From NCBI GenBank assembly GCA_010093745.1, contig MU005964.1, forward strand, positions 62,001 through 126,000: DNA of 64,000 nt. Reading direction: 5' to 3'. Positions 1 to 64,000 of this stretch are shown piece by piece (position 1 is the stretch's first letter; every line of letters begins with the position of its first letter). The notes beneath the pieces were generated by a model, which was not told the DNA's origin, searched no databases, and worked only from the letters and a program-made list of their open reading frames with translations. Origin of the DNA: Piedraia hortae CBS 480.64. Taxonomy: Eukaryota. The position numbers were made by a program, and so were the translations under genes.

Positions 1-133
1 CTTTTTTCTCTTCTTCCCTACTTCACCCACGCCCCAGCCGCGTCACCACAGTCCTTTACAAAATTCCACACACTCCTTTGATCCACTAGCTGGGCTAGGA
101 TCTGCACACTCTCTTTCTTCATTCCACAACAAC

Positions 134-1321
134 ATGACGAAGCTTACCCTCGTTGCCGCGCTCTTCGGAGCTGCCACTGCCCACATGATCATGAAGACGC
201 CTGTTCCCTTTGGCGTTGACACGCTCAACAACAGCCCGTTGGTTGACGCCGCCATTGGCTCCAGCGGCTCCGACTATCCCTGCAAGCTGCGTACGGGCGT
301 CTATGACATCTCTACCATGAACAACATGACGGTCGGCGAGAACCAGGTTCTGTCCTTTACCGGCTCTGCGAGCCACGGTGGAGGCACCTGTATGCTGGCC
401 TACACCACTGACAAGGAGCCCGATGCCAAGACTCAGTTCAAGCTTTTCCAGACGTTCCAGGGTGGATGTCCCATTCAGGCCGACGGCAACGACGGCTCCA
501 AACCCTTCAACTTCAAGCTTCCTGAGGGTACCCCCAATGGACGTCTCACCATGGCCTGGATCTGGTACAACCGCATCGGCAACCGCGAAATTTACATGAA
601 CTGCGCCCCCCTCGAGGTCACTGGCGGCTCTGACAACATGGACTTTTACAACTCGCTGCCCAATGCTTACATTATCAACTTGCCGACGTCTGAATGCACC
701 AGCATTGAGGGCTCGAACCTGGAGATCCCCTTCCCTGGACAGTATATCGAGAAGGACAACACTAGTCCGGCTGCGGCTGCTTCTGGATCGGGATGCGCCA
801 AACTCGCCGCAGCCATGACCCAGGGCGTCTCCGGTTACCATGGCGGCTCTGGCGGCTCTGGCAGCGCTGGCGGCTCCTCTGCTGCCAGCTACGGCTCGGC
901 CCCAACCTCGTCTGCTGCTGGTAGCTACGCCCCGGCCCCGACATCCTCCGCCGGCAGCTACAATCAGCCCTCTTCTGCCAGCAAGTCTGGTTTCACGACG
1001 GTCCCCAGCAAAGCTCCAGCTTACACTGCGTCCAGTTACGCACCCGCCATGCCCTCTGCTGCACCTTCTGCAGCGCCCAATGGCGGCAGCGGCTCTGGCA
1101 ACTCCACCAACACAGGCAGCTGCAAAGGCGCCAAGGACGGGACTATTGTCTGCAACGGCAAGGACCAGTTTGGTCTGTGCAATGGCGGCAGCGTTGCCTG
1201 GCAGCCTGTTTCGCCCGGCACTTCGTGCAACAACGGAATTATTCAGAAGAGGGGCGATGTCCGTCACGCCCACCCACACGGAAGGGCTCACTGGCACAAG
1301 ATGGGCGTTGCGCAGTCTTAG
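134..1321 (+). CDS. AA11 lytic polysaccharide monooxygenase (chitin-type), secreted, with S/A/P/G linker and C-terminal Cys-rich X278-like module
   Basis: Signal peptide MTKLTLVAALFGAATA is followed directly by His1 (HMIMKTP). AA11 motifs SHGGGTC and WIWYNRIGNREIYMNCA are present. A low-complexity linker precedes a four-Cys module (CKGAKDGTIVC...FGLC...GTSC). Intronless. Confidence 0.93.
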   Translation: MTKLTLVAALFGAATAHMIMKTPVPFGVDTLNNSPLVDAAIGSSGSDYPCKLRTGVYDISTMNNMTVGENQVLSFTGSASHGGGTCMLAYTTDKEPDAKTQFKLFQTFQGGCPIQADGNDGSKPFNFKLPEGTPNGRLTMAWIWYNRIGNREIYMNCAPLEVTGGSDNMDFYNSLPNAYIINLPTSECTSIEGSNLEIPFPGQYIEKDNTSPAAAASGSGCAKLAAAMTQGVSGYHGGSGGSGSAGGSSAASYGSAPTSSAAGSYAPAPTSSAGSYNQPSSASKSGFTTVPSKAPAYTASSYAPAMPSAAPSAAPNGGSGSGNSTNTGSCKGAKDGTIVCNGKDQFGLCNGGSVAWQPVSPGTSCNNGIIQKRGDVRHAHPHGRAHWHKMGVAQS

Positions 1322-1462
1322 ACGCATGTAGAATGAACATGTTACATATTAGGCGTTAAAAGTCAATCGGGCAACCGGTGTATGGAGTATCGTAGTTTGG
1401 TGGATACAAAGACATGAACATTATCATCATCATCATCATCAATCATCATCGTCATTTCTCTT

Positions 1463-1948
1463 CTATTGACCCTGCTTTAGGATTCCCTCGATGTGCAGCC
1501 GCGAGTTCTTTGCAGTCTGGTCTAAGTAATGCATCTTCTTCTCCAAGTCTTTGATTTCTCTCGTTACCGTCTCCCCTTCCTTTTCCTGTCTAGCCGTTAC
1601 GTCTGGAATGGATGTCTGTACGAACCTGATTGTATTGTCAGTTCGGCCATCAGCTAATAACCCAGCCGAGAGTGTCCGCCCTACTCCCAACACAATGAAA
1701 CTTACATCTTCCCCACCCCCTCCCAAACCCCCGTCCCCTTTGGAAGAGAATTCAATTCCTTTTGCGAGAGTTGAAGAACGCGCTCCTCGCGTTTCTTCGA
1801 ACCGAGTTGTCCGCGCACTAGGGAGAGTTGTTGTTCTGCAAAGATCGCTTTTGATGAGATTTCTTCCAACAGCTACGGAAAGGGTTAGAGGGGTTTGATT
1901 GATCTGACGGAGACTTGCTTGTTGAAGTTTGGTGTTGGGAATTGACAT
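1463..1948 (-). CDS. PFD1: Prefoldin subunit 1 (3 exons: 1948-1919, 1872-1706, 1625-1463)
   Basis: Spliced product MSIPNTKLQQLLEEISSKAIFAEQQLSLVRGQ...VWEGVGKMFVQT...LEKKMHYLDQTAKNS matches beta-type prefoldin subunit 1. Intron 1 is GCAAGT..CTAAC..TAG; intron 2 is GTAAGT..CTGAC..CAG. Confidence 0.9.
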   Translation of the reverse strand: MSIPNTKLQQASLRQINQTPLTLSVAVGRNLIKSDLCRTTTLPSARTTRFEETRGARSSTLAKGIEFSSKGDGGLGGGGEDVSFIVLGVGRTLSAGLLADGRTDNTIRFVQTSIPDVTARQEKEGETVTREIKDLEKKMHYLDQTAKNSRLHIEGILKQGQ

Positions 1949-2340
1949 TGTAGAAGTTGTTGGTGGAGTGAGCCGTTAGCGCGTAGAACACTGTTATACG
2001 CGGGGATGCGCATGCGACGTGACCCCTGTTGGAGCTGTACGTAACGTAGTCACTCACGGACCAACACGATACAGCCGTTTTCAACGTCTAACGAGGCTAC
2101 GCACTGGATGCAGCATTTTTCTCGTAAATATATGCATTGGAACGCCGCCGCTGCCTCAAACAGAGGACGTAAAGCTATCTGCACCGCTTCCCACTGGTAA
2201 TATTGGGCATGCAGGCCAATCCGTTGTAGGTATACAGCCATGTCGATCAAGGCCTCAACAGGGGCCATGATCGACAGGGCCAAACATGAATTTTTCCGGC
2301 CACCCCAACAAGTTGTTCTGTCGGCATCAACCACCGTACC

Positions 2341-3624
2341 ATGAGTGCAACAATCCAATTCCTCTCCCCTGGCGGAACCGCACCCGATGCTCAAGTAACA
2401 ATCCCAACCAAGCCGCAGGACACATACTCTCGACTACGAAAACGAGCCTTTCGGAGACTCGGACGCGAACACCCGGGGATACGCTCCCAAGTCTCGAAGT
2501 CAGGATATGGCCCGCTGCTCGCGGCAGACAAGCAGCCCATGGATCCTACACAGAAACCCGACAACCATGGAAGTGCGGTGCAACACTTCTGCCTCCAGCG
2601 GAAGGAAAATCAGTCGTCTGGCAAGTTGAAGCGACCCTCCCGCGCCCTACAACCAGTAAAAAACCAGAACTTATACCAGCAGCAGGGCGTAGCTCCATTG
2701 CCCAATGCAAAGCGTCCAGCTCTAGTCACCCCAGCGCCACGACCAGAAAAGACGCAAAAACTTGGTCCCTTTCTCGTGCGACGTCAGCAGGGGTCGCAGC
2801 TTACCTCCACGCCAAAGCCAAGCAGCAGCAGCAGCAAACCATGGACCGGCGACGAAGTGAAGAACCTCATCGCCGGCATGAGCGAGGGCATGAACATGGC
2901 ACAGACACTGAAGCGGTACGGGATCAACCGGTCCGAGGGCGCTGCGAGAGCCCAAAAGAGACAGCTTATCGCTAGGGGCATGTGGCCTGCACAGAGTACA
3001 TCACAACCAAAGAAAACACCCCAATCACAAGAGGTGATAGACTGGGAGGAAATCAGCTCCCAGTTTCCAGCTGATGAGGATATTGTCTTCACGGAAGATG
3101 AGACTACGCAGACTCCTATGCCGGTTACACTTCCCACAAAGACTCCAGCACCGACGCTGCCTCCGAATCAGACTCCAGCATCGACCCTGCCACCTACCCA
3201 GACCCCAATATCCATACAGCGACAAACACCGCTCTCCAACCCGCAGCCCTCATTACCGCGAAGCGTCCCTCCTACCCAGACATTCATCACGGAGTTCTCG
3301 CAGAGTCTACCTCCCTCCTCCCACCCGCGAAACATTCCTACTCAGCACGAAACCCCGACTTCCGCACAACGGGCACAAGAAATTCTTACGCCATTCTCCC
3401 ACTTCCAGTCCTCTCCACCGGTGCATACACCCTGCTGTGGCGCAATCGAAACACAGCTGAAGCGGGTGGCAGACGGGCTGGAAAGGCTCGTAGCATTGCA
3501 CTCCTCCGGAAACTCACCATCGCAAAATAATCAGGAAAGGATGACTGCACCGGCCCCCTCCGGTACACCCAAAAAGACCCGCCGCGGAGGGCGCAAAAGA
3601 CGCAAAACTTCAAAAGCCGCATGA
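2341..3624 (+). CDS. Hypothetical nuclear protein with a Myb/SANT-like segment, P/T/Q-rich region and basic C-terminus
   Basis: 427-aa ATG ORF. WTGDEVKNLIAGM...GINRSEGAARAQ resembles a single Myb-like repeat. C-terminal KKTRRGGRKRRK is NLS-like. Confidence 0.6.
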   Translation: MSATIQFLSPGGTAPDAQVTIPTKPQDTYSRLRKRAFRRLGREHPGIRSQVSKSGYGPLLAADKQPMDPTQKPDNHGSAVQHFCLQRKENQSSGKLKRPSRALQPVKNQNLYQQQGVAPLPNAKRPALVTPAPRPEKTQKLGPFLVRRQQGSQLTSTPKPSSSSSKPWTGDEVKNLIAGMSEGMNMAQTLKRYGINRSEGAARAQKRQLIARGMWPAQSTSQPKKTPQSQEVIDWEEISSQFPADEDIVFTEDETTQTPMPVTLPTKTPAPTLPPNQTPASTLPPTQTPISIQRQTPLSNPQPSLPRSVPPTQTFITEFSQSLPPSSHPRNIPTQHETPTSAQRAQEILTPFSHFQSSPPVHTPCCGAIETQLKRVADGLERLVALHSSGNSPSQNNQERMTAPAPSGTPKKTRRGGRKRRKTSKAA

Positions 3625-3634
3625 ACTTATAGCC

Positions 3635-3653
3635 AAAAAAAAAAAAAAAAAAA
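3635..3653. repeat. A19 homopolymer between two convergent stop codons
   Basis: 19 consecutive A at 3635-3653. Confidence 0.95.
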
Positions 3654-4636
3654 CTAAATAATCTTCCCCTTCCGTCTCACAACTCTCGGCACGTTCCAGA
3701 ACCGTGGCCAAACAAGTTCAACCCGATCCTCCTCTCCATTAAGACAGTACCTCAACCAAATCCCCCATGTAATGTAACTGCTTTCGCGTTAGCGAGTCTG
3801 CCTTCCCCTCGGGGTCGTCGGGGAGGGTGGGGGGGAAGGGTGTGCACGTACTAATAAGCCCCAAGACCAGTCATGAGATGCCACCACCCGTGCCCTTCTA
3901 GCAAAAAGCCCCAGGGCATACCAACCTCATGCCTCCACTTCCTCAGGTTTGAACAATAAATATTATCCAAACTCCACACCCCAAACCCACCCAGAAAGAC
4001 CGCCAATCCGCTCGCGACGAGGGTCCACATCCGCGTGATAACTCCCCTCCCCCCGCAGGGTCGGATCTGGATTTCCATTGCGATTATACTCCTCCCTAGT
4101 ACGAGGGCGGTGAGGAGGGCATACGCCGTCTGGTGGAATTTTGGTTCCTGGAGGTAGTGGTAATATGCTGTTATGAAGACTGCGAGGGCGGAGACGGCTA
4201 GGCCGAGGAGGGTTTGTGCGGGAACAGAGCGGTTATGGCCGTATGTGGCCCAGAACATGAGACAGGTTGTGTAGATCATGCTGAGCTCGTCGACGAGTTG
4301 CATTGGGTATTTGAGTGTGCTATGGAAGGCGAGACTGCCGAGCCCCACGATGAGGTAGCCGATGAAGGCGAGGGTGAAAATTACGTCGTGGGTTTGGGTG
4401 TGACAGTTGTATAGGCCATAAAGGCCGAGGTAGAGGAAGAGGAGGTTCGTGAGGCTGTTGATGATTTCGGCGGAGTATGGGGTTAGGTAGTAGTTCTTTT
4501 GGGAGGGTTAGGTGGTGGGGGTTTAGAGGGAGGGGGGCGTTACTTCTTCACACCAGTCCAAGGTTGAGGTTATGGGGGCCCAGAAACCGTTTTCCCGTGC
4601 GGGAGGATAGGCGATTGAGGGGAGCCATGGTGGCAT
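3654..4636 (-). CDS. Alkaline ceramidase (Ypc1/Ydc1 family; exons 4636-4544, 4495-3852, 3777-3654)
   Basis: Motifs GFWAPITSTLDWCEE/NYY...AEIINSLTN, GLGSLAFHSTLKYPMQLVDELSMIY and LEGHGWWH. Introns at 4543-4496 and 3851-3778 have GT..CTAAC..AG. Confidence 0.93.
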
Positions 4637-5184
4637 TTTTGTTGCGATGTGGTGTGCGGTTGCGTGGGCGAAGAGTTGGGTAACATGTGATTGTGACGCA
4701 TGTCAGATGCAGGGTCGGAGGTTGGAGGTTGGCTATAAATATGACTGACAGTCCTCAAATCAGGCAGCGAGTTGTGCGCAAGTGGACAAGCCAGTGAGAA
4801 TGTGTGGAACCTCTGCGTGAAACGCTTTCAGAATTGTACAGTATGAGAATTGAATCACAAGAGAACTGAACGGGAGATCATTTGTTCGCAAGGGAAGGGT
4901 ATTGCTGTTGCTATGAACATTAAGACCACAAAGTGTTTGATCCGTGGTCAGTGATTGTCGTTCCCTAAGGAACCAATCCCACCCCTCCTGAGCTCCCCAA
5001 GTCCTCTATGATCACATCATCCTGCGTTTTTTCCAAAGGCCGATAAGGCGATCATTCATGGCCATGATTCTAGTGCGATTTTGCTTCCACACTCTACCAC
5101 TCAAGCTGCAAAACGAACATGATCTTCTCCCATTTGCTAAGGAAGCACCCTGCATCCACCGTAAGGACAGTGGCAACTTGTGCC

Positions 5185-5410
5185 TTAAAACCTTGTAGAA
5201 GCCAATGGTGAAAACACTTTGGATACATAAATGTAGACCTCGTGGTAAACGGTGAAAGTACGGCAGATTCTCTGGAAGAACTTGTGGATCGTACTTCCAG
5301 AAACAGAGCTCAGGGCGTCACGCACGTTCTCCAGAAGGTTGCGAGTGGAGTAATCGCAGTCATCTCGAAAGTACTTCTTGGCTGCTCCCCAATAGAATAC
5401 CATTTCATCC
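5185..5410 (-). mobile_element. Remnant of the C-terminus of a Tc1/mariner-like DDE transposase
   Basis: FYWGAAKKYFRDDCDYSTRNLLENVRDALSSVSGSTIHKFFQR resembles the YWGAAKRYxRENCDYS..L...V..AL.SVS..I..F segment that follows the last catalytic residue in fungal transposase-like proteins. The rest of ORF 5185-5880 is not recognisable. Confidence 0.55.
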
Positions 5411-7198
5411 TGCGTCCAGTGCAGGCGCTTCGCATTCCAGAGTATGCGGAGCGTTCGGTCCTGCTGCGCTGCTCTTTTCTTAGCCACCTTCTTGGTGAGC
5501 CGCATCGTTTTAAGGGTCGCACAGGCATACTTGGAAGCAGTTCGTTGCTTGATGATATGGTCGGATCTCCCATATGAAAGTGCTCCGCGAAAAAATGTAC
5601 ACTGTGTCATGGGCTGCCAGATTCTTAGCCTGATGTACCGCAGAACGGTCCCGTACCGCTCTTGGGTCTGGCCCTTCAACTTTTGAAATGGTACCGATCG
5701 GCTGAACGATGTGAGGTCCTTTTCAGCCGCCTGCATTGCCTCTATGATATCTAGACGTTGGAAACCATTCAAAGGCTCCGATATTGTCTTATATACAGAG
5801 CCTTCAACCCAACAGTCTTTAGTTGGAAACAAAGATGGTTCTGCGAAACTGGCAGCTAGTTCGTCTTTAGGATCTATCATGCTTGGTGTCGATTACGATT
5901 TTTATGTCCAGGGATTTAGACTCTGGACTGCCGAATAGACTGCCGAATAGCGAGAGAACAGATGCGGTTATTAAGTGCTCCAGAACCTCGCACTACAATC
6001 GTCCGTTAGCCACTTGTTTCGCCAGCACCCGTAACGAGGCGCAGACTGTTGCAGGGAGTTATGCTTTGGTTGCCCTCAACTCGTTTCTTGAACGAGGTAA
6101 AGACATCGTCCAAATTCAATGTCTGATCAGATGGGAACACCGTCATCAGAGCATTTACATAGTCTTTAGTCTCGTCAGATTATGTGGCCATGCCCTCAGA
6201 GTGAATGATCCATGATACGTTTGCTTCAGCAGGTGTGTCACCTTCCTATGCTTGAGTTGTTAATCTTGTGGGATCAATGCAGGCATCTTCTCGCAAACTC
6301 CGCATCGGTGATGGTATCGGGAGCTCGCAGCCTTCCTCGTGAGACGGCCGTACTCGATGGTGGTCGTTTCTTCGAACGTTCTTTCATCGTGAGTAAGCGG
6401 GATTGCCGACTTCTGACGAGCAGGCAACTCCGAAAGATTTATCACACTCTGCTCGACCCTCACGCAACCCTTGGCGAAGCAGCAAGAGTGACTGACACTT
6501 GCAAGAGTGCAATGAGCCTTTCATGTGACTGATTTATGTTGCACTCTAAGTTGCTTTTATAACGAAGCATAATAAGATGGATGACGGTTGTGGCTTACAA
6601 ACATCTTTTGTGTAGCTAGCAGGAAGCAGAATGTTTCCAGCTACACCTTTTACCAAGTTCCCAAACCATGCCTGGAAGTAGCATCCCATGAAGGAAATTT
6701 TGAACGAGGTGCGCATTGGGCAGTTAGTGTATCCCCACTTCTAAGTAGCCGTCAATGCTGGACTCATCATGATTCATCGTCAAGAAGTGGAAAGTTGATG
6801 CAGAGGTGTGGTGTGTGGAATGAAGAATCCAGGGTGACCAGCTCCCGGTGGGCCAGCTTGGCGGTACGAATCCGCACTAGCGCGCTCCTGGCGGGACCAA
6901 TGCAAGGGGCACGCAGGGCCACGTCATGACAGCTGCACATCGAAACCCTGACCTGTATCAAGTTAGTGTAACGCCCAATCTGATTGGAGACCCTCCCGTC
7001 ACAATACCATCATGTAGCCAATCAGAGAGCAACAGTCAACCCAAAAATAGATGACAAATAACACCATAGCTAAACAGCCGTCGGCGGTTGCGTTTTGAGC
7101 GCCATGTGCACCTTTGGTTTCTTTTCCCAATTTCCACCACATTCCTTTTCCTCAACCTGACTGAAAAAAAATTTCACACTCGTTTCTAAAACCCAACA

Positions 7199-8254
7199 AT
7201 GCGTTGCTTTACTCCTGCGTTCGTCCTTTCCGCAGCGGCCGCTGTCTCAGCCGCCGACTGCAACCCAACAAAGGCCTCATGTCCGGCCATCGCGGGCTTC
7301 ACGGGCCCGTATTCGGTCGACTTCTCAAACAACAAGGCCCTCAGCTCAAGTGACTGGATCGTGGCCGCGTACGAGGATCCGTTTGTGAAGCCGTCGGCTC
7401 AAGGCCTGCAGTTCCAGTTGACCAACTACACCGATGCGCCCAATATCTGGACCTCAAAGTACTTCTTGTATGGGACGGTGTCGGTGGTGATGAAGTCTGC
7501 GCCGGGCAAGGGCGTCATCAGCTCCGCCGTGCTCATGTCGGATACGCTAGATGAGATTGACTGGGAATTTTCGGGCAACAACTTTGGCAAGAACGTGCCT
7601 ACGGTGCAGACCAACTACTACGGCAAGGGAATCGTTGGCAGCTACGACCGCGGGACCTTGCCCACCGTCAACGGCGAAATGACGACTGCCTTCAAGAACT
7701 ACACTCTTGTCTGGAAGGCGGATAGCCTAACGTGGATGATCGACAACAAGGTCGTCCGTACGCTAAAGCGTTCCGACACTGGCGACCGTGAACACCAGTA
7801 CCCGCAGACGCCAGCGCGGTTCCACCTCGGTGCGTGGGACGGCGGCTCGCCCACGTCCCCGGACGGAACAGCCACATGGGCCGGCGGCCGGACCGATATC
7901 CACGGCTTCCCCTACAGCTCCTACGTGCGCAGCGTCTCAATCATCCCAGACAAGCACTGCGCGCAGTACAGCTACAGTGACAAGTCTGGCAGCGAGGGTA
8001 GCGTTAAGTGCATCGCCAGTGGCGGCAGCGGTAGTAGCAGCTGTCCCACAGCCCCATCACCTCTGTTGCCAAACACAGCAGCACACTGCGACAAGTACTA
8101 CAGGGTCAAGGCAGGTGATACATGCAGTTCCATTTCCTCTAGTCAGGGCATCACGACCGCGAACCTGAACAAGTGGAACCCATCCGTAAACTCGGACTGC
8201 ACGAACCTCTGGGCGAATTACTATGTCTGCGTCTCGCAGCCAAAGACGTGCTAA
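7199..8254 (+). CDS. Secreted GH16 Crh-type chitin/glucan transglycosylase with C-terminal LysM domain
   Basis: Signal peptide; Crh-like N-terminal CNPTKASCP; catalytic DEIDWE; YPQTPARFHLGAWDGG. The C-terminus is a fungal-type LysM (CDKYYRVKAGDTCSSI...NLNKWNPSVNSDCTNLWANYYVCV). No S/T-rich stalk and no GPI signal. Confidence 0.92.
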   Translation: MRCFTPAFVLSAAAAVSAADCNPTKASCPAIAGFTGPYSVDFSNNKALSSSDWIVAAYEDPFVKPSAQGLQFQLTNYTDAPNIWTSKYFLYGTVSVVMKSAPGKGVISSAVLMSDTLDEIDWEFSGNNFGKNVPTVQTNYYGKGIVGSYDRGTLPTVNGEMTTAFKNYTLVWKADSLTWMIDNKVVRTLKRSDTGDREHQYPQTPARFHLGAWDGGSPTSPDGTATWAGGRTDIHGFPYSSYVRSVSIIPDKHCAQYSYSDKSGSEGSVKCIASGGSGSSSCPTAPSPLLPNTAAHCDKYYRVKAGDTCSSISSSQGITTANLNKWNPSVNSDCTNLWANYYVCVSQPKTC

Positions 8255-8351
8255 GTTAGAGAGATGTACCTTGATGAAATTAAAAAACTACACACTCTAC
8301 ATTTAGATCCGAGACCTTACGGGTATCTTTTCACAAATCAAATGAACACTT

Positions 8352-11300
8352 TCAGTAGCATTCTCGCTCAATCTCCGCACCGGAGAAGTCGTCTTCGTCG
8401 GCGAAATCCATGCGGTGCTGCGCATCAGAGTCATAGCTCTGGTCTTTTAGGAGGGGAGTCAGTGGGCTTTGGGATGTGTGGTTCTCTTCCTTCCTCTGTA
8501 GACGCGGAGGCGGAATGGCCTTTGTGCTTTGAGGGCGGGAGCTCGCGCGGACGTTACTCGCTGGAGGCGTCATCAGCCCCGTAGGCGTTTTCAGAGCTGA
8601 GCTCTCCATGCTGCTTCGCCACTTGTTGAATGCAGACGAGATTTGTGCTGCAGCTTGGCCTTTCCATCCACCGCGTTTTTCCTGTGCTTCCATTTCCAGA
8701 CTGGCGCGAATACGCACGGCTGCGTCGCGGACTGTTCGGCGGTCGTAGTCTGGCCCCGAGAGGGTGGCGATGAGTTCTGTCAAGTCCTCGTTGCGTACTT
8801 GTAGGAGTTCGCGGAGCCAGTTGACCTCTGACTGGAGCTCTTTGATGCGTCGGGGATTCGCTTGGACCTGTAACTTCTCGATGCGTTGCTCCCTTGCTTG
8901 CAGTTGCTCTTGCAATACGCAAATGGTCTCGCGTAGGGCTTGCGGTGAGATCTTCTCGGGCTCACTGGACCGGGACTTTGCACTGGCTGCCGCGGCTTGG
9001 GCTGCTGTTGTAGCAATCTCGAGTCTTTCTTGCATGTAATTGATGCGCTCCTGCGAATGCTGCAGTCTGGCATCCGCAATGGTAAGGCGTTCCCGCATGA
9101 TTTCTTCTAGACGAGCCTTGTCTTCCTTGGCATGCTCCACGGCACGCGTGTAGCGAAGTGTCAGCTCATCTACCGTTGTGCTATTCGCTTGTTGAGCCAT
9201 TCGTAACGCTGCTTCGCCCTCAATGCGGTTGGTCTCAAGTGTGAGGCGGGCTTTTGCCAGCTTCTCCTCGAGCTCTGTCTGTGTCTTACGGCTGCTCGTC
9301 TCAAACTCATGCATCTCACGCTCCTTTAGCCCTATCAGACTTTGCTTTTCCTCGACCTGAGCTTGAAGCTTGCTACGTTCCTGCTCCAAAGCTGCAAGCA
9401 CACGATTTGCCTCTTCGCCTTCAACGAGTTTTGAACGGGCAATTCGCAGCTCCTCGACATGTTCCTGGCATTCTCTATCCCGAACAGCCTGTGCAGCCAC
9501 GAGTGCATCGTACTTCTGACGATGTTCATATTCTCGAGCCTTGGACAGAGCTTTCTCGCTTGCTAGCTGACTTGCAGCAGTCGCCATATCGGCGTGCAGC
9601 TTTTCCAGTCTCCGCTTCATTACACCACTGGACTCATGGCCTTCCTCAACCAGCTGCTTTAAGCTTGCAATACGTTCTTCGAACATGTGGCGCTCCCTCG
9701 TTGCTTCATCAATACCCTGTCGCCATTTGGTGCTTGAGAGACGGTATTCATCTAAGGTATGTTGCAACGCTCGATTCTCTGCTTGTAAACCCTCAGCCTT
9801 TGCCTCGGTCATCTTCAAGGCTTTTGTCACCCCCCGAAGCTCATCTTCAAGCGAATCGCGTTTGGCAGCTTGATCCTGAATTTTTTTGCGAAGGACTTGC
9901 AACTCTGGGTCATTGTCCGAACGATGCATTAGCTGGGTGTCGCCATATTCAAAGGATGACGGAAGATGGCGCTCCAACACCTCCTCAACCATCGAGCGAA
10001 CGTCAGCCACGACGGGGCCGACGGAAACCGTCTTTGCAAGGGTTGTTTGTATTTCTTCGAGCGAGGATTGAAGTGCTGTAAGATCGAAAGGGAGCTGAGC
10101 TGGTCGAGCCTGTTCCTCCCGCAAAGCTTCCAGCACAGCGACTTTGATCTGCTCCTGACGTTTTTCACGGCTGCGAGATATGGGACGTCTGGGCTGATAC
10201 GTTGCCATGTCTTCGTCATCGGCATCGCTGTCGATGGTTGAAGGGCTATGCTTGGACAACGGCCTGTCAGCAGAGCTGCTGTTGATCTTACTGACTGCTT
10301 TCTCGAGGGGCCGAATGTGGTCTTGCACAACGCGAGTAAGGACTTCTTCAAGGCCATCTGCATCCCTAACCGGTTTCTTCCATGCCTCCTCAGGCCATTT
10401 GGATGACACCACGTGAGTGGTTTCGACACGCCGATGGCCAGGCCATTCGCTTGTCTCGCCACTGCTTCTCCTTTTCGGTAGGCTTGAGAGGGTGCCCATC
10501 GACTCTTCTTCCTGATCTGACATGGTTGACAAGTCACTTTCTTGCAGAGGCGGCGAATTGTTAAGCTCTCGCATGACAAGATCAATCTCTGAAAATGTTG
10601 GATGATCAGGAGACGGAGGTAGTGGCTTTTCACTTGCAACTACTTCATTGCCGTTAAATTGCTCAAGGGTGTTGGAGAAAGCACTTGTAATTGGCACAAA
10701 CGGTGCAGCAAGTGCAGAAAGCGATGAAGACTGTTTGTGACCTCTTACCGCCGGCATTACATTCTGCACTGGAGGTTCCAGTTCAGCTGCGCGGGCGGCT
10801 AGTTCAGCCTCTTCAGGATCAGACGTAGCGTCAGCAGGTGGCTGTTCAGCGAAAAGAGGCACTTCATCATTGGCTGAGCTGAATTTACGCTGGCGTTTGA
10901 TCCGATCGTCGCTCTGCTTGACGCGTCCGTCTTCGTCATCTGCCTCCTTGTCGTCCGACGGCGGGACTATTGGAACAGCTTTCGATTTCCGGGTTGTTTT
11001 AGCACGAGGGACGTTGACACGCCCAAATATACTTGGAAGTCCACCATCTGGGGTATTTGGAAGTTTCTTGGCATTTTCGAAGCCAGGAAAGTTAAAGTCT
11101 GAATTGGGTTGAAATGCAGGTGCGGCCACGTTCAAACTAGCTGTAGGCTTGTGAATGTGCTTATAGATACCATCAGTCTCGGAACTGGAAGGGCAATGGA
11201 TGTCGGAGTTATTGGGTGGCGCAACGTCCCCATCCATCTGAGCCCGAATCTGGTCAGGCACAAAGGGAGGGTTCGGAGCCACTGAAATACCCGAATGAAC

Positions 11301-12530
11301 CAGTGGAGACGGAACACGCACGTTACCCTGGCGGATACCTGGGAACTGGCCCGGAGAGGGGTTCCGTGACGAGCTTCCAAAGTGGCGTGAAATGTCAACC
11401 GAAGCCGCGAATCCGTGCACGTGACCAAGCCCGCTAGCCGGGGATGATGGCGACGCCATCGTCATGGCGTGGGAATGTCCGCGGACCATTGGCGGGAGGC
11501 TAACGCTTTCGTTGAGGTAGGACCTTGCTGATAGGTATGGATAATGGTGACCGTTGAGACGTCCGTTGGGTTCGTCCCTGGCCAGTTCAACCCCCAAAGC
11601 TGCTAGCCTCTGTTCCATTAGCTCAGCCTCGTGGGCTTTCCACTTGTCAAAGTCTGGAAATCGGACAGTAGGGCGCTGCTGTTCGTCTTTTGCCCGCTCT
11701 TCTGGGTAAATGGGCCTTGCCAGAACGCCCTGAACGTCAAATCCATGCAAATTGTAGCCCAACTGCTCAAACTTGCGGAGTCGTAATCGAATTTCATCAT
11801 CAGTCAATGGCTTCGGCAGCCCAAGAGCCTTGAAATCGACATCCGGAATCGAGACGATGCAGGTTTTCCCTCGCCAAGGGATTCGCTTGCGAGTTCTGGC
11901 GCGAGAGATATTCGTTAAAGCATTCCTGATCTGCTGACGCTCGTCTGAAACGTTGCTTGCCCATTGTGAGGTGGGAGTTTCCTCAGCCACTCCACTTGTT
12001 CTATCTTCCATGGTCTCGACAAATGATTGCTGGTTCAGAGTATGATTATGCTCCCTTGATATATGTCTCTTGCACGACCTTTCAGTGCGGTTATGCGACT
12101 TCCGGGTTGGGGAGATGGAGACGCGTACGGCTCTTGTAGCCCAAGGTTTCTTCTGATTATCCAAGCTGCGCCCGCGCTTCGATACAAGATGTGAAGCAAC
12201 CAAGCTGCTTTCTGGGTAATACGATCCTGAGTGCTCTGCCTTAGACAGGCCAAAATCTCTTAGCCGGTTTGGCACAATGTGCTCGAGCCCAAAAGTCAGC
12301 AACGGCGAGCTTTCGTTGTCTCTTTCCGGAGCTGGAAACGGCTCAGTCCAAGCAGTATAGGTGGTGCCGGTCGAAGATGGCGATCGTGGGTATGGCGACC
12401 CCCAAACGGCCGTGTAGTAATCCGACGTGTCGTCTCTGTGCCGCCAATGATTGTTTGCTGGGGTCCGAGGCGGTGGGAGATGGACGGGATCCAGCGTCGA
12501 GCTGGACTTTTTCCTTGAATGCCCGTACAA
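8352..12530 (-). CDS. Large fungal protein with disordered N-terminal half and long C-terminal coiled coil (often labelled myosin-heavy-chain-like); start codon uncertain
   Basis: 1392-codon ORF opening at TTG 12530. The first in-frame ATG is at 12011. The frame stays open back to an intron at 12676-12623. The C-terminus is heptad-rich in E/K/R/L/Q. Confidence 0.8.
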   Translation of the reverse strand: MYGHSRKKSSSTLDPVHLPPPRTPANNHWRHRDDTSDYYTAVWGSPYPRSPSSTGTTYTAWTEPFPAPERDNESSPLLTFGLEHIVPNRLRDFGLSKAEHSGSYYPESSLVASHLVSKRGRSLDNQKKPWATRAVRVSISPTRKSHNRTERSCKRHISREHNHTLNQQSFVETMEDRTSGVAEETPTSQWASNVSDERQQIRNALTNISRARTRKRIPWRGKTCIVSIPDVDFKALGLPKPLTDDEIRLRLRKFEQLGYNLHGFDVQGVLARPIYPEERAKDEQQRPTVRFPDFDKWKAHEAELMEQRLAALGVELARDEPNGRLNGHHYPYLSARSYLNESVSLPPMVRGHSHAMTMASPSSPASGLGHVHGFAASVDISRHFGSSSRNPSPGQFPGIRQGNVRVPSPLVHSGISVAPNPPFVPDQIRAQMDGDVAPPNNSDIHCPSSSETDGIYKHIHKPTASLNVAAPAFQPNSDFNFPGFENAKKLPNTPDGGLPSIFGRVNVPRAKTTRKSKAVPIVPPSDDKEADDEDGRVKQSDDRIKRQRKFSSANDEVPLFAEQPPADATSDPEEAELAARAAELEPPVQNVMPAVRGHKQSSSLSALAAPFVPITSAFSNTLEQFNGNEVVASEKPLPPSPDHPTFSEIDLVMRELNNSPPLQESDLSTMSDQEEESMGTLSSLPKRRSSGETSEWPGHRRVETTHVVSSKWPEEAWKKPVRDADGLEEVLTRVVQDHIRPLEKAVSKINSSSADRPLSKHSPSTIDSDADDEDMATYQPRRPISRSREKRQEQIKVAVLEALREEQARPAQLPFDLTALQSSLEEIQTTLAKTVSVGPVVADVRSMVEEVLERHLPSSFEYGDTQLMHRSDNDPELQVLRKKIQDQAAKRDSLEDELRGVTKALKMTEAKAEGLQAENRALQHTLDEYRLSSTKWRQGIDEATRERHMFEERIASLKQLVEEGHESSGVMKRRLEKLHADMATAASQLASEKALSKAREYEHRQKYDALVAAQAVRDRECQEHVEELRIARSKLVEGEEANRVLAALEQERSKLQAQVEEKQSLIGLKEREMHEFETSSRKTQTELEEKLAKARLTLETNRIEGEAALRMAQQANSTTVDELTLRYTRAVEHAKEDKARLEEIMRERLTIADARLQHSQERINYMQERLEIATTAAQAAAASAKSRSSEPEKISPQALRETICVLQEQLQAREQRIEKLQVQANPRRIKELQSEVNWLRELLQVRNEDLTELIATLSGPDYDRRTVRDAAVRIRASLEMEAQEKRGGWKGQAAAQISSAFNKWRSSMESSALKTPTGLMTPPASNVRASSRPQSTKAIPPPRLQRKEENHTSQSPLTPLLKDQSYDSDAQHRMDFADEDDFSGAEIERECY

Positions 12531-13514
12531 GTCTCGATGGGCTACTGGAGGTGACGCGATGTGACCATTCCTAACCGGAGACCTGCCGGTGCTTCGCAGC
12601 TGGACACGATCGTCTGTAAAGGCTGCACCACATCTCTGTTAGTGAGAGACTTGGGGAAGACGTTTTCGAGCCATACCGTCCACGGCTCAGGCTTCAGAGA
12701 GCGACTTCAAGCCGCTCAGTTGTCAATGTTTTTCAGACGCGTCCAAGATGCCTGATCGACCCGACGGTAATTAAAGCCGAAAAGAGCTGGAGAGGTTATA
12801 TGACAAACGGCAAGGTGAATAGTGGACTGGTTCCGCGCATGGTGGTTGTGTTGTTGGTATTGTCGGAACAATGCGTCAAGGGTGGCTGGGTGTTCATCCC
12901 ATGTGGAGCTGTCATTCGCGAACGACAACTGAAAGCTGCACAGGGGTCGGCTCAACCTCGGTGGGTAGGATGTCGGAGAATTTTTTGGCTTTTGCCCTTG
13001 GGCCTGGAATGGCCATGGTTGTATCATGTACCACTCGTGCAGTTTTCTCGAACAATGCTGTCGTTCCAGGTGAACACTGCCGTTATTTCATCCCGTTAAA
13101 CAGAGCCTTTTAGCAATTCTTGATAGATGTCAGTGTGATGCCGCGATCAGAGCGAGCTGATGAAGGAATTCATGGTACGATAGCCAGTTTTCAGACGAGA
13201 CCTGGTCCAGTTTTCAATTGCTTATGAAAATCAATGCCATGTGTACTCTCACACAAAACCTACCAGAATTTCGATTCACGAATTTTCCACCTCTCGTACT
13301 GATCTATAACAATTAAAGTACAGTTGCTCTCCACCTAGCGTAACGGACTTATAGGGAAAGCTGCCTGGGTTGGTACGTGGTAGCGCAATCAATAAATCTG
13401 ATCACTACAGTGAAGTTCTTCCAACCGCACCTCTGCTTAATTTTCGCGTGACTTTCACATCAACCTCAAAATTTCTCTCAAGGCAAAACAGAACATGACT
13501 TTTTCATTCCGGCC

Positions 13515-14468
13515 ATGACAAATGTAGTTTCAACACAGAAAGCGAGTCCTGGTGAGTTCATGTGATGATCCCACACCGACCCGCCTAACGCGGCCCCAGC
13601 CTTTCACCTCGTTGCCGGACTCGGTTCCGGCGCAACAACTGCCTTTCTGCTACAACCGGCAGACCTCCTCAAGACGCGAGTGCAGCAATCACAGTCCTCG
13701 ACGCTTACCCAAGCTTTCCGGGAGATTCTCAATGGCCCACGTCCCGTACAAACGCTGTGGCGAGGGGTCGTCCCGTCAGTGCTGCGAACGGGGTGTGGAT
13801 CGGCGCTCTACTTTGGTATGCTCAGCCAGATGAGGCAGTACACCGCGAAGCATTTCACCAAACCAGCTTCATCTGCATCAGAGGCGAGCACGTCATCTGT
13901 GTCACCTAAACTTGGCAATGTAGGAAATCTGACCACAGGTGCTTTGGCCCGTGTGGCCGCCGGACTAGTCGTGAACCCCATAACCGTGCTCAAAGTGCGA
14001 TACGAGTCCACACATTATGCCTACACCTCCTTGGCGGGTGCAGCGAGAGACATTGTCAGGAAAGAGGGGCTTCGTGGCTTTTTCGCAGGGTTTGATGCCA
14101 CGGCCGTGAGGGATGCACCCTATGCTGGATTCTATGTTCTAGTCTACGAGCAGTTGAAGAAGCAGTTGAATGCGCTTTCACCGCCGGAGCACGGCTCCGG
14201 TTCAGTCTCTATAAACTTCATATCGGGAGTCATCGCCGCCGTGTCGGCTACAACATTGACAAATCCCTTTGATGCCATCAAGACTCGCTTACAGCTTGCG
14301 CCGGGAAGATATGGAAATCTCTTTAGTGCAGCACGGATAATGTTGAGGGAAGAAGGCGTTGGGAGCATGTTTAGCGGACTCAGCATGCGCATCGGCCGCA
14401 AGGCTTTGAGCAGTGCATTTACCTGGACGACATATGAGGAACTGATTCGTAGAGCGGGAAAGTACTGA
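13515..14468 (+). CDS. HEM25: Mitochondrial glycine carrier (SLC25A38/Hem25; intron 13552-13599)
   Basis: Spliced product has three carrier repeats: [23 protein letters not shown] and [11 protein letters not shown]. Hem25-type RDAPYAG and RKALSSA..WT.YE are present. Confidence 0.9.
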
Positions 14469-14826
14469 TGTAAAAGTAGTGGCAATGTGTGAGACCAATT
14501 AGACGGTTGTCTGTGCTGGCCGATAAGAGACTGCTGACCTCAAGTTTCGTGTTGGACGAATCTTGTTGGGCTTGTCCAACGCCCACTTTTTTCTAGACTT
14601 TCGTGTTAGAAAAAGCAATGCGATACGATTCCATGTGCTGCCCTCTTCATTGGCCTGTGACACGCTGGAATGTATGTCCAGCAGGTTTGACCTGCCTCAA
14701 CCTAAACGCACAGACTCGTGCAACCCCTCTACAAAAACGAAACTTGACAAGCCGCTCTTTTTTTTTTTTTTTTTGCCTCAAGGTTCTGTCTACACCTTTG
14801 ACAGTTCAAACGTACACGACAACGAT

Positions 14827-16008
14827 ATGACTGGCACAAAAAATATCGTCATCCTGGGCGGCAGCTTTGCCGGCCAGTCCATAGCGCACTACCTAGCCAG
14901 GCATACTCTGCCAAAACTGCAAGAATCAAAGGTCGCTAATTACAAAATCATCATTGTTGATCCCTCGACACAGTTTTGGTGGCATATTGCCGCGCCACGA
15001 GCCATTGTGTCTGTAGATGAAATGAAGCATGAGGACTGCTTTAAGCCCATCCTAGATGGATTCAAGCAGTATTCAGATCTTGCGATAAGTCACTTGCATG
15101 GCACGGCGATTGGACTGAACACCGATGATCGTATAATCGCCATCAAAACGGCGGCTGGTGAACAACAATCGCTTCACTACGATTACCTTGTTATTGCCAC
15201 TGGTGTGCGCTCACCTACACCGCTCACGACCTTACAGGGTGACCATACGTTGTCAACCAAGGCGCTTGATGAGATCAATGGCAAAATCAAATCCGCCAAG
15301 ACCATTGCCATCAGTGGTGGTGGACCCATTGGTGTGGAAATCGCAGGCGAAATTGCCTATCGCTACCCCGACAAAGAAGCAATCACGTTAATCACAGGCT
15401 CTGCGAAGCTATTGCCCATCCTCCGTCAAGCACTGTCAGATAAAGCACAGCAGATGCTGGAGAGGCTCGGTGTCAAGGTCAAGTACAACACACTTGTGAC
15501 CAGCTCAGAAGCAACTGCGGATGGTCAGACGACGATCAAAATGAACAATGGCGAGACCCTGACGGCTGATGTCTATATCCCTGCCTACGGTGTCAGCCCA
15601 AACACAGAGTTCTTGCCAGACTATCTCAAAACAGGCGAACTCGGGTGGGTCAAGACAAACGGGGAGACGCTGCGAGTAGATGCGGCCGGACCGCGAGTCT
15701 ACGCCGCCGGAGATGTTGCTGCAGTTGATTTGGGAGGAGTTCTTAAGCTCTACGGATCAATTCCGGTCTTGGGCGCAAACATGTCTCATGACCTCTTGGA
15801 AGATGCTGGTGTAAGCACAGTTCCCGAGCGAACGTATCTGCGCCAAGATTCCGAGACGCAGTTTGTGCCCATTGGTCCCAAGACCGGTGTAGCCGCATAC
15901 AACGGGTGGAAGATTCCCGGCTTCATGGTAGGCCTGGCCAAGGGGAAAGATTACATGATTGGTCGCATCCCAGAAATAACCGAGGGTAGGAAGTTTTCCA
16001 AACCGTGA
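14827..16008 (+). CDS. AIF/AMID-like FAD/NAD(P)H-dependent oxidoreductase
   Basis: Motifs IVILGGSFAG, YDYLVIATG, GGGPIGVEIAGE and VYAAGD. Likely ATG at 14827; the TTG-started upstream extension runs through a poly-T tract. Confidence 0.88.
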   Translation: MTGTKNIVILGGSFAGQSIAHYLARHTLPKLQESKVANYKIIIVDPSTQFWWHIAAPRAIVSVDEMKHEDCFKPILDGFKQYSDLAISHLHGTAIGLNTDDRIIAIKTAAGEQQSLHYDYLVIATGVRSPTPLTTLQGDHTLSTKALDEINGKIKSAKTIAISGGGPIGVEIAGEIAYRYPDKEAITLITGSAKLLPILRQALSDKAQQMLERLGVKVKYNTLVTSSEATADGQTTIKMNNGETLTADVYIPAYGVSPNTEFLPDYLKTGELGWVKTNGETLRVDAAGPRVYAAGDVAAVDLGGVLKLYGSIPVLGANMSHDLLEDAGVSTVPERTYLRQDSETQFVPIGPKTGVAAYNGWKIPGFMVGLAKGKDYMIGRIPEITEGRKFSKP

Positions 16009-16886
16009 AGCGTGGGTGTTTTGTGCAATGTTTGTAATGAAAATGCTCAAGTAATGGATCAGCGATGTGCTCTTTTTCAGACATACCCACTGTTTGCTCT
16101 CTGGCAAAGCATCGGGGATCGACTGTTGGACGGTGCGGGGAAAGTTGCCAGGAACAGGTTAGCGCAGATCTGTAACAAGCCCGTCCCGCTTCGGAACAGC
16201 GCGACCGTTTGTAAGGCGTAAAACGCCAAACAGGGCCCCTTGACTGGCGGTAAAATGGCTCGCTGCAAATCATCCCAGTTATTTGGTACTGGGGGCCCAC
16301 CTGGTTGCAGAGTTGTTGGCACAGCGTTGGGCTGCCACAGCATGACGGTGAGTTGTTGTCACCATGGACGGTAACATCGTGATCCCCAACATGGCCAACC
16401 GCCCCCTTCCCCTAACACGTGAGAGGCAGACACTCCCCCTAGCATGTGATTTTGGCGAATAGTGGTTGGTGTGCCATCCGTGGGGCGGCACGGACCAGGC
16501 AAACCCGCTGGAGCCGAAAAAAAAATAACAGCAAAGAACGCCGGGTCCGCCGCCTTTCTCCCCTTCGTCACTCTCTGCCCCCCTTTCCAAGTCACATGAA
16601 GGTTGAGAGACGTCATTCCATCTTTCTCTCCCTTGCCCGTACGTCTGACACTGTCCCTCGCTCCTTTGGAAACCCCCCTTCACTCGTTACACCTGGCCAG
16701 ACGTGCAGCAGTGGCTGCAGGCTGACGGCATTATTGCAGGATACTCGACGGCAGTGAGGTGGAAAGGGCGGAGCACGGCTTATTTGCTGCTAAATTGCGA
16801 GTGAGACGAGGCACTCATCTCTGATTTGGGAAAAAGCGCAACTTCGTCGTGGCTGTTGTGCAGATATTCGCCGTGGGCTGGGCGGC

Positions 16887-19292
16887 ATGTTGGTCCCTCG
16901 GCCGCTAAATCAGCTCGAGGGTCACTGTTCGGCATTGAGCAATGGAACCTTGTATGTTTTGTCGCCTCAGGGCATGCAGTCGCTGGCACTGGAAAAGAAT
17001 GCCAAATGGCAAAAAGTGGAGGGTGGGAAGTCCGTGACTAGTCCGGCATGTGTAACGGCGCATGACGAGGGAGCCCTATATGTGGTCGGGGGCACTTCCC
17101 AGGATCCGTCTTATTCAGGCCTGCAAAGATTTCTTTTCGGTAGCCACACCTGGGAGACGTTAACTCTGCCTGGTGATAATCTCAAAGGACGAACGGAACA
17201 CAGCGCGACTTACTTGGATGATGCGCAATCGATATTGGTATACGGAGGTTCTCAGCCAGGCGAACCGACAAGCGCGTCCTCGGAAACGTTTTTGATATCA
17301 ACAAAATCACCTTACAACCTCCAGGCCTTTAGCTCGAAAGCACCGCCGACGCGACAACCGGTATTGGAACCGTGGAACACCAGTCATGCCGTTATGATGG
17401 GTGGCTCGACTTTCAACAAGCAGGTCTGGCTGTTTGGGCCGCAATTGGGCTGGTCACAGCTGATTACCAACCTCAGCCTGCTACTTCCTGTTGGAACACG
17501 GGGAAAGCTGATTCCGGGCAGCGACGGCAGCAAAGTCATGCAGGTGTTTCATCTCGACGAGTCACCCAACCGAATCTCACAGCTCGTGTTGCTTGGGCCT
17601 GAAGGACAGACGGCACCCAGCGGAATGATAATACCTCCTGCATCCTCGTCCAGAAAGCGCAAGCGAGGCCTGACGCTCGAGCACTGGCCGGCGTACAACA
17701 GCACAAATGCTCCAACGGCGAAACGAGCTGACTACTCGGTTGCACAAGCACAAAACGGACTAACGGCAATCTCGGGCGGTAATAAGGATGAGCCTCTCAC
17801 TCTTTTCAATTCGTTTGATGGTAGCTGGGTAGACACTTCAAAGTTCTTCAACGTCAAGAACCAGCAGCCTCTCTTGCCTTCAGCGACCAAGCCCCCAATG
17901 ACTTCGGCTACGACTGCAAGCCCAACGACTTCAGCACCGGCTCCATCTAAGTCAGACAGTGGCACAGCGGGCCACCAACCGATGCTCGGTACACTTGGCA
18001 TCATACTCGGTGTACTTTTTGGCATAGCCGCCCTTTTCATGATAGCTCTCTTGATCTTTAGATGGCGGAAATCAAAGCGAGAGGAGAGCAGACGGCGAGA
18101 AGAGGAAAAGGACAGCAATAGGTTAAGTTTTGCCGATAGAGGCACGTCGTTTGTGGCTGGTGCTGACGATGAGCCTTTTACTTTCACACCGCCCAAAGCG
18201 AGTGGACTCGGCTCAGGGCCTGTGGGTGACTCACATAGCTCCTTGGCTATCATCACTGGCCGCATTACCAATAAGCGATCCAGCCATCGTGCTCATACCA
18301 GCACAAACAGCACAGCCCATCTGATACGAGCAAATAATGGGCAGGAGCCTGTAGAAATGGTCGACATGGAAGACAAGGGCATGAATTCACCAGAGCGGAC
18401 TTATGACCCAAATCGCAGCTCGGGATGGTCCAATTTCCTCAAAGCGAGTTACCCGGAATCCAAGGATCTTGAAAGCGACCATGCATCCGTTGCGCCATCT
18501 ACATCAGGTCGATCTGAAGAAAGGGGGAGGACTACTCCGCAATTACCCCTGGTAACCACAACTTCATCACCGCCGAAACTCATTCCGCCGATCGATGTCG
18601 ATTATCACCCCACTTTTGGAGGCCAACAAATCTCGCACGTCAATACAGGTTCGCCCTCGTATTCACATAGTCGAGAGGACTTGACCAAGCTAGGCGGTGG
18701 ATCCTTGGCCGAGGCGCAAAAAGGGCTGATTGTCAATGGAAGTATCGATGGATGGGACCGACGTTCGCAAATCTCGGGCTTCTCACTATCAGCCAATCGA
18801 GCCGATGGCAGGCCATACACACCACGCATCCAAAGTTCCAGAGGGGAAATTTTCTCAACTCCTCAGACCGAAACCTGCCACAATTCACGCGAATCGGAGT
18901 CGCAAGACAACCATGAAAGCACTTATAGCAGCAGCACATACGATCCACGGGAAAGAATCAGCTCTAGAGGTTCTCGTGGCTTTTCAACGAGCTTCTTCCC
19001 CGGCTCTGGCGTACCATATCACGTCCCAAAGTCTAAGTCAGCGTTCATCTACGACGACGTCGACTCACCAACAAGCGCCTATGCCGACCGGTCAACCATG
19101 GACTTGAGCCAGCTAACAACCGACTCTGGTCCCGCAAACAACCCCGAGCCCGATGATGAACCCAGCAACTATGATCTGGACCCGAAACCCCTCGAAACTG
19201 TTCATCCCAAGCGAACAAATCAACAGCAAGCAATGCCGAATGATATGAGTTGGATTAACCTAGGACTAGGCAATGACACGAATAAGTTTTGA
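16887..19292 (+). CDS. Single-pass membrane protein with kelch/galactose-oxidase-like beta-propeller repeats and S-rich cytoplasmic tail
   Basis: Kelch-like motifs LYVVGG, RTEHSATY..ILVYGG and VMMGG. A polybasic RKRKR site, a T/S-rich stalk and a TM helix (LGIILGVLFGIAALFMIALLIF) followed by RWRK. Confidence 0.8.
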   Translation: MLVPRPLNQLEGHCSALSNGTLYVLSPQGMQSLALEKNAKWQKVEGGKSVTSPACVTAHDEGALYVVGGTSQDPSYSGLQRFLFGSHTWETLTLPGDNLKGRTEHSATYLDDAQSILVYGGSQPGEPTSASSETFLISTKSPYNLQAFSSKAPPTRQPVLEPWNTSHAVMMGGSTFNKQVWLFGPQLGWSQLITNLSLLLPVGTRGKLIPGSDGSKVMQVFHLDESPNRISQLVLLGPEGQTAPSGMIIPPASSSRKRKRGLTLEHWPAYNSTNAPTAKRADYSVAQAQNGLTAISGGNKDEPLTLFNSFDGSWVDTSKFFNVKNQQPLLPSATKPPMTSATTASPTTSAPAPSKSDSGTAGHQPMLGTLGIILGVLFGIAALFMIALLIFRWRKSKREESRRREEEKDSNRLSFADRGTSFVAGADDEPFTFTPPKASGLGSGPVGDSHSSLAIITGRITNKRSSHRAHTSTNSTAHLIRANNGQEPVEMVDMEDKGMNSPERTYDPNRSSGWSNFLKASYPESKDLESDHASVAPSTSGRSEERGRTTPQLPLVTTTSSPPKLIPPIDVDYHPTFGGQQISHVNTGSPSYSHSREDLTKLGGGSLAEAQKGLIVNGSIDGWDRRSQISGFSLSANRADGRPYTPRIQSSRGEIFSTPQTETCHNSRESESQDNHESTYSSSTYDPRERISSRGSRGFSTSFFPGSGVPYHVPKSKSAFIYDDVDSPTSAYADRSTMDLSQLTTDSGPANNPEPDDEPSNYDLDPKPLETVHPKRTNQQQAMPNDMSWINLGLGNDTNKF

Positions 19293-19545
19293 TTTGGCGT
19301 TTTTTGTTCTTGCATCTTGATGTTGTTTTACTGGAAAAAGAAATCTGGGCATGGGATCAAAAGACTAGGAGCTCGAGCGTTTCTTCATGAGTTGTGGTAT
19401 ACTGTTGATAGTCATGTTGTATACATGTAATGTTTTCAGGAATTTGAGGTGTGCTTGATTATGCCTTGGGAGGTTTAGTGGTTGTTTGGGTATAGTTGGT
19501 TGTTGGAGATATATATTTTGATTTGCTACATCCTCAGACATGAAT

Positions 19546-19628
19546 GGTCGGTTAGCTCAGTTGGTTAGAGCGTGGTGCTAATACAAATTGGTACGCCAAG
19601 GTCGTGGGTTCGACCCCCATACTGACCA
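19546..19628 (+). tRNA. tRNA-Ile(AAU) with 9-nt intron (19584-19592)
   Basis: Acceptor stem GGTCGGT/ACTGACC; A box TAGCTCAGTTGG; anticodon arm TGGTG-CT-AAT-A[intron]A-CGCCA; B box GGTTCGACCC; discriminator A; T6 terminator at about 19643-19648. Confidence 0.95.
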
Positions 19629-21345
19629 GTGTCATCCGTCTATTTTTGCGGGATTTACGGGACATTTTTTTACTCTGTGCAATTTTGATCACACGTTTAG
19701 GGAAGATTGATGGGATCAGCGACATGGGAGTTTGATCGGAATGCAGAGCAGACTGCCCAAGGTATAGTTGAATGGTGTGGGATTAATTTTGAGGGTGTCG
19801 GCCAAAGCTATGCTTTGTGTATAGAACCAAGCTTGTCAGGCCCGAGAGGCCGGAGGGCACAAGGGATGGAGTTATGCGGTGTGCGCTACGCTATACTGCC
19901 TAAAAGACTAGAAAAACGCGTGAAGAGCAAAAGGGCAACTGTCTCGGTGTTGTAGGATCGAGCGGGCCGTGCCGAAGCAACGTGACTGGTACTGGGCAAT
20001 ACGCTGCCTGAGCCTACTTTACAACCAACTGAACTAGTTTCTCCTCTCCCAGGTGGGAATAACCATTCCCGAGCGCGAAGTGAGGTGGGACTGAAACTCT
20101 CATCACCATTCTTTACAGTCAAAGCGGGATATAGTGGACACTGGATATGGCGAATCCCTCTTTATAGCGGATTTTCAGTACCCCCGATTTTCTCGGGGGA
20201 TGTCACGGCTAATGCCGACAGAGTCCGTGCTCTCTGTAGTAGTTAAGTAGCGCGCCTGGAGCCATCTCCTCGCGCGACAACATAGTTCCAACGCGTACCC
20301 TGACAGGAGAACATAAACACGTTTCTAGGGATCGGAGTTGAGGCGAGGGTGCTTACTCTAGGATTGTGCGAATAGAGTTGGTTCTTGAGAAGGGGAGGGT
20401 CGAGAATGAGTCGGTTTCGTTCATGGGGGAATATGCTCGTTACAGGGGCCCGTTTGGACTGTGATTGAGAGGGTCTCCAGTCGGGACAGCCCATGCAGTG
20501 CATCAGGTACACCATTTGCGGACAGGGTGACGTCGGGGAATGGCCACAGAGAGTCAAGTTCAGGTGGGTAGAGTGCTCCCAACGCAGCTGCCAGGCAGCC
20601 GGCTTGGTGCGTAAGGTGCAATCGATACAATGGCTTGACCTTCGAGAATTTGGACATCTGTCCATCCCCAATGGCAGGTAGTCTAGCTTCAATGTTGGGC
20701 TATTCTACGAAGAAGACTAGCGGTCCTGCTTACGATCTCGTGTTTCGAGGATGGTTGATTGGACGGGGGGTGGGTGTTACGTGTCGAGGTCCATTCGTAA
20801 ATGATATCCGATGAGGCTTGATTAGGCATATGGCTGACTCTTTGGCTTGTTTTGTATGAGATGAAAGTCTTTCCAGAGGCAGGTTCTACTTGTATGAAGA
20901 CGTCCTCCAAGAGGATATCCACGAAGAGGCTAGCAAGGCCGCTATTGTTGATCTGTTCAGGGATTCCTCATATTACTTGTGATTAGACCATCTAGGTTGT
21001 GGTCTTTTGATAAGGAGCAGATCAATAGTCTCCGCTATCCCAACGTAAAGTGCAGCGGAGCCAAGCAATTGGCTGGCACGTGACTCGCACTGGAAGGGGA
21101 AATGGAAAAGTGGCCACAACGACATCCCTCGCATTATCCTTGAATATCACTGCTAACACACTACGACTTGGTTGATGCTCACGGCCTTGTCTCTAGGGGC
21201 GCAGATCACCCCTTGCGAGGTTTCCCGCCCAGTCCGGCAGGTTTTCTAGAGTACTCTCCTTGCTTTTCCAAAAGGGCAACGCGACGTAAGTAGTCTACAT
21301 GCCACGTCGTAGCTGTGGAGCTAACAGGGACAGCAGAAGGTTATC

Positions 21346-22443
21346 ATGGCACAGGAGACGGACGTCTGGAAGGGTCTCCAGAACTGGGCTCTCTTTGTTC
21401 CCGTAGTGGTGGGCCTCGGGGCCTACTACTCACTGAGCCAGAGACGTCAGAATGCCAGGCCGGCCACAGCTGCTCCGAACAAAAGGAGCGAACGGGAGGT
21501 CCGGAGCAAATCGGCTAAGAAAGAGGATCAGGCGTCCGGCGAGCCTAAGAAGCGCAAGGCTCCGCCGCGTCCGAAGGGGGACGTTCCGGCTGTGCCTTCG
21601 ACCACGTTCACGGAGCCCGAGAGAGAGGATATGAGCACCAAACAGTTTGCAGCGAGGATGGCGAAAGCCAAACAGGGCACAGATCTCTCAGCCCCCAAGG
21701 GCGGCGACCGTCGCGTGAAGACGGTAAAGCAGGGCAAGGCCGTCGATACCCCTGTCATCTCCTCGGCCTCTTCGGCGGATGAAGCAACTCCCTACGCTGG
21801 CAACGTCAATGATATGCTAGAGCCAGCCGCTCCCGGGCCCTCTGTGCTTAAAATCACACCACCTACCAAGCCGGCCAAGGAAAAGGCGCCGCGCCAGAAG
21901 AAGGAAGAGCCGGTGGAGACCAAGAAGCAGCGTCAGAACCGTCAGAAGAAGGAGCAGGAAAAGGCTGAGCGGGAGCAGCAAGAGCAGCAGCGCCGGGTCC
22001 TCGAAGAACAGCAGCGTCGCATTGCTCGCGAGTCCCGCGGCGAACCGGCTAAGAACGGAGTGCCGGCTGCTAACGCCTGGAAGGAGAAGCCGGCCAAGCC
22101 GGTCGTTGATGGGCCTCTTTTGGATACATTTGATGAGTCCAGCGTGAAGGCTGGCGCTCCTGCCGAAGTTGCCTCGTCTGATGGTGAACCACCGGCCGAT
22201 GGATGGACGGTTGCGGCACCCAAGGGCAAGAAGAAGAAGGGCAGCAAGGGAGAGGAAGGAGAGAAGACTGTCGAGGAAGCCAAAGAGAAGGCTACACACG
22301 AGGCTCCCAAGGACAAGGCTACAACAGCTGCTCCAACGGCGAAGTGGATACAGACGGCTAAGCCCAATGGCTACACTGTCCTGGGCTCATACAAACAGCG
22401 CATCGACGTCGACGCCTCGGACCCGTCCAACTGGGACCCTTGA
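21346..22443 (+). CDS. Hypothetical protein with N-terminal membrane anchor and K/E-rich disordered/coiled region; probable 5'UTR intron 21286-21333/21336
   Basis: 365-aa ORF with strong codon bias, TM segment WALFVPVVVGLGAYY and ETKKQRQNRQK motif. Upstream sequence reads GTAAGT..GCTAAC..CAGCAG. Confidence 0.8.
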   Translation: MAQETDVWKGLQNWALFVPVVVGLGAYYSLSQRRQNARPATAAPNKRSEREVRSKSAKKEDQASGEPKKRKAPPRPKGDVPAVPSTTFTEPEREDMSTKQFAARMAKAKQGTDLSAPKGGDRRVKTVKQGKAVDTPVISSASSADEATPYAGNVNDMLEPAAPGPSVLKITPPTKPAKEKAPRQKKEEPVETKKQRQNRQKKEQEKAEREQQEQQRRVLEEQQRRIARESRGEPAKNGVPAANAWKEKPAKPVVDGPLLDTFDESSVKAGAPAEVASSDGEPPADGWTVAAPKGKKKKGSKGEEGEKTVEEAKEKATHEAPKDKATTAAPTAKWIQTAKPNGYTVLGSYKQRIDVDASDPSNWDP

Positions 22444-22917
22444 GCGGGCTGGACAGGCTGAAACCTGGGATGACAGAACAAGGCTTGGGGAATGCGTACA
22501 ACAAGGCCCTAGTGTAGTGTTTTAAATTATGTACGTCAGCACAATGCATTCGGTCTATTCGTTCAGAATGAGCGAATGAAATCACCTTGGGATGAACTAG
22601 GATGGATGCGGAACGTATCCGCAGGACGGAACCGTTCCGAATATCAATAGCTTCGCTGCATCGAATCAGGAGCGGGGACTTGTAAGAGCGTATTTGGAAA
22701 TGGGGATAAGGAAGGTTAAACTGGCCACGTGTACTGAATATTCATTTCCTGCGCTGTTCTTTGTAGATTTCCACAGTCTCTTTGCAAAACAGAAGGACGC
22801 CCGGACCCTCGACCCACAAGGGGACAGTTTTCCACTGCAGCCCCCACAACCGGCATAATTCCACACCCCACTTGACACTATCCCATTTTGCTGCTGCGCA
22901 GCTTAGACGACATCTCC

Positions 22918-23934
<1,017 letters not shown>

Positions 23935-24183
23935 GCAGCAACAGGACAAGGGTTGGATTAGAGTTCGCAATAGGCTGATGGAGCGGGAGCTATCTACAAT
24001 CTGCAGCGACTGTCTATGGAGTATGGAGTGACATCATCTACACTGTAACGACCATGTGATTGCGCGTGGCTACGATGAAGTCTTGGCATGTGGGGGAGGA
24101 ACGTGTGCTATGCCGTTTTAAGTTAGTGCGTCGCGCAGACAGCTCTACCACAACCAGCAGCTGTAGGCTGTTGCGGACGCAAA

Positions 24184-26745
24184 ATGGTCTCTCTCATGCA
24201 GCGCAGCAGCTTCAACGCAAATAGCATCTTTAATCCGCGTAGGAGCACCTCCCTTGCTGCCAATAACGTGGATTCTTCCGACATCGTTCTGCCATCGATT
24301 GAGACCGAAAAAGAAGACAGCAACCTTTGGTTCGGACACGACGCGGACGAGTTTGCGCGACTGACGGACGCGTTCCTGGCCCGTGTTTCCAAGACCGACG
24401 TCGACAACTACGATGCTGCGCAGATATTGGTGCAGGATTACGGGCGGTTGACGCGTAAGACGATGGCAGAACGGCGCAAGGCGTATGAAAAGGAGCGCGC
24501 GGAGCAATTACGCAGGGAGTGGGCAGAGCGCACGGCGCTGTCTACCAATAAGCCGCTCGCAGTAATGGCAGAGCAGGTCTACAGCTTGCGGCAGTATGAG
24601 CAAGAGTGCGACATCTGGTCCCTTTTCGGCCTCATGCTGGAATTGCGCATGAAGAATCTTGCTCCACAGCGGTATGCGCGCGAGCAGACGGCAAGGACGT
24701 CGTTCCTGACTGAGATAAACCGCTATACGCCGGAGAAAGAGCTGTGGGATAGGTTTCTGGTAGAAGATGATGAGGCGAGGGAACAGGAAGCGGTCAAGAA
24801 GTGGCTGGAGAAGACGGCAGACCATCAGGACAGCAACATTGCGGCCATTGTGGCAGAGCTGGAGAAGCGGTCAGGGTCCGGCAAAGGCCTCTGGAGTCAG
24901 GGCTGGATGCACACGCGCGAGAAGATCAAGGGCGAGAAGCGACTGCGTTCATGGCCCAGTGGCTCCCAGTCCATCCGTCCACAAATTCGCGACTCCGCAG
25001 GCACGGAGATGCTCGTCACCCAGCTTGATCCAGACGCCCCGTCGCGTCAGAACGGTGTGCTGGAGCAGCCGGATAAGTACTACGAAAAGGCAGTGTGGGT
25101 AGCCATTTGGGAGATGCTGCGGCGGGGAAAGTCGCTGCAGGATATTGGCGAATGGTGTGAACAGCGCCGCGAGGGTTGGCGAGCGGCCGTTCTGTCTGGT
25201 CAAGGCCCCGAGTGGCGGCGCATGTGTTACCAGGCGTCTGTTAATTGCTCGGCAGACTACGAGGCGGCTGTTTATGGGCTGCTGGGAGGGAATATTGAAG
25301 TGGCTCAGAGGGTATGTTATACGGTTGAGGACCATCTCTTCGCTCACTACACCGTCGTCCTCGTCCGTAAATTCCATGACTATGTGCAGAAATGTCCTGG
25401 TCGTCAGAGTGAGCCTTTGCCTGGTCAAATGCCCTCAGACGTCAGCCGCACCATTCAGCAGCTGCGAGAAACCAAGACGGAATGGTCTGCTCCTCTGAAG
25501 ATTGTCGAGAGCTATATCCTCGCCAAGAACTTTTTCGATCTTTTTGTTGCTGTCGGCCACGCCGTTTCTGACCTGGACGCGATGCGTGGAGATCAGGCAC
25601 GCACAGTGGCTCGGTTACGGCTCCCTCCACTCTCCCTCGAGCCAGAAGCAAAAGTCGTAGGCGATGCACACACGCTTAGGGTGGTGGTGCATATGCTGAT
25701 GATCATCCGCGCAGTAGAGACCGATTGGCTTATGGGGCCGGCCGAAGAAAACATCCTCGCGGCCTACGTGCAGACATTACGGGCAGCAGATCGGTGGGAT
25801 GCAGCTCCCTTGTACGCAGCATATATCTCTCCTCCTCGCCAGGAAATCGTCCTCGGTCACGTCCTCGAAGACATTCACTCAACCCAAGACCAGCGCAACT
25901 TTCTCAAACTTTTAGTAAAATACCGCGAACCCGCCATCCTCGTCATCCAACAACGTCTGGAAATGGCACTTCAAGACACAAAGACTCAAACTCAAACCCC
26001 CCTCGCAATCCTCCAAGGAACACCCACAGGACCACGAATTCGCAAAAACTTTCTCCCCACAGCCCTCGACGAAACCGACACCGCCATCCTAGAAACCCTA
26101 CACTGGTTCCAGCTCCTCCCGGCGGTCGACTGGCCCCTAGCCTTCCCGTCCCTCACAACCGCCCTCCGCAAATGTCTTTTATCCGGTCGTTTCGCAATCT
26201 GCAACGCCATCGTACGCGACTTTCCCTTTGCAACCTACTCCCCCAACCCACGGCACAAATCCGGAGACTCCTACCACTCCATAACCCTCATCCTCGCCGC
26301 CGCAGAAGCCCTATCCGACTGGATCGCAACCGACCCATCCTCGGAACACACCCCAACCTCACCAAACGGCCATCCCCATAAAGCGACGCATTCACTTACA
26401 ACGAAAATGTCCCCACTACTCCACATCCGCGAGGCAGGCCTCCCTTTCCCCTCATCCGATGCGGTGGCTGAGGGGGGCGACATCCTCCCCCCGCTCATCA
26501 CGGACTTGATTCTCGCGTATATCCTTGCGTTGAGTGATGCGGGGAGGAACGGTATCCGTGGCGCTTACGAGGAGTGTATGGACATTGCGGTTCAGGTTGC
26601 GGGGAATGAATACCTTACGCAATGTTTTGGGAAATTGGGAAAGATGAACCAGCTGGTGGAGTTGTTTGCGGATACGGCGCAGGATATGCTTGGCAAGGGC
26701 GATGGGTGGGATTATAAAGGCAGGGGGGTGGGAGTTTGGGGGTGA
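24184..26745 (+). CDS. NUP84: Nucleoporin Nup84/Nup107
   Basis: Motifs VTQLDPDAP, WEMLRRGK, WRAAVLSG and YEAAVYGLLGG are typical of the Nup84/107 family. 853-aa intronless ORF. Confidence 0.88.
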   Translation: MVSLMQRSSFNANSIFNPRRSTSLAANNVDSSDIVLPSIETEKEDSNLWFGHDADEFARLTDAFLARVSKTDVDNYDAAQILVQDYGRLTRKTMAERRKAYEKERAEQLRREWAERTALSTNKPLAVMAEQVYSLRQYEQECDIWSLFGLMLELRMKNLAPQRYAREQTARTSFLTEINRYTPEKELWDRFLVEDDEAREQEAVKKWLEKTADHQDSNIAAIVAELEKRSGSGKGLWSQGWMHTREKIKGEKRLRSWPSGSQSIRPQIRDSAGTEMLVTQLDPDAPSRQNGVLEQPDKYYEKAVWVAIWEMLRRGKSLQDIGEWCEQRREGWRAAVLSGQGPEWRRMCYQASVNCSADYEAAVYGLLGGNIEVAQRVCYTVEDHLFAHYTVVLVRKFHDYVQKCPGRQSEPLPGQMPSDVSRTIQQLRETKTEWSAPLKIVESYILAKNFFDLFVAVGHAVSDLDAMRGDQARTVARLRLPPLSLEPEAKVVGDAHTLRVVVHMLMIIRAVETDWLMGPAEENILAAYVQTLRAADRWDAAPLYAAYISPPRQEIVLGHVLEDIHSTQDQRNFLKLLVKYREPAILVIQQRLEMALQDTKTQTQTPLAILQGTPTGPRIRKNFLPTALDETDTAILETLHWFQLLPAVDWPLAFPSLTTALRKCLLSGRFAICNAIVRDFPFATYSPNPRHKSGDSYHSITLILAAAEALSDWIATDPSSEHTPTSPNGHPHKATHSLTTKMSPLLHIREAGLPFPSSDAVAEGGDILPPLITDLILAYILALSDAGRNGIRGAYEECMDIAVQVAGNEYLTQCFGKLGKMNQLVELFADTAQDMLGKGDGWDYKGRGVGVWG

Positions 26746-27865
26746 GGTCATGTATGTATTATTTGGTGGTGAGGTGGTGAGGTTGTGTAGTGTAACTTAG
26801 TTTGGGTGGGGTTTTTTATGAAATGGGGGTCGTATGGTAGTGCTGCTCCGGGTTTACAGGCTGTGTGTTTTTCGGTTTTGGACGTTGCAACGTGGTGGTG
26901 GATGTAGGCTAACGCTGAGTTTTAACGGTTTGTGTTGACTCGTTCCTTGTGGGAACCTTTAAATCTCTATCTTGACTGTCTTTTGCTCTGGAAGAGGAAG
27001 AGGTTCTTTGTGATAGTCTGTGGCAGGGGATGTAACCCTGTCGTGTGTACTCCAACTTCCTCTACGTTTCATCATGTGGATCTCAGTGCGACGCGAATGA
27101 CCATCTTACGTCAACTGATTCTCTACACACAGCAGCCTAAACCGAAGTTATTCATCTAGTAAAGGAAGAATTCTCTTTGACTACTTCCTCCCTACTCATC
27201 ATGAAGCGATCCAGCATCGGTAGCCCACTTGGAATACAAATATTTAGGCCATTGAACGACCATTGACACACACACACCTTTAACACAGTGCCTTAGAAAT
27301 CAGTATTGCTTATGCTTCGGATGCACAGATCGAGTATACACGACATATTCTTTTACTTTTTGGACCTGCACACCCCGATCCATTAGCCATATTGTTCTAA
27401 TAAGCAGCGGCACCTCACAGGTGTGTCAATATATACGCGTATCTAGAGCTACACAAGAAAATTTCTGAGTACTCGAACCCTGGTCAGGGATGTGGGTCAT
27501 CACCTGCGGATCGCTCCGTGGCAACCTGCACAACACATAGATGAAAAAATTCCTGCGTCAAAGTCGACTCTTCCTACTAAGTTCGCAAGTAGGCTACGGT
27601 GAGTATGTCGACCGCGCCAAGAATCTTGGCACAGAGCGTCTGCTATCCTCAGGTGCGCGTTGCGAAGAACATCAAGAACTCTGATAAATCCCAGAGCCAC
27701 ATGGCAGATATATTTTCAGAAGCTCACCAACGTGGCTGACAGATGCCCTCCGATGCCGTGCATACGTCCGAAGTCAAAACCTTAAATGCAGGAACGAACC
27801 GCGGGATACATGTGATCCAGCCTCTCAATGTGATAACCAATACCCAACCATGCTGAGAAAGAGGA

Positions 27866-29546
27866 ATGACACGCAGCAAAACACTAGTAGAATGCATCAT
27901 TGAGATTGCTACGTTTTGGATAACCGTATGTCAAACCATCATTCAACGACATAGGATAAAAAAGCTGAGAGGATCAGGCACTAGGAACGTATATCCGACA
28001 AAAAAGCGACAAGGATCTACTTCTGGAAACGCTGCAACATGCGCGGATTTACGAAGAATGGGAGGCTGCCGCGCACCAGCTCGATGCTGTGGATGGTGAT
28101 AACGAACTCTGGCGCGATGAAAGCGCAAGTAAGGAATATGATTATCGTCTTATTCACGCGCGCACGATGCAGGTCATTGATGCGTTTGAACGCGAGGATG
28201 TGGATATGGTAGCTGCGCTGCTGCGTTCGGGGCTGGTGAGAAATTTGGGGAATATCGCTTCGCCTAGGTTGTATAACCGTGCGTATGCGGGCACGAAGCT
28301 GTTGATTGAGGATTATGTCGCGCAGATGGCGCTCGCGGTGAGGTTTCTGGCGACGACGGACCGGGTGCATGCTCAGCAGAAGATGGATATGCTGCATCAT
28401 GCGCGTATGGCGTTTGGGCGAACGTGTCTTGTCATGCGAGGGGGGAGCGTTTTTGGGTGGTGCCATCTCGGTGTTGTCAAGGCGCTGAATCTCAGGGGCT
28501 TGTTGCCGCGCATTGTGCTCGGGACGGCTACGGGCGCCTTGATGGCTGCTCTGGTGTGCGTCTACACAGAAGACGAGTTGCCCGAGGTCTTAAGCGGACA
28601 GCGAATCGATATCGTCGGAAAGGCATCCGACGGATCTATCTGGGAGAGAGCAGCAGCTTTTATATCTTCGGGTCCAACTATCGACCGAGAAGCTCTGTTA
28701 GACCGCTTATGCGAAGATGTAGGCGACTTGACCTTTGCAGAAGCATATCGACGCACCAAACGCGTGCTCAACATGACGGTGCCAGCCGCCGGAGGCGTGC
28801 CAACTCTTCTCAACTACCTCACCGCCCCAAACGCACTCATCTGGTCCGCAGCCCGAGCATCTTTTACCAACAGCCCAGCACTGCTACGCAGCAAGTTACA
28901 CAACGGCAACGTCGTTCCGTGGAACGTAGCCACATCAACACCACCAATCACAAAAACAACAGTACCGGAACACGAGCGCGACTCACCACTAGGTCGCGTA
29001 GCGGAGCTATTCAATGTGAACCACTTCATCGTCCCACAAGCGAGACCCTACATTGCACCGATCCTTGCGCCCTCGCTGAACCACACCCGCTCTTCACGCA
29101 CCAGTCGAGTATCATGGACGAGCTCGGCGATGCATCTTGTCACGCTGGAGCTACAGCACAGGCTAGCGCAGCTAGACTCTTTAGGTCTCCTCTCGCCACG
29201 GCTGAGGCGGATCTTCATGGACGAGCCCGTGCCAGGTCCGTCATGGACCCTCGTCCCGGACGTCGGATTCAGCGACTTTTGGCGTCTTTTAGGTAAGACG
29301 CGCTGCGAGGAGGTCGAGAAGATGATGCGTCGTGGTGAGAGGTGCGTTTGGCCTGCTGTTTGTGCGCTCAAAATTCGCTGCGCGATTGAGGTCGAGCTGG
29401 ATAGGGGTTATCAGCTTGCTCGGAGACGGAAGCCGTTTGAACCTGTGGATGGGGAAGAAGAGTATCCATTAAAGAAGATTGAGGCTAGGCGTAGGGCTGC
29501 GTCGCTAGGTGCGCCGCCGGAGGCGGAGAATGTGGAGTGTTTGTAA
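27866..29546 (+). CDS. TGL3: Tgl3-like patatin-domain protein with degenerate lipase motif (intron 27926-27977)
   Basis: N-terminal Tgl-family region (YEEWEAAA..LD, GTKLLIEDYV, FGRTCL), plus GGSVFG..HLGVVKAL, LLNYLTAPN and ELFNVNHFIV. The nucleophile elbow reads GTATG. Confidence 0.85.
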
Positions 29547-30110
29547 TTGATGCTGTTCGGGTCTTGAATTTGTTCACGGTGTGGTGAGTATATTGTATAT
29601 TGCGGTGTTAGAGCTTCGTACGAACCTTTCTTCGTTCGAGTATTTGCTACGCTCTCATCTTCCAATGATAGCTCAATGTTCAAATTCTGTGGACTGCTTG
29701 TGGTAGTTCTGCATGGCTACGTCTATTACTGCTCTGACATTAACCCCATGTGGACTGAAATGTGGTGGTGTTGGTGTGGAGGCAGTGCGCGAGCTTGGCA
29801 TGAATCAACCGAGTGCATAGGTATGAAAGAAGATTTTTCTCGTCATTTGGTTTATACACATCCAGAAACACCCTTAATGACAAAACACTCGTAACCAAGG
29901 ACAGCGGTATCCATCGAGCGATATTAACTGTTCTCGACCCACCAGCAGACGTAGAATCGCTAGAAGTACTGCTCCAATTCCAACCAGCCAGATGTATAGA
30001 CAAAGCATCATGAAACCCACCACCACTCCAACCCGATGGTTACAACTTAAATCGCAAGGGTATATACACACACTCCATGCGCGCTAACAATGATATGATA
30101 CAAAGTACAA

Positions 30111-31661
30111 TCACACCCCAACCCCATTAAACTCAAACAAATCCCTCCTCTTCCCCAACACCGTCGCCAGACCCTGTAGGACCTCTGCCTGGAACGGCTC
30201 AAAGGGGACTCGTTCGCCATCAATAGAAATACACCCCTCAAGCACCTTACCCCCCTCTCCTGAGATCCAACTCTTCCAGCCCCCGCCCCTGCGCGGCTGA
30301 GGCGAGATTCTATACGCACACGCTTTCCGGTAGGAGACATCGTGGAAGCGAATGAGTTGCGCTTTTTCCACGCTAAGCATCATTTTGATTGCGCGGAGGC
30401 GACTGACGAGACCAGAGATGGATACGACATCGAGAAAGCCGTCGCGGGGGAGGGCGCAGGGGAAGAAAGGTGCGTCGGGTGACATCCAGCACATGTTTCC
30501 CGCGTAGAAGTTGCCTAGGTCGGGCATTTCTTGGGTGTGGAACTGGGGGGGTAAGGGAGATTGAATTGTGCCGTAGCGGAGGGGGGGCATACGGTCCTCG
30601 TCTGATGGCATAGAGGGGATGGGGAGGTCGACGTTCAGTTCCTTAGAGGCTGCGGCTCGGTACCCTTCCACTGCGAGACGGTGGGTTTCGATTAGTTCAT
30701 CCTTGTCGCTTCCGTCAGCGAGGATGGACACCTGTGCTGGGTAGACGGTTTTGCCTAGGAGACGGACGATGAAGCCCCATGTGAAGCGGAAGTCACCCAT
30801 CCATCTTATGGATTCTGTGCCGAGATCACTTTCAGCTACGATCCCGACGGATTGGGATAGGAAGCTGTAGAATTGATTGTTGCCTTGTGTGATGGCGACT
30901 AGGTCAAGAGGCATGCGCACGCCTTTGATGATGGCTACTGCCGCAATAGAGGGCGAGCTGGTACCATGAAGGTTCAGACTCATGGCATTGCCGCTGCCGC
31001 AGGGGATTTGGGCCACGGCAACTTTATGAAACGCCCGTCTCGGCTGCGGTTGTTGTGCTAAGCCGTTGAACACTTCGTGCGGGATGCCGTCCCCGCTGGC
31101 GCATACTACAGCGTCTACAGAGTCTACATCCAGCTCGCGAGCAATTTCCTGGGCGTGACCACGGTGCGTCGTCCTCTCGACTTGCATTTGACAGTTTGCT
31201 GCGGCGAAAATGGGCTCACATTCCCTTTCCCAGAGCCGTACTGCCTTGGCCTGACCCCCAAAAGGGTTGATAAGGACACGTAGTCGCTTCGCACGTATAA
31301 TATTTGGCGGATAGGCACTGTCCAGCAGCGAATCCACCCACTGCGCCGCGTTGGGCGAGTTGACCGGATTTCGGATCTCACAGACGTGACATTGTCGTTT
31401 GCTCCGCGGTCTTGCGTATTTGATCACCACCTGGTTTGACAAACATTCAGCCCAGAGGATGTTATAATATGGGATTGTCCATGTTGTTTGTGAGGACCGA
31501 CGCAGAGGTCGGCATATTGTTGAGTCTGGGGGGAAGCCGAAGATGATCAAGGAATCGGTACCAAGGGTAAGAGTTGTGGAATCTGATGTAGAGGATAATA
31601 CTGTTTCGGCCATGGAAATTTGTTTGGATACTCTGTCGAGGGATGAGTGGTTTGTTGCCAT
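30111..31661 (-). CDS. LCB4: Sphingoid long-chain base kinase (Lcb4/Lcb5 family)
   Basis: Motifs VLINPFGG, ASGDGIPHEVFNGL, IPCGSGNAMS, ESDLGTE..RWMGDFRF and ISIDGE. Confidence 0.93.
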   Translation of the reverse strand: MATNHSSLDRVSKQISMAETVLSSTSDSTTLTLGTDSLIIFGFPPDSTICRPLRRSSQTTWTIPYYNILWAECLSNQVVIKYARPRSKRQCHVCEIRNPVNSPNAAQWVDSLLDSAYPPNIIRAKRLRVLINPFGGQAKAVRLWERECEPIFAAANCQMQVERTTHRGHAQEIARELDVDSVDAVVCASGDGIPHEVFNGLAQQPQPRRAFHKVAVAQIPCGSGNAMSLNLHGTSSPSIAAVAIIKGVRMPLDLVAITQGNNQFYSFLSQSVGIVAESDLGTESIRWMGDFRFTWGFIVRLLGKTVYPAQVSILADGSDKDELIETHRLAVEGYRAAASKELNVDLPIPSMPSDEDRMPPLRYGTIQSPLPPQFHTQEMPDLGNFYAGNMCWMSPDAPFFPCALPRDGFLDVVSISGLVSRLRAIKMMLSVEKAQLIRFHDVSYRKACAYRISPQPRRGGGWKSWISGEGGKVLEGCISIDGERVPFEPFQAEVLQGLATVLGKRRDLFEFNGVGV

Positions 31662-32035
31662 ACTGCGATTAAGACGTCGGCATAAGTTGCGGGGAGCATG
31701 TTAGTTCAGCCACCAATGCGGCACTAATGCAGCCTCCCGCTATCGAGAATAGTCATGATCCCTGTCAAACGTCACGTGTGGGTCCAAACTATGTCCATGG
31801 TTGACTGAACGCGCATATTTTAGGTAAGTCCACTTAGAGCGGCTTGAACGTGCCCTAGAAAACAGACTGTGCTATTTGGCTGATCTGTTTACTTGGTCAA
31901 TGAGCAATCGATTTGTACGAACCGACGTCTGGCGGTTTCGCGTGGTTTTTCTTCTAACGACGGAGAGGTCAACGGATGGATGCGCAACCTGTGTGTAGTT
32001 TGAAGAGCGCGTTGGCAACGCTTCTGTACTCTGGG

Positions 32036-33172
32036 ATGAAGCGAGGACCTTCGGATGATGCCCTAGCTCGAGCGGATGGCAATCAAAAGAGACAGAGGAC
32101 ACACATACAGAGCCCCGACTTACATATCGGCAACCAAGACCACCTGGCCAACGCAAATGGAGACAATGCGTGCGCAATAGATTACTTTGCACAGCATGGC
32201 AAGTGGCCGGACAATGTTGCCAGTGCAGTGTCTTCTTTGGAAATCAGTGCAGAGGAGCTGGAATCAGAGCGGCGAGACCCCAAGCAGCCGTCTTATCAGG
32301 ACGATGAATACGACGAGTTACTTGCCGGGATGGGTAGCTATCTTAAAGACCATGAATTGGGACTTACAGAAGCAAGCCTGGCTTTGTGTGAAAACTTCTT
32401 GACTCAAAAGCGTAAGGTTCCTGGAAACACACTTTTTCGAGACGACATCTTTGACCACACTCAGTTTCGCTTAGAAATTGCCAACGAAGGTTGGATTCTT
32501 CGAGAAATTGCACCGCTTTTAATCCCGTCTCCCATCAGACTGGCCATATTTGGAGCCACCAACCTCGAGTGCGTTAGCGAACTCGTCAACGGGGTTTGGG
32601 ATATGTGCAATTCCCTAACACGTCCACCCCCAGAGCCGGGCTACACAATCGGCTTCTTGGACCTCAGCTTTAATTCTCGAGGCTGTAAACTCTTGCCTTT
32701 TGTTGGCAAGTGTTCGGAGACGTCGCATTTCAAAGCCACAGCAGATGTTTTCTTCCCATTTCTAACCTGCGAAGTCGACTGCAGCACATATGGACTGTAC
32801 TATTCGAGGCGCCGAAATGCACATAGCATGACCCTTGCCGTGCGTGGTGTTGTGGAGCTCTTCAGGCTAGTTAACCGTGAGAAAGAGGTCGACAGGGAAA
32901 TTCTCGGTTGGTCCGCTGAGCTCGAAAGAGATATCTTAGTCATATCTGGCCACTACGCTGTCATCAATGGGCCAACACAGGAATATTACCGTCACAAAGT
33001 CCTCTCTTTACCGTGGAGAGGCCAAAAGTGGCTGCCCTATCAATTCTTTACAAATCTTCACCACGACTGGATTCCAAAACACTACGAAAGGATCTGTTCT
33101 GCAATTGACGATTTGCCGAACGGCGTCAATTTTGGGTTGGATGATGATTTCGAGAAAGAGCTTCCCATGTAA
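32036..33172 (+). CDS. PD-(D/E)XK restriction-endonuclease-fold-like protein, copy A (recalled as DUF7924-type); catalytic motif degenerate
   Basis: Family motif FPFLTCEV...NAHSMTLAVRGVVELFRLV.REKE.DREIL is present; clearly paralogous to 35004-36080. An alternative ATG lies at 31976. Confidence 0.75.
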   Translation: MKRGPSDDALARADGNQKRQRTHIQSPDLHIGNQDHLANANGDNACAIDYFAQHGKWPDNVASAVSSLEISAEELESERRDPKQPSYQDDEYDELLAGMGSYLKDHELGLTEASLALCENFLTQKRKVPGNTLFRDDIFDHTQFRLEIANEGWILREIAPLLIPSPIRLAIFGATNLECVSELVNGVWDMCNSLTRPPPEPGYTIGFLDLSFNSRGCKLLPFVGKCSETSHFKATADVFFPFLTCEVDCSTYGLYYSRRRNAHSMTLAVRGVVELFRLVNREKEVDREILGWSAELERDILVISGHYAVINGPTQEYYRHKVLSLPWRGQKWLPYQFFTNLHHDWIPKHYERICSAIDDLPNGVNFGLDDDFEKELPM

Positions 33173-33638
33173 GCGTTGGTGAAGAGGGTCGTCGACGTTG
33201 AGTAACGGAAGTGGCTTCATGGGCCATCGTGTCTGATTGTGTACACTAGAAAAATACCTATCTTCTCAAGAGTTTTGTTTTTCGCCCCAATGTCCTAACA
33301 TGTGTCATTTTGCAGTGTATATTAAACTAATACAACCACTGATACAGTATTGTATTGACGGAAGCTATGTACTTTGAGGACTTCGTGGCTTGTGGGTGTC
33401 GGCTATGCCCTTTTCACGCTATAAACCATGTAAATATCATAGTATGCAGAACTTAAGGGTTGTGCCATTGACAAGAGCCCAAGGACTACTAAACCTATTT
33501 TAGCGGGGCTTGGGGCATGCATGGATGCCTTGCACTATCATTGGCTACCAACTGAGTGTCAGGAGTTCCAGTCACATGGCTTCGGCACGGCCCGTGGGGT
33601 CCTATACCACCGAGACAGCTGCCCCACCAACAAGAGTC

Positions 33639-34106
33639 TCATATTAATAGAGAAAGAGTCCTTCTAACCGCATTCGGCCTAGCCCCCTGTTGGGTGTTGT
33701 TCCCTGATCGACTTTGGCCAGGTGGGTACATACATCTCAAACTGCAGTTGGTTTGACGTTGGTTGCGCAAGAGTTGCCCATTTCCCGAGTGAGTTGGTTG
33801 TGGCCACTGCGGCGGAGGCGGAGGCATTGGGTACCACTGCGGTTGCGACGGTCCTTATTGGAAATAAGCTGGTTGTGACAGCTGTGCCCGCAGCTGCCTC
33901 TGCTCGATGGCCTCCAGTACTGATAGATCAGGAGCTCTGGCCCGACCTCGCATTGCACTGCTACCCCATCTTCCTCGTCCACGGCCACTGCCCCGCACCC
34001 TCGTGCTTCCACTTCACAGATCGATGCGACCACCAGTAACCCCTCTCGAGGATGGATCCTGAGCTGGCTGGGGCTACTCTTGCTCCCGTGGTGGGGTTGT
34101 GCCATT
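33639..34106 (-). pseudogene. Possible interrupted RG-rich/P-Q-rich reading frame
   Basis: One frame reads PPREQE*PQPAQDPSSRG...DL*SGSTRVRGSGRGRGRWG...AYFQ*GPSQPQWYPMPPPPPQWPQP, with in-frame stops at 34076, 34016 and 33857. Confidence 0.3.
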
Positions 34107-35003
34107 TCATTAGACTAAGATTTAGGTAGGTGACTGTAATGAGTGTGAAAGATGTATTATGCGGAACTACACTATACTACACAGCTTATAGCAACTAATC
34201 TATCTCTATCGGTATCCATCAAAGAAATTATCCGACGCATCGTCGCCGTGAGTGCCTCAAGTGTTAATTAATCATTGCATGAGTTGACTGGTTGTGGCAA
34301 CACGCTAAGACCAATGCGGTCAGCTGGACTCTTTTTCTATTAATACGAGACTCTTTTTCTAGGTGAGGCGTCGCAGACTTGCACATTAAGTCGATTTCGC
34401 GCGCTTTATAACATGGGTGGATAAGTATAGCCACAGCCTGTTGCCACGCAAATAGGATTGGTGCGCACATTCCTAATACCTACATAGGTAATTGAGACCT
34501 CGCATTCAATCAGTTAAAAGATTATGGGGACTGCCCCGGGATGCCGTCAGGTCTAGCAGGAATGATATCGTGGCGATGCAAGGCATCTACTCTGCTTGTT
34601 TGACAAACAAACAAAGACAAAGTTTGTCTGTTCTTCTGGGTTTCCTTATATAGGTGGATAGACCCCCAAAATGCAATCTACGGGTTCTACCTCACGTTTT
34701 ATCACAATCAAGGTAAATCAAGTACCAGATATGTTGTCATATCGAGCTATAATATGATACTGATCAAGTTGCAGGCACGCAGTTGAGAGCAACATTTCGC
34801 TGATAGGCGCTTCGTGATGGCGAACACTGCGTGTCAACATGCGAATTCGAGATCGGCAATCGCGACTAGATAAACGCCAGTAACTATGCCCCTGGCGCGT
34901 ACATATGGATATATAATAGTTCTCCTTCGAAACAGGTAGCAACTAAGACTGTACTTATCGTTTGATCCATCAATCACTTCCCTTTCAGCACCTTGAGGCA
35001 AGC

Positions 35004-36080
35004 ATGGTCAGTATAAACCTCGTGAAGTCACTACAGGCGAGACGTGCGATTCAGAAAGGTGAATCCGCTTCGCAGACACGAGATCCTGTTCCCCAGGCGA
35101 ATGAGAATGAACTTGATCCCTCTAAACGCACGAGAAAACCCACATGGAAAGTGTCCGAGTCTGGTGTTTCCTCCGTGCCAGACTCAGCAGCTTATAAAAA
35201 TGCAGCCTATGAAAAGCTACTCAAGGAATCAGGCTGCTTCTTGAAGTCTGCAGAAAGGCCGAACAGTAAGAGCGCAAAGATGTGTCGACGCCTGCTGGAA
35301 CACGATGTAGCGCCTCCAGCCGCATCATTGTTCCAGGATGAATTACTACAGTATACTGTAAGGAGGCTGGAAAAAAGGAATGAAGCCCGGGTCGTCATGG
35401 ACCTAACCAGGCTTCTTGTTCCATCTGCGGAATCTCTAGCCATCCATCATGAGGAGCGACAATACAGCTACTTTTATGAAACGATAAATGAAGGATGGAT
35501 ACGTTGTATGAAGATCACAAGCCCCCGGCCACAGCCGGACTACGCTGTCGGGTTCAAGAAGCAGGCCTTCTCTGCAGTCCAGCTGCGAAAAGCTCAGCCA
35601 TTCATTGGTACGGATGATCACCTATCCTATTTCAAGGCCACAAGGGAGATGCTGTTCCCATTTCTGGCCTGTGAAGTCAAGGCCGATGAAACGGATTTTC
35701 CGGCAGCTAGACGTCAAAACACTCACAGCATGGCCGTAGCCGTGAGGGGCGTGGTGGCATTGTTTAAACTTCTGGGCGAAGAACACACCTTGGATCAAAA
35801 GGTCCTGGCCTTTTCCGTCGTTCACGATAGGTCATCGGTGATGATCCATGGCCACTATCCAATTACGACTGCTGGTACAGGCCAAGTTAATTGCTATACA
35901 GTTAGCCTATACCAAGGTCGGTTTACCGACACCATAGGAGCCGGGTCGAGAGGCCGATGGACGTCTTTTCAATTCGTTATGAACGTTTATCGTATATGGG
36001 CACCTGCCCATTTCGAAATGCTCTGTTCGGCGATGGAAAGATTGCCGAACGTTCCGAATGCATATCTCGATCAAAAATGA
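35004..36080 (+). CDS. PD-(D/E)XK restriction-endonuclease-fold-like protein, copy B (recalled as DUF7924-type); catalytic motif intact
   Basis: Motifs RNEARV, RPQPDYAVGF, FPFLACEVK and ARRQNTHSMAVAVRGVV. TATA-like TATATAA at about 34910. Confidence 0.8.
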   Translation: MVSINLVKSLQARRAIQKGESASQTRDPVPQANENELDPSKRTRKPTWKVSESGVSSVPDSAAYKNAAYEKLLKESGCFLKSAERPNSKSAKMCRRLLEHDVAPPAASLFQDELLQYTVRRLEKRNEARVVMDLTRLLVPSAESLAIHHEERQYSYFYETINEGWIRCMKITSPRPQPDYAVGFKKQAFSAVQLRKAQPFIGTDDHLSYFKATREMLFPFLACEVKADETDFPAARRQNTHSMAVAVRGVVALFKLLGEEHTLDQKVLAFSVVHDRSSVMIHGHYPITTAGTGQVNCYTVSLYQGRFTDTIGAGSRGRWTSFQFVMNVYRIWAPAHFEMLCSAMERLPNVPNAYLDQK

Positions 36081-36666
36081 TGACTGCGTTTTGGGTGATG
36101 AGGATGGTCCGGAACAGTTTGCGAGTCTTGCCAGGGCGGTGGAACTTGTTGGCGAAGGGGGTCTTCATGAATGAGATAGGGCGTGGGTGTGTATCTAGTC
36201 GAGTATTGACGTCAAGGTAATGCTGTAGATACACTGGCGCTTGAACAGAATGATCGTCATCAAATCACGTATCCAGTATCATGATCACCACTCAAAACAA
36301 CCCCCCGCCAGGTGCACCCAGCGGCGTAAGCGTTATAACGAAGTCAAGCAGATCCCATCGGCTTGATATCATGTATCCCTCTGATGGTGCCTGGCCAGTA
36401 GCCGGAAGCTTTAAGAGCTTTCAAACCTCAACTGCAATTGCACGAGGTCTCGGAGGCGCCATCGGGTCGAAACTCAACCGAGAGACCGAAGTAGACCCTC
36501 CTAACTCAGCGTAACTCCTCATGCGATCCGCAGGATATTTATTCTTGGAGTCTCTTGTGAAGTGATGTGGCGGCAGGGCAATGTGATTGTTAAATAAACC
36601 CCGCACCCGGGGTAACTAATTAGCCAGCTTAATCATCAATATTGCTTCATTAGATCATCATTATCA

Positions 36667-37674
36667 TCACCCATCACTCGACTCAGCAGTAGAACTCCGG
36701 TTTCGTTTCTGCAACTTCGTCCGTCTGCCGGAGCTCGTAGACCGAGTGCGATGACCATTTTGCAGCGAAACAGGCGGGTTGGATTTCGAGGGTTCTAATG
36801 TCCCTGGACGTAGAACTTCAAAACCACTGCCATGTCCTCGTAGCACTTCAGACTCGGGGTTTACTAGACCCGGCAACTCCGTATCAATAGGTTCCGACAT
36901 GTCTGAAGCGTCGGAGCGGGACGGAGCATGGCGGAAAGCGGGGTGATCTGCTGAATCAACAGCCCTTGTAGGCAGAGTCATGCTGGCTGCCGAGTCTCGA
37001 CTCCGACTCCACCGCTTGGGTCGTAGTTGCCCCGTCTCAGCGACTTGTGATTGTCTATGTGAATCCAGCATTTGTAAATCCGCCGACACTGGTCGTGCTT
37101 GCGATGGAGGTCGAGAACTCGCCAGAGTCTCAACACTGCTGTTGTCGCTAGGCCAAAAGCTCGTTGATAAGGCCGGCCTCAGCATCTGGGGTGAGTTTGC
37201 ATATTTATCATACGAGCACGGCGGATGCCGAGCCCTATTCGGCTTTGCAATCGCCCCAACCTCTTGCTCAAACCCAGGCGACGAATGCTGGTAAAGGCCC
37301 TCTTCCGCGTCCGAATCCGTCCCACGTCGCAGACGCGTTGAGTGCAAAAGCGACGCACCGGAGCTCATCTGACTTTTACTATCCGGCGTCGTCGGTCTTG
37401 AAACCCAGATTCCCTCCACCTCAACCCCACTTTCCAGAGCCCTGATCCCAAACGGAATCTCATCATCCACAGCGGGAAAGGGCTGCTCATGCATAACCTG
37501 CCGTTGAATCATCTGTTCCTTTCTCTCCTTCTCCGCGATTGCCGTGTACTTTCGCAAACGCCAGTGTGTGTAACCCACCTTGGTCGCGCCGGCGAAAAAC
37601 GTCAGCAGAATAGCGCCCGCTAGGCAAAATGTCAGCTTCTCCCATGTTTCCCATCCAGTGAAGAAGCGAGGCAT
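36667..37674 (-). CDS. Hypothetical single-pass membrane protein
   Basis: GWETWEKLTFCLA plus a TM helix, then IPFGIRALESGVEVEGIWVSRPTTP (a motif I recognise from fungal proteins) and an S/R/P-rich tail. Confidence 0.8.
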   Translation of the reverse strand: MPRFFTGWETWEKLTFCLAGAILLTFFAGATKVGYTHWRLRKYTAIAEKERKEQMIQRQVMHEQPFPAVDDEIPFGIRALESGVEVEGIWVSRPTTPDSKSQMSSGASLLHSTRLRRGTDSDAEEGLYQHSSPGFEQEVGAIAKPNRARHPPCSYDKYANSPQMLRPALSTSFWPSDNSSVETLASSRPPSQARPVSADLQMLDSHRQSQVAETGQLRPKRWSRSRDSAASMTLPTRAVDSADHPAFRHAPSRSDASDMSEPIDTELPGLVNPESEVLRGHGSGFEVLRPGTLEPSKSNPPVSLQNGHRTRSTSSGRRTKLQKRNRSSTAESSDG

Positions 37675-38341
37675 GGAGTCCTCACTGCGAAATCGGTAAA
37701 TCTGGAAAGAATATCAATCACGAGCGTGGTGAACACGACGTAAAAGAAACCCACGTGCCGGAGCCGAAACGTGCAGCCTGCCACGCTTCATGACGGGCTG
37801 GTCGGGAAAGTGTGGCGAAAGTAAAAAAAAAGCAAGGCAGTGTCGGCGATGAACTCGCGGGGAACATTCGCGATATTTCCATAAATAGCATATGCCAAGC
37901 ATGGCAAAGTCGAACTGGGCATTCTTTTTTTTTCTCGGGAACCAGCAGAGTACATTCCGCAGGACCACTAGAATGTGGGTTAGATCAGTGTGATCACATC
38001 TTGATAGCAGAACAAAAGAATTGTGGTTGAAAAAAAAAAGTAAAAAATCGTAGCTTCGCATCGTTTCGATCGATGGTCCTCCGGGTTATGAGCCCGGCGC
38101 GCTTCCGCTGCGCCACGAAGCTTCTTTCGATATTGAGGTTGGCGAACACCGCTGTATTTAACCATGCTGTCGAAGGCACCGAAGTCCTCCCGAACATGGT
38201 CAATTGTGAGCAGGATAACGTATCATTGAAAGACTTCCACGGTAAACAGGAAGGTGTCATTCATATGCATCATTGGGCCATGCGAGTATACAAAAATTAC
38301 GAATACCATGGCATCGCACTGTTCAACAAACCACCATCTTA

Positions 38342-40334
38342 TCAATCAGATGAAAACGGATTCAACGGATATTCAGGCTGATCATCCAATCTGCTCTGCT
38401 GCTGTCCGTGATGACTCTGGCTTGTTTCAGGTCGCCCTTGACGTCGCAGATACTGTAGGTATAACTTGTCAGAATTAAGCTGTGGGCTCATAACTCCCAA
38501 TCGTCGCAGAGGGGAAGCCTCTGCATGTCGGTTCAGTCTCCCAGTGACTTCCTCGTTTTCGACGAGAATTACCATCCAAACACCAACGCGTGAGTCACTG
38601 CCGAATAATGGTGTACAGTGAACCCACCGCGGTTTGCCATGTACGTACCCTGACACGTCATCGCGTGCGTGGTGAGGTATTGAGCTTAGCCAGGAGACCT
38701 TGGCTGTAACGTTGGTGCCCTGCTGCAATGCTGATTCAAGGCCTTGTCGGAGTTGGACAGGGCCGCCGATACGGTCTAGGAATTTTGATTGAAGCATGCC
38801 AGGAAACCTCAGCGATGGAGAGGTAAAGGTTATGCGAAGGGATGGATATGGACGCACGAGGAGGTACTGGTCTGTCAGTTGCCCCGTGTAGGAAGAAAGG
38901 ATACGACTCACATTTTGGTAAACGCCAGGAAGGCCTCCGTCATCGCTCAAACCCCTAGACGATTTTTGATCCCAATCTCCCACCTCGATACGCTGTCGTT
39001 CTCGTGGACGTGGCTGTGCCTCTGGGGGCTGACTGCCACCAGCGTCTTGGCTGCTGAGAACGCTAATTTCATCGTCACTCAAAAGACTCCCTAGCTCCAC
39101 AAGAGCTTCTTTCGCCGCTCTAGCCGATTGCATTTCTGGATCGCGCCGCATCGCATTCGCATCTTGCCGCAAAAGCGTGGCTAATGTGTCTATGCTTCTT
39201 CCACCGTCTACGATCGAGGAAACATCGATCTGGCAGCCCAGAAAATATCGCACCTTGCCCAGGTTGTCGCAAAGAGGAGATATCATGAGCAGGTTCAAGA
39301 ATGGCGAGCCGTCTCGCCGGTAATTGAGAATGGTCTCACAAATTCCTTTGCCGTCTGCCATAGTTTTTGAAAGTCGTCTGACACACGAGGTGGAAGTCTG
39401 TGGGCCTTGGAGAAAGCGACAATTGCGGCCGATAACATAGTCTCGGCCATATTGTGTAGTACGGTAGAACTCTGCCCATGTCAATTCATAAAACTTTGCA
39501 TTGAAAGTGATGATTACCTTCAGAAGCATACACAATGGGGTTATCAGGCAAGCCCGGGTCGGTCAAACAGAATACTTCAGCCAAGCTCGGCACGAGGTCC
39601 CGCATCAGAGGGACGCCGTTGCCTGTAATTTCTTTGATCAAAACATCCGTGATGACGCCCACCAACCGTTGAGTTATGTAGGCCGGTAATGCTTCATCGA
39701 TCAAATCATCTACCATCCTCTGATACTCTTCCTCAAACCGACTGTCCAACTGAGCAGCCACATAAGCCCGACGTTGGGCCGGCATGGGAACTTCATCCAC
39801 AATAGCGTTGGCATACTCCACTGCGGTATTCGCCTTTCTGAATTCCACGTAGCGTTTTAGCGTGTCCGAGTGCTGAGGGAGACTCTCCTTTAGAAAGGTT
39901 GTCAGCCGCGATGCTGCGGAAACATCTGCAAGTATAACATCCAGGTGCGCCTTTGAGAAGAGGCGTGCAGCCAGTACTTCAATCTTTGAGTGCGTTACAG
40001 ATGGAGCCGGCGGACGAAGGTCGTATGAGGGTTCATCTGGTGCAAGGCCAGCTGCGTTTATTGAATTACTACGCCGCTCAGGCTTCAGGTCACGTCGTGG
40101 ATCGTAACCGCTGCGCAACGAAGGGGTGCGGACAGGATCAAGGGAAGGAGCCCTTGCACTGTTCACCGTTGGCGGTCTGAGCTCAAAATCTGTAATCCTT
40201 GGTGGCTCGGGGAAATTCTCCGGGCGCAACCTAGACGCGGAATCTGATGCCCCTTCCCGAGATTCGAATGGCCTTAGGAAATCGGGCAATGTGGAGCCTT
40301 TGCGCAGGATTAGCCCAGCAATGTCTCTCTCCAT
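38342..40334 (-). CDS. RGS-LOV-DUF blue-light photoreceptor (BcLOV4-like; introns 39517-39472, 38911-38867)
   Basis: LOV domain VFCLTDPGLPDNPIVYASE/EFYRTTQY..IGRNCRFLQG..NYRRDGSPFLN..GCQ retains the photoactive Cys and the signalling Gln. The N-terminal helical region (LF..AHL..IL, EALPAYIT) and the C-terminal YLLVRP...WVHCTPLFG...VGVWMV fit the RGS-LOV-DUF architecture. Confidence 0.88.
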
Positions 40335-41581
40335 GAAATCTGTCCGCTTAGGGAAGCAGATGCTCCATACGGCGGTTGGATACTCGGAGAAATATAGTGA
40401 ACTGTGTGGGGCTATAAATGTGCTTGATGGTCAACACAAACAGGGAACTGTGGACAGTTTCGTATTGACAAGCCATGCTTTTGTAAAGGCAATGAACGGA
40501 CGAACATCCTAGGAAAATTCCACGGCTACGAGCAAGCCCGACGCCACCGGGGCTCACAGCCTTGACGAGTAGAGAGGCCCCATTCTAGCGAACCCGAAGC
40601 CACACACCATATCTCCGGCAGTAAGAGTTCCTTCTCCTGACTGTTGGCTGTTCGACGGCTGACTTCTGTCAAGCCAAATAGGAGTACAGATTGCGACATG
40701 GTGAAGCAACATCTGCTTATGCCTAGCTGCCTTCAGCATGGCCAGCTTACGCAAGAGATTGAGTTTAGTGATGTTGTTGGGGGCCCTGCAAATGACATGC
40801 CGGATCTGTTCACGGGGTGTTTCAGCAAGGAACTCTTACCGGGTCTTTCTCCCCACACCAAGCGAAGGATTAGATCGGCTCAAATTGTGCAGCACGACCG
40901 GCACAATTACCCGGGTCTCCACGATTCGGCAGTTGATGGTAGATCCCGACAACATCATCAACGGCAGCAGGTTGAGATTCGTTTACGTTGGTCTTACGGT
41001 CCATCTGCCGCACATAAATTGTAACTGAGAGCGGAGAATTCCTGGGACCTTGTGGCCCCTGTCCCGTTGTTGAGAACGTTAAAGGGTTTGGCGGCTGGTG
41101 ACAGTCCGGGATTGTAATGTTTATGTTGCGTGTTACGGGGTGCTCAGACCAGTAAACTCTGTAGATCTTAACGTCCTGCTTGCCCTCGTAGAACCTGCCA
41201 CGTGCTGCAAATTATGATGTTATGCACTGGGGGTTCATACGCAGGCTTCCTGCCAATACACGCTTCGGAGTAGAAACACAAACAAGTGGACGGAAGTCCA
41301 GGATGCTTCCAAAATGACACCAAAGGACTTCGAGCTCAGCTGAACCCCGGCCATCAGTCGTCAGCCAGAGTTTCGGTACAGCATGGCCCATTTAAACGTT
41401 TCAAACGTCTATGGCGCAAAGTTCTCTGAAGAAGTTCTTGAGAAGACTTTGAGCTTTGACTCAATATTCGATCTCTCGAAACCCTCGAACTGTCCTTAAT
41501 GATTCAGATATGTTCGGCAGGGATCACATCTGATGAATACCAGAGCCCCATAAAACTGCTACTCTCTCACATGTGTAGTTT

Positions 41582-42475
41582 CTACAAAGGTTTTATCAAG
41601 AGGTGCAGGGTCAGCTGAATGGCTCGGGCCAGCTCGGTACCCTCGTGCCAAACTTGATCGTGCTGACCCGAAAGCTCAATGAACTTCAGCTTGCGATCAA
41701 CATTGGTCTCACCAAAGCCAGATCGCCTTAGTGCGCTGAGCTGGCTGATTGATTGATCCAACTCAACCATCTCGTCTTGGTGGGAATGTGCAATAACAGC
41801 CAATCTCCCCTCGGTCCAGCTTTCACAATACCTACCATTCACAGGACTAGCAGCTGCCCAGACTGACGTGTCCAAGCCAAAAGCAGTGGAAATAAAGTCT
41901 TTGTAGGCCGGAGTTTGTGAATGGTTGTTGACCAAGCCAGGCAAGTCGTACAGTCCCTCCACACCGAGGATGGCTATCGGTGGTTTCACACCCCTTTCGT
42001 TCAGCCCGGACTGCCCCCAACAACACTTCATGGCTACTTGGAAAGCGAGGGTGGCACCGCATGAGTGGCCAACCAAGATGTAACGCTTATCAAACGAGAA
42101 CTTTTCTTGGAGATACAACAGCGCTTGGAGCACATCGTTTATGTGATCCGGATGCATCGCATTGTGGGCAGGGTCAGCTGAGCTAGTTTGTTGGTATGGA
42201 GAATCAAGATAAGGAGAAAGACGGTAATTTATTGAGGCAAACCCGGCAATCTGTCTGACTACTTCGGATCGTAGCAGAATTTCCTGAGCTGGTCCCAAGG
42301 ACGCCGCATTGATGTCGGGGTCCCGCCATGCTCCACCGTGAATGTACACTACCCAGACAGCTTTGTGACTCTGATTGACCGGACGGGGAAGACATATATC
42401 AATGGTGTTGAGGGTCGAAAAGCTCGAATAGGAGACGCTGGTATAATCCGGCGCTGACCCAGCTGGTTTCGCCAT
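41582..42475 (-). CDS. BNA7: Kynurenine formamidase-like alpha/beta hydrolase
   Basis: Motifs VYIHGGAWRDP, INYRLS, HPDHINDV, LVGHSCGA, HSHQDEMV and GQHD. ATG at 42475. Confidence 0.85.
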   Translation of the reverse strand: MAKPAGSAPDYTSVSYSSFSTLNTIDICLPRPVNQSHKAVWVVYIHGGAWRDPDINAASLGPAQEILLRSEVVRQIAGFASINYRLSPYLDSPYQQTSSADPAHNAMHPDHINDVLQALLYLQEKFSFDKRYILVGHSCGATLAFQVAMKCCWGQSGLNERGVKPPIAILGVEGLYDLPGLVNNHSQTPAYKDFISTAFGLDTSVWAAASPVNGRYCESWTEGRLAVIAHSHQDEMVELDQSISQLSALRRSGFGETNVDRKLKFIELSGQHDQVWHEGTELARAIQLTLHLLIKPL

Positions 42476-42738
42476 TGATCTTGCGAGGATCCAGTAATCT
42501 GAATGCCACGTGACTTCACATGCTGCCACGTTTTCGCCACCACTGTGACGTGTGACAGCCGCTAACCGCTGACCGCTAATTTCCAAGAGTGGGGCTACGC
42601 GGCGACGTCATTGTGGTGACGAACCTAGCGCAGCCACTCTTGCCTCATTTTCTCTTCCTACAAGTCAACAACACCTTCGTGTCCGTTTGTATCAGTTTGC
42701 GCAGTGCGGTTTTGTGGGCCCACTGCGAGTCAGACGAC

Positions 42739-44781
42739 ATGTCCCAATACGCCGGATCACGCTATGACGATGACGAGCCTCGCCGTTATCACAGCACGTG
42801 CGTCATTTTGCGGTGGAACGGCTGTATCGCTGACTTTCTTAGGCGCCTCCGCCCGCGTGGACCTGACGACAACGACGTCGTTCGTGAAGATATTTACATT
42901 GAACGCGGCAAAAACCCTCCTCGCGATCTTGTCATCCGCGAACGTGATGACAGTGTCGAAGACATACCCCGCAATTTTCCCCCGCCTGGACGCTCCGACT
43001 ATGACGTGAACCGTCGTGCCCGTAGCGCTGGACGACGCCATGATGATGATTACTACTATGAAGATGACCGTTACACTGATCATACGAACCGTTCGCGTCG
43101 CAAGGAACGTCAGAGGAAGTATCGCAGTGGACGCGACTACGATTCGGACTATTCAGATTCACCGCCCCCGCGCGAAAGGCGCAAGTCTGTTGTGGGGGAT
43201 GCACTGGAGAGCATGGGCCTGGGCGGAGTGGCCGGTGCGATGCTGGGCAAGAACAAGAACCGCTCGCGTTCCCGTTCTCGTGATCGTCGCTCGCACCGTT
43301 CGCGTTCGCGCCTGAGCAAGCATCGACGGTACTCATCGGAGTCGTCGTATCGCAGCCGCTCCCGGGGCAAGGATCCCGAACGTAAGTGGGCTCAAGCCGC
43401 TCAAGCCGCTCTCCTAGCCGGAGCTGTGGAGGCTATTCGCTCTCGCAACGAGCCTGGACCGTGGACCGGCGAAAAGGGCAAGCGCATTGCCACGGCTGCC
43501 TTGGGCGCCGGCGGGATTGATGGTCTTTTGGACAAGAATCCAGAGGCCAAGACCAAGCGTCACTTGGCTCAAGCTGTGGTCGGAGGCGTGGCTGCCAGCC
43601 GGTTGGCCAATGGTCCTCGCTCAAAGAGTCGCGGACGCGATCGTGCTTATTCTCCGGACGGAGTCCCAGGCAGAAGCCGCAGCATCATCGACCGCTTCCG
43701 CGGACGCTCCAAATCCCGTGGAAGACGCTCCTCCAGCTTTTCTCCTCCAGAAAAGGACGACCGTGGAGGAGCCGTCAAGGGGGTTGTAGCTGGCGGTGCA
43801 CTCGCAGCGGCCGGCAAGGCCATCTATGACCGGGTACGTTCCAAATCCCGCAGAAGACGCTCCCCTTCAAGCTCTTCGGCAGACTCGTACGTCCCCTCTC
43901 GCAATCGCCGCAGGGATAGACGTCGCTCACCACCTTCAGATACAGACGATCGCGCTTATCGGAGTCGAGCCGTTACCGATCGCGGTCCCGGCCGCGATAC
44001 TAACGGGGGGGGTAGGGCCGCAGCTGCGGCTGCTGGCGCGGGGGACGGGGCGTTAGCCGCCGGGGGAAGGCGAGACGAGAACAGGGGAACGCGGGGCGAG
44101 GCGATGGCGAAAGGGGACGGGAACCATTCTACTAGCGACAGTAGTAGCACGACGGACATGCAAGCCCGCCGCAAGCAGATGCGCGGCAAGGAACTCCTCA
44201 CGGCGGGTTTGGCTACGATTGCGACTATTCATGCTGCACACGGGGTATATTCTAGCATGGAGGCTCACGAAAAGCGTCATAAACTGGTTGCCGAACACGA
44301 AATGACACCGGAAGAGGCGCGTAAGAAACAGACCAAGGCATGGGTTCAGGATGCCGCTGCTATTGGCATCGCTGCTCTCGGTATCAAGGGCGCATTCTCC
44401 GAATGGAAAGAAATGAATCAACAACGGTATGTTTGAATCCGATCATCCTGAATGTTGCTGACGTGTTACAGCGAGGAGATTCACGAAATAGAAAAACGTC
44501 GTCGTGAGCGCCGACGCAAGCTCCAACATCGGCAGAGACGTGAGGCGCGCGAACAGCAAGAGCGTATGCTGCAAATCATGTCTGCGAGTGCTAATCCTGC
44601 GGCGGCTCTCGTGCCTATGAGTAACATGCAAGGAGGCAATATGCCTATGCCTGCGATGCCTAACATGCCAAATATGCCGACACCTGGTTATGGGGGCTAC
44701 GGCTATCAAACCTATATGCCTCCGGAAAACAATGGGCGTCCGCCGCCGGATCAGTCTGGTAATCCTTATGCTCCTCGCTAG
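42739..44781 (+). CDS. RS-rich low-complexity protein (DUF3824-like; introns 42798-42842, 44427-44471)
   Basis: RSRSR tracts; AALLAGAVEAIRSR..PGPWTGEKGKRIATAA; KELLTAGLATIATIHAAH. Canonical splice signals join it to the 44472-44781 exon. Confidence 0.8.
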
Positions 44782-45143
44782 GAACTCGATGCAGTGAATA
44801 GGTCCAGTCTGCTTTTGTGCTCGCCAGTCTTCGTAGCGTTAGTATGAGGCATGGGTAATGAGTTTGTCCACGCGTCATCTGTGTGTAGTTCACATGGCAA
44901 GCCATGTGGAGGCAGTTTCACTTGATTGTCCTCGCCACGATGAAGGGGCTGCAATTACTTAACATGGCATTGCAAGGGGAGATTCACATATGTTTCTACT
45001 TTGAACGATAGAGTTCCTTGCATCTGCTTGGATGATGTCGTGATACCTTAAGCTTCACGCAATTCCTGTTTGTCTGTCGTCACCACGCATCATACCCCGC
45101 CTACCCCACCAACCCTTCACCGTCCTCACCAGACTTCACAACC

Positions 45144-45446
45144 ATGCCTCTTGTAGTGCCCGGCTTGCAGAACTCGGCTTCGGCCTCTTCGCAGAACAAT
45201 GCAGAAGAATGGATGAATAGGCTTGCAGGAAAGACGCTGGGAGACAAGAGTGATGAGACGGTTTGTGACATCATAGAATGGATGATAGCGTGCTGATTTC
45301 GACAGACGTTTGCTCGCTCCGAACTGCCAAAGTCGCATCGTGTTGTGAAGCAGGGACAGGATTTCTCGCAGACAGATCACGATGCGGAGCGAATCAATAT
45401 CGTCACGGATGACAATGGTGTTGTGATGAAGGTTACGAGTGGGTGA
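45144..45446 (+). CDS. Small peptidase inhibitor I78-family protein, 85 aa (intron 45261-45305; absent from the ORF track)
   Basis: Spliced product is MPLVVPGLQ...EEWMNRLAGKTLGDKSDET/TFARSELPKSHRVVKQGQDFSQTDHDAERINIVTDDNGVVMKVTSG. Confidence 0.85.
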
Positions 45447-45490
45447 ATAACAGGTGACTAGATGTACACGTTATGGATGATGTAAATGGT

Positions 45491-46540
45491 CTATTTCCCG
45501 CTCTTTCGCTTGCCCTGGTTCCGCGGACGTTCTTTTACTACCCACTTGTTTCGGTTGCGCTTCTGGCGGGTTTTGTAGCCGCCCTTGGCTGGAGTTCCCC
45601 AGATTGAGACGGGATGGACGTTGCCTTTGCTCTTTCCCCGTCCACCACCATGTGGATGGTCGGCTGCGTTCATGGCCACGCCACGGACTGTTGGTCGAAT
45701 ATTTAGCCATCTGCTACGTCCTGCTTTGCCCAGCTGGCGAAACCGCCATTGTGGATTGCTGGCCACTCCCATTGTTGCGCATGCGTTCCTGTCAACCTTG
45801 CGCACCTCTCCCGATCGCAGCCGTATGTGCACATGGCGTATTTGCTTGCTGTGTTCGGGCCCATACTCGTCCCGTCCAACAACAGTGGCATAGGTCCCTG
45901 CACTGCGGCAGAAGACTGCCCCACGGGCTGATGAAGAGCCAATGCAGTACACCTGGGATCCCAAGGGCACCATGTGGATAGGTAGGCAATTGCCACGTAA
46001 TGCGGTTTTGGCTGCGAGCACTCCCGGGTCGATGACCCCTCCCATGCTTTCTACCAACTGAGTAGGGAGACCGTATAGGTATGATTCAACCACATCTCCC
46101 GCGCGCATTCCTTCAGCTGCAACGATATAACTCTTTTCCCCAGTTGCTACTCGCGAGATGAGGGCGATGTGAGCAGATCGATTTGGGTCGTACTCTATGC
46201 GTTCTACCACATGCTTTCCTGGGGCTCGACGTTGAAAGTCGACGGTACGGATACGGCGTCTATGACCTCCTCCTCTATGCCGTACTGTGATGCGTCCAGT
46301 GTTGTTTCTGCCGCCTTTTGCATGCCCAATTTTGGGAAAGGTCAGCTTGCGGTAAGGCTGTCCTTTCCACAGATGAGGATTGAGTGGTTGGCGCAAATGA
46401 CGGACACCGGGTGTTTTGGGCTTGAAGGTTTTGAGCAGGACCTGTTGAGACTTTGCAGCCGGTGCTAAAACTTGCTCTGCTGATGCAGTAGAGGCATATC
46501 GGACCGTGGAGCTGAAGAGCTTACCACAGCGCAGAGACAT
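45491..46540 (-). CDS. RML2: Mitochondrial ribosomal protein uL2m
   Basis: Motifs GGRNNTGRITVRHRGGG, IEYDPNRSAHIAL and RPTVRGVAMNAADHPHGGG, with an N-terminal presequence. Confidence 0.96.
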   Translation of the reverse strand: MSLRCGKLFSSTVRYASTASAEQVLAPAAKSQQVLLKTFKPKTPGVRHLRQPLNPHLWKGQPYRKLTFPKIGHAKGGRNNTGRITVRHRGGGHRRRIRTVDFQRRAPGKHVVERIEYDPNRSAHIALISRVATGEKSYIVAAEGMRAGDVVESYLYGLPTQLVESMGGVIDPGVLAAKTALRGNCLPIHMVPLGSQVYCIGSSSARGAVFCRSAGTYATVVGRDEYGPEHSKQIRHVHIRLRSGEVRKVDRNACATMGVASNPQWRFRQLGKAGRSRWLNIRPTVRGVAMNAADHPHGGGRGKSKGNVHPVSIWGTPAKGGYKTRQKRNRNKWVVKERPRNQGKRKSGK

Positions 46541-47062
46541 GGCTGTCTGTTTGAGATGAGAGCTGGTGTCAAACTAGCTCGGCTAACTTACCGTTTTAAG
46601 ATTTGTTCGATGCAATACGCGTGGGTCGGCCCGACTCCCGCTTTCTCCGCTTTGCAACGCGCCGAGAGTTATTGTTGCTCCCAGCAACCAAAGCCAGTCC
46701 CAACGCGGGAAAGAACTCCACCTGTACGCCCATAAGTTTTACTGCATCGTTCCTCCCTCGCGTTGTTTTTTTCTTTTCGTACCCTCCTCGCGTCGACGAG
46801 AGTCCTTTTTTAAGAAAGAGAAAGAGCGGATGAGAAAGTGAACGCTAAACCGTCACGACACGACACGCGCGGCACGCCCCGATCTCCGGTAAGTGCCTCA
46901 CACAAAAACATCCAACTTCCGCGTCAACTTCATCTGACTCTTTGCAGAGACGCTTTGCACGCGTCACTTGCATACTTTTTAGGAAGTGTCACATTTACCG
47001 CTGCTTAACAACGCGTCTTCTCCTCTTCTTCCTTCCACCACGCAGTCCATACAACAGTGACG

Positions 47063-48563
47063 ATGCCTCCGGTACGTTGACTGACTCAGTCCAGTGAACG
47101 GTTCCTTGCTAACTCTCCTCCAGGCCCGGGCTACCCGTCGGGCGCAGACAGATGAGAACGCGGATGCTATTCCGCAGCGCGTGACGCGTGCCAAAGCCGC
47201 CGCACTCGAGACGGGTGCGGAGCCCAAGAAGGCGCTGGCAGCCAAACGCACGACTACCACGGCTGCCTCCAACGGCGCCCAGGCTGGACGCAAACGTACC
47301 GCTCTCGTCGATGTCAGCAACCAAAATAAAAAGGATACCGACAAGGCCGAAGGCAAAAAGGACGCGTCGGGAAAGCTGACGCTGGCAAAGACAGCCAAGC
47401 CTACTGGCATATCCAAGACGACGCGTACCACAACGTCGCGTACCGTCAAGCCAGCCCCAGCGGAATCGAAACGAGCTGCCAGTGGTAGCGGAGTAGGTGG
47501 CCATGTGAGCAAGAAACGGAACACGACCCAAGTTGTGGCCGAGGAGGTCGTACAGGATGAGGTTGTAACGGAAAAATCGACGGTGACAACGAGTGTTGCA
47601 ACCAAGGTCGAAGAGACTGAGGACCTGGAGACGGGGAAGCCGACCATTGAAGACATTGTCAAGCTGGCCAAGGATCTTGACGCAGAGGACAGCAGGGATC
47701 CTGTTCACGTATCTGAATACGTTCATGAGATCTTTGAGTACATGAGGGAACTGGAGGTTTCAACCCAACCGAATCCGGATTACATGGACCACCAAGCCGA
47801 CCTTGAGTGGAAAATGCGTGGCATTCTGGTTGACTGGCTCCTTGAGGTACACACCCGCTTCCGTCTGCTGCCCGAAACCCTGTTTCTTGCTGTCAACATC
47901 ATCGACCGCTTTTTGTCGTGCAAAGTTGTTCAGCTCGACCGACTGCAGCTTGTTGGAGTTACTGCCATGTTCATTGCCAGCAAGTACGAGGAGGTTTTGT
48001 CGCCGCACGTCATGAACTTTGTCCACGTTGCCGATGACGGCTTCAGCGAGACGGAGATCTTGTCTGCCGAACGCTTCATCCTGGCGTCATTGGACTACGA
48101 TTTGTCCTACCCCAACCCTATGAATTTTTTGCGCCGCATCTCCAAGGCGGACCGTTACGATGTGCAGACGCGCACTCTGGGCAAATACCTTGTCGAAATT
48201 GCCTGTCTGGACCACCGCTTCATCAAGTATGTTCCCTCGCACGTGTCTGCGGCGGCAATGTACCTCGCACGTCTTGCGCTGGATCGCGGTGAATGGGATG
48301 CCAACCTCACGAAGTACTCTGGATATACGGAGGAGCAGATCCAACCCGTGTTCAAGCTCATGGTGGATTACCTGCAGGGACCGGTGGTGCATGACGCATT
48401 CTTCCGCAAGTATGCAAGCAAGAAGTTTTTGAAGGGTACGTTTCGTTTGCCCTGATTGTGAAAGACTTGCTGACGTGACTCTTTAGCATCGATTGTCCTT
48501 CGTGCATGGGCTCGCAAATGGGGACCACATTTTTTGGGCCAGGAGCCGAAGGCGCAGGCGTAG
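47063..48563 (+). CDS. nimE: G2/mitotic B-type cyclin (exons 47063-47071, 47124-48435, 48487-48563; 5'UTR intron 46889-46947)
   Basis: D-box RTALVDVSN; cyclin box MRGILVDWL..VH..FRLLPETLFLAVNIIDRFL..LQLVG..ASKYEE; YPNPMNFLRRISKAD. The first coding exon is ATG CCT CCG. Confidence 0.93.
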
Positions 48564-49081
48564 TATGACTACATGAAGCCAATAGTGTGGAGCGTTTAAC
48601 GGCGTTGGGGTGAAAGGGGTGTCTTAGTCTTGCAGTCATAAGCTCAGCACTGCGTTACCCTTGAGCAGTCTCTTTTCTGCGTCGACTTGGGGGAAGAAGA
48701 AATTGCTAGACTTGACAGGATTGTGAGGTCTTCTTTTGCTGAACCTCGTGTTGTTTCATTATGTCTCTTTTCATTATGTCTCTAATGCAACGCCTTCCTC
48801 TATCATTTTGAACAATCCATCCGGGGAAGAATTGCAGTCTACATTGGAAGCAATGACACGGTCTGAAAGGCCTGATAAACATTACGAAAAGACTATACAT
48901 TCCCCGACGCGTAGCGAACATGCGAGCGGGCATCCGCCTCGGGTTTCTTCCGAGCCCTACACTTGTTAAGCAAATCGTCCCAGTCGCCCCTTTCCACCCT
49001 CTGCGCGCCGGCCGTGGCCTGCTGTTCATTAACATCAAAAACACCAACACCAAAACTCCGTCGTGGCTCATTAGCGCTTTC

Positions 49082-50020
49082 CTAGCTCTGCTGAATTTGT
49101 GTCGCCTGTTCCAGCGCGAGAGGGGAGTTTTCCGGCGGTTGTCTGAACAACACAATCTCCGATTGTTTGAAATACCGCCTTGCATCTTCATCGATGAGGA
49201 CTAGACTGAGGTAGTACCGTACCGAGAATTTCTTGTTTACATCGCGAAAAGTAGGAGTGAGGTCGAAACCACCTAGAAAGAGTCTGATGGGGATCGTCTC
49301 ACCTCGTGAAGGTGATCCATCCATGATTTCAAATCGGACGAGGGTATCGCTTTCATTGTACTGGTTCGGGGGCGCACCTGTGCTTTCCCTCCTTATGATT
49401 GACAACTCCATGTGTCTGATCTTGAGCCGGACGAGGAGGAAGTAGATTCTCCCTACAATGACGTCTTTGAGGTGGTACTTGTTCTTGCTGTATTCGAATT
49501 CGATATGCAGACAGTCTTCGAGCCCGACGTCCATTTTGATGACATGGTTCGCCTCCGGCGGCTGGCGGTACGAATATACCCAGATCTCCTTCTCGCGGAC
49601 CACGTCCGCCATCCGACGACTGACCGTTACGCGCACGAAGTAGCGCAGTTTTACGTTGATTCCGCTGTAGCTTTCGTACGCTTTTTCGACGTTTTTGAAG
49701 GCAAAGGGAAGGGAGACAGGATGTTGGAGCTCGCCAGGGCTTGCCAGTTCGGTTTGGAGACTGAGAAACTCGTGGTGGGTGCCACGGTCAAAGTACATTT
49801 CTATCGTGCCGACGAATTGAACTTTGATTCCGGTGTGTTCGAGTCTTTTACCGTCTTTGGGACGTACGGTTACGATCCCGGAGACAGTTTCGCCGTCGAG
49901 GTATAGAGGTGCCTTCTCACGGCGGCCTTTCGCATCGTTGATGTCGACCGTTGGTCGCTCGTCCGTGTCCGTTAGTACGATGTCGATGTCTAGGGGCGTC
50001 GAGAAGGAGAAAAGCGACAT
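49082..50020 (-). CDS. VPS26: Retromer subunit Vps26
   Basis: Motifs LEHTGIKVQFVG, IKMDVGLEDCLHIEFEY and MDGSPSRGETIPIRLFL. Confidence 0.96.
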   Translation of the reverse strand: MSLFSFSTPLDIDIVLTDTDERPTVDINDAKGRREKAPLYLDGETVSGIVTVRPKDGKRLEHTGIKVQFVGTIEMYFDRGTHHEFLSLQTELASPGELQHPVSLPFAFKNVEKAYESYSGINVKLRYFVRVTVSRRMADVVREKEIWVYSYRQPPEANHVIKMDVGLEDCLHIEFEYSKNKYHLKDVIVGRIYFLLVRLKIRHMELSIIRRESTGAPPNQYNESDTLVRFEIMDGSPSRGETIPIRLFLGGFDLTPTFRDVNKKFSVRYYLSLVLIDEDARRYFKQSEIVLFRQPPENSPLALEQATQIQQS

Positions 50021-50507
50021 GGTTAAGGAAGGGTGCGGTGCTGGGGGAAGTTGTCTGTTGGCGTGGTAATCCCTGGCAGCGCTAGAGGTGCGTTTGGCCT
50101 AATTGGGAAGAGGATGTATCACGTAGATACTTTCTGGTCAGCCAACACATCAAAAGAATTAGTCAAGCAAGGTCCCACGATAAGGAGCGGCAGAGCCTGT
50201 GCATCATAACGACATATTGGTTTCAAATACATACAAATTTTCAAAAGACCAATCACCTATCTGAGGATGATTACTCGTCGAGGAATAAGATGTTGGCCAT
50301 TTCGAGACCATGATAACCGTCTCCAGTTAGGACATGCCGGCTGGTATGGCGGCCGATAGTTCCATTGTATGTCAACTGGATGGCACGTACAACGGAAGTC
50401 GCTCACTCCCCATACCTTTGCATTTCACATCCGAGGAGTATGGCAAATTTGGATTCTTGGTCGATACAATCATGTATGATATCCCCAGCCCAGACACTCC
50501 GTCATTG

Positions 50508-51200
50508 CTATCCGATTTGCAATTCCGGAAAACTCGCCATTTTCCCTCGTGTCACCCCTTCCTCAGCCAATGAGAAGAAATCACTGCAAAACTGCACAAA
50601 CTTGAGATTTAGATGCGACCCATGGTTGTGGACGAACAGCAGGCGCCACCTACGCCTTGCTCGGGCACTCGTCGCCTTGTCGAAAACATGGACGAGCCAG
50701 TCGTTGCCCAGCTTGTCGTTCGTCCAGCCATTTTTAGTTGCCGCAAAGTAGGCCTGATGCCGGTTCGCGTCAACCTCTTCCACCCAACTGTCCTGCACGG
50801 TGTCCGAGGCCGAAGCAAAGATGGCATGGCTGCCATGACAGTGACCCACCCGCAGTTACCATCCTGGTCCGCTCCAACCAGGCGGCCCTTTCCCATAATA
50901 TCTACGTGTAAATACGCGCTTTGTCTTCTGACCCTTTCCGATCAGAACCCCTTTTCATCCATGTTGTACACATTCTCTGGTTGGATTCATAGGTCCTGGA
51001 TCTTCTTCTCTAACACCTCGAAGTAGGCCTGGTAGCTCTCGCGGGATGTCCACAATATCATTTTGCATTTCCAGATCACTTCTTGTAAACTGCTGAGAAT
51101 GGTATCGCATGAACAAAACGCAATGGGCTTCTGACCCAAAGGATACCATGGCTTGCGTGTCAATCTCCAGCAACGCCGAAAACTGTCTGACCATGTTTGA
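50508..51200 (-). mobile_element. Degenerate pogo/Fot1-type (DDE_1) transposase
   Basis: Frameshifted, stop-interrupted fragments in order: MVRQFSA; RESYQAYFEVLEKKIQ; ENVYNMDEKGF*; QDGNCGWVTVM; TKNGWTNDKLGNDWLVHVFD..RWRLLFVHNHGSH. The usual D of DGHGSH is lost. No TIRs identified. Confidence 0.85.
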
Positions 51201-53090
51201 AGTCCCAACCTAAGCAGTGGAGATAGCGCAACCAGCGTATCGGCGATTTGGACACTACGCAGAGAAATCCGCTCGAATTAAAGACTGCCGCTCCGCTCTT
51301 GCCTCCGATGGCTTTGCGCACTGTGAGCAACTGCGCAATCTTGGACAAAGCCGGAGACGAAGGGAGTGGAGCCGACGGAGCTCGTTCCACGAGCGGCGAA
51401 CGTCAGAGAACGCCACAGTCACGCTCTCACCCAAAAGAACCTTCGAAGTTCGTAAACCCAAGAAGCTTCCACTTGCACGCCGCCCATAAGTTCCAGGCTC
51501 TTAATAGATGAGGGTGTCGTCTAAGTAATCGGAGACGAACGTGTCGAGGTAATGGTGGAGGGTTTGGTTGATAAAACTCTGCCAACGCGCTGGGGCGTTC
51601 GTGAGGCCAAAAGGCAGCACAAAGCTCTCGTACAGCCTCACCTTGTGTGAATGGATTGACATCCCAATACGGAGCGATGAACACCAAATTCCACTATCCC
51701 AATTGCATGTATCCTAAGCCTGCCCGGGGGAGAGTCATAGGGAAAGAGTGACCTTGCCACGTCAGTGACTCCGACATGAACACGGAATAAAAGTTTTGCT
51801 CCAAGTACGTCCCGTAAAAATAGTTGAAGGTTTCATCCTCCTCGTCCTCGGGCACATCGCCAGGCTAATCCGGAAAATCAGAATTTTCCTGACACCTGCT
51901 GGCCCCAAACTTTTAGATTCGACTGTCAGTATATAAAGATGATTATGGTGAGAGTCAAACTTGTACCTTGACATTATTGGCGGTCTCATGTTTTCACCTG
52001 CGGATATACTTCCCCATATGCTCCCTCGCCAGAAGTTTTGTGGAGTGCGAGGAGCTTCATGCAAGTGTCATCCCATACCTGCCTGATCAGGCTCAGTTTT
52101 TTGCATTGTGAGGCATACAGGAACCGTTGCCTCGAAACCTCCTGCTCATTTGCCGCAATGTCTTCTTGGTCATGCCGCTAAAACGCGGCGGGATCCGCTG
52201 GTGAGGCAATGGGCAGGCCCTATCGGGGGCCCTTTGGGGATTTTCTGGTGCACACGAGTCGTTGGCTCTTAATCCTCTCTCTGATCTAGATGTTTGTTAA
52301 TACAAGTGCGACCAATCCTCGTAGGGTATAATCTCATCGTGGACGTGATCTTGAAATGGTGATATAGCTGATAATGCTCTCTGCAGAACTGTGGTAAGAA
52401 GCTTTGCCTTGTCCTTTTCATCTGTAGCGTCAGGCTCCACGCTCCGTTTAGAGCCCCCATGGCGCACATGCAGCAAAACCACGAGCGCCACCAGGAAAGG
52501 CCCCGACACATGCCCCAAATTATTGCTATGGCCTTGCCACTCGGAGTCCCTCCTTGGCCCAGCCAGTCGTTCTTGGCGCAGATCGTAGTAAAGTCTGTAT
52601 GGTGGCTCGTAGCGCTGACATGGCGGCGGCTGATCGACAGCTCCGCACTGGGTGAGTCTGGGCAATAAGCCATATAAGAGCAAACAGGACGCCGCTGAGG
52701 GAGCCAACCAGTAGGACTATGCTTGCCGACTTTTCAGGTGTTGGCGGGCAGCCCACCCAGAGCAATACCGATCGCACAATTCACTGTGCCCCGATCGTGG
52801 TGGCCCCGACGACCACGGAGATGATCCATCGCCTGGCCAAACATAACGGCACGAGGCCCATGCTCCTTTCCTGCCGCACGAGCAAGTGGCACAGCATGGG
52901 CAGCTCGATCAAAATGCAGACCGAGACTGCCGTCCCGCTGGACATTGCCCGAATGACGGAACTGGCACCATGGATGGAGATGTGCATTTGCTGCAGAGAG
53001 AGCAAAATGCGATACGCAAAATACGACCGCAGCAGCGCACGACTGTTGAAATTGGCCGAGCAAGCTGACCAACTGGCGGTACACGCAGCA

Positions 53091-53830
53091 TCACGTCTGC
53101 CGAGTCAAGCTGGCCTCCCTGAGCTGAAGACCATGCCACACAGCCGCGATTATTGGCGTTTGTCGATCTCGGGATACCAAGCGCAGGGATCGCCGAAAGT
53201 TCTCAGCGTGCGAGAGGTTCCGCTCCGGATTCTTGTGATTTGTCAAGGAAATTATTGTCTTGAAAAACCTGAGTTTGTCCTCGCTCATGAGAACAATAAA
53301 GTTGAAGGCCATCACGTATTCTTCCACCATAGCTGCGTAATGCAAGGCAGTATGCATGTTGGGAAGCTTGAGCTTGTTGAGGTACTTTTGGGCCATCTGT
53401 GCAGGAGTTGCCGTCTTTGAGGTTGTTTTGCCATTTGGACTTCCGGATACTTCATGGCTCTCGTCAAAATATGCCAGGATGTAAATATTTTTACCTTTCC
53501 AGGACTCAGTCGACGGTTTGGTGAGGAGGCATGTGTAGCCTGCAGCCTTGCTGGTCGAAGCTATCTTCTTTGTCGCCTGGGCCTTGGCAATGGCTCTCCA
53601 GAGGGAGCATGTGTCTTTCTCACCCAGTTCATATAGGAGTTCAGTGTAAACAGCCAGGGAGACTCCTACTATCTCCTGGTTGTCTTCATCCAGCTGTTCT
53701 TAGGTGATACAGCTACCGGGCACTAGAACCACCTCCAGGCGCCTCTAACCGTGCTGAAAGATTCTCGGTGTTGAGCACGAGGAGTTTGTGATGAGTGTAA
53801 GCCCAAGCGGGATGGAGGGAAGCTGCCAAC
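53091..53830 (-). mobile_element. Probable remnant of a second transposase-like gene (possibly CACTA/Plavaka-related)
   Basis: PNMHTALHYAAMVEEYVMAFNFIVLMSEDKLRFFK..TNHKNPER resembles the PN.H...H.....EY....N..VL.GEDKHR.FK motif I recall from fungal transposase-like proteins. There is an upstream FPP..LQ/TP..HRESFS-like fragment. The region is fragmented. Confidence 0.45.
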
Positions 53831-54803
53831 CTTTCCGTATGCAAGGAGCTGTGGAGGATGGTTAGCGCGATTACCTAACAAACAAGATAGGTGCAAACTT
53901 TGGTTTGCTGTCCGATCTAGAGGCTGAATACCCATCGCCTCGTGGCCTTAGAAAGTCGCATCCGTTACTGAGCATGTCTGCCGGTTCGATGATAAGCTGA
54001 CATTCCCGGGAGAAGGCCACGTAGACTTTGACATATGGCTATGCAGCTTCAGCGCACATGGAGCTGAGGGAGCGAGGTTGTATATATAAGTCGTTGGTTT
54101 CCGCGATCTTGGCGACAAGGTCCATGTGGCGAGATTGTGAGACTTTATTTTGTTGGCTCACTGGTCATCCTCCTGCATCAATACTAGCGGGTTATATAAG
54201 TTCATAGTGTCGTAGACCTGTGGATGACAGCTGGCACCACTGTGGGAACTCGCTCTTCAGGAAGATCGAGTATTGATGGCTGCTGTCTTGATTTGTTGCC
54301 ACCCACCTGGAGATTACCTCAGGTATTCGGGCGCTGAAATTCAGCCTTGGCCTTATCACTCGCATCACCGCCGTGGTACAATGTCCTTTACCCGGCGATG
54401 CAAACGGCTGCAATGGGACTGGTCTCCTAGTAAACCCGTCCGGACTTAACGGCCCTCATTAATTTCCTCTTTCTATGTGTTGGTAGAATCACGGCCTCTG
54501 CATTGTTTTGCATGCATGGAGTAGTTGTGTTTGGGAAAGACATTTCGGCATTTGTCGTGTGGGGTAAGTGGCCTTGGCACTTTTGGCTCTTGTCGCTTTC
54601 CATCTGGACAAATTTTCCTAACAAGTGAAAGGTAACAATTCTTTCACGGTTACCAGCAACACGTTCTAATAGGGCACATATGATATGATATACTACATTC
54701 ACAGCTGGTTTGCCTGCAAGCAATGAGACATTTGACAGTTATTATGTAGCCACAACATTCCAATTCGGACATATAAAGTACAATCTCGAAAGCTTATCCC
54801 AAA

Positions 54804-55998
54804 TTAACGGGCGTTACATGCCCAAGACTGCATAGCCATAGAACAGAGTCTCTGGATAACCTGACTGCAGCTCGCCGCGGTCTGACGCTGAATGAGCTCT
54901 TGAGCGGAGCGAAACTTTCTAATTTCCTCGGGGCCGGGACCACTGAGCCTGCTCACGTGGCGGACAACGGCCATGGAGTAGAGGACGTCGCGGTGTTCGC
55001 GCTGGGCAAGGAGTTTGCGGAGGATGGAGAGGCAGTCTGCCATTCTGCGGAGGTCCGTAGAGGCCGTGAGACAACCAAGCTGGTTCCAGAACGTGATCTC
55101 GTCATCGGCGTGAAGGGGCGGTAGCGGCGGGATGCGGTTCTGAGGCAGTAGCTGGCCGGTGAGGAGGTGCTCAATGGTTTCAATGCGCATGCAGAGTGGC
55201 AGAGTAGGAGTCATGGTGACTCGCGGCAGGATCATAAGCTTCCACACAAGGTGCGACTCAAGTGCTTGTAGCTGCGGAGTGGCCAGCAGATGATGAGGAG
55301 AAGTCTGGAAGCAGTTGACGCATTGCGCCAACAGTGACAGTAGCTCTCGGTCCTGCTGCAGAGCACGACAGCCCATGGCCGTGGCATACCACTCGCACTC
55401 CAGCAGTCGGTCCAGTCCGGTTGCGTAGTTGTATGTGTAGAGCTCTAGCAGAGGCTGCATTATCGGCGGCTGACTCACAGGCGGCAGCTGGCCCTCGCTG
55501 CCAAACAGATCCTCTACTTGTACAGATTGGGCTACGCTCGGTCAGCTGGGCTTTTCTCTTGCGGTGAACTGACGGGAGCGTTTGGGAATATGGGCGGGAG
55601 GCGACATAGCCGACCGCTGCTGCGCGCTGCCGGGCGATGTGGAGCCCGACAGCGACGGTGTGGCAGACGCGGAACCCATTGACGACTGCTTGAAGATTGG
55701 ATCGTATCCAAGACAGTTGCGTCTCGACTTTGCGCAGTTACGACACGTTGGATGGCCCTCGTCACACTTGCACGTCGGGTCAGCGAGAAAAGCGGCGACG
55801 AAGACAACGGAATCTACTACCACACACCTTGATGCGCCGCTTCCGACACGTCAGACATCCTGTTTTAGTGCGGCGACGAATCTCACGTGGCGGCGGCTCC
55901 GGCGTGACAGGCGTGTCGGACGCGTGAATGGACGGTGAAAGCGAGGAAAATGGGTCCATGACGGATGAGAATTCAGGGCACGGGAAGCCGGATGACAT
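54804..55998 (-). CDS. Zn(II)2Cys6 transcription factor (introns 55827-55767, 55573-55532)
   Basis: RTKTGCLTCRKRRIK/CDEGHPTCRNCAKSRRNCLGYDPIFK. Splicing joins it in frame to ORF 54804-55478. An alternative ATG lies at 55959. Confidence 0.88.
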
Positions 55999-56112
55999 GT
56001 ATACAACGAACAGTCTCTCTTCTTCGACGAGGCTGAGGCAAACGAGCTTGTGGGCGCCACCACGTCGCCACAGATTTGTGGCAGAATAACGGACCGGTGA
56101 CTGGCTTTACGG

Positions 56113-56661
56113 CTACAGCTTGGTCCGCAGCTCCTCCCTGATCTCCCTGCGTAGCCGGGCTGCCATGTCGCGACCTTCCTGCTCGTCTAGCTCATTCCGC
56201 TGGCCCCGCCCAAACATGACCCAGCTCCGCCCTGCGCCGCCAGGGTCGCGGTATCGCGGAATCACGTGGGTGTGCACGTGGTCGACCACTTGCGCCGCCC
56301 ACCGGCCATTGTTCTGCACCACGTTCCAATCTGTAACGCCTGTGGTCTTGCAGACCGCACGCGAGATTACCGGCAGCCATGCCCCCAGCTCGCTCGCCGT
56401 AGCCCCATCCACGTCAGAGATCCTGGCCAAGTGCTGCCGCGGACACACGAGTACGTGGCCCGGCGCTAGCGGCATGATGTCGAGAAAGGCCACGACTCGC
56501 GGCGTTGCCAGCACCACGTAGCAGTTCTTTTCTTCCACCGCCCGGTTCGCAGCGGCCTCGTCGGGCACACTATTGTGGGCTGGAGTGGGCGAAAACGCGG
56601 CACAAATGGCGCAAAATGGACACTTCTCGCCCGGATCGCTGATTTCCACCGGTGCTGCCAT
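56113..56661 (-). CDS. HIT-family nucleotide hydrolase
   Basis: Motifs CPFC, AFLDIMPLAPGHVLVCP and QNNG..AAQVVDHVHTHVIPR (HxHxH triad). Confidence 0.92.
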   Translation of the reverse strand: MAAPVEISDPGEKCPFCAICAAFSPTPAHNSVPDEAAANRAVEEKNCYVVLATPRVVAFLDIMPLAPGHVLVCPRQHLARISDVDGATASELGAWLPVISRAVCKTTGVTDWNVVQNNGRWAAQVVDHVHTHVIPRYRDPGGAGRSWVMFGRGQRNELDEQEGRDMAARLRREIREELRTKL

Positions 56662-57124
56662 CTCAACAATCGGTCAACCGTCAGGGGCGGCCGGGAGTGC
56701 CGTCTCGGCATCTTCCGAAGCATGTGCGCTTTTTGCGGCAGGCGCCACCATCGCTCGCTTGTCAAATATCTGGAAAATTCCACCTTGCCCGAGCCTTACA
56801 TTGGGTTGTCCTTATTCGGGTTCCTGGAATCATCTTGCAGATCAGCCGTATAAATAGGAATGGCGCACGCCAGCTCTTGTCATTGGTTGATTTTTTTCTC
56901 AGCCTCGCTGTTCCTCACAAATACATCAACCGTCAGCTTTCAACAGCTGCCGCTCGCACGGGACGCGGCTTTTTCTTCTGCCCGAGTGTAAAAGTGCCAC
57001 TGTTGGGTAGGTTGCGTAAAAGGTCCACTTTTCCAATGTCGATCTTCATCTTATTGTCCTCAGATCATGACAAAACTGTCCAAATCTCAGACATGACCCT
57101 CTCATCATTGACCTCTATCCAAAT

Positions 57125-58840
57125 CTAAACGTAGTTGCTGGGGTACAAGACATCGTCATCGTAAACAAACTGCTCCTTGACCGCCCTCATGCTGACAAAC
57201 CTTGACAAAAGGTTTGCCGAGCCGGCCTTGTCATTCGTGCCGCTGGCCCTTGCTCCACCGAATGGCTGTTGGGCAACGACCGCCCCCGTGCTCTTGCAGT
57301 TGAGGTAAAAATTACCAGCAGTATGACGGAGGGCTTCCTCGGCCATTCTCAGTGCAGCCCTGTCTTGGGCGAAAACTGCTCCTGTGAGGCCATAATCTGA
57401 GGTCGAGTCGATCGTTTCGCAGATCTTTCGATAGGAACCAACTTCGTCGACATCATCGTACACATATATCGTCAGGATAGGACCGAAGAACTCGGTATTC
57501 ATAAAAGGATGATTTGGGTTAGTCGTCTCAATGATGGTTGGGTGGACAAAGTAGCCCGTATCTCCAGACGCCGTGCCACCGACGATGAGCGTCAGCTCCT
57601 TGTCGTTCTTGGCATCGTTCAAAGCCTTTTCGAGCTTCTGGAAGGAACCCTGATGGATGACGGGCCCGATGAAATTGTCAAATTCCTCCGGGGAGCCTAC
57701 CTTGAGCTTCTTCGTCTCTTCAACGAGAAGCTTCTTGCTGCTCTCCCAGAGGTTCTTGGGGAAGTAAGCACGCGAGGTAGCACTGCACTTTTGGCCCTGG
57801 TACTCGAAAGCACCACGCACAGTGTTGATGCAAGCGTGCTTGACATCTGCAGAGCGGTGTATGAGATGGAAATTCTTTCCACCTGTCTCGCCAACGATGC
57901 GTGGATAGCTTTTGTATAGCCCCTCCGCAACGCCAGAAGCAATTTGGCTGTACAGCTTCCTGAATACGGCCGTGGAGCCAGTGTAGTGCAAAGCAGCAAA
58001 CTCTTTGTGGCCAAGCACGACCTTTGTTACTTCCTCAGCATCACCAGGGACAAACTGAATCACGTCCTTGGGCAAGCCTGCTTCGGCAAGGATGTTGTAG
58101 AGCAGCCAGTTGCTGGCCATGGCGCTGGGACTGGGCTTCCACAGGACAACATTGCCCATGAGAGCTGGAGCAGCTGGAAGATTCCCGGCAATGGCAGTGA
58201 AATTGAAGGGCGTGACAGCATACACAAACCCTTCCAGAGCACGGTACTCGATCCGGTTCCATACTCCGGGACTGTTGTGCTTCGGCTGATCAGCATACAG
58301 CTCCTGTGCATACTGAACATTGAATCTGAGAAAATCACACAGTTCTGCAGCCGAGTCGATCTCTGCCTGCCATGCATTCTTACCCTGGCCCAACATGGTT
58401 GCAGCCATGATGTCGTAGCGATACTTGCCACTAATCAAGTCTGCAGCCTTGAGGAAAATGGCTGCACGGTCGGTAAAAGGAAGGTTTTCCCAGCTGTTTT
58501 TTGCCTTTAATGCCGAGGCAATGGCGGTAGAGACATCAGACGAAGTGGCCGAAGACCACTTTGCAATCGTCTGGGCGTGGTCCATGGGAAATGGTTGTGA
58601 ATTGGCCTTTTCACAAGTTCTCTCGCGTCCAGCTACGACGATGGGCACTTGTAGAGGTGCGCGGGAGCGCAGGGCCTTCATGGCCGCCGTGAGCTTTTCC
58701 CGCTCAGTAGTGCCTTTGGCATAATGCTGGTTAGGCTCGTTTTTGATATCAGGAATTCTGAAGCTGCCAACGGTTGCCATTGCGCGAGTATATGATATGA
58801 ATTGTTTGGGAACGAGGTTGTTCCAGCGGCAAAGGGACAT
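57125..58840 (-). CDS. PUT2: Delta-1-pyrroline-5-carboxylate dehydrogenase
   Basis: Motifs QAEIDSAAELCDF, PFNFTAI, GETGGKNFH, FEYQGQKCSA and QQPFGGARASGTNDK. Confidence 0.96.
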   Translation of the reverse strand: MSLCRWNNLVPKQFISYTRAMATVGSFRIPDIKNEPNQHYAKGTTEREKLTAAMKALRSRAPLQVPIVVAGRERTCEKANSQPFPMDHAQTIAKWSSATSSDVSTAIASALKAKNSWENLPFTDRAAIFLKAADLISGKYRYDIMAATMLGQGKNAWQAEIDSAAELCDFLRFNVQYAQELYADQPKHNSPGVWNRIEYRALEGFVYAVTPFNFTAIAGNLPAAPALMGNVVLWKPSPSAMASNWLLYNILAEAGLPKDVIQFVPGDAEEVTKVVLGHKEFAALHYTGSTAVFRKLYSQIASGVAEGLYKSYPRIVGETGGKNFHLIHRSADVKHACINTVRGAFEYQGQKCSATSRAYFPKNLWESSKKLLVEETKKLKVGSPEEFDNFIGPVIHQGSFQKLEKALNDAKNDKELTLIVGGTASGDTGYFVHPTIIETTNPNHPFMNTEFFGPILTIYVYDDVDEVGSYRKICETIDSTSDYGLTGAVFAQDRAALRMAEEALRHTAGNFYLNCKSTGAVVAQQPFGGARASGTNDKAGSANLLSRFVSMRAVKEQFVYDDDVLYPSNYV

Positions 58841-59000
58841 GAACTAAATTCTTGCATGGATGCGAAATGCATAGTGGAACGGTTATCTTCGGCATTGGTG
58901 TCCAGGTCCCCTATCTCCATGCATGCGTCATACGTATCTCCCTTGCCTGCACAACGGTTGCGTCCTGCACTAACCAGAGTTGGCAAGCCAGAGTAACGGT

Positions 59001-60314
59001 TTATCTCAACTCGACCATCATCTTGCCCGGCTCTTCTATCAGTTTCCTCACCCTTTCTGCGCATCGTGCACACTCTGCGCCATCAATAACTCTATGGTCT
59101 GCACTCCAGCTAAAGACCAGCTCCTCTTTCTTGGTTACATTCCCTTCTTTATCAAAGGCAGGCACCATCTTACTTCTCCCAACGCCTACAATGGCTACCT
59201 GTGACTCACTGACCACGGGAGAGACAACACCACCGCCTATGGATCCAATGTTGGATATGGTTATAGTGGCACCTGAAAAGTCACTCGGTGTCAGCTTGTT
59301 TGCTGCCGCCTTGGTTGAAAGCTCGCGTAGTCGTAGAGCAATCTGTATGATGCTCATGTCCTGAACGCCTTTTAGCACAGGAACGACTAAGCCGCTCGGA
59401 GCATCAATTGCCACGCCAATATTGTGAGATGCATGGTAAGTCAGCTCCGGCATTGCTGCATCAAGGGAGGCGTTGAGCAGCGGATGGTTGTGCAAGGCGA
59501 TGCTCACTGCCTTGATAATGAACGGCAGGTGGGTGAGCTTTTGCTCAAAGCTGCTGTTAATCTGCCTCCGTAGTGTAGTGACGGGGCCCACGTCGGCTGT
59601 GCAAGTGTATAAGAAATGTGGGATTTGCAGTGATTTTGACATGCGCTTGAACATTTGTGATTGAACGGGAGTCAAGGGTACTTTGCGGTCTTCGCCCGTA
59701 GGCTGTTGACTGGACTGTGATGAGGGCCTCTGCTGGTTTCGCTGAGCAGCATAGCGGTGGACATCTTCCTTTAACACTCTGCCGTCCTTTCCCGTCCCTT
59801 GTACGTCTGCGATGTTCACCTTTAGCTTTCTCGTGAGCTGTCTTACAGCAGGAGTCGTTAGTGTTTTGATATCTTCTCTCGTCGGCTTTTGAGTCCCTTT
59901 GATTACATTGCCATCGGACGGCACAACCAGCTGCTGTTCAGAATCGGCCATTCCCTCGGCCTGAGTAATCTGTTCCATGACCACGGTCGAGGGTTCTTCC
60001 TCTGGTACGTCAATATCGACTAGCGGTTTTCCCGTGATGGCCATGTCATCAGGCTCGTAGTGGAGCTTCTTGACGACGCCATCATAGGGGGAAGTGATCT
60101 CCACCATTGCTTTATCAGACTGTACTTCGCAGATTTTATCAAACTGCTCGACTCTTGCTCCAGGTTGCACAAACCACTGAATCAGCTGGCACTCGGTGAT
60201 ACCTTCGCCGATATCAGCCAGGACAAAGGGCTTGATGACGTTTATGCGGCTGCTGCTATGGAAAGCTGAGCGGGAGGCATGGCGCCATATCGGTAGCAGG
60301 CGAGGGAGTGTCAT
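59001..60314 (-). CDS. Branched-chain 2-oxo acid dehydrogenase E2 (dihydrolipoamide acyltransferase)
   Basis: Lipoyl domain LADIGEGITEC..EVQSDKA; E3-binding TPAVR..GTGKDGRVLKED; catalytic SWSADHRVIDGA. Confidence 0.93.
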   Translation of the reverse strand: MTLPRLLPIWRHASRSAFHSSSRINVIKPFVLADIGEGITECQLIQWFVQPGARVEQFDKICEVQSDKAMVEITSPYDGVVKKLHYEPDDMAITGKPLVDIDVPEEEPSTVVMEQITQAEGMADSEQQLVVPSDGNVIKGTQKPTREDIKTLTTPAVRQLTRKLKVNIADVQGTGKDGRVLKEDVHRYAAQRNQQRPSSQSSQQPTGEDRKVPLTPVQSQMFKRMSKSLQIPHFLYTCTADVGPVTTLRRQINSSFEQKLTHLPFIIKAVSIALHNHPLLNASLDAAMPELTYHASHNIGVAIDAPSGLVVPVLKGVQDMSIIQIALRLRELSTKAAANKLTPSDFSGATITISNIGSIGGGVVSPVVSESQVAIVGVGRSKMVPAFDKEGNVTKKEELVFSWSADHRVIDGAECARCAERVRKLIEEPGKMMVELR

Positions 60315-61085
60315 GGTTGCCAGTGTCAACTACATGGGGATCTTGCACATGTCTTGGGCGAGTCAATACTCGGACGGCTAACAGCGGCTTTCACGTCAAG
60401 TTCTAGATATGTGCCAGCCCACCCACCCGCGCGACCGAAGCCGTGTGAGATTTTTGTGACAGCAGAACAGAGATGAGGGAAGTGGTTCAGACGAGTACAA
60501 ATGAATACACGTGTATCTACGAGAGAACATCGGAAATCATATTCTAATCGGTAGACCGGTGCGTAGCCTCGTATGAAGCCAGGAGACATGTGACTGTTGG
60601 AACAGTTATACAACATGTTGGTCCATGACCCACTTCTAACAGTAACAGGGCGTGTTCATCGTTGCTGCTGGTGTGGGTGTCTTGCTGACATGCTCCACTG
60701 CGTGCCCCCGCATGCGCTAGCGACGCAACAATAACCACAGGCGAGTCTGATCTGTACCCTGAGTTCGATTCTTTTACATTGCCATAAAATGAACGCCTCT
60801 CTTTATAAGCTCCGTCTGTCCCACGAATCGGCAAATGGATAGTCCCCAAAATGCGCCTGGATATCCAGAGCTATTGTACCATCACTCAGGCTGAGGAGTT
60901 TATGGCCCCAACCTTTCATCAAGCTTTGCCTATATGATGACTGCAGAGAAGTTGTGGTACATCATTGATCAACATCCAATGCACATATGAGGCATACCGA
61001 TGACCCACCTACAGTATGTATGACCACAAACCGCTGTGGTATATAAGTCTACCAACCACCTCTCGAAAACCATACTCTGGTCATC

Positions 61086-61490
61086 ATGGCATCGTCCAAC
61101 GTTTTAGAAACCCACGTCGCCATCTACCTACCCAGCGATTCTAGGGATCCCCATCATTGGGCATTGTTTCCGCAAGGTCACGGCAAAGACGTCATCTGGC
61201 AAATTGTCGATGATGGCGACAGATACACGATAGATACACCATTGCACAATAAGCATCCGCAAAGGTCATCTAGGGTCAAAGAATTGGTCCTTGTTGGCAC
61301 AGTTCCACTCAAATATCATGATGCTGCACTTGAAACGATCCAGAAAACGACTCCCAATAACACGAGCAAAACGTGGAACTGTCAGTCTTGGGTAGTCGAA
61401 GTCCTTGACAATTTAGCGAGTCGTGGAATACTTACTTGGAAAAAGGGAGCGAGGAATGATTTGTTGGGACTGAGGGAAAACTGGCAGTGA
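61086..61490 (+). CDS. Small protein with permuted papain-like His...Asn-Cys-Gln motif (DUF6540-like by recall)
   Basis: HHWALF near the N-terminus and WNCQSWV near the C-terminus. TATA box TATATAA at about 61040. Confidence 0.7.
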   Translation: MASSNVLETHVAIYLPSDSRDPHHWALFPQGHGKDVIWQIVDDGDRYTIDTPLHNKHPQRSSRVKELVLVGTVPLKYHDAALETIQKTTPNNTSKTWNCQSWVVEVLDNLASRGILTWKKGARNDLLGLRENWQ

Positions 61491-61745
61491 AAATGTGCTA
61501 TCATGGTAGCATATTGATAGGTGGAATTGGTCCTGCGTAGCGTGATACAATGGCGTCTAAGGCTGTTGCGTGACGTCACGATTCATCGTATTGGATGCGT
61601 GCTTACATGCATGATTGGAACTACCAACTCTATTCAGCTTACCCCCAAAGTTGCCACCCAATAAACGCTTGTTGCCCACTGAAGCATATAACTCGATAGT
61701 TTGATCTTTGGGTCTCGACTATTCCCTATTCGTAAAACCCGCGTA

Positions 61746-62735
61746 ATGTCCAGCGTTGACCAAAGAAGTTCCTCGCCAGCTGAGCGATACATCCTCCATG
61801 ATAATGAAAGCATCCGCATCATCAAGCATCTCGACCCTGAGATTTTGGAACTTACCAAAACAATCCCTGGGAGCGAATTAACCCATGTCGATCCCACAGA
61901 CCCGGTTCCGCTGCCCGATGGATTCGCGGCATCCTTCAACGACCTCTTGCGGGGCGACGTGCTCCACGAGTTAGCAGGCATGACCGTCGTCTCGCTCGGA
62001 ACGAGATACGTCGTGCGAATAAGCAGTTCTCTTGATCAAGACTACATTGACAACATGAAGTACATTCACGATACCCTACCTTCCTTCCCAACGCCACGCT
62101 GCCTCGGAGTCATCGCCACAGATCTTAGAACTTACCTCTTCATGACGCGAGCAGAGGGCAAAACTCTAGAAAGCACATGGCCGTATCTTTCGATTGCAGA
62201 CAAAGTCTCCGTGCAGAAGCAGCTTGAGGCTGTCCTTCAGCCCTTGCGTGATTTACGTTTTGATCGGGAACAGCATAGTCTCGGAAGTTTTGGTTCCGGT
62301 CTTTGCAAGGATGTGAGGAGAAAAGAGCGTGTTTCCGAGAGTCGGATATGGAGTGAAGACGAGTTTAATGACTTTTTGTGTTTCTCCGGAGAGAAGAAGC
62401 GGACACAGTGGATGGAAATGATTCGCACGGCTATGGGAGATGGGAGCCATCGTATTGTGGCTACGCATGGAGACCTACATCCACGGAATATTATGGTTAC
62501 TTATGATGGCACTGGGGCAGAGGGGGTTAAGGAGGGCAGTGTGCGTGTCTCGGCGTTGATTGACTGGGACGCCGCAGGCTGGTACCCTGAGCATTGGGAG
62601 TTTGTCAAAGCTTTAGGCACAACAACCCCTCGAGGTCTGCTGCGCGACTGGATCAATTATATTCCTTATGCGGCGATTGGTCGATATGTTCCTGAATATG
62701 GGCTAGACTGCGTCCTTGATCGGTGGCTTGGTTGA
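61746..62735 (+). CDS. Aminoglycoside phosphotransferase (APH)-like kinase
   Basis: Brenner motif THGDLHPRNIMV and LIDWDAAGWYPEHWEFVK. Confidence 0.88.
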   Translation: MSSVDQRSSSPAERYILHDNESIRIIKHLDPEILELTKTIPGSELTHVDPTDPVPLPDGFAASFNDLLRGDVLHELAGMTVVSLGTRYVVRISSSLDQDYIDNMKYIHDTLPSFPTPRCLGVIATDLRTYLFMTRAEGKTLESTWPYLSIADKVSVQKQLEAVLQPLRDLRFDREQHSLGSFGSGLCKDVRRKERVSESRIWSEDEFNDFLCFSGEKKRTQWMEMIRTAMGDGSHRIVATHGDLHPRNIMVTYDGTGAEGVKEGSVRVSALIDWDAAGWYPEHWEFVKALGTTTPRGLLRDWINYIPYAAIGRYVPEYGLDCVLDRWLG

Positions 62736-63554
62736 ACTTGGATGTATAATTCGAGTTAGAAACTCGCAAATGTCATCAATCTCCTCGGGTTCTTTGAACC
62801 AATGACCCTCTTTATCAGCACCGGAGTATTCCTTCCACTCCGAGGGAATGCCTACTTTGGCCATGGTCCGGGATGCTTGCCTGCCGAGCTCAATGTCGAC
62901 GTAAGCATCGTCGATGCCATGTCCGAAGAAAAGCGGCGTTTGATTGCCGGCGCTTTTGTGGTCTCTCCTGGCATCACCCATCATCGATTCCACGAAATCG
63001 TCATAAGTTCCGTCTTCAGACACCGCTTGAGCATGATCATCCTTGGCGAAAAGACGCTCAATATTCTCCGCAAACGGCAACCAAGTGCTCGCTACGAACA
63101 CAGCACCCAGCTCCTTGTTGCGGCAAAGCAACGTCCACAAGGCAACAGCACCACCCTGACTGATACCTCCTAGTACTAATCCCTTCTCACCAACACTTTC
63201 TGGCAGCAGCTTTAACTCGTCCTGGATTAACTTTGAGATATTATTGACCGCATCACGAATGCCTTGAATCTGCAGTTCCTGCCGCGCCTTCGTGTCTGTA
63301 AGAGAGTGGGCTTCAAACCAGGCCGGAATCTCTTCCTGAAACGCCGTGCTCCAAAGCTCTGCAGACGAAGGAAACACCCAGCGCCAGCCTGGAAGCTTGC
63401 TGCATAGGAAATTGTCCGGAGTTGAGAAGAATTCGGTAGCAAATTCTTCGCCATTGCTCCCTCGTCCGTGCAGCACAATTGCCGTGTTGGTGTGCTGTGA
63501 TGTCGGTGGAACAATGTGCGTGGGCCCAAATGAGGGTTGGGTTTCAGCTGGCAT
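62703..63554 (-). CDS. Phospholipase/carboxylesterase (acyl-protein thioesterase-like)
   Basis: Motifs LHGRGSNG, WVFP, AWF, GGISQGG, GHGIDDAYV and GHW, giving a Ser-Asp-His triad. Confidence 0.88.
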   Translation of the reverse strand: MPAETQPSFGPTHIVPPTSQHTNTAIVLHGRGSNGEEFATEFFSTPDNFLCSKLPGWRWVFPSSAELWSTAFQEEIPAWFEAHSLTDTKARQELQIQGIRDAVNNISKLIQDELKLLPESVGEKGLVLGGISQGGAVALWTLLCRNKELGAVFVASTWLPFAENIERLFAKDDHAQAVSEDGTYDDFVESMMGDARRDHKSAGNQTPLFFGHGIDDAYVDIELGRQASRTMAKVGIPSEWKEYSGADKEGHWFKEPEEIDDICEFLTRIIHPSSTKPPIKDAV

Positions 63555-63737
63555 GGTTCAGTCTGGAGAGTTCGCCGGAGGATTGAAGTTGTTGCTGTGG
63601 AGGCAAGGTTCCATGTTACACTGGTTCGGTCACACGTGCAGATGTGATGACAGATGGCTGTATGAACATCACAACGGCCTTCTGTGCAGTGGCGTCATGT
63701 CACATCCCACTGACAGCTGCATCATGACTCTTCAGAC

Positions 63738-64000
63738 ATGCCCCCTACACCAGCCCCCGAACCGCAGTGGATCCTCATCCTAACTGGCCCAGCCGGCAGC
63801 GGCAAGACTACCGTCGCCAAATGGCTCGCATCACAGCTTCAATGGCCCTATCTCGAGGGCGACACCGTAAACATATTCCCCAAACCACCGCCCTCCAAAT
63901 TAACGTAGCAGTTCCACCCGCCAGCCAACATCTCAAAGATGGCCTCTGGCGTGCCCCTCACCGATGCTGACAGATGGGACTGGCTGATCACCATCCGCGA
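63738..64000 (+). CDS. Gluconokinase (GntK/IdnK family), 5' part only; runs off the window (intron 63867-63911)
   Basis: Spliced product MPPTPAPEPQWILILTGPAGSGKTTVAKWLASQLQWPYLEGDT/FHPPANISKMASGVPLTDADRWDWLITIR contains the P-loop and the FHP.AN..KM..G.PLTD.DR motif. Not in the ORF track. Confidence 0.92.

Follow-up and report, generated by a model that had tools for sequence, protein, structure and literature searches.

In the mRNAs of C/EBP alpha and beta, an upstream CUG or GUG gives rise to an extended isoform and is followed by a small out-of-frame AUG ORF, while the shorter isoforms come from later in-frame AUGs by reinitiation after the small ORF, as described in the sections of PMC5487733 and PMC2810377 that deal with these genes. 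A viral case is the pregenomic RNA of RTBV. According to the part of PMC5902531 that treats its ORFs I–III, the first start is an AUU used by about 10% of ribosomes, the next AUGs are reached by scanning after ~900 nt without internal AUGs, and a short ORF inserted in the AUG-free stretch left downstream initiation undisturbed. Among fungal genes, cpc-1 of N. crassa, together with its homologs, is presented in the corresponding passages of PMC5487733 as having a conserved in-frame AUG-less extension with several candidate near-cognate codons in A −3/G +4 context, a leader of more than 700 nt and two classical uORFs; selection on the main frame is purifying where the out-of-frame uORF overlaps, and dN/dS of the extension is 0.285. 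Queuing models have been discussed, in the portions of PMC6601509 and PMC11058473 devoted to them, for the uCC of AZIN1, the SL3-CUG of ATF4 and the cycloheximide-resistant GUG of DAP5. In these models a weak start lies upstream of a site where ribosomes dwell; one 80S covers ~30 nt and a disome 60 nt, and the spacing matters.

The locus described here lies on the minus strand of the window, i.e. the whole 64,000-nucleotide stretch of Piedraia hortae DNA that was analysed, and all coordinates below refer to that strand. Comparative data and RNA-derived contigs together make it likely that the GUG at 12683 starts an N-terminal domain of ~205 aa and that a long and a short isoform come from one mRNA. 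The stop-to-stop ORF 8352..12638 comprises 1428 codons, its upstream frame being open to 12638. Its first in-frame ATG is at 12011 (12009..12011), where the sequence reads ACCATGG and, more fully, GAGACC AUG G. This AUG, the proposed start of the short isoform, opens the protein model P0002 (1219 aa), and the coiled-coil body common to both proposed isoforms extends from it to the stop codon, included (8352..12011). Upstream, a phase-1 intron of 54 nt (12623..12676) can be read from a GTATGG donor through CTAAC to a CAG end. In one contig of X2, a run from the same organism but a different study, 12622 is followed directly by 12677, and the skipped DNA is bounded by GT..AG on the minus strand; X2 was taken as RNA-derived because this contig makes exact skips at three places, of which two are GT..AG on the strand of the respective gene. 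The spliced frame reads TGA (12687..12689), GCC, GTG (12681..12683), GAC G/CC, the slash marking the joint. The coding part of exon 1 is 7 nt long (GTG GAC G, 12677..12683), and the proposed start, GCC GUG G, has G at both −3 and +4. The TGA two codons 5' of the GTG closes the frame to any upstream AUG. X1 and X2 have no alternative letter anywhere in 11000–14600, which means that the G at 12683 does not stem from an assembly error. Within the intron lie an ATG (12674) and a TAA (12641–12639), both in frame, and an out-of-frame ATG (12633); the next ATG is at 12568. A preliminary description had named the first in-frame ATG with its context, the 54-nt intron and a GTG in strong context just after an in-frame stop; we find all three at the same positions, the X2 contig skipping exactly the intron. 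That description also held that no upstream ATG could supply this frame, and indeed the assembled transcript brings in no in-frame ATG.

The start element RNN-(GTG/CTG)-GA(A/C)-GG is present in the P. hortae gene and in 19 of 36 metagenome loci. These 19 loci represent about 8 further lineages, over which the near-cognate codon keeps its context and frame, as the proposed GUG initiation had led one to expect. As orthologous start codon, 9 loci have GTG and 10 have CTG. Position −3 is A in 19/19 loci and G in the P. hortae gene, and +4 is G in 20/20. None of the 20, the P. hortae gene included, has an in-frame ATG between the start codon and the in-frame stop upstream, which lies 2–86 codons 5' of the start codon (L010 runs off its contig). 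In the relatives, exon 1 either reads (G/C)TG GAA G and ends at an intron, or continues in frame with GG(C) where there is no intron; the conserved TGGAAG/GT may partly reflect splice-site context. A frame-restoring intron of 48–115 nt, with a branch-like site 10–19 nt before the acceptor, is found in 18/20. In L003 and L007 the intron is absent, yet the frame reads straight through, so the frame set by the start codon does not depend on the intron. Other places were matched too by the loose pattern NTGGANGG, namely L006 at 1895 and positions upstream of the motif, by ~430 nt in L013/L015/L016, 50 nt in L019 and 136 nt in L030/31/33/34; the extra matches were set aside because they adjoin neither the 5' end of the frame nor a donor site. 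Six loci (L025–L029 and L032), whose intron ends in ATAG and whose exon 1 ends in GTG CTA AG or GCA GAA G, were left out of all counts.

A leader hairpin, GAGCGGCU-UGA-AGUCGCUC (12699..12717), has its 3' end 15 nt 5' of the GTG, with a dG of −11.7 kcal/mol and a z of −3.2. Its arms GAGCG(A)/(U)CGCUC recur 9–22 nt 5' of the start in 8/9 lineages. Structure-assisted initiation by a hairpin ~14 nt or more downstream is unsupported by folding in 9/9 lineages: the segment from the start to the AUG of the tiny ORF described below folds no better than shuffles (z −0.99 to +1.47).

From 12565 to 12012 no ATG is found in any of the three frames, which agrees with the preliminary description and holds for the relatives too. 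No ATG gap on either strand of the 64-kb window is longer than the 557 nt of 12568–12011; the second-longest measures 423 nt. The stretch was ATG-less in 1/5000 dinucleotide shuffles and 13/5000 codon shuffles. The ~8–9 ATGs previously expected by uniform composition is an overestimate, as the shuffles give 6.4–7.0. ATG depletion is kept in about 8 further lineages, with per-lineage p of 0.001–0.09 by codon shuffle and a Fisher combined value of 7e-9, and Met is absent for 111–231 aa past the family motif in 44/44 motif-bearing homologous proteins. In all 17 sequences that reach the second AUG this next ATG is in frame, at +543 to +879. At the second AUG, −3 is a purine in 9/9 lineages, and the codon stands at M(S/A)SL.ASRWA in 7/9; note that the lineages share ancestry, so counts of the 9/9 type are not independent trials. 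In the strength of its two starts the locus, like those of its relatives, resembles a leaky-scanning mRNA: the first is weak (GUG or CUG), and the second is an in-frame AUG with a purine at −3.

One conserved AUG stands between the near-cognate start and the second AUG, and it belongs to a tiny ORF in frame +1. In the P. hortae gene this ORF (12542..12568) consists of AUG, 7 codons and TAG, its AUG being in the context GGA AUG G and 61 nt 3' of the GTG in the spliced mRNA. Counted from the start codon, the first ATG stands at +58 (2 loci), +61 (10), +64 (6) or +76 (2). The 8-codon out-of-frame uORF at 12568 had been mentioned before as the only ATG of the region; it is there, but it is not incidental, the tiny ORF being conserved in frame +1 in 20/20. 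The ORF has 3 codons in 2 loci, 4 codons in 17 and 8 codons in the P. hortae gene, and after it there is no other AUG for 485–818 nt, until the second AUG. Its ATG is made by an in-frame NAT-G codon pair with a wobble T in 9/9 lineages, the share of NAT among NAY codons in these genes being 0.41. The stop is likewise supplied by in-frame xTA codons in 9/9 lineages; of the Val and Leu codons in general, a fraction of 0.14 is xTA. The use of a wobble T and of rare xTA codons speaks for selection on the tiny ORF. In the P. hortae gene its AUG is found at another place in the protein alignment, yet at the usual distance (+61). As the tiny ORF is conserved, the short isoform may arise by reinitiation too, besides plain leaky scanning. 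The P. hortae gene deviates in having G and not A at −3, GAC and not GAA after the start codon, and an ORF of 8 and not 3–4 codons.

The layout of weak first start, tiny overlapping ORF, long AUG-free stretch and second AUG is common to distant relatives. Initiation at the GUG, the two isoforms and their ratio, and the route to the second AUG we infer from the comparison of loci and the RNA-derived contigs. The 43S complex would scan to the GUG with its purine at −3 and G at +4, the 54-nt intron 7 nt after the GUG having already been spliced out. A minority of complexes would start at the GUG and give the long isoform of 1425 aa. Most others would start at the 12568 AUG, translate the tiny +1 ORF, terminate and scan again, and some would leak past this AUG as well. 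Since there is no further AUG for 557 nt, scanning ribosomes would arrive at the in-frame AUG 12011 (A −3, G +4) and produce the 1219-aa isoform without the N-terminal domain. In this way one mRNA probably gives both a long and a short protein.

It is also conceivable, although we regard it as unlikely, that the module is a device boosting non-AUG initiation, in which a tiny ORF ~two ribosome lengths (58–64 nt) downstream makes complexes stack onto the GUG or CUG. A ribosome would dwell at the 3–4-codon ORF because initiation and termination there almost coincide, the following pre-initiation complexes would stack back onto the near-cognate codon, and the GAGCGA/UCGCUC hairpin would re-form just behind the stacked complex. 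Constant spacing is weak as a proof of queuing: two lineages deviate with 76 nt, and the length of the adjacent protein segment varies about as little. The tiny ORF of the P. hortae gene, moved in the alignment and again at +61, is a hint that distance counts over residue. If such boosting occurs, start choice and the ratio of long to short protein would depend on ribosome load.

The extension, which includes the conserved domain (12012..12622), is real coding sequence. It contains PPPRTPA, DYYTAVWGSPY and FGLEHIVPNRL, and the conserved N-terminal domain of the family has PPRTPA, YYTAxWGSPY and FGLEHLxPSRL. YYTAVWGSPY, earlier called motif-like, proves to be a family motif that a loose pattern finds in 44/59 homologous proteins. 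Its identity to 11 homologs is 35–44%, and 26 columns of the alignment are invariant; of the 31 columns invariant in the 11 homologs the P. hortae gene keeps 26, four of the five replacements being conservative. A 203-codon stretch is free of stops, which occurred in only 11/20000 mononucleotide shuffles, and its other two frames have 4 and 7 stops. Coding conservation, on which the proposed extension depended, is also seen in dN/dS: in CTG-start relatives it is below 1, 0.02–0.14 in the extension and 0.05–0.12 in the protein body. For L001 versus L002 it is 0.49 in the extension and 0.33 in the body. The range of 0.02–0.14 refers to relatives that are also without AUG, and not to the P. hortae lineage.

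The protein is a Dothideomycete-specific coiled-coil protein with an N-terminal domain of ~205 aa. A profile of the domain retrieved only 51 representatives among 1.84 billion proteins, in which the domain is mostly N-terminal and the proteins are ~2000–2500 aa long. Hortaea, Salinomyces, Acidomyces, Meristemomyces and Zymoseptoria are among the genera with annotated homologs. The protein could be placed in no known family: no Pfam family exceeded the cut-off in the P. hortae protein or in 4 homologs, no solved structure matched the protein, and the best score in the ESM Atlas (0.76) is under the level of a usable lead. Some homologs are named myosin class II heavy chain in databases. This identity is not supported, as neither a myosin motor nor another Pfam-defined myosin part reached its cut-off in the P. 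hortae protein or the 4 homologs, and it is probably just the coiled coil that gave rise to the name. The P. hortae protein is the most divergent one, with 34–47% identity to the other lineages, and is ~700 aa shorter than its homologs.

This divergence and shortness, the start of model P0002 at 12011 and the want of a close relative for dN/dS in the lineage itself would be in keeping with a relic, i.e. a gene whose extension start was lost in this species, so that only the 1219-aa protein is made from 12011 and the frame has not yet decayed. We find this improbable. The 203 codons without stop and the 26 invariant columns kept are joined by a module that is intact as a whole (codon in context, intron, tiny ORF at +61, ATG-free stretch), by a tiny ORF re-created at a new alignment place at the usual distance from the start, and by strong purifying selection in relatives that lack the AUG as well.

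Even if the extension is translated, its start could be another in-frame near-cognate codon, such as a CTG 30 nt downstream or an ATC or TTG further on. Several codons of this kind lie 3' of the GTG, and in some homologs the Met is placed ~8 residues past the GTG position by MAFFT alignment. However, the CTG 30 nt downstream is flanked by C at both −3 and +4, and it is the GTG or CTG at the 5' edge alone whose position, frame and −3/+4 context are kept across lineages, which leaves such a start a small chance.

Upstream of the GUG, the X2 contig is unbroken over 12677–13214, has a second skip of 49 nt (13215–13263) and continues through all of the intergenic DNA as far as the adjacent, divergently transcribed gene. 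Because it covers two genes, it does not define one transcript or its transcription start, and contigs as such drop rare isoforms and give neither transcription start nor expression level. Alternative splicing that brings in an in-frame ATG had been named as evidence against the GUG; none is found in the assembled transcript, which contains the extension with the intron spliced out. The leader stretch 13240–12840 has 9 ATGs, including that of a 103-codon ORF from 13027 to 12716, and with a main transcription start far upstream these 9 leader ATGs would let few ribosomes reach the GUG. In the CTG-start group, where the frame is open for 62–86 codons upstream of the CTG, we considered coding there and rejected it: the alignment is rich in indels of lengths not divisible by three and is conserved only from the hairpin on. 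Gene models of Friedmanniomyces and its kin have five mutually unrelated N-termini before the same TTDDYP, which is what one would see had predictors been forced to supply an AUG of their own. A few codons 5' of the conserved V-E-G, some annotated homologs have an AUG (MSR-TVEG or MSR-SQGK), and others begin MQY; AUG starts may therefore occur within the near-cognate clade. It is very improbable that in a minor isoform, made from another start site or by another splice, the extension is fused in frame to an upstream AUG exon and the GUG is left unused: such an isoform could escape contigs that give the dominant assembled form only and leave the transcription start undefined, the 49-nt skip means that the leader is processed, and the AUG-bearing homologs point the same way, but against it stand the TGA and the unbroken contig, the lack of an in-frame ATG in exon 1 in 20/20, the upstream indels in the CTG-start group with conservation only from the hairpin on, and the five unrelated N-termini.

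The proposed initiation at the GUG is also placed in a wider frame by the sister group, in which the start is an AUG with T at −3 in 11/11 loci and 9/11 loci are ATG-free for 819–825 nt, up to an in-frame MM. Across deep divergence there is a natural series, with GUG or CUG in strong context plus a tiny ORF versus a weak-context AUG without the tiny ORF. The series opens the rules of start choice, reinitiation and possibly queuing in filamentous fungi to reporter mutagenesis. For annotation the consequence is that model P0002 lacks the only strongly conserved N-terminal domain of the family. Gene models of the relatives start at the second AUG or have unrelated N-termini, and it follows that the whole Dothideomycete family is probably mis-started in databases. 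Current gene predictors are unable to call a gene in which a non-AUG start is followed after 7 nt by an intron, one that in some cases contains a decoy ATG.

Compared with the described systems, the locus shares with C/EBP a small out-of-frame AUG ORF between a near-cognate start and an in-frame AUG, which is here found in 20/20, with 3–8 codons and always in frame +1. In C/EBP a few nt separate the end of the uORF from the p42 AUG, whereas here the tiny ORF ends ~480–820 nt before the next AUG, in a long ATG-free stretch. The fungal host, the unrelated coiled-coil protein, the intron 7 nt after the start and the conserved leader hairpin are further differences. The likeness to RTBV lies in a non-AUG first start, here a proposed one, followed by a long AUG-free stretch through which the remainder of the ribosomes would scan on. 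RTBV, however, has a viral polycistronic RNA with ribosome shunting and separate proteins, and here we deal with a cellular mRNA and two proposed in-frame isoforms. With cpc-1 the locus has in common a fungal, AUG-less conserved extension with a putative near-cognate start and under purifying selection; it differs in having one conserved codon, an ORF of 3–8 codons, dN/dS of 0.02–0.14 and the ATG-free stretch. The spacing in the queuing models has a parallel in the AUG of the tiny ORF, 58–64 nt after the start in 7/9 lineages, but two lineages have 76 nt, and here there is neither a pause peptide nor a downstream hairpin. By analogy with these models, our guess is that the dwell site would be the minimal ORF itself.

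The window derives from a filamentous ascomycete; its best-matching proteins all come from Dothideomycetes, including Acidomyces, Salinomyces, Hortaea, Friedmanniomyces and Zymoseptoria. The coiled-coil protein gene occupies a stop-to-stop frame of 1428 codons on the minus strand (12638 to 8352). Its first in-frame ATG lies at 12011 in the context ACCATGG, as had been stated in the preliminary description, and is the start of P0002, the 1219-aa protein model for the window. Immediately 5' of the extension the minus strand reads TGA GCC GTG GAC G, followed by a 54-nt candidate intron (12676-12623; GTATGG...CACTAAC...GCAG) and by CC TTT ACA GAC. Two ATGs fall within this candidate intron: the one at 12674 is in frame and runs into an in-frame TAA, the one at 12633 is out of frame. 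Beyond them the next ATG on this strand, at 12568, opens a tiny ORF in frame +1, with 8 codons before a TAG, and between it and 12011 there is no ATG in any of the three frames. Both the tiny ORF and the absence of ATG from 12565 to 12012 had been described correctly. At 557 nt this gap exceeds every other ATG gap in the 64-kb window, both strands considered; the second longest measures 423 nt. Shuffling gives 6.4-7.0 expected ATGs, so that the depletion is borne out and the earlier figure of 8-9 is not; the stretch lacked ATG in 1 of 5000 dinucleotide shuffles and in 13 of 5000 codon shuffles, the latter retaining its Met-free amino-acid make-up. The 203-codon run from 12620 to 12012 has no stop, a state reached by 11 of 20000 mononucleotide shuffles, and the other two frames contain 4 and 7 stops. 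The 157 nt immediately 5' of the GTG are also ATG-free (>200 nt in most relatives). Further upstream on the minus strand there are ATGs at 13240, 13173, 13091, 13016, 12915, 12902, 12897 and 12840, and a 103-codon AUG-initiated ORF (12716-13027) in the intergenic or leader region that ends 33 nt 5' of the GTG, making nine ATGs between 13240 and 12840. They would matter if they were part of the leader; their membership in the productive mRNA depends on the transcription start.

Two public runs of the same organism cover the stretch and were compared with positions 11000-14600. Run X1 has the appearance of DNA, possibly that from which the assembly was made; run X2 belongs to a different study, and its RNA origin was at first a guess. 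One 4364-nt contig of X2 makes three exact skips in this region. The first (12623-12676, minus strand, GT..AG) is exactly the intron proposed from the sequence, so that both the intron and the spliced reading TGA GCC GTG GAC G|CC are correct. Another (about 13551-13598, plus strand) is a 48-nt GT..AG intron of the divergent neighbouring gene (13569-14468, plus strand), whose product looks like a mitochondrial carrier. Both of these skips end in splice sites on the strand of the gene concerned, which shows that X2 was made from RNA. The 4364-nt contig is continuous from 12677 to 13214, and the assembled form therefore has no exon delivering an in-frame AUG past the TGA at 12689; an alternative splice of this kind, which would have undermined the GUG reading, is absent from it. 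No variant letter was found in either run across the compared region, hence the G of the GTG is real. The contig passes unbroken from the carrier gene into the coiled-coil gene, which means that transcripts of the two overlap or abut, and because it bridges the two genes it is uninformative on the transcription start. The remaining skip, 49 nt on the minus strand (13215-13263), begins with a good donor (GTAGGT) and ends with TTG, not AG; even with the 2-nt ambiguity of the joint, neither strand offers canonical ends. Either an unusual intron in a long leader of the coiled-coil gene or a deletion in the sample behind X2 may account for it.

The extension is conserved as coding sequence. Homologs of 2000-2500 aa carry PPPRTPA...(D/E)YYTA(A/V)WGSPY...FGLEHLxPSRL near the N-terminus, and the YYTAVWGSPY that had been noticed as motif-like belongs to this family motif. 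Aligned with 11 homologs the extension has 35-44% identity and 26 invariant columns: it retains 26 of the 31 columns invariant in the other 11, and four of its five changes are conservative. The gene is the most divergent member of the family, which is a weak point of the argument. Against 1.84 billion proteins, a profile of the N-terminal domain retrieves only 51 cluster representatives at E up to 0.001, and in most of them the match sits at the extreme N-terminus of a long protein. Pfam, solved structures and Atlas clusters offer no explanation of the coiled-coil protein, and the database name 'myosin class II heavy chain' has no myosin domain to support it. Counted from the GTG (8352-12683) the protein has 1425 aa, about 600-1000 aa fewer than the homologs P0003-P0061 (mostly 2000-2500 aa), and in BLAST alignments long gaps are numerous in the middle and the coiled-coil part.

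One search of metagenome contigs, with the N-terminal alignment as query, yielded 36 loci of relatives. Fourteen have no in-frame ATG from the upstream stop to the motif, and reading the DNA raises this number: in seven further loci the sole 'Met' falls within a predicted intron, where it belongs to the donor GTATG (L004, L005) or adjoins the branch site of the intron after CTG GAA G (L008, L009, L012, L014, L018). Gene finders would take such an ATG as the start, and intron retention could yield an alternative N-terminus. The element RNN-(GTG or CTG)-GA(A/C)-G is common to the window's gene and 19 loci (L001-L016, L018, L019, L036), which provides the conserved near-cognate codon that the preliminary description had sought. 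These 20 sequences form about 9 lineages with 34-59% protein identity over the first 230 aa (75% for one lineage pair). Upstream of the near-cognate codon all 20 lack an in-frame ATG as far as the preceding stop in that frame, which is 2-86 codons away (L010 runs off its contig). A GT donor follows the element in 18, and GC follows directly and in frame in L003 and L007. All 18 have a frame-restoring intron of 48-115 nt whose acceptor is preceded, at a distance of 10-19 nt, by a CTRAY-like site, and spliced and intron-less forms give the same N-terminus, (V/L)-E-G-T. Position -3 is A in 19 of 19 loci and G in the window's gene; +4 is always G. In the CTG group the upstream DNA is rich in indels that are not multiples of three and is conserved only from about 35 nt before the CTG, for which reason the long upstream open frames of some loci were rejected as coding. 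Between CTG-start species dN/dS is 0.02-0.14 in the extension and 0.05-0.12 in the rest of the protein (0.49 and 0.33 in the close pair L001/L002), below 1 as anticipated, and this argues that the N-terminal domain is translated without an AUG in these species. Some annotated homologs start, in their protein models, with an AUG a few codons 5' of V-E-G, a point against the non-AUG reading. Five models of near-identical Friedmanniomyces genes (P0021, P0022, P0024, P0027, P0038) have mutually unrelated N-termini before the same TTDDYP...SSPP, which fits predictors grafting arbitrary AUG exons onto an AUG-less gene.

Downstream of the start the arrangement is also conserved. After splicing the first ATG is at +58 (2 sequences), +61 (10), +64 (6) or +76 (2), and in 20 of 20 it is in frame +1, so that the ORF at 12568 has a counterpart in all 19 loci. 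Its length is 3 codons in two, 4 in 17 and 8 in the window's gene, where the ATG precedes the SPP motif instead of following it and the distance is again +61. The ATG of the tiny ORF is formed by in-frame NAT-G pairs (first residue Y, N, H or D; second D, G or A), with T at the wobble position in every one of the 9 lineages (NAT share in the genes, 0.41), and its stop by in-frame GTA, CTA or TTA codons, again in all 9 (share 0.14), counts that are non-independent through common ancestry. The residues change while the wobble T and the stop-forming bases do not, and this pattern points to selection on the tiny ORF itself, with the caveat of shared ancestry. The next ATG is in the protein frame in all 17 sequences that reach so far (+543 to +879). 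Codon shuffles without ATG number 2 to 181 of 2000 per lineage (Fisher's combined p = 7e-9), confirming AUG depletion in the relatives. All 44 homologous proteins with the motif are Met-free for 111-231 residues after it, and the first Met is that of M..L.AS(R/K)WA in 29 of 44 by strict pattern and in more by eye. All 9 lineages have a purine at -3 of this second AUG, and many gene models of relatives begin there. In the segment that separates the start from the tiny ORF, folding against shuffles revealed no stable structure (z -0.99 to +1.47).

A sister group of 11 loci, resembling Pleosporales proteins, has an ATG start directly after an in-frame stop or TGG, with T at -3 in 11 of 11, a weak context (six loci, L025-29 and L032, were counted in neither group). 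The tiny ORF is absent from all 11. In nine, all three frames are ATG-free for 819-825 nt, as far as an in-frame GK-MM-ASKYA; of the others, L023 ends too early and L035 has one ATG at +361. What the two groups have in common, and hence the family trait, is a first start that is weak, a stretch free of ATG and a second AUG that is conserved.

A hairpin whose arms are GAGCG(A)/(U)CGCUC, with a loop that varies, ends 9-22 nt 5' of the start in 8 of 9 lineages (L001, L004, L006, L007, L008, L009, L011, L013 and L019 among the loci). That of the window's gene (12717-12699, minus strand) has dG -11.7 and z -3.2; the other seven that were folded have z -1.7 to -4.7, in windows of our choosing. An RNA structure is plausible, short of proof by covariation since stem changes are one-sided only; alternatively, the element is a DNA palindrome. 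In L004, L007 and L019 an AUG ORF of 3-5 codons overlaps the hairpin and terminates inside the loop. Another conserved block, CCTTTCRTTTGTGRAGGGTAAT, lies about 190 nt 5' of the CTG in L008-L016 and kin (alignment A2, columns about 60-90); it resembles a donor site (G|GTAAT) and may mark a leader intron there.

We infer that the long isoform initiates at GUG 12683. Ribosomes passing the GUG would mostly translate the tiny ORF at 12568 and then rescan, and others would leak past it. As no AUG occurs in the 557 nt after the AUG of the tiny ORF, they could get to AUG 12011 and produce a short isoform without the N-terminal domain. The preliminary observation is confirmed and its interpretation by GUG initiation and leaky scanning is supported. 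It is unlikely that the tiny ORF acts as a dwell site about two ribosome lengths downstream, stacking scanning complexes onto the weak start. Queuing models (PMC6601509 and PMC11058473) allot about 30 nt to an 80S ribosome and 60 nt to a disome and make spacing critical; we rate this possibility low because the adjoining stretch of protein varies about as little in length and because the distance is 76 nt in two lineages.

The proposed logic is the same as in C/EBP, where a near-cognate codon in favourable context precedes a short out-of-frame ORF and ribosomes reinitiate at in-frame AUGs further on (PMC5487733); the extended form of C/EBP-alpha starts from CUG/GUG (PMC2810377). RTBV resembles our case in its weak non-AUG start followed by long AUG-free scanning: according to PMC5902531, an AUU serves about 10% of ribosomes, the remainder scan 900 AUG-free nt, and a short ORF inserted in this stretch is harmless. 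The conserved extension of N. crassa cpc-1, which begins at a near-cognate codon (PMC5487733), is a fungal precedent. Near-cognate initiation with leaky scanning or reinitiation is already known; the translational architecture described here is family-wide and previously unannotated, and what makes it a variant is a minimal overlapping ORF, an intron 7 nt past the start and a hairpin in the leader.
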